64,000 nucleotides of DNA, taken from assembly GCA_951406725.2 (NCBI GenBank), contig OX597818.1, positions 35,898,001-35,962,000 of the forward strand. The letters run 5' to 3'. Position 1 is the stretch's first letter. Every line of letters starts with the position of its first letter. The position numbers and the translations under genes were made by a program. The DNA comes from Octopus vulgaris. Taxonomy: Eukaryota. The notes beneath the pieces are model-generated. The model was not told where the DNA came from. It did not search any database and was given only the letters and a program-made list of their open reading frames with translations. Below, in pieces: positions 1-64,000 of the stretch.

Positions 1-516
1 CGTCTATGTAAACAATGCGAGCGAACATAGTAAAACATGTAATTGGTGTATATGCATATTTCAGGAATTCTTGCTCCTTCTTCAGTATCACATTCATTAA
101 CGATCCATGGACATATTGCTTAAATAGCCACTAAATTTAGTGGTGTAACACAGTTGGATATATTAATTCTACATATTAAACAACCGTGGCAAATGGTTTA
201 AGTATATTGTGTCTTTGTATGTAAAGAAATATTATTTCACCCCTCTCTCAGCGTAGCACTTAGAGCACGAATCTTATATGAATGCATTTCACACGCACAC
301 CAACACACACGCACAAAAACATGCACACAGATATATATGTCTAGGTGTGTGTGTGTGTATGTGTGTGTCTGCGTGCATGTGTGTGTATATGTATGCGTAC
401 ATTTTGTGGAAGTGATCTGCCCACTTGAAAACCATGCGATAAGAAACATACAAGAATGTATGGATGCCCAAGAGAGGTTTCGAAATATAATAATAAAATA
501 TATTTTCAACTTCTCG

Positions 517-830
517 TACAAGGCTTTGGTCGGCGCGACGCTGTAGTAGAAGACACTTGCCCAGGGTGCCACAGAGTGGGACTGAACCTGGAATCACGTG
601 GTTTGGAAGCAAGCTTCTTAACACACAGCCACGACAGACACCGTACTGCTTAGAGAAATGGTGTCGGCAATCGGTCAGTGTGTTTGCTTTTACAAGGCTT
701 TGGTCGGCTTTGGTCACAAGACTGGTCGGCGCGGGGCTAAAGTAGAAGACACTTGCCCAAGGTGCCACAGAATGGAACTGAACCCGGAACCACATGGTTG
801 GGAAGAAAGCTTCTTACCACACAGCCACGA
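517..830 (-). mobile_element. Two tandem head fragments of tRNA-derived SINE family A (CORE-like)
   Basis: Reverse complement of the family-A head (GGCTGTGTGGTAAG..GGTTCAG..GGCACCTTGGGCAAGTGTCTTCTAC) occurs twice; near-identical to 2710-3022. Confidence 0.8.
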
Positions 831-872
831 TTTGTTTTACTATTATTACATTCGCTTTGTCTTCTATATATA

Positions 873-1022
873 CATGGGTTGGACAAAATAATGGAAACAT
901 CTTAAAATTTCAAACAAATTTATTTGAATGTGAAATAGGAACGCCTTTGGCAGTAATGACAGTTTGAATTCCACGAGGTATGGACTCGTACAAAGTTTGA
1001 ATTGTTTCCAAAGGAATTTTTG
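873..1022 (-). mobile_element. Tc1-family DNA transposon 3' remnant
   Basis: TA followed by TIR-like CATGGGTTGGACAAAATAATGGAAAC; minus strand reads IPLETIQTLYESIPRGIQTVITAKG, like Tc1 transposase C-termini. Confidence 0.75.
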
Positions 1023-1023
1023 T

Positions 1024-1754
1024 CCAGGATGACAGGCAAAGTCGACCTCGGCGGAATTGAACTCAGAACGTAGCTGCAGACGAAATACCGCCCAGCACAT
1101 TCCCCCGGCGTGCTAACGTTTCTTATTTCTTTACTCCCCACAAGGGGCTAAACCCAGAGAGGACAAACAAGGACAGACAAACGGATTAAATCGATTATAT
1201 CGACCCCAGTGCGTAACTGGTACTTAATTAATCGACCCCGAAAGGATGAAAGGCAAAGTCGACCTCGGAGGAATTTGAACTCAGAACGTAGATGCAGACG
1301 AAATACCGTCCAGCACTTCGCTTGGCGTGTTAACGTTTCTTATTTCTTTATTACCCACAAGGGGTTAAACATAGAGGGGATAAACAAGGACAGACAAAGG
1401 GATTACGTCGATTACATCGACCCCAGTGCGTAAATGGTACTTAATTTATCGACCCCGAAAGGATGAAAGGCAAAGTCGACCTCGGTGGAAACTGAACTCA
1501 GAACGTAGCGGCAGACGAAATACCAATTTCTTTACTACCCACAAGGGACTAAACACAGAGGAGACAAACAAGGACAGACACACGGATTAAGTCGATTATA
1601 TCGATCCAGTGCGTAACTGGTACTTATTTAATCGACCCCGGAAGGATGAAAAGCAAAGTCGACCTCGGCGGAATTTGAACTCAGAACGTAGAGACAGACG
1701 AAATACCGCTAAGCATTTCACCAAGCGTGCAAACGATTCTGCCAGCTCACCGCC
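1024..1754 (-). mobile_element. Tandem array (4 units, last truncated) of Meta-domain SINE (family B)
   Basis: tRNA-like head GGCGGTGAGCTGGCAGAA ends at 1754; repeated GACTTTGCCTTTCATCCTTTCGGGGTCGAT core and tail ending TAAAGAAATA. Confidence 0.85.
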
Positions 1755-1830
1755 TTCCATATATCTATATCCATATCTCTGTGTGTATGTGTATGCGTAT
1801 ATGTGTGTGAGTGTGAGTGTGTGTGTGGGG

Positions 1831-1861
<31 letters not shown>

Positions 1862-1865
<4 letters not shown>

Positions 1866-2384
1866 CTACACTTGGAAGATTGCAACAATGGAACAACTAA
1901 ACTACTGGGAAAAACTGAAAGAGCTATCATTCTTCTCCCTTGAGCGAAGACTGGAGGGGTATAAGTGATATATGTATGTAAGACCCTGACGAGACTGGTA
2001 CCAAAATTTGGTATCGGGAGTTATACCAGCTCCCGAACTGTACGTCACTGCACTCTTCCAAAAGTTCCAGCTATCGTGTTTAGAGTGAGGACCATACACT
2101 TCAATAACCTGGAGTTTAAGGACCTACACCTATTTAAGGTCATACCAAAATATCTGGGGGATCTTCAGGGAGTGGGGATAGATGATTTCAAGAAACAACT
2201 TGATCCCCTACTATTCAAGGTCCTGCATGAACCTATATCAAAGCAGAAAACTCACAAGAGGGCAGCACTATCGAAATCGCTCTTTCACCAAAAGCAAAAA
2301 TATATAAGATTGATGATTGAAACGGTGATTACCCTGGCTGTGTTCTAGCATGGCCACAGCATTAAGGCTGAAGTGTATAAAAGA
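1862..2384 (+). mobile_element. 5'-truncated CR1/L2-group LINE 3' end (decayed ORF2 C-terminus plus tail)
   Basis: Translation LNYWEKLKELSFFSLERR...LFKVIPKYLGDLQGVGIDDFKKQLD resembles post-RT C-termini of CR1-group LINEs; frame disrupted; 3' tail hairpin at 2336-2384. Confidence 0.75.
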
Positions 2385-2442
2385 ATATATATGTGTGTGT
2401 GTGTATGTGTGTATGTGTATATATATACAAATACATTTTCAT

Positions 2443-3230
2443 TTATTCTTTTATTTGCTTTGGTCATTTGATTGCGGCCATGCTGGAGTACCCCCTTGAA
2501 GAGTCTTAGTTTAATGAATCGACCCCAGGACTTATTTTTTAAGCCTAATACTTACTTTATCGGTCTCGTTTATCCGAACCGCTAAGTTGCAGTGATGTAA
2601 ACACATTATCACTGCTTGTCAAGCAGTAATGGAGGACAAACACAATCACAAAGGCTCACACACACATAGATATATACATATACATATATACGACGGACCG
2701 AATCCACTCACAAGGCTTTGGTCAGCGCGACGCTGTAGTAGAAGACACTTGCCCAGGGTGTCACAGAGTGGGACTGAACCTGGAATCACGTGGTTTGGAA
2801 GCAAGCTTCTTAACACACAGCCACGACAGACACCGTACTGCTTAGAGAAATGGTGTCGGCAATCGGTCAGTGTGTTTGCTTTTACAAGGCTTTGGTCGGC
2901 TTTGGTCACAAGACTGGTCGGCGCGGAGCTAAAGTAGAAGACACTTGCCCAAGGTGCCACAGAATGGAACTGAACCCGGAACCACATGGTTGGGAAGAAA
3001 GCTTCTTACCACACAGCCACGATTTGTTTTTACAAGGCTTTGGTCAGCTTTGCTCACAAGGCTTTAGTCGGTGCGAGGCTATAGTAGAAGATGCTTGCCC
3101 AAGGTGTCACAGAATGGGACTGAACCCGGAACCACGTGGTTGGGAAGCAAGCTTCTTACCATACAGCTACAACAGACACCGTGCTGCTTATAGAAATCGT
3201 GTCGGCAATAGGTCAGCTTGTTTGCTTTTA
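2443..3230 (-). mobile_element. SINE family A copy plus three tandem head repeats
   Basis: Tail (GGCCATGCTGGAG), internal microsatellite, then three head units separated by a spacer or short linker. Confidence 0.8.
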
Positions 3231-4112
3231 CCTTTCTCGTGACAAACTCACTGAACGAACTGCCCTTCTCTCCATTAGGTAACATTTATCTTTTTCACAT
3301 GTTCGCTTGCAAAGATATTCTCTCACAATGGGCTGACAGCTGCACGAAGCAATATTCTCTTTTCACTTGCCAACAAACTCGTTTTTCTCGTTTGATGTAT
3401 GTATTCACACACATATCAGTATATATATGCATGTCTCTATGTATGCATACCCGTTTGTGTGCGTGTATATATATGTATATGCTAGCATATGCACCTACTC
3501 ACACAAACACATGCGCATAGATATATGATAATAGAATGACTGTCAAACGTGGCTATTTGGTGCAACTGCTGCACAAATTACCATTATACAACGACGCATT
3601 ATGTAAATATAAACAAGCGGGTCTTGCTCTTATTCATAAAGATCGTTATTATTTGTACAAGAGCAATTGTGGCCCTGCCTTATGTATATATAACAAAATG
3701 CTCACAATAAATCAAAAATGTTCGTTTGCGTACAATCTCATATACATACACATGAAAAATAAACAAGCATATAATTCACAAAACAAAGAACATATATTAA
3801 TTTTTTTTTCTAAATCGCACTCGTATAGACATAAACGCAATGCACTTTGCCAGGTTTTAAAGACTTATTTTGAGTGTCTGTGATGTTCATCTGTGTTTCC
3901 AACACACGTGAAAGGAACGGAGAGAGAAAAATTTTCGTGGGACTGGAAACTTAGCCCTAATAACATGTGGCCGATTTTCGTCTGCTCAATAAACTCATCA
4001 ATGCTAATGTGGCCGACGGTTATGTCTATCGGATCGGTGAAACGGCAATGATATGCAGCCGTATAACACACACACACACACACACAGATAGATATATGTA
4101 TACACATATTCT

Positions 4113-4478
4113 CTTTTACTCTTTTACTTTTTTCAGTCGTTTGACTGTGGCCATGCTGGAGCACCGCCTTTTAGTCGAGCAAATCGACCCCAGGACTTAT
4201 TCTTTGTAAGCCTAGTACTTATTCTATCGGTCTCTTTTGCCAACCCGCTATGTTACAGGGACGTAAACACACCAGCATCGGTTGTCAAGCAACGTGTGGG
4301 GGGGGTCAAAGACAGAGACACAAACACACATACACACACACATTTACGACGTGCTTCTCCATTTTCCGCGTACCAAATTCACTCACAGAGCATTGGTCGA
4401 TCCGAGGCTGTAGCAGAAGACACTTGCCCATATAGAGTAGGAACGAACCCAAAACCACGTGGTTGCAAGTCGAGCTTC
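4113..4478 (-). mobile_element. SINE family A copy
   Basis: Matches full-length copies at 16561 and 63018 in reverse complement. Confidence 0.8.
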
Positions 4479-4920
4479 TTAAGTATACAGTCATCATCAT
4501 CATCATCATGACCATCATCACTACCACCAACCAGCATCACCACCATAGCCGTTCTCATTATCGTTACCGTTCTGATTAAGAGGTTAAAATGTGTGATTGA
4601 AAAAAAGTGACCACGATGATGATGACGAAGGGAAGGAGAAGGAGAAGGAGAAGAGAATCAACACGAAGAAGAAGAAGAAGAAGAAGAAGAAGAAGAAGAA
4701 AGAAGAAGAAGAAGAAGAAGAAGAAGAAGACAGCACCATCATCAACGCCACCTGAGTTTGTCTTCTCAGTTAAAACCACGTGATTTTTATTAAACCAAGT
4801 GATGGGTTAAGTCGTCCCCTTAAAAACAAGAACGGTCCCTCTACTAGGCTTCTACACAGTAACCACCTATCAAATTTTCCCCAGAAGTTTTACCCTTTTG
4901 CTACCAACTCGTCCAAGGCC

Positions 4921-5063
4921 GAAGAAGAAGAAGAAGAAGAAGAAGAAGAAGAAGAAGAAGAAGAAGAAGAAGAAGAAGAAGAAGAAGAAGAAGAAGAAGA
5001 AGAAGAAGAAGAAGAAGAAGAAGAAGAAGAAGAAGAAGAAGAAGAAGAAGAAGAAGAAGAAGA
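4921..5063. repeat. Perfect (GAA)n microsatellite
   Basis: About 48 uninterrupted GAA units; flanked by (GAA)n at ~4664 and (TTC)n/(ATT)n at 5266-5765. Confidence 0.97.
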
Positions 5064-5298
5064 AAGGACCACACACACACAAAAATAATAGATGGATTAA
5101 CTGCCGAACAAAAAGTTACGAAAAATTACTTAAATCGATTACTTAAAAAGAAAGAGAGAAAGGAAAGAAAAAAGAAAGAAAGAAAGAAGGAAAGAAAGAG
5201 GATACAAGAGAAGGGACATCCATTTTAATGGTTGCCAGTTAGGCAATATATGAAATATTATTAATATTCTTCTTCTTCTTCTTCTTCTTCTTCTTCTT

Positions 5299-5600
<302 letters not shown>

Positions 5601-5622
5601 ATTATGATTTTTATTATTATTA

Positions 5623-5765
<143 letters not shown>

Positions 5766-6165
5766 AATCGAGAATGTGAATTACAGTTATGTGCAACTAA
5801 GAAAAGACCTCCATTCACCCATCCAACACAAACATAAGAGCTTTAAAGTACAAACCGATCACAAAATAGCACCTAATGGTTTTAAAGCATTCCCATCAAC
5901 CAATTGCTAACTTTAGCATTTTATATACGATTTCCATGTACTATTTAATCATTTTTACAGACCTTAACTCTAGAGAGTGTTTAAGAGGTGGGGGGAAACA
6001 TCTCGTAATAGGTGGTCTGACATCAAACGATTAAATATTCCAAGGAAAGCAGATAGGAAATAGTTTAAGAAGGCTGTGAATGTTACCTACTGCCTCTTCA
6101 ACTTAGAAGAGGTCTTGCTACACCTTCTTATTGGTATGGCTCTACGCATGTGCGAAGGCATGTAT

Positions 6166-6570
<405 letters not shown>

Positions 6571-6594
6571 GTATAAAAGAATAAAAGAATAAAA

Positions 6595-6668
<74 letters not shown>

Positions 6669-6730
6669 ATATTTCGGAATGGTCATTTTGCCAGTTTAGC
6701 CAATAAACGACTTCACATAGAAAATCTTGC

Positions 6731-6846
<116 letters not shown>

Positions 6847-7823
6847 CATACATACATATTATAATAAGGGCCAGTTACATGTTAGTGTCATATGCTAGAA
6901 TAAGACGTCAAATGACTCTAAAACTATATAGTTTGCCCTTATAATTTTTTATTCTAAAAAATTATATACCTTGTATTAATTTATACCTAAAATTCAAATT
7001 TGCGATGAACATACACAAACAAAGTTTGCTTTAGAAGCGTTGAGATGTCTTAGAAAGTTAAAGAAGTGATTTTAAATTCTCAAACACAGGATAATGCTAA
7101 TAATATAGCCTGAACAGGATAAGCTACCCCTATTTTGCAGAAAAAAAGTGTCGGAAAAAGGTTTTACATGGTAACTACCTGATAAAATCCTATATAGACT
7201 TTATCCTTGATTGTAAAAATATATATATATATGGATGGATGTGCGTACGTACGTGTGTGCGTGTGTGCGTGTGTGCGTGTGTGCGTGTGTGTATGTGCAT
7301 GGGTGCACGTGCGCCTGTGTGAGCGCGCGCACCTGTGTATGTCTTTGCATTTGTGTCTGCCCCCACTTCACCGCTTGACAGCTACTGCTGGTTTGCTTAC
7401 GTCCACAAAGAATAGCAGTTTGTTAAAAGATACCGACGGAATAAGTCCTGGCGTCGATTCATTCGACTAAATGCTTCAAAGCGGCACACCAGCATGGACT
7501 CTGTCCAATGACAGAAAGAGTTAAAATTCTGAAAAGATATCGACTATCACAGATTTTTTTTTTAATTCCTTCAAAAACTGGGATTACAATTCTGTCCAGT
7601 TAACGGCATCACTTGGTTCCTCTGTTCTTTTTATAAACATGAGTCCACAATAAGACCAGCTCCACATCTGTCGATAAATTTCCTCACTTTCTCCCATCGT
7701 TTGAGGGGCCCTTTAAAGGGTCATCAGTGCTGACCTTTCTTCTTTGATTATCACCTAAAAATAAAAAAAGGAATAAAAATGTAAACTAAGGCAGTAGCAA
7801 ACGATAATATTTTTAAAACAAAA

Positions 7824-8203
7824 AGCGGCGAGCTGGCAGAAACTTTAGCACGCCGGGCCAAATGCGTAGCCGTATTTCGTCTGCCGTTACGTTCTAAGTT
7901 CAAATTCCGCCGAGGTTGACTTTGCTTATCATACTTTCGGGGTCGATAAGTTAAGTACCAGTTACGCACTGGGGTTGATGTAAACGACTTAATCCGTTTG
8001 TCTGTCCTTGTTTGTCCTCTCTGTGTTTAGCCCCTTGAGGGTTGTAAAGAAATATATATTTCATCTGTCTTTACCTTATGAGGTCAAATTCTGCCGCGGT
8101 CAACTTTGCCTTTCATCCTTTCGGAGTTGATAAATTAAGAACCAGTCACGCACTGGGGTCGATCTAATCGACTTGCTCCCTTGTGCCTAGAGTAGAAAAG
8201 AAT
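7824..8203 (+). mobile_element. SINE family B dimer (tail A unit plus tail B unit) with TSD
   Basis: Flanked by AATATTTTTAAAACAAA (7806-7822) and AATATTTTAAAAACAAA (8201-8217), 16/17 identical. Confidence 0.8.
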
Positions 8204-8506
8204 ATTTTAAAAACAAATATACGTACAACCGAGAACGTATCGGAAAAGGGTCATCCAACTGGAGTGAGGTGTGGGTGAGTTAATCCATCAAAACCATATC
8301 TTATTTTATCGAACCCGAAAGGACGAAAGATAATGTTGACTTCGGTAGGATTTGAACGTAGAGCCACAACAAATTCAGTATTTCCGGGAGCAGACTCTGA
8401 CGATTCAGCCAGCTTGTTGCCTTTGTTAAATGTATTTCTAATTGAGGTACAAGGCCAGCAGTTTTCAGGGGAAAGGTACCACAACGCGTTTTTCCAACGT
8501 TCTACA

Positions 8507-9742
8507 TGATTCTTTTCTACTCTAGGCACAAGGTCCGAAATTTTGGGGGAGGGAGGGCAGTCGATTAGATCGACCCCAGTACGCAACTGGTACTTAATTC
8601 ATTGACCCCGAAAGGATGAAAGGCAAAGTCGACCACGGCGGAATTTGAACTCAGAACGTAAAGACAGACGAAATACCACTAAACATTTCGCCTAGTGTGC
8701 TAACGTTTCTGCCACCTCGCCGCCTTTAAAAATATTCTTTTCTACTCAAAACACAAGGCCCGAATTTTAGGGGGAGGGAGTCGGTGGATTAGATCTATCC
8801 AGTACGCAACTGGTACTTAATTTATCGATTCCGACAAAAGGTGGTGCTCCAGCATGGCCACAGTCAAATTACTGAAACAAGTAAAAGAGTAAAAGAGAGT
8901 AGATCAGTAATTATGAAAAAACAAAAGAAAAGAAACATCCTTTGCATGCAATAAATTTCGTCCTGCGTGCTAACGATTCTTTTCTACTCTAGGCACAAGG
9001 CTCGAAATTTTGGGGGAAGGGGCAAGTCGATTAGATCGACCCCAGTACGTAACTGGTACATAATTTTTCGACTCCGAAAAGATGAAAGGCAAAGTTGACC
9101 TCGGTGGAATTTGAACTCACAAGGTAAAGATAGACGAAACACCTATTTCTTTACTACCCACAAGGGGCTAAACACAGGGAGGACAAACAAGGACAGACAG
9201 ACAGATTAAGTTGATTACATTGACCCAGTGCGTAACTGGTACTTATTTAATCGACCCCGAAAAGATAAAAGGCAAAGTCGACCTCAGTGGAATTTGAACT
9301 CACAAGGTAAAGATAGACGAAATACCTATTTCTTTACTACCCACAAGGGGTTAAACATAGAGGGGATAAACAAGGACAGACAAAGGGGTTACGTCGATTA
9401 CATCGACCCCAGTGCATAACTGGTACATAATTTATCGATCCCGAAAAGATGAAAAGCAAAGTCGGCCTCGGTGGAATTTGAACTCACAACGTAAAGACCG
9501 ACGAAATACCCACTTCTTTACTACCCACAAGGGGCTAAACACAGAGAGGACAAACAAGGACAGACAAAGGGATTAAGTCGATTATATCGACCTCAGTGCG
9601 TAACTGGTACTTATTTAATCGACCCAGAAAGGATGAAAGGCAAAGTCGACCTCGGTGGAATTTGAACTCAGAACGTAACGGCAGACGAAATACCGCTAAG
9701 CATTTCGCCCGGCGTGCCAACGTTTCTGCCAGTGCGTTGCCT
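8507..9742 (-). mobile_element. Cluster of SINE family B: monomer 8507-8725, fragment, 4-unit array 8977-9742
   Basis: Repeated Meta core; the array terminates in tail B (CCTTGTGCCTAGAGTAGAAAAGAAT). Confidence 0.85.
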
Positions 9743-9993
9743 TGTTATTACGCTTCCTTTGAACATTGATACTGGACATTTATTATTTTTTTTATTTTTT
9801 CGAGTGTATCTGGGTGGTAGCTAACTGTACTACATCAACCCCAGTACTCCACTGGTACTCTATTTTATCGACTCCAGGTAAATTTACGGAAATGTTGACC
9901 GCAGCAGCATTTGGTCTAAGGACGTTAAAGAACTAGCACGAATATCGCTAGCCCTTTTGTCCGACGTTCTAACGATTTGGCCACCCCACTCTT

Positions 9994-10021
9994 TTGATGA
10001 TGATGGTGATGATGGTGATAG

Positions 10022-10066
<45 letters not shown>

Positions 10067-10340
10067 CCAAGACGATGATGATGAAGCTGCTGAGGCTGCT
10101 GGTGCTGATGCTGATAATAATGATGATGATGATGATGATGATGGCGGTAGTGAGGGAGGTCGAGGTGGTGGCAATGGTAATGGTGGAGTGTTAGAGGTGG
10201 TGGTGGTGGTGTTGATGGAGGTAATGATGATGATGATGATGACCACGACGACGACAACAACGACCATAACAATGACGATGATGATGATGATGACGATGAA
10301 TTTGATAGTGACGGCGGCGGCGGCGGCGGTGGCGGTGACG
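9994..10340. repeat. Compound (GAT)n/(GGT)n/(GAC)n/(GGC)n microsatellite
   Basis: Direct inspection; explains the poly-D/M/H ORFs. Confidence 0.9.
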
Positions 10341-10790
10341 TTGATGATTAACGTAGTTGTAACTTCAGCTATGTTATTATCAAATATGGCGGTGGTCCAT
10401 CACCGAACAACAGTTGCTCGTTCTCAAGCGATAAGGCGAATTAAGGAAATAGCATCTGACGTCAGAGTCTGCTTTATAAATCATGACGTCAGCAAATATC
10501 AAATGCTTCAACTTCTATTTCATTTTAAAGCTGTTCTCTGTTCTTGTATTCTTTTATTCCTGTATTCTTTTACTTGTTGAAGTGATTAGACTACGGCCTT
10601 GCTGGTGCACCACCTTGAAGGAATTTCAGTCGAAAGAATCGACGCCAGTATTTCTTTTCTTTTCTTTCCTTTTGTAAATCTGGTACGTGTTCTATCGGTT
10701 TCTGGTGCCAAACCACTAATTGATGGGAACATAAACACACCAACACCTGTTCTTCAAACAGTGTTCGTCAGATACAAAGACACACATACA

Positions 10791-10822
<32 letters not shown>

Positions 10823-11068
10823 TAAGAGTTTATATGACTGTGTACAGAAGAATATATTGATGAATGAAATTCGAACTTTGATTTTCACTTTTTATGGTTT
10901 GCAATTGTACCACAATTGTCACTACACAAACCTGATGACTGCAAAACGCATGAAAGTACTAGCTTATTTCAATATTATGCAATTGTAAAAACTACAAGCA
11001 ATAATACGTGAAAATCAGACTAAGTTGGAATTTCATTGATTAATATCTCTCTCTCTTTCTCCCTCTTA

Positions 11069-11094
<26 letters not shown>

Positions 11095-11099
<5 letters not shown>

Positions 11100-11210
11100 A
11101 TCCAAACATAAAAACACAAAGAAAAACACAACGCGAGGACGTGGAACAAGTATAGTGTTGTTGGACGCTCAGGAAAGGAAAGAAAGAAGGAGGATTTTAC
11201 GTTTCGAGCG
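11095..11210 (-). mobile_element. Penelope-like terminus next to (TA)n, truncated by a SINE array
   Basis: Ends in ACGTTTCGAGC (minus GCTCGAAACGT, hammerhead 3' half), as in the 26742-26870 element. Confidence 0.45.
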
Positions 11211-11900
11211 GGGTCGATGTAATCGACTTAATCCCTTTGTGTGTCCTTGTTTGTCCCCTCTATACTTAGCCCCTTGTAGGCAATAAAGAAATAAGAAACG
11301 TTAGCACGCCGGGGGAAATGCTTAGTGGTATTTCGTTTGCAGTTACGTTCGATGATCAAATTCCGCCGAGGTCGACTTTGCCTTTCATCCTTTCGGGGTC
11401 AATTAAATAAGTGCCAGTTACGCACTGAGGTCGATATAATCGACTTAATCCGTTTGTCTGTTCTTGTTTGTCCTCTCTGGGTTTAGCCTCTTGTGGGTAG
11501 TAAAGAAATAAGTAGTTCGTCTGTCTTTACGTTCTGAGTTCAAATTCCGCCGAGGTCGACTTTGCATTTCATCCTTTCGGGGTCGATAAATTAAGTACCA
11601 GTTACGCGTACCGCGGTCGATCCAATCGACTTAATCCCTTTGTGTGTCCTTGTTTGTCCCCTCTGTGTTTAGCCCCTTGTGGTCAATAAAGAAATAAGAA
11701 ACGTTAGCACGCCGGGCGAAATGCTTAGTGGTATTTCGTCTGTAGTTACGTTCGGAGATCAAATTCCGCCCAGGTCGACTTTGCCTTTCGTCCTTTCGGG
11801 GTCTATAAATTAAGCACCAGTTGCGTACCGCGGTCGATCTAATCGACTGACCCCCTCCCTCCAAATATCAGGCCTTGTTCATAGAGTAGAAAAGAATATT
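11208..11900 (+). mobile_element. SINE family B tandem array (partial unit plus 3 units, terminal tail B)
   Basis: Alternating long and short junctions; ends AGAGTAGAAAAGAAT. Confidence 0.85.
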
Positions 11901-12397
11901 TACGTTTGACTATCATGATTGTGATGGCCATCATAACAACCATCATCGTCTACACCATCATCAGCAGCATCTTCATCATCATCATCTCATCATATTCATC
12001 ATCATCATTATCATCATAATTGATAATAAACAGCAGCAGTAGTATTATTTTAATAGTACCAAAGCATTAGAACTTTAACGTGTGGGATTTGCGCCGATCC
12101 ACTAAAAACGATTGTTTCATTATTTTTGGAACATCAGACATTTTCTCACTGGTTTCACCACATCTCAGCAGATTTTTCCCATGTCATTCTGCAATTTGAT
12201 TTTCACTAATTATTATTATTATTATTATTTCTGTGGTTTTACTTCTCAGAACGTTCGGTCTTGTTTGCTCTGGTAGATTCTGTGAGAGCGGACAACAGCC
12301 TACTGTCTCACAATGTGTATTTCCGTACATTATAAGCTTTGAGAATTGGTTTGCTAATTATCACGGGTGACGGTCAACGAGTACCAATTTCAAAATC

Positions 12398-12950
12398 TAC
12401 CCCAGTGTGTAACTGGTACTTAATTTATCGACCCCGAAAGGACGAAAGGCAAAGTCTACCTCGGCGGAATTTGAGCTCAGAACGTAACGGCAGACGAAAT
12501 ACTCATTTCTTTACTACCCACAAGGGGCTAAACACAGAGGGGACAAACAAGGACAGGCAAACGGATTAAATCGATTATATCGACCCCAGTGCGTAACTGG
12601 TACCTATTTAATCCACCCCGAAAGGATGAAAGGCAAAGTCGACCTCGGTGGAATTTGAACTCAGAACGTAACGGCAGGCGAAATACGGCTACACATTTCG
12701 CCCGGCGTGCTAACGTTTCTTATTTCTTTATTGCCCACAAAGCGCTAAACATAGAGGAGTCAAACAAGGACAGACAAACGGATTAAGTCGATTACATCGA
12801 CTCCAGTGTGTAACTGGTATTTAATTTATCGACCCCGAAAGGATGAAAGTCAAAGTCGACCTCGGCGGAATTTGAACTCAGAACGTAACGGCAGACGAAA
12901 TACTGCTAAGCATTCCCCCGATGTGCTAAAGTTTCTGTCAGCTCGCTGCC
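12398..12950 (-). mobile_element. SINE family B tandem array (3 units)
   Basis: Head near 12950 and two internal tail-A junctions. Confidence 0.85.
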
Positions 12951-12959
12951 ATTCAAACG

Positions 12960-13185
12960 TAACCAGCAAAGCGATTTTGGAGACTTGCTCTGTTCTCATG
13001 TCAATTCCGATTTCTTAAACATATTTCTGGAACTTGGTTGTTAGTGCTCCGGGTGCCCTTACAGCTACTGGAATGACAGACACTCTCCTTATAGTCCACA
13101 TTCTTGCAATTTCATCGTTTAGCAGTCTGCACTTTTCAATCTCTTCTAGATCTTAGGCATTGTGATATCTATGATCCTGGTTTAT
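12960..13185 (-). mobile_element. Decayed R4/Dong-like RLE LINE fragment
   Basis: Minus translation EEIEKCRLLNDEIARMWTIRRVSVIPVAVRAPG...VSKIALL parallels the RLE C-terminus at 44725-44950; contains a stop. Confidence 0.7.
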
Positions 13186-13236
13186 TATTCTCATTATTAT
13201 TATAGTTATTATTGTTGTTGTTAATATTTTTTTTAG

Positions 13237-13468
13237 GGCGGCGAGCTGGCAGAAACGATAGCACGCCGGGCGAAATGCTTAGCGATATTTCGTCTGTCAT
13301 TACGTTGTGAGTTCGAATTCCGCCAAGGTCGACTTTGCCTTTCATCCTTTCGGGGTCGACTAAATAAGTACCAGTTACGCACTGGTGTCGATATAATCGA
13401 CTAAATCTGTTTGTCTGTCCTTGTTTGTCCTCTCTCTGTTTAGCCCCTTGTGGGTAATAAAGAAATAA
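13237..13468 (+). mobile_element. SINE family B monomer (tail A)
   Basis: GGCGGCGAGCTGGCAGAAAC head, GTTCGAATTCC B-box, Meta core, tail A. Confidence 0.88.
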
Positions 13469-14021
13469 ATATTTTTATTATGTATAGGTTTCCAATAGGA
13501 AAGACGACCTTATATATATATATGTGTGTGTTTGTGTGTGTGTGTGTGTGCGTGTGTGTTTGTGTGTGTGTGTGTGTGTTTGCTAGTGCGTGTTTGTGTG
13601 TGTATGTGCGCACGCTTGGGTGTGTATATTTCTATAAAACGTTACTGCTGTTGGTTAACTTCTACTCATCAAGCAGACCGATTATGAAGGACATTCCGAA
13701 CATACCCGTCTGGTACTTAACATAACTAAAACTCAATGTGCTCGAAAAGCATTCATTAGTCTAGCAGAGTGTGCTCTCAGCAGACTATGGTGTTCTAATT
13801 TCTGCATTCAGCCAGAGTATTTTCTCCGCGATAAACAAAGAAATGCTTCTACCTGTCCCAACTATCTTTCAGACATATCTGGACTGGTCTTATATCCCAC
13901 TATCGTTTTTAAGATGGTATGCGTGTGATCTCAGGGAAATTAATAGTTATTTCTAGCAGGTCAAGCTAACTGTGTAGTGAAATCCGTTGTTTTAAATGGG
14001 TCTTGTTGAAGTTCTGCATTG

Positions 14022-14073
<52 letters not shown>

Positions 14074-14085
14074 ATATGTGTATGC

Positions 14086-14124
<39 letters not shown>

Positions 14125-14337
14125 ATGTGATATATATATATCAATATTATGTATGTATATGTGTATGCATTCAACCGCAATTGGAAAACGAAGAGTTGAC
14201 ACTGATAAAATCTGAAACTAGATTCATAAGTAAAAGACGAAAAGTATTCGTTGTTAAATCTCCATTGTCTCAAACATTGCCCCACAGACGTCTAAATTGG
14301 AAGTAAATAGCGACCAATGTTAATCTGAATAGCGCCA

Positions 14338-14451
14338 AATAGTAATTGACTCTCTAATAATGAAAAGAATTTATGCAATGACCGGCATAATCTGATATGT
14401 AATTACTGGGGTTTTTTTCGCTCAGAAAGAATGTCTTGTATGTCTATCTAT

Positions 14452-14498
<47 letters not shown>

Positions 14499-14609
14499 AC
14501 TATCATTCTCTCTCTCCTTCTTTCTCTCTCCTTCTCTCTCTCTCTATTTTTCTCTCTCTATATATATATATATACATACAAACATAAATATATATATATA
14601 TATATATAT

Positions 14610-14701
<92 letters not shown>

Positions 14702-14799
14702 CAACGAGACGTTCTTTCTGAGACAAAAAAACATTAATTACACGTTAAGTTATGCCGGTCACTACATAAATTCTTTTCATTATTAGTGTCAATTCCTAT

Positions 14800-14800
<1 letters not shown>
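14338..14800. repeat. Foldback element with ~105-bp inverted arms around (CTAT)n..(GATA)n
   Basis: 14338-14445 is the imperfect reverse complement of 14697-14800 (TAATAATGAAAAGAATTTATG / CATAAATTCTTTTCATTATTA). Confidence 0.8.
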
Positions 14801-14859
<59 letters not shown>

Positions 14860-14899
14860 AATATATATATATTAATATGTATATATGTGTGTATGCATG

Positions 14900-15030
14900 A
14901 CGTAGAGAGGAGAGGCCGGTTTACATGGCCGATTGCTGGTCTTTCATAAACAACTTTGCCCGGACATGTGCCTGGGAGGGTAACTTTCTAGGTGCAATCC
15001 CATGGTCATACGTGAACAAAAGGGGGTCAC
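14900..15030 (+). mobile_element. 3' tail fragment of SINE family C (RTE-like tail)
   Basis: Matches the tail of the element at 27212-27532 (CATAAACAAC..TTTCTAGGTG..CCCAT.GTCAT). Confidence 0.65.
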
Positions 15031-15031
15031 A

Positions 15032-15091
<60 letters not shown>

Positions 15092-15432
15092 GTTCAATTG
15101 AGCTCTTCAAGGTGGTGTCTCTGCGTTACGGACTACATCCGAGCACAATGAAAGGTAAAAGATGGAATTCGAACCCCCTACTCACCAAGAGCTTGATATA
15201 TAAGAGATTAGGTTAACGAAACCTTAAGACAGTCTTTCACTTTAGAAAAATGTAAGTGAAATCAGAAATGACCGCCGAAACAAGCAATACCAAAATTCCT
15301 TAAAAAATGAATCAAAGAAGAAAGGGAATTCAGCAACCAAAGAAATTGGGATGATGTAACAAGCTGTATACCCCAGTCAGAACGGCGTGTTCTGCTGTGC
15401 CTCTCGGGCATAATAGCAAAAGCATTGCTTAA

Positions 15433-15663
15433 GGCGGCGAACTGGCAGAAACGTTAGCACGCCGGGCGAAATACGTAGCCGTATTTCGTCTGCCACTACG
15501 TTCTGAGTTCAAATTCCGCCGAGGTCGACTTTGCCTTTCTTCCTTTCGGGGTCGATTAAATAAGTACCTGTTACGCACTGGGGTCGATATAATCGACTTA
15601 ATCCGTTTGTCTGTCCTTGTTTGTCCCCTCTGTGTTTAGCCCCTTGTGGGTAGTAAAAAATAT
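15433..15663 (+). mobile_element. SINE family B monomer with TSD
   Basis: AAAAGCATTGC at 15418-15428 and 15664-15674. Confidence 0.88.
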
Positions 15664-16560
15664 AAAAGCATTGCCGTGGAAAATGGTCAGCAGCACCCAG
15701 TACAACAGCCACCTACTTCGCGGGGGTCATTTCTCAGACGGGTCGCTGTCATATCGATTTTACAGAGAAAATCAGGCGTTGGGGCGGGTGTCGAAGAACA
15801 TCTGAGGTCTCGAGGGTGAACGACACGAACAGATAACAACCGGTCAAACACCGATATTTAATTATCTTCCTCTTCTCTGCACATTGCGGGCGGTGATACT
15901 CATGTTTGTGGCCAATGCGGTAATTCTGGTGGCGGAGAACGCATCGCATCGCGTATGGCGGAGCACGTCGCATCCCAGATTAAGGATTTCAGCCGTATGT
16001 TATAATATAAATTATCATTCTTCTAGATTAAGTGTATTATTAATTCCCTTTCAATTCAAGATACCCAACCAACGAAATACTACATGGTTCTGTGATTGCC
16101 CTGTCTGCGTCGTTTTTTATGACATCTCGTGAACTACAAGGTCAAAGTGTTTTATGAATGTTCACTAATTAATTTTAACAAATTGTTTTACACTATTATA
16201 GTGCTATTTACGCCTACATTGAAAACAACACTAGATATGCGAAAAATTGAGTGCAGTAGTAATACATTCCCACACGTAGTTATAAAGCAATCCGTTACTC
16301 TTCACACGTCTGCAGCGTATTCCATTGTTCTATTTTTCATTTCACTTTTGGGATTGCAGCCGTTGTAGTTAATAAGCTTAGTCATTACATACACCCAACA
16401 TTCCGTTTAACACTTACTCAGAAGATTTAAATTTTTTTTGAGATTAGAAAATCTCATTTTAGTGAGATGCGTTTTCTATTTATATGATATCGGCTCCCAC
16501 ATTAGATTTGTGAAAAAAAAACAAAAAAAAACAAGTTTATTCACAAATAAACGGTATATA

Positions 16561-16958
16561 GGCGCAGGAGTGGCTGTGTGGTAAGTAGCTGGCTTACCAA
16601 CCACATGGTTCCGGGTTCAGTCCCACTGCGTGGCATCTTGGGCAAGTGTCTTCTGCTATAGCCTCGGGCCGACCAATGCCTTGTGAGTGGATTTGGTAGA
16701 CGGAAACTGAAAGAAGCCTGTCGTATATATGTATATGTGTGTGTGTGTGTGTATGTTTGTGTGTCTGTGTATGTCCCCCTAGCATCGCTTGACAACCGAT
16801 GCTGGTGTGTTTACATCCCCGTAACTTAGCGGTTCGGCAAAAGAGACACCGATAGAATAAGTACTGGGCTTACAAAGAATAAGTCCCGGGGTCGATTTGC
16901 TCGACTAAAGGCGGTGCTCCAGCATGGCCGCAGTCAAATGACTGAAACAAGTAAAATG
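16561..16958 (+). mobile_element. Full-length SINE family A (tRNA head, CORE-like domain, microsatellite, CR1-like tail)
   Basis: GGCGCAGGAGTGGCTGTGTGGTAAG A-box region, GGTTCAGTCCC B-box, (TA)/(TG) middle, tail to GAAACAAGTAAAA. Confidence 0.9.
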
Positions 16959-17469
16959 CGTAAAGAGAGTATATTTCACTAAAATTAAAAACAAGAAAGC
17001 TGGGTACCATCAGTATCTAAATATAACACAAAGCATCAGCACAAACGATTATCAGACCAATTCATTTGAACAACTATGACGTGGAATCCGCTTCGCTTGA
17101 TAGTGTTGATTTACCGCCTTCACCAGTTGGTTCATTGCTTTCGGTTCAATTCAAAAATATATGCGTTTAACTGTGATGACTGCTGCTTGCGTCTAGCGGA
17201 ATTGTCGACAATAGTGGCATCCCAGACTGACGAGGTGCACGGAGTGTATGTATAAGTAAAGTAAGTCACCTCGTCCGGTGGCTATTTTGATTATTGCTGA
17301 GGTCTTCAGCGTGTCGAGAACATCTTGCACTGAAATGATACCGCAGTGCGTGACGTACTTTCCGATTCTGCCAACCCACTGCTATGAGGATGGTGATGAG
17401 AATGAAGGCAACGACGACGACGATGATGGTGATGATGATGAAGAGGAGGAGGAGGAGGATTTTGAGGAA

Positions 17470-17782
17470 GATGATGATGAACTCTCCCGCCGAAGACGAC
17501 ATATGAGTGTTCAGCTTATTTTGCCGAACGACCTGCACAAATGATTTGTTTATAGAGATCATATGTATGTGCGGTACATTAGTTCGGTTCCTCCGTCAGA
17601 TCGACGTCGACGTCCCCTGACCAGGTACAGGATGTACCACACGTCAGGTGTCGAAGTGATCGCAATGCAATGTGAGATGAAGTGTTTTGCCCAAGAACAC
17701 AACGTGCCACACAATTTAAGAATTGAAACCACGATCCCACGATCGTGAGTGCAACATCGTAACCATTAGGCCATGCGCCCTC
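17470..17782 (-). mobile_element. tRNA-derived SINE (family D) ending in (CAT)n
   Basis: Minus strand GGCGCATGGCCTAATGG A-box, GTTTCAATTC B-box, TGTGTTCTTGGGCAAAACACTT core. Confidence 0.65.
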
Positions 17783-17816
<34 letters not shown>

Positions 17817-17955
17817 AATAATAATAATGATTATAATAATAATGATAATAATGATAATAATAATGATGATGATAATAATAATAATGATAATAATAATAAT
17901 GATAATAATAATAATATAATAATAATAATGATAATGAATAATGATAATAATAATG

Positions 17956-18015
<60 letters not shown>

Positions 18016-18017
<2 letters not shown>

Positions 18018-18725
18018 TCCTTATATTAGCCGCATGGACAAAGATGAGGGGGGGGGCATTATAAGGACAGTCATCAATTTACAAAGGGATTTACATAAAC
18101 GATGAAGAGAAAAAATGGAAAAGACAGAGAAAGGCGATAAAAAGTATATGTACGTAATATACAAAATGGATGATAATATGAATGATGCATTTCTCCTCAT
18201 GCAGGAGGGACTCTAACTAGGGACAATCAAGGAACCCCACAAATCCAGGATTACACTGACCACCAAAGTTATGAGCTCTCTGTCTCTCACGCTCCCCAAT
18301 CTACAAGCGCATACTTAGAGTAGGGCTAATCACTTCAACCATTTTTGCTACAGTCACCTATCTTTTCACAAATTCACTGAAGGTTACCACTTCTCTCTCC
18401 ACCCTTAAATCAGTCAATGAGAGCTCGGCCGAAGATGAAGGTATCTTTCGATAATCCTTTCTGCTTCTTCCACTACACAAGCCTCTTTCGCTATTACTAC
18501 AAGACAGAGGAGCATTGTCTGTACTGACTTGTGGTGGGGTGACACACTCACACACACACAGTAGTTTCGGCAGATAGTCGGATTCGTCCCACCCGCGATA
18601 AAAAGAGTACTCGGACTCTGCACGATTGCATGCAGAACAGCTTTATCGCTCTGCGCGCATCTGGGACAGTCCGGTCTTAGAGAGCTTCCGTGCCTGTAGA
18701 GTTTATTTCTAGCCGGCAGTGCTCC
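18016..18725 (-). mobile_element. 5'-truncated Tx1/L1-clade LINE remnant
   Basis: Minus translation ALPARNKLYRHGSSLRPDCPRCAQSDKAVLHAIVQSP (degenerate CX2CX8HX4C knuckle) then RVEREVVTFSEFVKR; 3' UTR abuts (AAT)n. Confidence 0.75.
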
Positions 18726-18996
18726 TCAATAGCACAATACTTTCTGCAATAGGCAAAGGGTTTGAAAATTTTCGGGAAATCGACCCCCAGAACTTATTCT
18801 TTGTAAGCCTAGTACTATCGGTCTTTTTTGTCGAACCACTAAGTTACAGGGACGTAAGCACACCGGCATCGGTTGTCAAGCGATGGTAGGGGGACAAACA
18901 CAGACACACAAACGTATATTGTACATATTTTATCAACCATAAAAGGATGAAAGGCAAAATCGACCTCGGTGACATTTGATCTCGAAACAACAACAA

Positions 18997-19058
<62 letters not shown>

Positions 19059-19068
19059 ATAATACTAC

Positions 19069-19125
<57 letters not shown>

Positions 19126-19420
19126 TAATAACAATGAAGATGGCGGTGCACATGATAATGATGATGGTTCATTAGCCGCAGGATTAATTATTGCATGAAC
19201 TATTTTAAAATGCAAACCTCAAGTTCGGCTATACTTCAAAAACATATTTATCAAACTTTTTTCTTTAATTTCATTGATTTCTAAAAATTGAATTCAAACG
19301 CAGTCGGTATAAATATTCAATAGAAATAAATATTATTTTCCGGAAACCAAAAAACATCAAAGTTTCTTGGTACTTGAGGGAAATAAAAATATACAAATCG
19401 CACACATACGCATACAAACG

Positions 19421-19473
<53 letters not shown>

Positions 19474-19553
19474 ACACACATCCATACATACACGCACATG
19501 CACTCTCACGCACAAGATCGCACACAAATGCTTACATGCGAATAATTACATAC

Positions 19554-19598
<45 letters not shown>

Positions 19599-20199
19599 CA
19601 CACTCGCATATGAGCTATAAATATAAACAGATAGAAAGGTAGATAACATACATATGATACACATATTACGCATGCGCGCACTTGGGAACAAAGATTTTAT
19701 AGACTAATAGAAATATATATATATATACATACACATCCATACACGCACACATACACACATATACGCACACACACACACACACACACTCATATACTTACGC
19801 ACACGCACTCATACATGCACACGCAAACACAGTCATACAGATAAGTACACACACACACTTCTAAAAACAATATTATTCAAAGGTTTGTTAGAAACTGAAC
19901 ATTGGTGAGTGAACAAATGTATCATTAATGGAAATACAGTTCACATATCACCAATAAAAAGATGCTCTCAACTCGTCTGTTCTTGAAACTAGGAATGAAT
20001 TAAGAATCAAATTTAAGATTTGTGGAGAATTACTTGAATCGAAAGGAGACAGTTGTCGTTCTCAGTTACGCACTGGGGTCGATGTAATCGACTTAATACC
20101 TATGTCTGTCCTTGTTTGTCCCCTCTATGTTTAGCCCCTTGTGGGTAATAAAGAAATAGGAAAATATATTTTTTCCCTTTTTCTTTCGTTGCCGGATAT

Positions 20200-20461
20200 A
20201 TATATGTATACGTATATATAATATATTAATAAATGAAACATATGCGTATATACATGCATATATGTACGGACCTACATCTACATGTATATATACATGCATA
20301 TATGGGTACAGGACACCAAGAAAACGTCGAACACAATGAGAAACGAAAACATAAACACAAAACCAAGGAAATGGACATTTTTCTTAAACAACGAAAAAAT
20401 AGAGTACAGGACAAATAACACAAGCAAAATTCCCCTTCTTCAGTCACCATGGTTTCATCTA

Positions 20462-20465
<4 letters not shown>
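20200..20465 (-). mobile_element. Non-autonomous (TA)n-associated element, probably a Penelope-like terminus; other copies at 50990-51265 and 50390-50480
   Basis: Near-identical reverse complement of 51015-51265 (GACTGAAGAAGGGGAATTTT..GTCCTGTACCCATATATGC). Confidence 0.6.
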
Positions 20466-20545
<80 letters not shown>

Positions 20546-20946
20546 TATACTATTTACTCATTTACTTGTTTCAGTCATTTGACTGTGGCCATGCTGGAGC
20601 ACCGCCTTTAGTCGAGCAAATCGACCCCAGAACTTATTCTTTGTAAGCCTAGTACTTATTCTATCGGTGTCTTTAGTCGAAGCAAGTAAAAGATAAAATG
20701 CATGTATTTCGTACATCGTTGTAGTTTTTACCGCCGGAAATTAAAATTTTGTCTTCGAGAGGCCTTGAGGAACATTAAAAAAATGATTCATCATTTTATT
20801 CTTTCAGAGTTCAATATCTTCTAATGGAGAGACATAATTCAGTCCTATTTGTCGATTATCTGTATGGTTTCTATCAATCAAATTCTCCTAATCAGACAAT
20901 GATCGAATTGAAGCTATAGAAAATACAATTGCACAGTAAGCACTTT

Positions 20947-21108
20947 TAGGCGTAGGAGTGGCTGTGTGGTAAGTAGATTCCTTACGAACCACATGGTTCC
21001 GGGTTCAGTCCCGCTGCGTGGCACCTTGGGTAAGTGTCTTCTACTATAGCCTCGGGCCGACCAAAGCCTTGTGAGTGGATTTAGTAGGCGGAAGCTGAAA
21101 GAAGCCTG

Positions 21109-21162
<54 letters not shown>

Positions 21163-21378
21163 GTATGCGTGTGTATATACGTTTGTGTGTCTGTGTTTGT
21201 CCCCCTACCATCGCTTGACAACCGATGCCGGTGTGCTAACGTCCCTGTAACTTAGCGGTTCGGCAAAAAAGACCGATAGTACTAGGCTTACAAAGAATAA
21301 GTTCTGGGTGTCGATTTGCTCGATTAAAGGCGGTGCTCCAACATGGCCACAGTCAAATGACTGAAACAAGTAAAAGAG
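20947..21378 (+). mobile_element. Full-length SINE family A
   Basis: Same architecture as 16561-16958. Confidence 0.9.
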
Positions 21379-22421
21379 AGAGAGATACAACGCCAGTTAT
21401 TTCCAAGTTGGGTGCTATTTCGAAACAACAAGCACAAAACCTGTCTAACTTTCCAGCATCCACGCCATAATCTTCAAAATATTGATTTCATTCAGTTTTT
21501 TACTTTTCAATAAGACAAATAGCAGGTTTCCCTATTTAGACACAAACCTATGCTATGAATAACTGAAATCTAGACGTGACTCTCTCATCTGCTGTTTTTA
21601 GACTCAGTAGCTGAAAGACTCTATATTTATGTCTCTTCCACCTACATTTCTTGTCGGAGATCTGAGTTGGTGTTTCTAGCAAGCCGAATTACCATATCGA
21701 TGAATCTTTGTTGACTCGTGATATTTTCGATATTTTTGTGTGACGGCAGAGACTAATGATATTGGTACGTCAAGAAGAGACGTCTTAACTCCAAGTGAAA
21801 TGGTTATAGCTGGTTTGAATTCAACAGAAAATATCAAACCTATTTTTTCTTAGAACAAAGAAGGGAGGCTTGATACGGTGGCTCGACTTGCTGCACACGG
21901 TTTAATTTCGCTTTCACATTTTACCGTCATAAAACTGGATACAAAGAATGATGTATTCCTAGTTACATTATGAATGAAAGAAAGATGGGATGGGATAGTC
22001 ACGGCTGAAACGCCTCCCTTTAGACTCGACTCGAGTCCGAACAGAAACGGTAAAGGGGAAAATATATTTAGTTATGTACCTTTATATCATAAATCCAAAT
22101 CTCTCTCAGTTTGAAATGGATATTCATTATTTTAAGGTTGATAACGGTCGTGGATTGACAGAATTGTTAGAGCGTCGAACAAAACGTATTGCGTTATTTA
22201 GTTACGTTCTTTATATTTTGAGTTCCTACCTCGCTAAGACTTTTACCGGTTCAGGAGGCGCTAAAATAAAGTACCAGTCATGTACTGATGTCAGTGTAAT
22301 TGACTGGTTCTTTCCCTCAGAACTGCTGCATTATGCTAGAATTAGAACCAGCAAATAAAATAGGCACTAATCTATTGCACTCTGTATAATGAGGGCAGTT
22401 ATCTAACATATTCCTTCCTAG

Positions 22422-22567
22422 AGACTGGACCTCCGAAACAGGCCGGAAGAAATAAGATCGATCTTACTAGCCTAAACTGGAAACTTGATCCAAATAATTG
22501 TCTTAGCACTAACTCCACTAAGATTAAGCAAGAGCAATGTGATGAAGTTAAATTGGTCGTCGAATGA
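22422..22567 (+). CDS. Candidate terminal coding exon, unknown product
   Basis: CTAAC branch-like site, TTCCTTCCTAG acceptor, 47 open codons (TGPPKQAGRNKIDLTSLNWKLDPNNCLSTNSTKIKQEQCDEVKLVVE*), AATAAA near 22827; no homolog recognised. Confidence 0.2.
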
Positions 22568-23723
22568 AGCCTACCACCTAATGCCTGGGAAACTTTTTTC
22601 TGCGGGCTTCCATATAATCACTGTTTATCGAGTTTCTCTCATAATACTCGGATTCTACCTACTGCTACTTTATAAAGAATTTATGTTTTATAAAGTAGTG
22701 TGTAATGTAATCGAACCGAACAGCCGTTTAGTGGAATCGAACCGGGACTGCGTGATTGTGAAGCAAAACTTATTAACCATAATGTTATGCCTGTGCTCAC
22801 TATCCAATAGCTGGAACCTGCAAAAGAATAAAAAAATATATATAAATAGATTCAAGGGCAGTTATTTTTAAGGGTAAGTGTATAATACATGGAATCTGTC
22901 TTGCCTCAAGGCAATTAAATGCAAAGTCGTTCTTGGCGGGATATGAAATCAGACTGTAGAAAGATGAAACTAAATACTGCAGGCATTTATTCCAGCCAGT
23001 ATTTCACAACTTCTGCCATCATACCACCTTCACACACTGGATTGATATTATAAAATAATTCCATAAGTTAGAACACCTGGAGATAGCAGTAATTGCTAAT
23101 AGATCGCGCCAGCTAAAGACTTATAAATAACACGAAAGTGTCAGCATGATATGAACAATATGAGAATTCCAGGTGAATTCCGTTCATACAATGAGTCCTA
23201 GCAGTTGAAGTTAATCGAATCTTTTAAATTGGGAGTTTATAAGATGAAGGATTTTTCCAACAGTTATTTCTTCATTGAAATAAATGACGTTTAAATATTT
23301 CTGTTATCTCCATTAGATGGTACGGTGAAGGTCATTGTTGATGCAAGCGCTGAAACACGCATAACATACATCTACGCGTACAGCTATTAAATTCGCAGAT
23401 GAAGTTTAAATACGCTTTCTTATACACTTACACGCACGCACATACACAAAATGCACAGATACTCATACACATTGCGTGTACGTGTGTTCAAGTATATTTG
23501 AGCCTGTGTGCGTATGTTACATCATAGCGTGTAAAAATATCAGTGAACTACATTCTTATCCAGAAACACATTCAAATACTCTGTCAGAAATATACAATAA
23601 AGGGAGGTGAAATGCAGCAAAAGAGTATTCAAAGGAAATTTTACAAAATATAAGTCATATGTACTGTGAAAGTCACAAATGCGATATGTTGATGAAAATG
23701 TCCATAGTAATCTGAAATTTAAT

Positions 23724-23986
23724 AGTTCGATATTTAGGAGATAAGGAATTATGTACATTATGTACATTATTTACTTTATTTACATTAGACGGATATTTGG
23801 CCTCATCTTCTTTGTTGTTAACACAAAGTTTCGGCTGATATATCCTCCAACCTTCATCAGGTATCGAAACTGGGTTCTCATTCCTAAGATATTTTTCGAT
23901 GTTATTATTATTATTATTATTATTAGTGGTTAAGAGCGCGGGCTACTAACACCAAGATTCCAAGTTCGATTCCAGGCAATGACCTG

Positions 23987-24060
<74 letters not shown>

Positions 24061-24219
24061 TGATGATGATGATGATAACATCGAAAAATACCTTAGTAAT
24101 GAGAACCCAGGTTCGAAATTTCTCCAAGATACCTGATGAAGGCTGGAGGGTATATCAGCCGAAACGGTTTGTTAACAACAAACAAAATGAGGACAAATAT
24201 CCGTCAAATGTAAATAATG
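23724..24219 (+). mobile_element. Penelope-like non-autonomous element: inverted terminal copy, tRNA-like head, (AAT)n, hammerhead-bearing tail
   Basis: 13-bp direct repeat TCTGAAATTTAAT at 23711-23723 and 24220-24232; arms ~23762-23915 and ~24077-24219 inverted; CTGATGAA-GGCTG..CAGCC-GAAAC at 24133-24165. Confidence 0.75.
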
Positions 24220-24251
24220 TCTGAAATTTAATGTTGGTATACTTACAAATC

Positions 24252-24335
24252 TGTGGAGGCAAATTGCCTAGTGGTTAGAGCAGTGGACGCGTGGTCGAGG
24301 GATCGCAGGTTCGAATCTCAGACCGGCCGATGCGT
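24252..24335 (+). mobile_element. Head of tRNA-Arg-like SINE family E
   Basis: Matches the 5' end of 34461 and 49378. Confidence 0.75.
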
Positions 24336-24758
24336 GTGTTTATGAGCGAAAACACCTAGCTCCACCAGACTCCGGCAGAAAGTAACAAGGAACTTTTCCT
24401 TCCTTTCTTTTGTTTTTCTTTCTTCCTCTCGATCAATCATTTTTTCTCTCCTCCTCTCTCTATCTTTCTTTCCCAGGCTCTCTCTCACTCTCTCTTTGAA
24501 TAATTCACAGAACCTTGGATAAAATAAAGGTATATTTTCAAATTTCGAATCCCACCAGTATCGGATGTTTCTTAGAGGTCAACAAAATATGTATCATTCT
24601 ATTAGAGAGATCGATTACAATGGCTGTTCTCTTCTCTGAACTGGAGTATCTTTTAACTTTGTTAGAAGTCATTACTAAAACTGACAGCAGTATACAGGAT
24701 ACGTGGTTGGCGGTGAGTCGTTTGCATAATTTGTGCATAATTTGCATAGCCTACATGA

Positions 24759-24800
<42 letters not shown>

Positions 24801-24819
24801 GCGAGGAATCTAAAAGTAC

Positions 24820-25222
24820 TAGGAGCGGCTGTATGGCAAGTAGCTTGCTTACCAACCATATGGTTCTGGGTTCAGTCCACTGCGTGGCACCTGGAGCAAG
24901 TGTCTTCTACTATAGCCTCCGGATGACCAAAGCCTTGTGAGTGAAAGAAGCCCGTCGTATATATGTATATACATACATACAAACATATATGTGTGTGTGT
25001 GTGCGTGCGTGTGCGTGTATATGTTTGTGTGTCTGTGTTTTTCCCCACAACATCACTTGACAACCAATGTTGGTGTGTTTACGTCCCCGTAACTTAGCGG
25101 TTCGGCAAAAGACACCGATTGAATAAGTTCTAGGCTTACAAAGAATAAGTCTTTGGGCCGATTTGCTCGACTAAAGGTGGTTCTCCAGTATGGCCACAGT
25201 CAAATGACTGAAAAAAGTAAGA
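24820..25222 (+). mobile_element. SINE family A
   Basis: Head, microsatellite and tail present; small internal deletion. Confidence 0.85.
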
Positions 25223-25228
25223 GAGTTA

Positions 25229-25328
25229 GGCTCGAAAAGTTAAAGACTGTTTCACTTCCTGGGCGTTAATACAGCAGTTTGTTCTCTACACCACTTGTTT
25301 TCCTCAGTTGTTTTTTTTTGTGAATTCT

Positions 25329-25331
<3 letters not shown>
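25229..25331 (+). mobile_element. Penelope-like terminus; same family at 26742-26870 (-) and 27126-27212 (-)
   Basis: Shared GGCTCGAAA.GTTAAAGAC..TTCACTTC....GCGTTAA..TGTGAATTCTCC, abutting TA repeats. Confidence 0.6.
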
Positions 25332-25379
<48 letters not shown>

Positions 25380-25649
25380 GATAGATTGTTTCGAAAAAAA
25401 TTCCATCAATGACCAGCATATTAAAAAATACCTTTATAAACAAGAGCAAAAGAAAAAAATTCTAATGCCAAATATGCCGAAAAGAGACAAATCGTCAATA
25501 ACCATCGTGCTTATAGTGGTAAATTATATGGTTATTGATGATTTGTCTATTTTCAGCATATTTGGCTTTAGAATTTTTTTCTTTTGCCCTTGTTTATAAG
25601 TTTTATATATATATACATCATCACCATCATCAACGGCACCCGTCCGTAC

Positions 25650-25748
<99 letters not shown>

Positions 25749-26377
25749 GTCTAATGAAACGATAAACATACCATCCCTTAAATGAACACCTACATAAACA
25801 TATACAAATATGCACAGAGATATTCCGAAATGTATGTGTGCGTGTGTGTATCTATTTGTTATGTTACGAATGTATGTGCGCACGTATGTGTGCCAGTGTG
25901 TTAGAATAAGTTATAATCATTTGGTAGTGGAAACTGGTTATTTATATATACTGCAAATCAAATCTATTGAGATTAGATAGATACGGATAGATAGATATTT
26001 GATAGATAGATAGAATAGATTCATTTCGATAGTCAGATAGATGATAGATAGATAGATAGCATGTCTTCATACATACATACATACATATGTATGTATATAT
26101 ACACACACGCGCACAGAGAGAAAGAGAGAGAGAGAATGAGAGAAAGCGGGGGCAATTAGACATATTGAATGTATTAAATATAATAGTTTGGGTACGAAAT
26201 ATGTCTGCTCAACTTGACCCCTATTATAGCCTTTGTTTACTTTGTGGAGTCGATCCCCTATAAACACATCATAGTCTAAGTTTGAATGTTTTGAGCAATA
26301 TTAAGTGTCATTTATACTGATCATCTCTGAGACTCATATGTGGAGTATATATATGTATGTGTGTGTGTGTGCGTGTG

Positions 26378-26410
<33 letters not shown>

Positions 26411-26581
26411 TCGGGGTGAGTACTTGATAATTATAAGCACCTGTGTATACCGTTTAGTGGTGTAGGTGGTGGAGTAAATTGATCAAAATATCAATTCTAT
26501 GCTGCTGCCGCATTATGTCGTACGTGAATCCCCAACCAAGAATTTTTGATGTAACACATGTCCTTGTGGAAGCTGTTGTGC

Positions 26582-26659
26582 GCGGCTGAAGAAGGCCACA
26601 GACATACATTATGCATTGTTATAAATCTGTCTAATAAAGGCCCGAAACATATGTACCGC
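26582..26659 (+). ncRNA. Minimal type I hammerhead ribozyme motif
   Basis: GCGG-CTGAAGA-aGGCC..GGCCc-GAAAC-ATAT-GTA-CCGC: stem I GCGG/CCGC, palindromic stem III ACATATGT. Confidence 0.7.
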
Positions 26660-26696
26660 TGAATCCTTCGCATCATGTTTTTATTTTATTTTGATC

Positions 26697-26740
<44 letters not shown>

Positions 26741-27211
26741 CAGGAGAATTCACAAAAAAAACAAAAGACGAAGACATGTGGTGTAGACAACCAACAGTTG
26801 TATTAGTTTAACGCTCGTGAAGTGAAAAAGTCTTTAACGTTTCGAGCCTACACTTTTCCACAGAAAGGAACTCAGAAAGATCAGATATTTAGGAAGAAAC
26901 GACAATAGGAAAAAGCAGAAAGTACAAAAAGAGTTACAAAGTATAAAAAAGTTACGAAAAGTTCAAAATATTCAATTGCTTCGAACGTCGTGATTTATTG
27001 GAGCGATTTTTCATCAACAGAGGAGTCCAGTGTAATCCATGGCCAGGAGGGGTGCAGCTGAAAGTTCGTTGGGTGATGAGAGAAGACAGGACCAACTGGT
27101 GCGACCACGTGAGCGTGTAATATATGGGGAGAATTCACAAAAGACGAAGACAGGTGGTGTTGACAACAAACAGATGTATTAGTTTAACGCTCGGGAAGTG
27201 AAAAATTTTTA

Positions 27212-27532
27212 ACACCCTTCGGTCATGAATGACAATGGGCTTACACCTAGAAATTTTACCCCGAGAGGCACAAGTCTGGACAAGGTTGTTTATGGAAGGC
27301 CAGCAGTCACCCATGCATACTGGCCTTCCCTCTCCACGCCATCGATATTAACCAGTGAAAAGGTAAGAGATATTACAGCTTGGCAACTTATTACTACGGC
27401 TGAGTGAACTGAAGCAAAGTGAAATAAAGTGTCTTGCTCAAGAACACAATACACAGCCCTGTCCGGAAATCAAATTCACTGCCTCGTGATAGTGAGTTCG
27501 ACGCTCTAACCACTGAGCTATGCGCCTTCACA
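27212..27532 (-). mobile_element. tRNA-derived SINE family C (CORE/V-like core, RTE-like tail)
   Basis: Minus GGCGCATAGCTCAGTGGTTAGAGC head, TGTGTTCTTGAGCAAGACACTT core, tail shared with 14900-15030. Confidence 0.75.
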
Positions 27533-27741
27533 TATGAATAAGGGTGAGTGGACAAACGTAAGAAAAAAGTACTCAAGATATTTAGTTGGAGTTACATATA
27601 TTATTATTTAAAACAGTTTGATTCGAATAATATTTTCGTGGGCTTCTAACATTAATGTATTTCTTTCGGGCATAAATTATCGGATTTAGTAATCTAAGCC
27701 TGAACGAGAAGCCTCATAAGGCCGAATCGAACGGTTTAAAC

Positions 27742-27801
<60 letters not shown>

Positions 27802-28255
27802 GACTCATGTACTGAGAAGAGCACTATCGCTGTGAAAATAACATTCATCCATGAATTTATTTATTTATTAATTTTTAAATACATATTTCATCTGTTAATT
27901 TGCACGTGTAATCTGGGAATGCATACAATGCCCTTCTCTGCCCTGGGTGTATGGAAAACACTCGGCGAGAAACGGAAGAAAATTTGAAGAAAGAAGGAAA
28001 AAGCATAATAATAATAATAACAATAATATATAAATAAATATATAAATATTTATACAGACATACAAACATCATACTCAGACATACACAGTCACACACATAC
28101 ACACACACTGTCACTGCTCTTCTTTTAAGAGTATAATATGATAGATATGTACTCTAAAAATATACTGAATAACCCTTCAGTTTAACATAAAATAGCGTCT
28201 AGTGTAACTCCACATAAAAACTAACATTCATATATATATATATATATATATATAT

Positions 28256-28302
<47 letters not shown>

Positions 28303-28379
28303 ACTAAGGTGACTGAGAACACTAGCCAGTGCATCAGTCTTTTTCTGCCTTTCCGTTGTAAATTTGCAAGAAACCACCC

Positions 28380-28780
<401 letters not shown>

Positions 28781-28989
28781 AGTAAAGTGTAAAAGAGTAT
28801 ATATATATATGTATATATATATATACTTATGTATATATGCATGGATGCATGTATGTACATATACATATCAGCATAAGTATACATATATATGTATATACAC
28901 ATACACACACATACATACATATATGTATGTAGAATGTGTGTATATATATATATATATATACACACATACATACATATATGTATGCAGAA

Positions 28990-29089
<100 letters not shown>

Positions 29090-29486
29090 TGTATGCATAT
29101 GTAATAGTTGGATGGCCGAAAACATGCAACAAAAGAATAGTACAGACGTATAAAAGAGTAACAACGTGTGAACAGCTATATCCAGAATATTCATTAAACA
29201 CCTCGAAGGTGTGTCAGCATCACTCTTATTGATTATGATAATGTAATTTTGATATGAATGGCTAGCTCCAGTCATTCATACCCAGCTAAGCAACACAGAG
29301 TCAGACGAGGAAATGAAAACAAGTTTTAAACAAGCTCCACCTCTTAAATCGATTTCGCCGTACGATAGAGTATGTTATTTTTTCTTTCATCTTCGTCCGA
29401 TTAATATATCTCCTTCCCAAGATATTAAATGAGACGTAGTGTTGCTGTTCATTAAATTGTGGCTTATTATGTTGTGTTATGTTATA

Positions 29487-29493
<7 letters not shown>

Positions 29494-29522
<29 letters not shown>

Positions 29523-30307
29523 TGTATGTATGTATGTATGTATGTATGTATGTATGTATGTATGTATGTATGTATGAATGCATGTATGCATGAATAAATG
29601 TATGTATGTATGTATTTATGTATGTATGTATGTATGTATGTATGTATGTATGCATGCATGTATGTATGTATGTATGTATGTATGTATGTATGCATGTATG
29701 TATGTATGTATGTATGTATGTAATGTATGTATGCATTTATGTATGTTTGTATGTAGGTATGTATGTATGTATGTATGCATGCATGTATGTATGTATGTAT
29801 GTATGTATGTATGTATGTATGTATGCATGTATGTATGTATGTATGTATGTATGTATGTATGTATGTATGTATGTATGTATGTATGTATGAATGAATGAAT
29901 GAATGAATGTATGTATGAATGAATGCATATATGCATGTATTTATGTATGTATATATGCATGTATGTATATATGTATGTATGTATGTAATGTATGTATGCA
30001 TTTATGTGTGTATGTATGTAGGTAGGTAGGTATGTATGGATAGATGCATGGCTGGCTGGCTGGCTGGCTGAATGTATGTCTATGTATGTGTGTATGCATG
30101 TGTGTATAAATGTATGTATGAATGGATAGATGTATGGATGTATGTGTGTATGCATGTGTGTATAAATGTATGTATGAATGGATGTATGCATGTGTGTATA
30201 AATGTATATATGAATAGATAGATGTATGAATGTATGGATGTATGCATGTGTGTATAAATGTATGAATGGATAGATGTATGGATGAATGTATGTATACAGG
30301 CATGCGA

Positions 30308-30371
<64 letters not shown>

Positions 30372-30470
30372 ATATGTATATATGTACGTATGTATGCATT
30401 TATGTATTTATGCATGCATATATGTATGTATGAATGTGTGCATGTATAAGAGTATGTATGTATGCATGTA
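29494..30470. repeat. ~1-kb degenerate (TATG)n tract with TGAA/TGGA/GCTG variants
   Basis: Direct inspection. Confidence 0.95.
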
Positions 30471-30853
30471 TATATCACTTACGCTCTCTACCATCTTCTA
30501 TCACTCTTTCTCTCTCTCTACCCACATCTCTCTCTTTCTTTCTCTCTCTCGTACACATGAATATGTATGCATATATGTATATATAGAGAGTGTGGTAAGA
30601 AGTTAGCCACATGGTCCGATGTTCAGTCCCACACTGTGTCACCTTGTACAATTGTCTTCTACCATATCCTCAGGCTGATTAAGGCCTTGTGAGTTATATA
30701 TATATATATATATATATATATAGATAGATAGATAGATAGATACATAGATAGATACATACATACATACATACATATGAATTTTTGCGTAATGAGATAAAAA
30801 AAACCAAGGCTGTATAGATATTAGAGCATTTATTCCTTACATACATATATATA

Positions 30854-30927
<74 letters not shown>

Positions 30928-30932
<5 letters not shown>

Positions 30933-31312
30933 CTATGTGGTAAGTATCTTGCTTACGAACCACATGGTTCCGGGTTCAGTCCCACTGCGTGGCACCTTGG
31001 GCAAGTGTCTTCTACTATAGCCTCGGGCCGACCAAAGCCTTGTGAGTGGATTTGGTAGACGGAAACTGAAAGAAGCCCGTCGTATATATGTATATATATA
31101 TATATGTTTGTGTGTCTGTATTTGTCCCCCCAACATCGCTTGACAACCGATGGTGGTGTGTTTACGCCCCCGTAACTTAGCGGCTCGGCAAAAGAGACCG
31201 ATAGAATAAGTACTAGGCTTACAAAGAATAAATCCTGGGGTCGATTTGCTCGACTAAAGGCGGTGCTCCAGCATGGCCACAGTTAAATGACTGAAACAAA
31301 TAAAAGAATAAA
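30928..31312 (+). mobile_element. SINE family A
   Basis: Near-consensus copy. Confidence 0.9.
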
Positions 31313-31571
31313 AAAAAGAGTATATATATATATATATATATAACAAAAGTTGAAAATGCACAGAGAAAAGTTTAAAAAAAATTTAATCATATTTAATGAT
31401 TTAACTGGTTTCACAGTTTACTCTGATTTTCAAAACTTGAGATACGAAGACGTGGGTTACGCCGCAACTATTTTATACATATCTATATATGTATATATAT
31501 ATATATATATAAATTTTCAGAATGAGATAAAAATTCAAGGTTGTGAAAGATTTCAAAACATTTATAAATAA

Positions 31572-31619
31572 GTCTTACAGCTGTTTCCGGGATATTTTAT
31601 ATATCCCTTCATCGGAGAC
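31572..31619 (-). ncRNA. Minimal type I hammerhead motif (U4C variant) in a Penelope-like terminus
   Basis: Minus: GTCT-CCGATGA-a-GGGATAT ataaa ATATCCC-g-GAAAC-AGCT-GTA-AGAC. Confidence 0.65.
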
Positions 31620-31832
31620 GGTGTGAGTAAATGGTTAAGCAACAATTCTTCTAGATAAGATATGAAATAGAGAGTGAAGTGGAAGAATGAAAATATACGT
31701 GAGATATTCAGGGATATTGCATCCGTAGTTCTAATATGTAGGCAGAATGAGATACATATAAGATTTTAGTACCTTGTCAGTACTATTGGAACTTACTCTC
31801 AAGGTACAGGATTCTTGTATGCATACCATTCT

Positions 31833-32062
31833 TATTTCTTTATTGCCCACAAAGGGGCAAGACATAGAGGGGACAAACAAGGATAGACAAACGGATTAAG
31901 TCGATTACATCGACTCCAGTGCGTAACTGGTACTTAATTTATCGACCTCGAAATGATGAAAGGCAAAGTCGACCTCGGTGGAATTTGAACTCAGAATGTA
32001 ACGGTAAACAAAATACCGCTAAGTATTTCGCCCGGCGTGCTAACGTTTCTGCCAGCTCACCG
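31833..32062 (-). mobile_element. SINE family B monomer with 20-bp TSD
   Basis: TCTTGTATGCATACCATTCT at 31813-31832 and 32063-32082. Confidence 0.92.
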
Positions 32063-33245
32063 TCTTGTATGCATACCATTCTGCCTAAATATTAGAACTA
32101 CAGATGCAATAACCCTGCATGTCTCACGTCTATTTCCATTCCTCCACTTCACTCTTTATTTCATATATTATCTAGAATAACTATTGCTTAACCATAGTTT
32201 CACACCGTCTAAATTCAAAAACTAAATTCAACTGCGACTTTTTGTGGTGAACACCCCTATGGTCGAACATTTTTAATAATAATCAAGAATATGCTCGAAA
32301 ATACAAACTGTGAAATAGGATACCTCCGAATAACCGCTGGAGGAACGTTCCTCGACAGGATGCATGGCTCGGAGATCAATGACTTTCTCTAGGTCGAGCT
32401 ACCACTTCTCTGAAGTGGGACGTCTTAGCTCCTGAACAACGGATGTGATTTGGATGTCATAGGAAAGGATCGAAAGACGGCGGACTCATCAGGCCAAATC
32501 AACAGGTAGTATACCTTCGAGATAGTTGGATTATATCCATAGTTTGGTTACACTTGGGAATCCTGCACGAAAGTGTAATGACATTTGCTTCTGAAAGAAC
32601 GCTACGGAAGAGCTGTCTGGAAACTCCATTTCCACGACCTTCTCAGAAACAGTGAGCAGCAAATACGTAATTTTGATGACTTTGATGACTTTGATAAGTT
32701 TCGACCAGTATAGGCCCGGGCCATGTCTAACTCAATAGTACCACCTGTATAAAACAAGAATATAACTTTATCAGGAAATTGTACCGTTAAAACGTGAATT
32801 TCAAAAAACGGCAGAACAGTGGACAGACTAAAATTATTATATATTGAGTTTCACTCTCTAAAGTTATAAGTTCGAATCTCGCCATTCCAATTTTCAAGAT
32901 CGATAATATTAACAGCAGTAATAGAGCAGACTTATGTTTAAATGTGTTTAAAACCAATCAATGAAAAAAATGTAGATAAATTTCCAGAAATACTAAATAA
33001 TTAAACCTATCATATTTGTCTGTGTGTTGTAGTACCTAATGGTCTTCAATTCCATTCACACCCAGTTGACCTTGCCTTTCATAAAATATTACGACCACTA
33101 ATATTAGATACGGAAGTGGATGTAAAATTATACGTGCCAGCCTTACACGAAGTTTATATGGTGCCAAAGATGGCGGAGTCGATGTATGTATGTGTGTTTG
33201 CATTTCTGTGCCTGAATGTGTCTGTGTGTGCGTGTGCATGCGTAA

Positions 33246-33305
<60 letters not shown>

Positions 33306-33527
33306 GTGTGTGTGTGTATGCGTGTGTGTGGACGCACGCGCTCGTGCGAATGTGCATGCGTGCATGTGTATGAGCGCATAGATGGCTCCGAATGAGAATG
33401 TAGAGTTGAGCAAGTGCACATAGTTTCTTTCACAATCACGGAAATGATGAAAAATAAAACAAAAACCCCCAAAAAGATAAAACCCCTCATGTATGTGTGT
33501 GCGTGTGTGTATGCATATCTATATAGC

Positions 33528-33563
<36 letters not shown>

Positions 33564-33579
33564 GTATTATATATATATG

Positions 33580-33618
<39 letters not shown>

Positions 33619-33686
33619 ATATATATGTATGTATGTGTATATGTATGTATGTATATATATATATGTATGTATGTGTATATGTATGC

Positions 33687-33740
<54 letters not shown>

Positions 33741-33761
33741 TATTTATATGTATATGTATTT

Positions 33762-33813
<52 letters not shown>

Positions 33814-34245
33814 GTATATATAAATAAACCTATATATACGTGTGTTTGTGTGTCTATACACACACACGCGCACGCGCACACACATGCATATATATATTTC
33901 TATGAACTTGAGGGCGTGTTTTTAAACAATGATAAAGGTACACTCATCAAATAGCTCTTTCATACTAAGAACTATATAAAACTCTAATGGCGTGTTATTT
34001 GCAGCGGCTGGGCCATGTATTATATGACAGCATTTGTCTGATCGTCCGCTTGCAGGAAATTATAAACCTTGTTAAAAAGGAAATGTCTATACTGGATTGT
34101 TATTGATTTTCGAATATGCATAACAGAAAGTAGACGTAACACGCATAGACACACTCACACAGACAATCCGCGAACACGTTCACACACACCTGCATACACT
34201 AACTCATGGAACTATAGGTGTGTCTGTGCACGTATGTTTATATGG

Positions 34246-34284
<39 letters not shown>

Positions 34285-34460
34285 CTTTTAGTGCAACGAA
34301 AGATGGCACCGATGACCCTTTACAGAACTTCCGAGACTCGTTAGGAAGGTATTACCAAACCGTAGACCTGTCATCGAAAGCCTTTATCAGAATAGACTCT
34401 TTTAAAAGCACTCCAGGATCAGGTTGCTGCAGCGCAACGGATTCAGTTTACAATATGCAT

Positions 34461-34771
34461 GTGTGGAGGCACATGGCCTAGTGGTTAGAGCAGCGGACTC
34501 GCGGTTGAGGGATTGCGGGTTCAAATCTCAGACCGGACGATGTGTGTGTTTATGGGCGAAACACCTAAGCACCACACGGCTCCGGCAGAAAGTAATGGCG
34601 AAACTTCTGCTGACTCTTTCGCCACAACTTTCTCTCACTCTTTCCTCCAGCATCTTGCAGCTCACCTGCGATGGACCGGCGTCCCGTCTAGGTGGGGAAC
34701 CTCTACGCCAAGGAAACCGGGAAGCCGGCCCTTATGAGCAAGGCATGGCTCGAGAAGGAACAAACAACAAC
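34461..34771 (+). mobile_element. Full-length tRNA-Arg-like SINE family E (V-domain-like 3' part)
   Basis: TGGCCTAGTGG A-box, TCG anticodon-like loop, GGTTCAAATC B-box, CCTGCGATGGACCGGCGTCCCGTC motif, (AAC)n end; copy at 49378. Confidence 0.85.
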
Positions 34772-35587
34772 ATGTATGTGCTAAAACTACGACTAAGTTC
34801 TAGTTATATTTTTTGTATTATGTTCCGTTTACGTATTTCATTCCTCGTAGGTTTGCGAAATGCATTCCGCATTTTTCATCCAGTTTCTATTCTAGTTATT
34901 TCTTACAAATACGGTGCATCTATGACCGCACAATCTAATTCCACCCTTCTATAAAAATGGTATTGTAGTATTTGAAGCGTATGTGGTTCCTATTTCCACT
35001 AAGGCGAGCGACAGGAGAGGCACCTTTATCGGTTTGATGTCTGTGTTGTTTTATAGTGTCAACATTGCTTGTGTCATTCCTTGAGCCAAGAACAGAAACT
35101 ACATCACATTCAAACTATTATAGTATAGGGAAGCGAGGTGGCAGAATCGTTAGCACACCGGGCAGAATGCTTAGTATTATTTCGTCCGTCTTTACTTCTG
35201 GGATCGATGTAATTAACTTTTCCTCTCCCCTAAAATTGTTAATCTTGAGCCAAAAATCTAAACCATATAAATATAGTATAATACACAAACACACGCACAT
35301 GTGCACACACACACGTCTTTATATTCTTAATCTGGTCGACTTTTAAGAACATCGTAATACTGCGGTATTCGTCCCGAAAAAGCATCTCGAATGCACGTTC
35401 ACATGATACAAATTCAAAGAATCATAGGCAGATCACTTAGATTAAGAAACTCGAATTTAGAAGTCTTTTAGGCATTTTGTCGAAATGAGGGTTATAGATC
35501 AAAACCGTGCTGGGATGAACAAAGACAGAGAAAGGTAAATATTTCTAGACATACAGAGACATACATATGCATACAAACCCATATATA

Positions 35588-35625
<38 letters not shown>

Positions 35626-35632
<7 letters not shown>

Positions 35633-36081
35633 GAAAGAAGGTTTGAAAATGCAATTTAAAAGATGTTTATTTACTTTACCGGTTTACTGCTAAAACGGAC
35701 AGGTCAGTAACAACCTCGACACTACATTAATGTAAATCTTTTTGAATTCATAATATTCTGTACTGAACTTTTTTAATAATTTCTCCTGGAAATTACCCTG
35801 AGATGTATAATATATTTGTTTTAATCTTTTCTGCCCATTTTTTCAATGAGCTTGTTAAACCTCTTTATATTCTCAACATACTGTTGTACTTTTTTATGTC
35901 CTTAACATGTCCCTGTTTCCAAAGACTGTATATATTTATGTAATGTAGCAATTTGCAACAACCAATAATTAACGCAACCAAACTTCCACATGTTACTTTT
36001 GATAATCTTTTTCCAAAGAGTGAAACCGGTAAAGTAAATAAACATCTTTCAAATTGCATTTTCAAACCTTCTTTCGTATAT
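35626..36081. mobile_element. Element with ~60-bp terminal inverted repeats beside (TA)n
   Basis: TATACGAAAGAAGGTTTGAAAATGCAATTT.AAAGATGTTTATTTACTTTACCGGTTT at both ends, inverted. Confidence 0.75.
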
Positions 36082-36118
36082 AATTCCACTCGTGCGATAC
36101 CCCACAACTCAACTTTGT

Positions 36119-36149
<31 letters not shown>

Positions 36150-36196
36150 ACATGTATACATACATACATACATACATACATACATACATACATACA

Positions 36197-36228
<32 letters not shown>

Positions 36229-36646
36229 CATTTACATATACTTAATATGATCTCCCGCAATAATATTATTTCCTATATTTATGCCCAGATGTCTGTACCT
36301 CATGTCAAGCATTAATCCTGCCGACGGTTTACTATCAGATCCTCTGAATGGATGTAAGAAAGGATTGTTTTTCAGAGGAACCAGAACGATAGTTCGTGAA
36401 TTTGTCTTTACTCTCAGTTCTTTTAGAATTTGAACCAGACAACCCAGTTCATAGTTCTTCATGTCTTTAAAGCAAGTTAACCTTCATTCGTTGTATACAT
36501 ACACATATACATAAATACATCTATATCTATATATGTATCTATACTTATTTATATATATAGAAGGTTGAAAAGGAACACACGAGTTGATATATATGGAAAA
36601 ACAAGTCAAGGTAGAAATTGCTAAAATAATTTTATAAAAATCATTT

Positions 36647-36682
36647 CAGTACCGGTTTCAGTCATTAAAACTTTTTCAATTG
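36647..36682 (-). ncRNA. Minimal hammerhead variant with U3-A8 core
   Basis: Minus: CAA-TTGAAAA-AGTT ttaat GACT-GAAAC-CG-GTA-CTG. Confidence 0.45.
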
Positions 36683-36836
36683 TAAGTATGGAAAATAATT
36701 AAATTTTGGAAAAATTAAAAGAAAGTTTTTTAAAAGAATATTTGCATAGCGTTCAAATACAAGTGGCATTTTCCTTGTTTCTGCTTCAAACAGGCAGTCA
36801 AGAGGTTATTAAATCATTTATATCTTCATATATATC

Positions 36837-36921
36837 CTTTCTGATGAAATTGATGCATTACTGGACATTATTCATCTTATCTGATGTATCTTGAATGCAC
36901 CCATCGAAACATATGTCGATT
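36837..36921 (+). ncRNA. Degenerate minimal hammerhead motif
   Basis: CTGATGA at 36841, imperfect stem II (..TGCATT/AATGCA..), GAAAC-ATAT-GTC at 36906-36917; stem I eroded. Confidence 0.5.
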
Positions 36922-37128
36922 ATATAAGCGCTTGTCTCCATTTTCAATTTTTCCTATGTTCTCCTTAATACGCCTCGCTTCTCCCCGAAATTAACTCCCA
37001 CACAAGTCTGATCGTTGATTCTTGGGACACTGAAGCAACATTTGGCTACTTTGTAATTATTTCCCTGGATCTTTCCTATAAAATTATATATAAAATGTAT
37101 ATAATTATATACATACATACACACACAC

Positions 37129-37195
<67 letters not shown>

Positions 37196-37387
37196 TATAT
37201 ATATATATATATTCATATATATATATATATATATTCATATATATATATATTCATATATATATATACATACATAATATATATATACGTTTGTATTTATACA
37301 CGCGCACACACGAATATATATATATATATAATACATATATGTATTTATGTATGCAAGCGTACATGTATGTACGTATGTATGTTTTTG

Positions 37388-37426
<39 letters not shown>

Positions 37427-37841
37427 AACATTAGTACAGTCCACTACTGAAGAAATTCATTGCATTTATTTCAGAGAGCTGAATAGAATATTACAAAACA
37501 CTCGTACCTAATGAGGGTCCATTTTATGTTTCTGTGTGACGAACCATTATTTTCTATTATCTCTACATGCAAATAAATATTTCCTAAAATTGTTTGCACC
37601 AACTTCAGATGGAATTTCATACACAAGAGGGCGTTAAGTACAACGTGAAGCGAGACAGGAACCCTAAAAGAAATATGAACAACGAATTTTATTGTGGTCG
37701 TTAAAAGTAACAATGACTTTAATATTTACCATATAAACAACAGTTGCATGTACAACAGTAATATCAACATTAACATGCAGATATATTTGTCGAAAGAATA
37801 TCAACAGCTTTTTTATTGGCAGATAGATAGATAGGTAGAAG

Positions 37842-37898
<57 letters not shown>

Positions 37899-37915
37899 GT
37901 AGGTAGGTAGGTAGG

Positions 37916-37962
<47 letters not shown>

Positions 37963-37963
37963 G

Positions 37964-38043
<80 letters not shown>

Positions 38044-38045
<2 letters not shown>

Positions 38046-38165
38046 TGTTTCTTTATAAGCCACACAGGGCTGCACACAGACGGGACAGATTACACAGTAG
38101 AGCTTTTCTTTTTAGGGGAATAAAAGGTGGGGTAGGTTTTCGATGAAAAGGGATCGTAAAATGGA
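38044..38165 (-). mobile_element. Probable Tx1-type LINE 3' tail abutting (GATA)n
   Basis: Minus GTCCCGTCTGTGTGCAGCCCTGTGTGGCTTATAAAGAAAC resembles SINE-B tail A and the 3' end of the LINE at 18016. Confidence 0.55.
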
Positions 38166-38410
38166 AAGAAGAAGAAAAAAAGAAGAAGAGGAAGAAAAGA
38201 AAAAAGATAGATAGATAGATGGATAGAGAGAGAGAGAAGGAGGAGAGATTCAGAGAGATGGATAGAGAGATGCACATATAGACAAAGAGATAGACACTCA
38301 GGCACAGAGTGAGGCAGTCAGACACATGCAGAAAGAGAGAAAGGGAGATGGCAACAAAGGGAAAAAATGGAAGGCAGGGAGAGAGAGAAGGTGAGCGAGG
38401 GATAGAGAAA

Positions 38411-38696
38411 GGAAGAGAGAGTGAGAGAGAGAAAGTAGAGGGGTGTGAGAAAAAAGAAAGGTAGTGAGAAAAGAGGGAGAGAAAGAACAGGGAGAGTGAG
38501 AGAGAGAAAGAAAATTAGCAACAAAGAGTGAAAGAGAAGGACGGAGAAAGAGAAAAAGAGAGGGAGGGATAGGAAGAAAGAGAGGGAGACAGACAGAAAG
38601 AAATGAGAACAAAGAGAGAGGGAAAGAGAGAGTGAGAGAGAGAAAGTAGAGGAGTGTGAGAAAAAAGATAAGTAGTAAAAGAGGGAGAGAAAGAAC

Positions 38697-38733
<37 letters not shown>

Positions 38734-38865
38734 AAATTAGCAACAAAGAGTGAAAGAGAAGGACGGAGAGAGAGAGAAAGAGAGGGAGGGAGAGGAAGAA
38801 AGAGAGGGAGACAGACAGAAAGAAATGGGAACAAAGAGAGAGGGAAAGAGAGAGTGAGAGAGAGT
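38411..38865. repeat. Tandem duplication of a ~215-240-bp GA-rich unit
   Basis: AAAGAAAATTAGCAACAAAGAGTGAAAGAGAAGGACGGAGA occurs at ~38507 and ~38729. Confidence 0.85.
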
Positions 38866-39366
38866 GCGTGTGTAAGAGAGAGTGCGTGCGTAATTTTAAT
38901 TGATATTGAAAAAAGAACGAAACAAAAAAATGGTGGAGGAAAGTGCAAGAAAATATAAGATAACACTGGCGACTCTCCAGTCGACTTTGATTCTCAAGAG
39001 TAGGGAGAATATAAAATGCAGCAGAGGGAACAAAGAGGAAAGGGAATGGCAAGATTTCGAAATCTGAAGTTAAAAAATCGAGATAGATGGCTGCAGGGAA
39101 GCATTCAGGGGGAGATGGTTGCAAGTTAAAAATCGAGATAGATGGCTGCAGGAAAGCATTCAGAGGGAGATAGTTGCAAGTAGAAATATCCTGTCGATTA
39201 TTGTGTTTTCTCTTTAGTGTGTTTCTGGTCAGCATTTTCAATAACAACTGCAGTGCGGATGGATGATATAAGTTGAACAGTGTTTAGATCATAGCATAGA
39301 GCAATGGAACTTTGCTTGTCTGCTGCCTCAGTGTTGGATCATTGTAGCAGTTGCTGTTGTTATTTG

Positions 39367-39397
<31 letters not shown>

Positions 39398-39474
39398 GAG
39401 AGCCAGGTCAATTGCTACTGAGCAGACTTATGATGAAAAACAGATCATACTTAACCAACCCATTTTTGAAGACT

Positions 39475-39870
39475 TCTTTTACTTGTTTCAGTCATTTGCC
39501 TGCGGCCATGCTGGAGCACCGCCTTTAGTCGAGCAAATCGACCCCAGGACTTATTCTTTGTAAGCCCAGTACTTATTCTATCGGCTCTTTTGCCGAACCG
39601 CTAAGTGACGGGGACGTAAACACACCAGCATTGGTTGTCAAGCAATGCTAGAGGGACAAACACAAACACACAAACATATACACACACATACATACATATA
39701 TATATATATATACATATATACGACAGGCTTCTTTCAGTTTCCGTCTACCAAATCCACTCACAAGGCATTGGTCAGCCAGGGGCTATAGCAGAAGACACTT
39801 GTCCAAGATGCCACGCAGTGGGACTGAACCCGGAACCATGTGGTTGGTAAGCAAGCTACTTACCACACAC
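39475..39870 (-). mobile_element. SINE family A
   Basis: Near-consensus reverse complement. Confidence 0.9.
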
Positions 39871-41874
39871 CCAATACACACATATATTTCAAAAGTTAGA
39901 TGGAAAATGGAAAAATAGTCGAAAATTGGGCACAAACATTAAGCACGCGCACACACACACACATACACACACATACACATATATCCTTCTTCTTGTTTCA
40001 GCAGGGTGTAATATGTTGTAGGATATTTGGCTGCTATTTCTAGCAGGTCAAGCAAACATACAGAGGTTTACTTTCTGTTTCATTAATTATTCTTTGCAGA
40101 TTAAAAAAAAAAATACCTACATTTTTATGGCCTGGAGCCACCTTGATGGAAAGGTTATTTGTACATCAACCTAATGACACTAGATGTTGAAGTAGGCGTC
40201 ATCAACAAGACAAGGATTTTCGGCACGTACACCTTAATACCTATCTTCGACATGAATCTCTTAGTTAAAGATTAGGTATGCGGTGGCGATTTTGTTTCTG
40301 ATGCCCATAACTCTATCAATCGATGCGATAAATCTTGAATTTAAACATTCACATGTCTATCTTAGTAAGAAGAAATGGGCTCAGAGAAAGAGTTTAGGCC
40401 TGTGCAAAATGAAAGAAGTGAGGCACGGTAAATGTATGGCTCTGTGGAAAAGTAAGTGTTCAGATGGATTTGGTTGGATGTGGCACACAATTTGCGAATT
40501 CTGAGAAAGAATTGTTAAAGAAGTGGTATAAGAATCAGGTTTAACTCTGTGTATACCATTAATAGTTGCTGAATATTAATGAGCGAAGCATTTCATACGA
40601 TGCAAAAGGCTGTTCTTTTAGAGTATACTGGAATGTTTGCAAATGTCTCAGCATGTAGCTTTGTACTGCAAATATGTAAGCAATAATATGTGTCGATTAT
40701 ATTGAATCATTAAAAGCATTCATTTCTTTTTATTTGTTTGCGTTATTTTAATCGATTTAGTTATGGTTGATCAGTTCTTTGACTGATCGATTCATTGGGT
40801 CGTTGGTAGATTGATTGCTTTGCTGAGTCATAAGTTGAATGAATGGCTATTTGTTTAATTACCTGCGTGTGAAGCTGCGTTGGTGGGTTGTGTTGGTTAG
40901 ATGGTTGGTTGGATAGATTACGAAAGAGTTAAAGATTTAGTAAAGAAACGACCTCTTATTTCGTTTATCAGATAAACGCCAGGAAAGATCCCTTTAGAAA
41001 CAAATAGTTCTAAACACATAGTATACAGTGACATTGATAAGCTGCAAAAACAGCGAAATGTCCTAGCACCATCTTTAACTATTCCGCAGCTTCCACTCCC
41101 CCGTTTCACTTCGCTTGTACATTTTGATTATTTCATTTGAAATCTGATGATTTCAACACTCGAAAATAAAAGGTGAAAGTATGACTTGTCCTGTAAGTGA
41201 TAAAAAAGAGACATCTATACTCTACCATATGTTGTTGCATATTCTATCCTAAATCATCATTCTCCAGTATTCTAATCAGTTAACAAATCATACTTATATG
41301 CACAAATACACACACACTTGTTTAAATAAAATATGAATATGTAGTAGATAGAAGGATCCATTGGAAGGGCCCTATTATCAATTTTTCAACAATTTAAGTA
41401 TGTCAGGAGGTTTCCAGACATGAGTTCTACTCACGTGTCAAATAAAGTATAAAAGTGATATTGTTTGCAATAATAAAAATAGGACACAAAAAATCAATAT
41501 TCAAAGTAATGGAACATGCACAACGAAATGGGTTATTTCCCTTGTGTGTTTAAAAAAATATTGTACAGGTGCTATGAGTTATTTTCCTTGGGTGTTTACA
41601 AAAATTAGTTATATATTAGTTTTAAAAAGTTAGTTAAACACTAATAAAATTAGTGTTTAAAAAAAGTTAGTTAAAAAAATTACTTAGATATAAAGGTCCC
41701 TTCCAGGGGTCGTATTATCGATGTTTTCAACAATCTAACTATGTCACAAAATTTCCAGACATGAGTTCTGTTCACGTGTCAAGTTTAATCAAAATCAATA
41801 AAACGATATAGGAGGAGTTAGCTAACAACGCCACAAACAAACACACCCATTTTCCACATATGCAGTAGATGTAA

Positions 41875-41980
<106 letters not shown>

Positions 41981-42101
41981 TAGTAATAGTAATGGTAAGA
42001 CAACAAAAGAATGAAAGAGACCTCGATATTATATAAATAGAGGAATTGATTTGTACTATATGTGACAATTATTCGATTGCCGAATAATTGTCACATATTA
42101 C

Positions 42102-42139
<38 letters not shown>

Positions 42140-42729
42140 GCTAAAGTGTATGATGCGGACAGTCGACTGGAGACAGCTTGTCCCAGTCAGATGTGATTAC
42201 AGCAGTTGAGATATAGTTGACCGTTACATCTCGTATGAGATGCTTGAAAATGTGTGCCCATGGAGCCTTACTTGTATATGCCATACTAATTTACTGATGT
42301 CTTCACTGATGCCTGTTGCAACTGACATAAGTGCAGGACCTTTCCCAAGTATGTGAACAGGAGAGTTATGGCCCTACTAATGAAACATTGAAACTAAAGG
42401 GAAGTAATCGATAATTTCCAGTTGATAAGTCTACTGGATACAGGGTATAAGCTTTTTGCTTAGTGTTCATGATTGTTGTAAAACCTCTTTAGTGCGTCCA
42501 GTTCTTTTGAGTAGATCTATCAACAGCACTGTCTACCTTTTGAAATACATTGTAGAAAGAGTGGTTGACAAATCTGGTTTCGGTGGTGCTCAGAAGTATT
42601 TCTGTTTATTTCTATCGACATATCTATCAATGCCTTTACAAAAGTGTTTATGTATCATATATATATATGCATGCATATACAGCTGCGTGCGTGCGCACAT
42701 ACACGCGAGTACTGTCCAAATGCTAGCTG

Positions 42730-42975
42730 GCATTCAATTGGCGTATCAAGTTTCGGGCATTTTGATTGGGTTTGGGGTAGAAAATTCACAAAAGATTAAC
42801 TTCTATTGATTTTTTAATGGGTTTGCGGAGCGACTGGTGAAATGTAAAGATGTGCACGACTACCCTTGGACGGTTTTAAATGACCATAGAAAGTGAGAGC
42901 CCTCTAACTGAAAAATTGTGGATTTGTATAAAGGACACACACACAGACATTTTGCGGTTTATATATAGAGAGATT
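42730..42975 (+). mobile_element. Possible Helitron/Helentron-associated non-autonomous 3' end
   Basis: Ends ACACACAGACA....TTTATATATAGAGAGAT, a terminus style typical of DINE-1/HINE-like elements; pattern resemblance only. Confidence 0.35.
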
Positions 42976-44339
42976 CCACTTGTGCCAGTTTCAAGTTAGA
43001 TGATAAACCGATTTCTAAACTGTCACGTTTGGTTTAATTTTAACAGTAACGGTTTTGTAAAATCCTATCGGTTTTTACTCGATCTTTCACATTATTACCA
43101 TTTTGTAATATAACGTGGACATTTCATAAGCATTTGTCATTTATATCACAGAAAATATTTAACTAATGTTCTGTCTGGTGTTCTGTTTGTATGCTAAAGT
43201 TACATAGTAATTTTAATGTCATTTTCGAAGACATATTAAAATTTATATATGCAATTAAAATAGCTGAAATTAGTTCGAAGTACGTTATTGTGCCTCTAAC
43301 TAGTTGGTGCCAGACATCGTGATAAAATGTAGCGTTGTTTCTGCAAAATACAACAGACACATGACATTTGTCATCTGTATTTTAGAGATGTTGATATTCG
43401 TTTGAATATAACTCGTAATGAAGGCAGCGAGCTCACACAATCGTTAACACGCTGGGCACAATTCCGCCGAGGTCGACTTTGTCTTTCATCCTTTAGGGCT
43501 TGATAAAACAAGTACCAGTTGTGAGCACTGGGGTCAATCTAATTGATTTACTCTTTTCCCCGAGGTTGCTGGCCTTGTGCCAAATTTTGAAAGCAATATA
43601 TCTCGTAATGAGGCCTAGGGCGTACTGTATCGCACCTCTTGTAACTTCTGACGCTCCGTTCCGACTAGAATTTTTCATCCAGGCCAATGATAGGATTTTT
43701 CATTTTTATAAATCCAAGGTTTGTGTGTCTTTGTGGTAATTAACCACAGTTGACATATATACTTCTTTCTGGCTTCTCTATTCTGTTTAAACTTTATTTA
43801 TTCGTAATAATTATCCAAGTTCTTACGATAATATTGTTACTGCAGATATAATCGATTTGATACTTTTTGTAGCGTATATCCAACTATCGTACGTAGCAGG
43901 TCTATTTGTCAGTGAAAAGATAGTTGAAAACATTCATAACTGCCGTCTTATCCTGCTTTCTGACGCTTAATAACCTCCTACAACCTTCGCTTCTGGTTAT
44001 GTACCACCGTTACGTGTTAGACTTATTCCGTAACGCAGAGCGTTTTGCAGTGGATTTCTAGAACTACAGGACACGGAATTTCAGATTTCACCCGCCAGTC
44101 CAATACTAGGGAGATCTATTTTACGGTTGGCACAACTAATGGGTTAACGACACAAATAATGGTATTGCTATTGAGAGGAATTTTAAAACTGGTTTCTTTA
44201 TTAAATTAGTCATGTTTCATCTTTGTTTGCATAGCTTTCACAGTTTTATCACCTTCCATTCTCAGGAACTGAAAAGATGATTTCAAAATTATCAGCTCGA
44301 TTTATTAAACTCTCTCATTTTATCGTTATAGTCTTATAT

Positions 44340-44480
44340 TTCTCCAGTGCAAATGACATCTTAATGTCCATGCTAAACTATTGGACAACAGAAAAGACTC
44401 ACAATCTTGGGATCATTCACACCATAAAATATTAAATCATCCATGAAGAGGAAATTAGTGGGGAGAACAATCCTCCATTT
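44340..44480 (-). mobile_element. Decayed RT fragment (R4-like)
   Basis: Minus NFLFMDDLIFYG (YxDD-type catalytic motif) and FSMDIKMSFALEK. Confidence 0.6.
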
Positions 44481-44494
44481 CTCTATGTAGTCTA

Positions 44495-44584
<90 letters not shown>

Positions 44585-44625
44585 CATTATTATTATTATT
44601 ATTATTGTTGTTATTATTATTATTA

Positions 44626-45215
44626 TTCAGTAGTTTTATTTTTATGGCGTGCTTTCACTTCACTACCGAGCACAGCTCTGTGTGCCTTGGTTATGTGCTG
44701 GGATTTGTTGTGGTGCTCTGATGGTTACTGTATTGAAAGTGTTTTGCGTAGGATGTGTGCAGTGCCCAGTAGTGCAATTTTTTGTATGTTATATGTGTTT
44801 GTAAGTCCTGGTGTTTTTGTTATGTATTTGTCTGAATATTTTTTATCATACCTAATGTGCCTACTATGATAGAGATTGTTTCTGTTTTTAGATTCCACAT
44901 TCGAGTAACTTCTATTTCCAGGTCTTTGTATTTTGAAAGTTTCTCCATTTCTTTTAGAGACACGTTGCCATCTGCTGGTATTGATACATCAATTAGAAAG
45001 CATTTTTTTCTTCATGATCTCTGACAACTATATCTGGTCTGTTGGCCTTAATTTCTCTATCTGTGTGTATTGGCATATCCCAGAGTATGGTTGCTTTCTC
45101 GTTTTCTGTGACCTTTTCTGGTGTGTGCCTATACCATTTTTTCTGTTGTTATTCCATAATGTTGGCATAGCTTCCAGTGTATGTAGGTCCCAACTCAGTC
45201 GTGTCTGTGAATATA
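44626..45215 (-). mobile_element. 5'-truncated R4/Dong-like LINE with restriction-like endonuclease domain, inside (TAA)n
   Basis: ILWDMPIHTDREIKANRPDIVV..LIDVSIP..EKLSKYKDL..IIVGTLG..KIALLGTAHILRKTLSIQ*; two frameshifts in A-runs; trinucleotide repeats on both sides. Confidence 0.88.
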
Positions 45216-45243
45216 TTCCTTCTTCTTCTTCTTCTTCTTCTTC

Positions 45244-45308
<65 letters not shown>

Positions 45309-45317
45309 ATAATTATA

Positions 45318-45370
<53 letters not shown>

Positions 45371-45724
45371 GACAACGAACTGACAGGTAAAATGCTTCGC
45401 GAAAAATATATATTCGTCAATACATTCTGAGTTCACATTCAGTCGAGGTGGACTTTGCATTTCATTAATTCGGGGTGGGGTGGGGGGGGGGGGGGTCGAT
45501 AAAATAAGTACCAGTTGAGCACTGAGATCGATGTAATCGACTGACCTGAAATTACCCGCCTTGTACCAAAATCGTAAACCACATTATCATTATTATCAGA
45601 CAACTTAAATGTAATCAACACAGCAGGAATTTATGACCAGAAATTACTGTCCCCCTTGGATTATCCCAATAGATATTCCAGCAAGGCCGGATTATAAATC
45701 ATGGCGTTGATGCTGAAAATTGTA

Positions 45725-45795
<71 letters not shown>

Positions 45796-46560
45796 GAATT
45801 GTTGCTATTCATTTCGTTGATGCCGATTTTGTTGTTGCTTCTGTTATTATAGGGTCAGAAAGTAGTTTAATTGGTTGCTTAGTCTAGCTAGTTTCTCATT
45901 CCATTAATTAGATACGTGATCGATAGGTTTGTTGTATAATTCATTATTGGAGAGTGTTGTTGATCAATAAATTGCTTTCTTTTTGTTTTTGTTTTTTTGT
46001 TTATTTATTTTTCGATGTTTTCTTTTCCCCTCTTATCTGCTAACACTAATTCATTGGTCGATTGTTTAGTTTAGTTTTCAACATATTTCTCCAATGCAAC
46101 GTATATTCTTTTTCTTTTTTTTACTTATAAATTTACTTATTTATTTATTTATTTATTTATCAATTAGTTATTCGACTAATTAGATATTTTGATATCGATT
46201 AGTTGTGTAGTAATCATTAATTTGAAACGTTATATATGCGCATATGCTTATGTATGCATCTACATTATGTATGTGTGCGTGCGTACGTACGTGTATTATG
46301 TGTATTATTTGTGTCTATGGGTAAAATGTATTATAAGTGAAGACAGAGACTTCGAAGCTTTGCCTAGCACAGCTTTTCAAACTTTGAAGAACAGTACATA
46401 TTTCTCATATACAGACAGACTGCTGTGAAGGGTGGAACACGATCACCATTCGGGAATGAAAATGAGGAACCAACAGAATGGAATTTTGTATAATATATGG
46501 ATAATTGTGATAGTAAAACAATGAAGTACCGTAATATATAGAAGCTAAAGCTGAGTAAAA

Positions 46561-46592
<32 letters not shown>

Positions 46593-46665
46593 GTGTGTGT
46601 TTGTGTGTGTTTGTGTGTGTGTGTGAGTGTGTGTGTGTTTAATGAAGAAGTTTAATACGCATGTA

Positions 46666-47229
46666 TTGGGTTGTCCGGAAAGTTCGTGACAGTTTTTAAA
46701 AGAAAGAAAAAAGGTCAATAAATATTTACCATTACATTTTTGATCAACCAAATATGAACCATTTTGTTGCACAATGCGTCTCCATCTTTCCTTTAACTTG
46801 AAAATACCCTCTTCCCAGAATGGAGGTGGTTTCATGGCAAATAATTCATCAAGGTATCTTTTTACGTCATACAAGGAATTGAAATTTTTACCATTAAGAC
46901 TATTCTGCAGAGAACTGAATAAGTGGAAATCCAAAGGAGCAATATCTGGTGAATATGGAGGGTGGGGTAACACATCCCAGCTAAGCTGCAGCAATTTTTG
47001 TCTGGTTCTCAAACCATCAAGCGCCGAAATTAAACTTTCTTATCTTCCATTTTAAAGGGATACAAAATTAACACAGGTTATAGGAACATAAACCTTCCAC
47101 GAAAAGATAGCGTAAACTGCGCTCTAAATTGAGGTGTAGTCAAATCCTATTTTATGGACTCAACCATGTTCTAAAATAAGTCGAAAGGTAAGCTACTATA
47201 AATCGGGACGAACTTACCGGACAACCCAA
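46666..47229 (-). mobile_element. Internally deleted mariner transposon
   Basis: TIRs TTGGGTTGTCCGG.AAGTTCGT at both ends, TA TSD, transposase C-terminus WDVLPHPPYSPDIAPLDFHLF. Confidence 0.92.
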
Positions 47230-47329
47230 TAGTTTCAGGAATTATTCTAGTATTTCATATTTTGAACCAAAATCTTTAAATTTAAAAAGAATTACGTTTT
47301 GTGAGTAATAGATGTTATTATTAAATGCT

Positions 47330-49060
<1,731 letters not shown>

Positions 49061-49377
49061 TATTACTGAGTAATACAATCAACTATTTCCAGTGATACAA
49101 TTTATTACAGTTCTAATAAATTGGAAAAGGCTGGTTGTATGGTGACTAATAACTCCAGAATAAATATAATTACCAGTATCATGCGAAAAACACTAAGGGT
49201 ATTTGTAATATGCTTAACTTTGGGATTGGTACATTTAACATATCAAATACTAAAAGATATATTTGCCATTGTAAACAGTTATCTTTATAATCAATTGCTT
49301 TATGTACTCTTGGGCTTAATATAAAAATAAAAATGTCTGACCTAGTAATTGACAAAATATGGTTTTACTAATTTTAC

Positions 49378-49687
49378 GAGGCACATGGCCTAGTGGTTAG
49401 AGCAGCGGACTCGCGGTCGAGAGATCGCGGGTTCGAATCTCAGACCGGGCGATGTGTGTGTTTATGAGCGAAAACACCTAAGCTCCACGCGGCTCCGGCA
49501 GAAGGTAATGGCGAACTTCTGCTGACTCTGTCGCCACAACTTTCTCTCATTCTTTCCTACTGCATCTTGCAGCTCACCTGCGACGGACCGACGTCCCATC
49601 ATGGTGGGGAACCTATACGCCAAGGAAACCGGAAAACCGGCCCTTATGAGCCAGGCATGGCTCGTGAAGGAACAAACAACAAACAAT
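49378..49687 (+). mobile_element. Full-length SINE family E
   Basis: High similarity to 34461-34771. Confidence 0.87.
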
Positions 49688-51256
49688 TTTACGAGTGCGT
49701 TTACTTTTTCTCTTAAAAGAAGTACACAGACTAACACGGTAGCAAAAAAATGGAAGTTTAAAATTATACTGATTGTGTTGGAAAATGGAAATGAAGTCTT
49801 TGTGTTGACAATAGTTTTAAAATCAATGGCAGATCGCATAAAAATAAAATATGCGCGCGTAAGAAAGAAAAGGCATGTGAGAGTCATTCTAGCGATAGAT
49901 CTGTGACAGGTTATTTGTTTTTAAAAACCTTTCATCTAATATATCTGGACAAAATTATTCAAATATAAACATGTACAATATATAAGCATAGAGAATAAAG
50001 ACTTATATAAATAGCGTGAATAACTAATTCTCTCCGCTATAGGCACAAGGCCTGAAATTTTGTGATTACATTAACCCCAGTGCTTGATTGGTTCTTAGTT
50101 TGTCGACTCCGAAAGGATGAAAAGATACTCTTTTACTCTTTTACACTTTTACTTGTTTCAGTCATTTGACCGTGGCCATGCTGGAGTACCGCTTTTGTTT
50201 TTTAGTCGAGCATATCGACCCCAGGACTTATTCTTTGTTGTAAGACTAGTACTTATTCTATCGGTCTCTTTTGCCGAACCGCTAAGTTACGGGACGTAAA
50301 CGCACCGCCATCGGTTGTCAAGCGATGTTGGGCAACAGACTCAGACACGCAAACATATACACACTCGTATACATACATATATATATATGTATATATACGT
50401 GTAGAGGTAGGTACGTACATATATGTATGTATATATGCATATGTTATATTTATTTATTAATTTATTATATGACGGAACGCACGCATCCATTTCTAAGTAA
50501 GATTGTTCTTAATATTAATAATGATGCGCACTCTTAACCTTTCTCTCCCCCTCCCTTTCTCAGCCTTCATTCTTTTGGCTTTCCTTTTCTTCTACTTTAC
50601 TGTCTCTCCCTCTCTCTCTCTCATTCTTCATTCTTTTCTCTACAACCATTCCCTTTTTTCTCTCCCTTTCTCTTACTCCTCCTCCTCCTCCCTCCCGTCG
50701 TTGACCCGCGACGATAACTCTGCTACTGTCTTTCTTCTCCTGGCTACCTTCAAGTAGAGACGGCACATCTGTTGCTTCCTCGCCATTTTCAAAAATAGCG
50801 TTCGTAAAAGTTCGTTCGGCTTAACAGCCCTTCTTGTTTGTGTTACTGTTTTTCTCCTTGTCCTGTCTTTTACTGTTTATATTTTGTACTGTCGTTACTG
50901 TCCTGTTTTTATTACCATTTTTACCCCTCCGCAAAAAAATCTCAAATTTTATTTAATTTGATTTTCGCGGGAAGGATTGTTTCATTAAAGTCATGTCGCC
51001 TTGACCTTCGAAACGTGGAGTAGATGAAACAAAGGAGACTGAAGAAGGGGAATTTTCCTTGTTTTGTATGTCCTGTACTCTCTTTTTTTTCGTTATTTAA
51101 GAAAAATGTTCATTTTCTTGGTTTTGTGTTTATGTTTTCGTTTCTCATTGTGTTCGACGTTTTTCTGGTGTCCTGTACCCATATATGCATGTATATATAC
51201 ATGTAGAGGTAGGTATGTACATATATGTATGTATATATGCATATGTTTTATTTATT

Positions 51257-51309
<53 letters not shown>

Positions 51310-52108
51310 CATATATACGACGGGCTTCTTTCAGTTTTTGTCTACCAAATCCACTCACAAGGCTTCGGTCGGCCCGAAGCTATAGTGGAAGACACTTGCC
51401 CAAGGTGCCACGCAGTGGGACTGAACCCGCAACCATGTAGTTGATAAGCAAGCTACTTACCACAGAACCACTCCTACGCCTATAGTTGACCTCGGTGGAA
51501 TATGAACTCAGAAAACAAAGCCAGAAGAAAGTTTGCTAAGCATTTTATCCGGTGTACTAACAATTCTGCCATCTCGCCTACAATAAGGAGCATAATAATG
51601 AACTTCAAATTACCAGGATTTTTTATAATCCGTCAGATAAAATTTCAAACACACTGGGACATACGATGACATAAATACATAACATGTAAATCTTTATATA
51701 GCAATAACTACAAATATGGTTAGTAAAATACAAAACTAAGTGTATTAAAAACTGCTTGGTTATCGAAACATTTCCGAGAAGCATGACAATTTACATGGAA
51801 AGAATTTTTAGAAATGGTAGCTATAAGAAAATACTGCCTCATAAAAGATGGTATCATCATAACAATATATCTATGTGTAATATACCAGTTATTACAGAGA
51901 GTAATTTCTTGTGATGCTGGGTGTTTTTGTTTCCGTAGTGAATATTGTACGAAAAGCGAGCCCAACAGAAGGCGGTGCGATTTGGTGAAGTGTATGTACA
52001 TGAAAAAGGGATCTAGACTTCCATTGTGGATACATGAAAATAGAAATAAATAATTTTAGAATATTGGTTGCGAAAACTGTTAATTAATTATGGTTAGGAA
52101 AATATTAC

Positions 52109-52139
<31 letters not shown>

Positions 52140-52250
52140 GGCCTGCTCACTTAGCCAGCGTGGTGGCGTCATTCGAAGGCTAAAACAATGCGAACGCATT
52201 GTGACCAGCGATGTGTAGCAACATGTGATGGTCTGGTCGGTCACGTGATT

Positions 52251-52295
<45 letters not shown>

Positions 52296-52419
52296 AATAT
52301 ATGTCTTATAAAACTATTCATACATATATGTACATATATATAAATATATATATACACATATATAAATATGTATATATATATATAAATATTGGAAGGTTTG
52401 GAGATGATGTATAGGTATT

Positions 52420-52687
52420 ATATATTAGAAGAAATGAGGTACTCAGAAGATCGGATGGTTTATATTTACAGATATTTATTTGTATATTACATTTTCTATA
52501 TATATATCATATCACTTAGATCATTAGTGCCTTCTCCCATTAGTCTGATTTGAAAACCCCACTAGAATGGGAGAAAGCGTTAATAATCTAAGTGATATGA
52601 TATATATATAAAAAATGTTATATACAAATAAATATCTGTAAATATAAACCATCCCATCTTCTGAGTACCTCATTTCTTCTAATATAT
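52420..52687. repeat. Foldback with ~125-bp arms inside (TA)n
   Basis: TATTAGAAGAAATGAGGTACTCAGAAGAT..TTCTCCCATT mirrored by AATGGGAGAA..ATCTTCTGAGTACCTCATTTCTTCTAATA. Confidence 0.88.
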
Positions 52688-54609
52688 ATAAATATATAAA
52701 TATATCATATATATATATATATATATATGTGCATATATATGTGTGTATATATATGTGTAAATATATATGTGTATATATATTTATGTGTATATATATGTGT
52801 GTTTGTGTATACATGCACATATATAGGGGCATATTACGTATGTATATATCTATTCATATATATATATATACACACACATACATATATACATTTGTGCATG
52901 TATGTGTGTATGTATGTTTGTATGTATGTATGCATGTAAATATATACATATGCATGCACACGCACGCGTGGGCGCGCGCCCACACACATACATGCACGTA
53001 CTCACGACACATGCACACATTCACAGGAAGGTTATACTAAAAAATAAATGAAAACGCCGTTATTTACAAAGGGAGACCCGCTTGTGATATTTATTCCGCA
53101 TCGATTTTGCTCTTCACTTGTCACTCACATCGTCAGAAATTAATGAAGCGATATTTGGCCGAATAGAAACCTGTAACAGCCGACAATATTGTTCAGAAAT
53201 TACGATGTAGCCAAAAAGTATAAAGCTATCGCATATAGGATGTTCTGTGATGTATGTACTGTTACTGGGCTATAGCACAGCAATGTTTTCTAAATACCAA
53301 AGTAAGCCATAGCACTCTTATATATCATATATATTGTGACTCGCCTTTGTACAGGACTTGAACTATCTATAACACTGCAATATACTATCTGTAGCATATA
53401 TGATGTACCATATATATTGTGACAGTTCTGTTACAGTTTCTGATAAATTAGGCACAGACTAAAGCTTAATGTGACAGTATAGATATTATAACTATTATTA
53501 AAGTTATGAACGCTGATATTACCTTCATATATTCTATACATCCCCTGTTTTTTTTATAATGCGGGTATCTAGTTTAATTCCAGTGAAGGTGCGTGGTAAA
53601 GTGGTTAGAGTTTTGAGCTCAGATCAAGTGACGAGTTGTGTCTTTGAGCGGGGAACTTCATTTCAAGTTCCTACTGTCTTAACTGATATGAATGTCAACA
53701 GCAGCTGGAGGTTAACCTGTGACAGACTGGTGTGCCTCTCCATTCAATCGCTCAACGCCTCAGAAACCTTCAAACTTGTAAAAGACTAATTGTCATTTAA
53801 CTTTTCGATTTTTTTTTATTTTTCAGTGGGATTTAGGATTTGTCAAGTTAATGAAATAAAATAAATAATCGTTGCTCAAATTTCCCATTGAAGTAATATT
53901 TACAACCAAAGATACACCTATCTAATCTCTCTCTCTCTCTTCTTCTTTCTGTCTCTTTCTCCCCTCTGTGTGTGCATATATGTATATATGTATATATACT
54001 CTTTTACTCTTTTACTTGTTTCAGTCATTTGACTGCGGCCATGCTGAAGCACCGCCGTTAGTCGAGCAACTCGACCCCGGGACTTATTCTTTGTAAGCCC
54101 AGTACTTATTCTATCGGTCTCTTTTGCCGAACCGCTAAGTGACGAGGACATAAACACACAAGCAATGCTAAAGGGACAAACACAAATAGATAAATAGAAT
54201 TTTAAGAAGTAGGGCACAGTAATATAAATTTTCTCAAATATTTGAACAGGGCAAGAAGATGGAATAAATGTATGTTGTCGCTATTTTAGCTAAGAATACA
54301 CTACACTTCCAAGAATTGCATGAAGCCTTGTGGGGTGACAGCGTTTTATGGGATTGTAATTCATTTCTAATTCATTTATCTCTTTATCAGCTACTAAATC
54401 TAAGACTATGAGACTGTGTATATTTTGAATAAAGGACATGGGTGAGCTGACAGATCATGGCTAGGTATGGTCATAAATATTATCACATGTATCCCTTTCC
54501 CTCGGGGAGGAAATAAGACATTAGGAGTAGTCAATTGGATATAATCACCAAAATAGGATGAAGTCTGACTAACTAGGCAATGGTTATCATGGGACAGTAT
54601 TATATATAT

Positions 54610-54817
54610 AGCACGCCGGGCGAAATGCGTAGCCGTATTTCGTCTGCCGTTACGTTCTGAGTTCAAATTCCGCCGAGGTCGACTTTGCCTATCATCCTTT
54701 CGGGGTCGATAAATTAAGTACCAGTTACGCACTGGGGTCGATGTAATCAACTTAATCCGTTTGTCTGTCTTTGTTTGTCCCCTCTGTGTTTAGTCCCTTG
54801 TGGGCAGTAAAGAAATA
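54610..54817 (+). mobile_element. 5'-truncated SINE family B; family-A fragments nearby (54000-54185, 55206-55297, 56140-56427, 57170-57370)
   Basis: Meta core and tail A; TATATATAGCAC repeated at both ends. Confidence 0.85.
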
Positions 54818-55134
54818 ACTATTATATATAGCACACCACATACCATAACACATAGCTTATAACATATGCAATGCAATTTAATTCACTATACAACATAATA
54901 TCCCATGATATTATATTTAAAACTAAAGTGTAAGTTTACAACGGATACGACACCTAAATTAATTTCCACCATCACAGTTCAAGTAAGGCACCTATAATCG
55001 TTAGTTTCGAAAATACTTAAATGTACGGGTGACGCTATGCATGCATAATACCCTTAGGTCTAATCTATTATTAATCAGGTTGTTCTCCCTATACTTAAAA
55101 ATCTCATGGTTCTATAGTGCACAGCTCACACCCA

Positions 55135-55205
<71 letters not shown>

Positions 55206-55312
55206 AGAGTGGCTGCGTGGTAAGTAGCTTGCTTACCAACCACATGGTTCTAGGTTCATTCCCACTGCGAGGCACCTTGGGCAAGTGTCTTCTACAATAT
55301 ATACATACATAA

Positions 55313-55361
<49 letters not shown>

Positions 55362-56163
55362 CATACATATATACCTATACATACTTACATGTATATATGT
55401 ATACATATACAAGTGCACACACATACGCGCGCATGCATGCATATGTATTTATATAAATATTACATATATTTGTGATTCTATATGTATGTACATACAAATA
55501 TGTATTTATGTGTGGGTGAGTGCGGAAGTTGGAGAGAGAGAGAGAGAGGGGGGTTCCAGGAGTAAGGATAAATGTTCATTTAAGCAGCGAATGTATATAT
55601 GTATTACATTCACCTATAAAAGTTGCAGGAAATACAGGAAGTACTGAATGGAATTCACAGAAGTTGTAACTAGGAATGTGGCACAAACGCAACATACTAC
55701 CTAGTATCCGGTCACATGACTGAATATTAATCTATGATAAAGTTCATTGAAACATGTGTACACCTATCCTCCTTGAAATAAGCGTCAAATCTCCCTCAAA
55801 TGATAACCTGTTCCCTTTTGTTTTTTTTTTCTTTTTTAAGACACATAGGGTAATACTCTTATGTTAGATACAGGATAGATACAGGATAGTGAACGCGGTT
55901 TTAGTTTTAAGTCTAATTTATCATGCTGATCCCATGATGGGGATGAAAGGCACAGTTGACCTCGGAAGGATTTGAGCTCAGAATATAGAAAGCAGAAACA
56001 ATCACCACAAACCATTTCTTTTTTCCGATGTTCTAACGATTCGGCCAAAGCTCCAGGCTAAAAGAAATGATCGTTTCTTCTATAGGCACAAGACGTGTAA
56101 TTTCGGAAGTGGAGAGGCTAGTAGTTTACATCAGCCCCAGTTGGAGACAAACACAGACACAAA

Positions 56164-56224
<61 letters not shown>

Positions 56225-56440
56225 ACACATACACACACGCAAACACGCACACATATATACATATATATGAGATGGGCTTCTTTCAGTTTCAATCTACCAA
56301 ATCCACTCACAAGGCTTTGGTCGTCCCGAGGATATAGTAGAAGACACTTGCCCAAAGTATCAAGCTGTGGGACTGAACCCAGAACCATGTGATTAGGAAG
56401 CAAGCTTCTTACCACACAACCACACCTATATATATATATT

Positions 56441-56471
<31 letters not shown>

Positions 56472-56504
56472 ATCTATATTGTATATATATATATACATAT
56501 ACAC

Positions 56505-56566
<62 letters not shown>

Positions 56567-57397
56567 TTGTATAGAAGACTTATAGTTGATTATATCGATA
56601 CCATACCATACCAGAATTGGCAGGTACTTAATTTATCGATCATATACAGACGAACAGGTAAAAGTCGATATCGCACAGGAGTTGGAATCAGACGCGTAGC
56701 TAAATAAATGATGCAACATATTTTAGTCTGTCTGATGTCCCCCCCACCCCCGTTACTATCAGCAAAACCTGGAAAATTATTATGTATACAATCAAACATA
56801 AAAGTTTAAAAAAAAAAAATAATAATAATAATAAATGAATAAACAAATTATTTGGTAAATAACCAAAATTGTTGCTATGTACCAAAAATAGCTCAGTCAC
56901 GGGCTTATATATAGTTGATTCTAAAAATAGTTTGAGAAGCCAACGAAATAGAGCCGAGACTGCTAACAGTGTACTTTAATATGCCAGGCCAAATATAGAG
57001 GAGTATGCTAACAGCAGTATTTCCAATCCAAAAATAAATTTTACTTGCACTTGTTTAACGTACTTTCTCTTACGAGAGACGAAGGCTGAAATTACTGATA
57101 CGTACGTACATACATACATGCATACGTGCATATAAATATGTATATGTATGTATATATATATTTGTGTGTGTGTGTGTGTGTGTGTTTGCTCCCCTCTCCA
57201 TCGCCTGACAACCGATGTTGGTGTGCTTACGTCCCCGTAACTTAGCGGTTCGGCAAAAGGTATCGACAGAGTAAGTACTAGGCTTACAAAGAATAAGTCG
57301 TGGGGTCGATTTGTTGAACTAAAGGCGGTGCTCCAGCATGGTCGCAGTCAATGACAGAAACAAGTAAAAAGAATATATATATATATATATATATATA

Positions 57398-57700
57398 TCA
57401 CTGTGACCGACCAGACTATCAGATGTTGCAACACATCGCTGGTCACAATGCGCTTCGCATTGTTTTAGCTTTCAACTGATGCCACCCTGCTGGCTAAGAG
57501 AGCAGGCCAACAGAAGAAAGAGTGAGAAAAAGTTGTGGCGAAAGGGTACAGCAGGGATCGCCAGCACCCCCTGCCGGAGCTTCGTGGAACATTAGGTGTT
57601 TTCGCGCAATAAACACTCACAACGCCCGGTCTGGGAATCGAAACCGTGATCTTCTGACCACGAGTCCGCTGCCTTAACCACTGGGCCATTGCGCCTCCAT
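57398..57700 (-). mobile_element. tRNA-Arg-like SINE sharing the family-E head with a different tail; tail-only copy at 52140-52258
   Basis: Head and GCCACAACTTT segment as in family E; tail GCTAAAACAATGCGAA..CATTGTGACCAGCGATGTG. Confidence 0.8.
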
Positions 57701-58478
57701 GCGTTAAGCATTAAATAGACGAGAAACTTGACAACCTTGCACGTGCAGAGATTTGTACTCGTAACTGCAATTATACAGGTCACTGGTCAATACGAAAGCA
57801 CTGCCATCGATTTCAGGCTATATTTTGTTCTACTTATTGTCTATTCAGCTAAAGCTAACAATTACGACTAGTCAGGCACAGTCGTCTAGTTTTTACGTAT
57901 TAAGCTAGAAATTCAAAACGCCGCCGATCATAGGACGAGTACGAACCATCGACCTTTCGCTGCTTGTCCAGTAGCTTATCAACTTTTTTCGTACATTTCA
58001 AGGCATGTATATCTCATTTAGAATACTTTGGAAAAGTCCTTGCATAACAAATCAATATTTAACATATTTAAATGTTATATGTATACGAGGAGGACATATA
58101 TATGTCTGTCTTTAACTGATTTTGATGAGTCTCTCCGATTTTCTCGTACGTACTATGTGTGGGACGCGACCGGGAAAGATACCAACCGCTCTGTCTGAAA
58201 CACCATGGCCGAGCAGGTTGCAAAAATCAAGGAGGTGTTCGAAGACCTTCTCAGGGATAGGAAAGGAAAGTATGTGCCAAGTTCGGGAGTATTTTTGAGG
58301 CTGCAGTGGAAGCTGAGTGCGGCTACTTTGAATAAACTGTTATCTCCCAGGCATAACCGAGTTGGTATTATTTATTTTCCAAAATGCATATATTTTGGGA
58401 TGGAATATTTTGCTTTCTTTTCCTTTCATACAAACTGTCAAATTTAGCCCGTATGCCCTCTATATATGTGTGCAAATG

Positions 58479-58546
<68 letters not shown>

Positions 58547-58728
58547 CCGCATACTGAACTCATTAGAAAAATGTTTCTAATGAGTTCAGTATGGCAAAGT
58601 ATTTATTTTACTAAGCCCTTTATATAATGTAATAATTTGAATTCGCCTTAAATGGTCCCTTTGCATACTGAACACTTGGTGAAATTGATTAATAATTAAT
58701 TAATTTTACCCTCAATTGTTGAAATATA

Positions 58729-58762
<34 letters not shown>

Positions 58763-58767
58763 AAGGT

Positions 58768-58807
<40 letters not shown>

Positions 58808-58939
58808 GTAGATATATACGTGCCCCAGCATGGCCACAGCTCATTAGCTGAAACTAGAAAAATCAAATCAAAATCATATATATATATATATCCGTTTCTT
58901 ACACAAAAATCATATATATATATATATACATATATATGT

Positions 58940-59285
<346 letters not shown>

Positions 59286-59944
59286 TTAATTTCCAGGAAC
59301 GCTGCCGTGTTCTCTTTTAGAGAGACTTAGTAATTTTAATATTTCTATTATATATATATATATATATATATAAAGGAATACAAAAAATGGGACAAGAACG
59401 CAAAACAACCGGACAGTTAGATGATACAAAATAGGGACAACAAAACATCCAGACAGCTGATACAAAAAAGGGACGAGAAAAAAACAAGGACAGGTCATTC
59501 GGGGTTTTCTTTCCTCAGTCGAGTTCCAGATTATTTTTGCAATTTTGGCTTGTTATACTCGAAATTATTCCAGTCTGGCTAGCCCCAAAGAAAAACTAAA
59601 CTAAGACCACTATATTTTTTCGTCTAAGTATTATCTTCCTTTCTACTTCCTTTTCTTTCTTAACAGTTACAACAGCGATGGCTCATTACGTCATTTTCTC
59701 TAAACTAGAATTTTCACGTTCATATTTGAATTTTTCGCGTTTCAACTGTTCTCTGTTTTTTACTCATTCCCAAAGTTGACGAACATTTAGTGATACGTAA
59801 AACCAAATCTCTAGTGAGACATTTAATTTTTTTATTTATTTATATACCCGAAGAGACCCAGAACGGGTCGAAACATCTTTTTTTCCCATCTATTTTATGA
59901 AAATATGGAGAATCAGAAAAAATGTATTACATACAAATAACTAT

Positions 59945-60166
59945 ATATTTCTTTACTACCCACAAGGGGCTAAACACAGAGGGGACAGACAAAGGGATTA
60001 AGTCGATTACATTGACCCCAGTGCGTAACTGGTAATTAATTTATCGACCCCGAAAGGCTGGAAGGCAAAGTCGACCTCGGTGGAATTTGAACTCGGAACG
60101 TAACGACAGACGAAATACGGCTACGCATTTCACCCGGCGTGCTAACGTTTCTGCCAGCTCGCCGCC
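59945..60166 (-). mobile_element. SINE family B monomer
   Basis: Head ends near 60166; tail A near 59945. Confidence 0.88.
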
Positions 60167-61231
60167 TTAAGGGATTCGTAACTATAGCTATAACATTCAT
60201 ACTACAGATTCAAAGCATGTGCGGTTGGGTGTTAGTCAGAGAAAATTCGCATCAATGAAAGATTCGTGAATTCATAAGCATGACATCTTTCCGGAAACGG
60301 ACGCGAAAATGAGGTAGTGGTCGAAGGATGAAGTTGTTAATATAAAAAATCTTGCGTTATACAAATCTCATAATCAATACTTTCCTTTCCCTGTGTGTGT
60401 TCAACACTTTAATATTTTTTTGTAAACTTTTACGAAAGATAAAAATCTTAACGCAAACACACACACACACCTACACAGACACACACATGCATGTATGTAC
60501 TTGTGTGTATACATATGTATATGTACACATACGCCTGTATCTACATATATATATATATGTATGTGCGTGTGTATCTATGTGTGTCTGCCAAATAAGTGTA
60601 CAGTTTTATAATTAGATAAAAAAAATAGTAAAGAATAGAAAGAAAGTAGAAGGAAGAAAAAACAAAAATGTTGATACGGAATCAACTGTAAATGTAAATC
60701 ACGAATTGGTCTGACTAATTAAAAGTTCCATTCCAAAATTCAAGTGAGTAACTCCCAACTAACACAGACATGACGTGTTTGGGTGAAAGATATGTCCCAA
60801 CGACGCCCACCGCTTTCTAAACCATTGTAAAGCAAAACGTATTAAACTTATCAAATTATTTAAAACTAGAAACGGGTGTTGAGACTCAAGTGTTTGTTGT
60901 TTCTCGTGTTGAAGAAATAAATAATCCAACCTTCACAACAAGAGAATCCTTTGAAGACATTATCTAACTTCCATAACAGGAGAAGCCATAAATGCTGACA
61001 TCCGGAATATATCGTAATTTTTGCAACAATATCCATTAAATTTAGGTTTCAATATAAATAAGGGCTAATTTAGAAACGGTTACTCTTTAACATATTCATC
61101 TTAAAGGACAGTGGTGTTTAAAGTACCAAACGATCCCGTCACATGGTTTTAAGGAGACTTCAAAACTTAAGCCATATTTTTATCACTTTGAAAGCCCAAG
61201 AGCAGCGAATAGCATCTCGAAACTAAGTTTC

Positions 61232-61348
61232 TCTTACGGTCATATCACTTTGAAAGCACCGGTTCTCATCCGATTACCGAAGTTAAGCGACGTCGAGCCT
61301 AGTTAGTACTTAGATGAGTGACCGCTTGGGAAACCTAGGTGCTGTAAG
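61232..61348 (+). pseudogene. Near full-length 5S rRNA-derived sequence (retrocopy)
   Basis: CTTACGGTCATATCAC..GAAAGCACCGGTTCTC..CCGAAGTTAAGC..GTTAGTACTT..GTGACCGCTTGGGAAACCTAGGTGCTGTAAG; terminal stem CTTAC/GTAAG; box C altered; no oligo-T terminator. Confidence 0.92.
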
Positions 61349-61433
61349 GGGAATCACTCGGCTCATCCGTCGATGAAGAGCGCGGCTATCCGCGTGAACT
61401 GATGCAAATTGCAGGACTCGGTGAACATCGACA
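61349..61433 (+). pseudogene. 5.8S rRNA-derived fragment (5' portion) fused directly to the 5S copy
   Basis: ATCACTCGGCTC..CGTCGATGAAGAGCGC..GCGTGAA..AATTGCAGGAC..TGAACATCGAC are conserved eukaryotic 5.8S blocks, in the correct order. Confidence 0.88.
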
Positions 61434-61451
61434 AAAAAAAGGAGAAAAAAA

Positions 61452-61672
61452 GGCGGCGAGCTGGCAGAAACGTTAGCACGCCGGGCGAAATGCTTAGCGG
61501 CATTTCGTCTGCTGTTACGTTCTGAGTTCAAATTCCGCCGAGGTCGACTTTGCCTATCATCCTTTCGGGGTCGATAAATTAAGTACCAGTTACGCACTGG
61601 GGTCACTGTAATCGACTAAATCCCTTTGTTTGTCCTCTCTATGTTTAGCCCCTTGTGAGTAATAAAGAAATA
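61452..61672 (+). mobile_element. SINE family B monomer forming the 3' part of the rRNA chimera
   Basis: Intact head, Meta core, tail A. Confidence 0.9.
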
Positions 61673-62160
61673 AGAAACTTAGTTTCTCTGTTATGTGGTA
61701 ACCTATCAGAAAAAGTTGCATTACAATCTGTTAATTGGATGGTTTGTCTACGGACAAATGTTAATGTTGGAAAAATTACAACACTTTTGATTAATTTTCA
61801 AATTCTGAATCTCTCCACACGTGCAATTATCCTGAAATCGTTTTCATTTAATCAAGCACAATTGCACCCTTACAAGGAGATGAAGGAGTTATTTTGGTTT
61901 TTCGGGCATTTAACTAAAAAGAAATCTAAGAATTGTTTACAATGATTAATGATGAACATCAGTCTGTAATAACAAAATTTTGGTAAAACAAGTCTAGCCC
62001 AAGCAATAAAGGTATTAAAGATATTTAAGAAGATGTTCAACATCCCTATGTCACTGAGTTTGGGGAAAAAACGTGTTCCAATGTGCTTAAGAGAGATCAT
62101 AAAATGGAGGGTGAAACCTATATGACCATTCAGTCTTTCCTCTAAACACAATGTATTTAT

Positions 62161-62323
62161 AGGCGTAGGAATGGTTGTGTTGTAAGTAGCTTGCTTACGA
62201 ACCACATGGTTCCGGGTACAGTCCCACTGCGTGGCGCCTTGGGCAAGTGTTTTCTACTATAGCCTCGGGCCCACCAAAGCCTTATGAGTGGATTTGGTAG
62301 ATGGAAACTGAAAGAAGACCGTC

Positions 62324-62377
<54 letters not shown>

Positions 62378-62585
62378 TTGTGTGTCTGTGTTTGCCCCCC
62401 CCCCCAACATCGCTTGATAACCGATGGTGGTGTGTTTACGTCCCCGTAACTTAGCGGTTCGGCAAAAGAGATCGATAAAATAAAGTACTAGGCTTACAAA
62501 GAATAAGTTCTGGGGGTCGATTTGCTCGACTAAAGGCGGTGCTCCAGCATGGCCGCAGTCAAGTGACAAACAAGTAAAAGAGTAA
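62161..62585 (+). mobile_element. Full-length SINE family A
   Basis: Consensus architecture. Confidence 0.9.
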
Positions 62586-63017
62586 AGAGAGTATTTAGAA
62601 ATATATAATTCAATGTACCGTTTCTTGAGAAAAACTGCAGTGAGATTTTGGCTGCAATTTGTCAAAGGCTGCAAGCTGGCAGAATCGTTAATGAATCGAA
62701 TAAAGAAAATGCTTAGCAGCGCTTGTTCCAGCTCTTTACGTTTTGAATCCAAATGCCATCAAGGTCAACTTTGCTTTTCGTCCTTACGGGATCGATAAAA
62801 TAAAGTACCAGCTTGTTAATGCCTTGACTGGGGTCGATGTAATCCACTGGCCCCATCTCCCTTGTGCCTAGTGTAGCCGGGATACATATAACCCCTGGTG
62901 AGCCATATAAGGTTTTGTCGTTAAAATCTATGTGCACTAAAATGGGTTTACCTCTTCGATACACAAACTATTTTAACAACTTTATTTTTTCCTACATTTC
63001 AAAATAATATTTAATAA

Positions 63018-63427
63018 TAGGCACAGGAGTGGCTGTATGGTAAGTAGCTTGCTTACCAACTACATGGTTCCGGGGTTCATTCCCACTGCCTGGCACCTTG
63101 GGTAAATGTCTTCTACTATAGCCTCGGGCCGACCAAAGCCTTGTGAGTGGATTTGTGAGTAGACGGAAACTGAAAGAAGCTCGTCGTATATATGTATATA
63201 TATGTATGTATGTGTGTTTATATGTTTGTGTGTCTGTGTTTGTCTCCCCAACATCGCTTGACAACAGATGCTGGTATGTTTTCGTCCCCGTAACTTAGGT
63301 GTTCGGCAAAAGAGGCCGATAGAATAAGTACTAGGTTTACAAAGAATAAATCCTGGGGTCAGTTTGTTCGACTAAAGGCGGTGCTCCAGCATGGCCGCAG
63401 TCAAATGACTGAAACAAGTAAAAGAGT
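63018..63427 (+). mobile_element. Full-length SINE family A
   Basis: Consensus architecture. Confidence 0.9.
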
Positions 63428-63620
63428 AATATAAATTCCACTGGATTTCTTTTTAAGGTGTTGAATGTCTATGAGGGTCCAGTAGAGTGAGAGAGGAGTC
63501 AAAGGGGACCATAGATGGATTTTTTTTAAAAAGGTGGGGGCTGGGAGCTACTCGCCTGGAAGCTCACCTGTTATGGCATTGGTGGTTGTGATAATGGAAA
63601 TGGTTTTGGTGGTGGTGGTA

Positions 63621-64000
63621 GAAGAAGAAGAAGAAGAAGAAGAAGAAGAAGAAGAAGAAGAAGAAGAAGAAGAAGAAGAAGAAGAAGAAAAAGAAGAAGA
63701 AGAAAAAGAAGGGAGGAAGAAGAAGAAAAGAAGGGAGGAAGAAGAAGAAAAGAAGGGAGAAAGAAGAAGAAAAGAAGGGAGGAAGAAGAAGAACAAGAAG
63801 AAGAAGGAGAAAATATAAAGAACACGAAGAAGAAAAAGAAGAAGAAGATTGGGAGAAAGAAGAAAAAGAAGAAAATAAAAAGAACACGAAGAAGAACAAG
63901 AAGGGGAGGAAGGTGAAGGAGAAGGTGATGAAGAAGATGAGGAAGAAGATGAGGAAGAAGAAGAATGGGAGAAAGAAGAAAAAGAAGAAAATAAAAAGAA
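63621..64000. repeat. (GAA)n and degenerate GA-rich repeat
   Basis: Direct inspection; TGGGAGAAAGAAGAAAAAGAAGAAAATAAAAAGAA is duplicated. Confidence 0.92.

Follow-up and report, generated by a model that had tools for sequence, protein, structure and literature searches.

We report a composite retro-insertion in Octopus vulgaris in which a 5S rRNA copy, a piece of 5.8S rRNA, an A-rich linker and a full-length SINE, all in one orientation and directly joined, lie within a single target-site duplication. The composite appears to be a one-off insertion rather than a new repeat family, and can be read as the three-part case of a two-part habit, the joining of small RNAs to SINEs, that is found across the genome. 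We consider it probable that it is a single dead retro-insertion, made when the reverse transcriptase of an L1/Tx1-like LINE copied a SINE RNA and jumped twice to other RNAs.

Structure and divergence of the composite

The locus lies in a 64-kb window (the whole stretch of DNA analysed, C5:35898001-35962000 of a 2.8-Gb assembly). At 61219-61689 the sequence matches the description given in a first-pass annotation of the window, and the observation is confirmed. Its parts are as follows.

61219..61234, + strand: left copy of the target-site duplication (TSD), 16 bp, 15/16 identical to the right copy (sequence; end-anchored test)
61233..61348, + strand: 5S rRNA copy, positions 2-117 (Rfam RF00001, 100.9 bits)
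61349..61433, + strand: 5.8S rRNA piece, positions 12-96 (Rfam RF00002, E 5.7e-8; rDNA alignment)
61434..61451, + strand: A-rich linker, 18 nt (15 A, 3 G) (sequence)
61452..61673, + strand: full-length "family B" SINE (sequence; many copies in the window)
61645..61672, + strand: SINE 3' tail in common with the 3' end of a two-ORF LINE that we label L1/Tx1-like, for example the copy L225 on C1 (zf-RVT loci, alignment, domains)
61674..61689, + strand: right TSD copy (sequence; 15/16 match; end-anchored test)

Rfam scans found both rRNAs at the locus, which agrees with the earlier claim of a near-complete 5S fused without spacer to 5.8S. The 5S match spans 61232-61350 (100.9 bits) and is the sole family at gathering score in the 64-kb window. 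The 5.8S match overlaps 61338-61495 (38.2 bits, E 5.7e-8) and stays under the gathering score of 42 because 5.8S is present only in part. This second piece had been described as the 5' portion of 5.8S: the 5.8S piece is real, and 61349-61433 is 95% identical to the 5.8S of the genome's own rDNA unit, but it covers positions 12-96, without the first 11 nt and the final ~60 nt of a reference of about 157-159 nt, and is better described as an internal-to-5' piece than as the 5' end itself. It carries no ITS sequence, and the 5S part has no upstream gene flank, no 3' trailer and no terminator. The parts look like copies of cellular RNAs, with boundaries that appear to follow the processed RNA rather than the gene.

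The rDNA array that served as the 5.8S reference is on C20. Clustered 5S copies with T-rich 3' flanks are found on C4, widely spaced, whereas at a locus on C25 (L029) tandem 5S units are only 12 nt apart. A 5S gene linked to 45S rDNA was considered as a source and rejected: 19.8 kb over one array unit contain 18S, 5.8S and 28S and no 5S.

The A-rich linker and the full family-B SINE stand as first described. The TSD copies sit exactly at both ends of the composite and differ at 1/16 positions, the final 2 nt (CT) of the left copy doubling as 5S positions 2-3. The claim that a single duplication surrounds all parts is borne out; mismatched locus pairs attain its score in only 3/235 cases. The annotation had cautioned that the first 5 nt of the right repeat also match the usual SINE array junction. 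This does not undo the repeat: 10/11 of the remaining nucleotides match, and the repeat still stands because array junctions are themselves target sites, as at two other chimeras described below (L108, L119). Over their first 13 nt (61219-61231 and 61674-61686) the two repeats are exact mutual reverse complements, so that the target is near-palindromic. TTTT is absent from 61235-61673, as had been noted, and first occurs at 61785; Pol III read-through of the composite would be possible.

All parts of the composite are ~5% diverged from their references, and their ages appear to agree. The 5S part differs from a clustered 5S gene (L006) at 7/116 positions, the 5.8S piece from the rDNA array copy at 4/85 (2 of them CpG transitions), the SINE from the majority of 54 distinct copies at 11/221 and the TSD copies from each other at 1/16. 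Some of the 5S differences are variants found in other 5S copies. Changes at 5S positions 58, 61 and 86 affect box A twice and box C once, and we take position 86 to lie within the TFIIIA-binding core. At 5.8S position 15, the same non-CpG G-to-A change is present at the focal locus and in three other, independent 5.8S retrocopies (L050, L051, L081); it may go back to a variant present in a minority of rDNA units, or to an error that copying makes repeatedly, possibly where the base is modified. We also observed that 15 nt at 61181-61195 are identical to the focal 5S at 61243-61257, 62 nt downstream, within the single-copy flank. None of 868 background windows scores as high; chance, an older 5S-like remnant or local templating may account for the match.

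Small-RNA/SINE joins and a probable partner LINE

Among 49 distinct 5.8S loci, 16 reach into ITS (array units and DNA-level copies) and were set aside, which left 33 with mature boundaries. A SINE head from one of three families, or a short LINE-type tail, lies within ~30 nt after the 5.8S in 26 of these 33, the focal locus included, and no recognised head or tail follows the other 7. In the 32 other mature-bounded copies the start lies at positions 1-20 and the end no further than ~160, the limits of the processed RNA. In 19/32 of these dispersed copies the 5' start falls at positions 5-8 rather than at position 1 of the Rfam model, a cluster that could correspond to the true mature 5' end or to a point where copying commonly stops. 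A strict pattern for 5S returned 263 3' ends; in at least 80 of the 100 listed, judged by eye, a SINE head or tail comes next. The same holds for 17/30 U6 loci, from 48 listed. As a control, a SINE head or tail was found at 23/1000 random window positions. Joins of 5S to the focal SINE family (SINE-B) number 22, mostly with different linkers. Among the 5S ends listed, most chimeras retain the 3' trailer that is missing from the focal 5S. Rfam detected no second RNA family in 20 5S-SINE loci and 20 5.8S loci, and the dispersed 5S, 5.8S and U6 loci examined contained neither 18S nor 28S pieces. Since rRNA-SINE joins are common in this genome, the focal locus is less isolated than was first assumed. 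Many 5S, 5.8S and U6 copies (L002, L003, L008, L072, L129 and others) are followed only by a ~50-nt LINE-type tail that nearly always has the same start base, a pattern that suggests either a distinct short RNA or a jump at a fixed point.

Duplications were scored with an end-anchored test, which replaced a 900-nt version that had a high microsatellite background. Of the 55 loci entered, 40 have a complete SINE end and were tested, and the 15 without one were left out. A duplication with a score of at least 10 surrounds RNA plus SINE in 15/40 loci, compared with 4/235 mismatched pairs, and a duplication around the SINE alone was seen in 0/40. At the focal locus the composite scores 12 and the SINE alone 4. 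Because the duplications enclose both parts and never the SINE alone, we conclude that RNA and SINE arrived together, rather than the SINE landing behind an existing RNA copy. In the other 25/40 no duplication reached this score, perhaps because the insertions are old, because their duplications are short or because further elements later inserted into them.

Linkers vary from locus to locus. Twenty-two of the 26 5.8S chimeras have a linker of 3-30 nt, and when a 5.8S copy ending before position 140 is counted as cut, linkers of at least 60% A follow 7/10 cut copies vs 1/12 full-length copies (Fisher P 0.006, Mann-Whitney P 0.001, with thresholds chosen post hoc). Because A-rich linkers go with cut 5.8S, adenylated decay intermediates suggest themselves as templates. 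At the focal locus, the template would have been a cut, adenylated 5.8S, the 18-nt linker likely being its oligo(A) tail, possibly plus untemplated bases added by the enzyme. In yeast, according to the available text of PMC11417381, A tails are longer on shortened pre-rRNA degradation intermediates than on intact ends. The text available for PMC5322556 reports that the tailless 5S and U2 retropseudogenes of human lack such an A signal, and to that extent the octopus 5.8S chimeras differ from that class.

The SINE-B tail points to a partner LINE. In a zf-RVT search, 18/30 loci examined end in the SINE-B tail. Their 3' ends match SINE positions ~179-222 at 87-96%, although the shared stretch is only about 28-43 nt, and this common tail would be the sequence recognised by the LINE protein. 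An RTE or CR1-type partner gained no support, as 0/30 loci end in the SINE-B tail among the best 30 of 150 RVT_1 loci listed. A full copy of the LINE was located on C1.

L225 (C1), 2122-7261: full LINE copy with two ORFs (domain scans)

Its ORF1 (446 aa) carries a zf-CCHC domain (zinc knuckle), and its ORF2 (1128 aa) carries endonuclease, reverse transcriptase and zf-RVT domains. The solved structure closest to ORF2 is human L1 ORF2p (E 4e-66), with R2 proteins at 4e-26. The L1/Tx1-like label that we use for this LINE follows from the domain layout. Three young two-ORF copies (L225, L226 and L227) are 97-99% alike. A second ORF1-like frame begins right after the 3' end of L225, and zf-RVT matches recur at ~5.4-kb spacing on C2, suggesting that these LINEs form tandem stacks.

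We take the SINE head to be tRNA-derived; it folds as a long hairpin (z -2.9), and ARAGORN reported no tRNA in the window. Head-to-tail SINE arrays are present at 1026-1754, 9025-9732, 11210-11856 and 12399-12950 of the window, and at L097, L108 and L119. Later array units restart at SINE positions 48 or 15, and the duplications of the chimeras L108 and L119 are made of SINE positions 48-60 or 48-64, indicating insertion into older SINE copies. As units restart at 48 or 15 and the duplications of these two chimeras start at 48, SINE array junctions appear to be preferred targets. The GAAAC start of the focal repeat fits this preference.

Possible routes to the composite

We infer the following series of events, from the enzyme to the order of the jumps. 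The LINE protein would bind the SINE RNA through the shared 3' tail and prime synthesis at a nicked target. On reaching the 5' end of the SINE, at its first base, it would jump to a 5.8S RNA that had been cut at position 96 and carried an A-rich 3' end; this RNA was probably an intermediate of decay that had been adenylated. Near 5.8S position 12 the enzyme would jump again, to the 3' end of a 5S RNA. The cDNA would then join the target through the 2-nt overlap at 5S positions 2-3, and the 16-bp duplication would be filled in. At the second joint, the 5S sequence CTGTAAG and 5.8S positions 5-11 (CTGGACG) are alike at 5/7 positions, and the product carries the 5S letters in this 7-nt overlap, not those of 5.8S. 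This is at odds with a jump by simple annealing at 5.8S position 5, and no more than 1 nt of overlap is certain.

A bolder form of this reading, which we regard as rather doubtful, is that such chimeras are a DNA fossil record of ribosome breakdown. The L1/Tx1-like reverse transcriptase would cap SINE insertions with cut, A-tailed 5.8S and, at the focal locus, would have copied first 5.8S and next 5S from a single large subunit in the course of its breakdown. Rough arithmetic from ~8 full SINE-B copies per 64 kb and 22 strict 5S-SINE-B joins puts a 5S jump near 1 in 10,000 insertions. At this rate 1 double case among ~30 5.8S chimeras exceeds the expectation for independent jumps, an excess that consists of one event and that is to be read knowing that other RNA pairs would have drawn notice too.

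Genomic sequence cannot separate jumping from RNA ligation before copying. We consider it unlikely that RtcB-type ligation between a cyclic phosphate and a 5'-OH had made one joint or both before copying and that the joined RNA was then retrotransposed whole; such ligation is shown for human U6/L1 in the available text of PMC6789731. The 5S/5.8S joint has features that would suit it: there is no spacer, the 5S 3' end and the 5.8S 5' end are both shortened, as nuclease-cut ends could be, the overlap holds 5S letters, and both RNAs belong to the large subunit. Linkers that differ by locus speak against ligation, as do SINEs joined at their first base in most chimeras, with 41 complete copies that begin at position 1. 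The primary 5' end of a Pol III transcript is a triphosphate, and an oligo(A) tail ends in a 3'-OH, which is no RtcB substrate. The available text of PMC6789731 states that a triphosphate 5' end sharply reduces ligation. These counterarguments bear on the 5.8S/SINE joint; ligation is possible for the 5S/5.8S joint and fits the other poorly.

Stacking of separate events, with the rRNA copy first and the SINE inserted behind it, or a DNA-repair patchwork, seems improbable. These SINEs do insert at preferred sites in older SINEs, and the 15-nt 5S match lies just upstream of the composite. The texts available describe elements of the Tx1 clade with U2 and further multicopy RNA genes as targets (PMC4494074) and a LINE, Mutsu, that inserts into 5S genes (PMC10946416). 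Yet neither the focal locus nor any of the 40 loci tested has a duplication around the SINE alone, the right repeat copies the DNA that precedes the 5S, all parts are equally diverged, and the rDNA unit has no 5S.

The first-pass annotation had left the choice between a multi-template retro-chimera, which our results support, and a new composite 5S/5.8S SINE family, for which they offer no support. That the focal locus is a member or master of such a family, transcribed from the internal promoter of its 5S part, is very improbable. It would be in keeping with an intact 5S head and a LINE-type tail with no TTTT between them, and with some 5S-SINE joins that occur at more than one site with an identical linker (L109/L121, whose duplications differ, L113/L119 and L115/L122, or 3 pairs among the 22 joins). 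However, the 5S/5.8S junction was matched once in 2.8 Gb, at the focal locus, both by a strict pattern and by a loose pattern allowing a 25-55 nt gap. Only the focal copy among 42 matches to the 5.8S 5' motif has 5S upstream. A pattern joining 5.8S near position 96 to the SINE head gave 5 matches genome-wide, none with the focal linker apart from the focal locus: besides that locus, they comprise two other 5.8S-SINE joins with different linkers (L035/L194 and L192) and two sequences that are not 5.8S. These junction searches used exact patterns, which a much-decayed sister copy could escape, and the single-copy result refers to junction and motif searches of this assembly. The left flank (60880-61234) is single-copy in the genome, and no paralogous empty site was found in this genome. 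Box A and box C are altered, and ~5% decay has accumulated with no daughters found. The composite is likely without function. Apart from the focal locus, L109 and L121 share 5S variants as well as a linker, but their duplications differ; they form a candidate small re-transposed 5S-SINE subfamily, and on this basis 5S-SINE composites may at times be re-copied.

The idea that an artefact of the assembly or the library has joined rRNA reads with a repeat can be given hardly any weight, as the rRNA parts differ by 5-6% from the genes, including CpG transitions, a matching duplication lies at both ends beside a unique left flank, and dozens of independent loci share the design.

Relation to known chimeras

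Double jumps and small-RNA/SINE chimeras have been published; what appears to be new is the use of 5.8S and of two rRNAs. The comparisons that follow refer to the available portions of the cited papers. One tripartite WEIRD/Mg-SINE/MGL element is described beside 33 bipartite ones in Magnaporthe grisea, and two B2/U6/L1 elements in mouse (PMC2104539). Like the octopus composite, these elements contain three RNA copies in one orientation within one duplication of 14-16 bp, and are rare beside two-part chimeras. Unlike them, the octopus composite has a SINE and not a LINE as its 3' part, and its added parts are both rRNA, one of them a Pol I product. Chimeras that place a small RNA 5' of a SINE inside a duplication, as in octopus, include U6-Mon-1 (platypus) and U6-AnolisSINE2 (lizard), published along with U6-L1/L2/RTE chimeras, and where the LINEs of a genome are stringent, this is the main form in which small RNAs are copied (PMC4476161). 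Whereas that work concerns snRNAs, in octopus 5S, 5.8S and U6 are all captured, at tens to hundreds of loci. Human L1 chimeras with 5S, 28S, tRNA, 7SK, Y and 7SL have been catalogued, and there too rRNA pieces are co-inserted with a retroelement (PMC13174262). The human 28S pieces are mostly sense; the human 5S parts are mostly antisense and truncated, in contrast to the sense, whole 5S parts of octopus. Template switching has also been proposed as the origin of SINE3 (5S-headed), SINE28 and SINEU (PMC5786205; PMC4494074; PMC10946416; PMC5729268), which likewise carry an RNA-gene head on a LINE-derived tail, SINEU being tied to Tx1 LINEs. These SINEs are multi-copy units, whereas the focal junction is single-copy.

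In the article listings, abstracts and main texts covered, neither a chimera of this kind with 5.8S nor a fusion of 5S to 5.8S came to light. In a review among the papers on these SINE families, the available text of the table of rDNA in transposable elements shows 5S, 28S and IGS, and not 5.8S. The main texts of PMC13174262, PMC4476161, PMC4494074, PMC5729268 and PMC13282606 do not contain the term "5.8S". It occurs once, as a query sequence, in PMC5322556, the supplements of which may list 5.8S retrocopies, and only in rDNA descriptions or references in PMC10946416 and PMC2718515. A table in the available part of PMC13282606 includes "5S" and "U" SINE families for Octopus vulgaris, and the library behind it may hold composites of the focal kind.

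The focal locus is a dead one-off, the extreme case of a measurable habit, and the genome-wide pattern is worth more. As SINE insertions carry most of the dispersed 5S, 5.8S and U6 copies examined, head capture becomes countable in hundreds of independent events. Such capture is the proposed founding step of SINE3, SINE28 and SINEU, and in this genome its failures, such as the focal locus, are visible together with apparent small successes, the recurring 5S-SINE joins. With the 5.8S set, the captured RNAs come to include a Pol I product, and the tie between cut ends and A-rich linkers means that the choice between jump and ligation can be put to the test with a specific LINE protein and specific RNAs. 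It also carries a warning, in that dispersed 5S and 5.8S matches in such genomes are mostly not genes.

Two further features of the window lie apart from the composite. An open frame at 46545-47039 on the - strand seems similar to the C-terminal portion of a mariner-type transposase, and a long degenerate GAA-rich repeat occupies 63620-64000 and continues past the window end.
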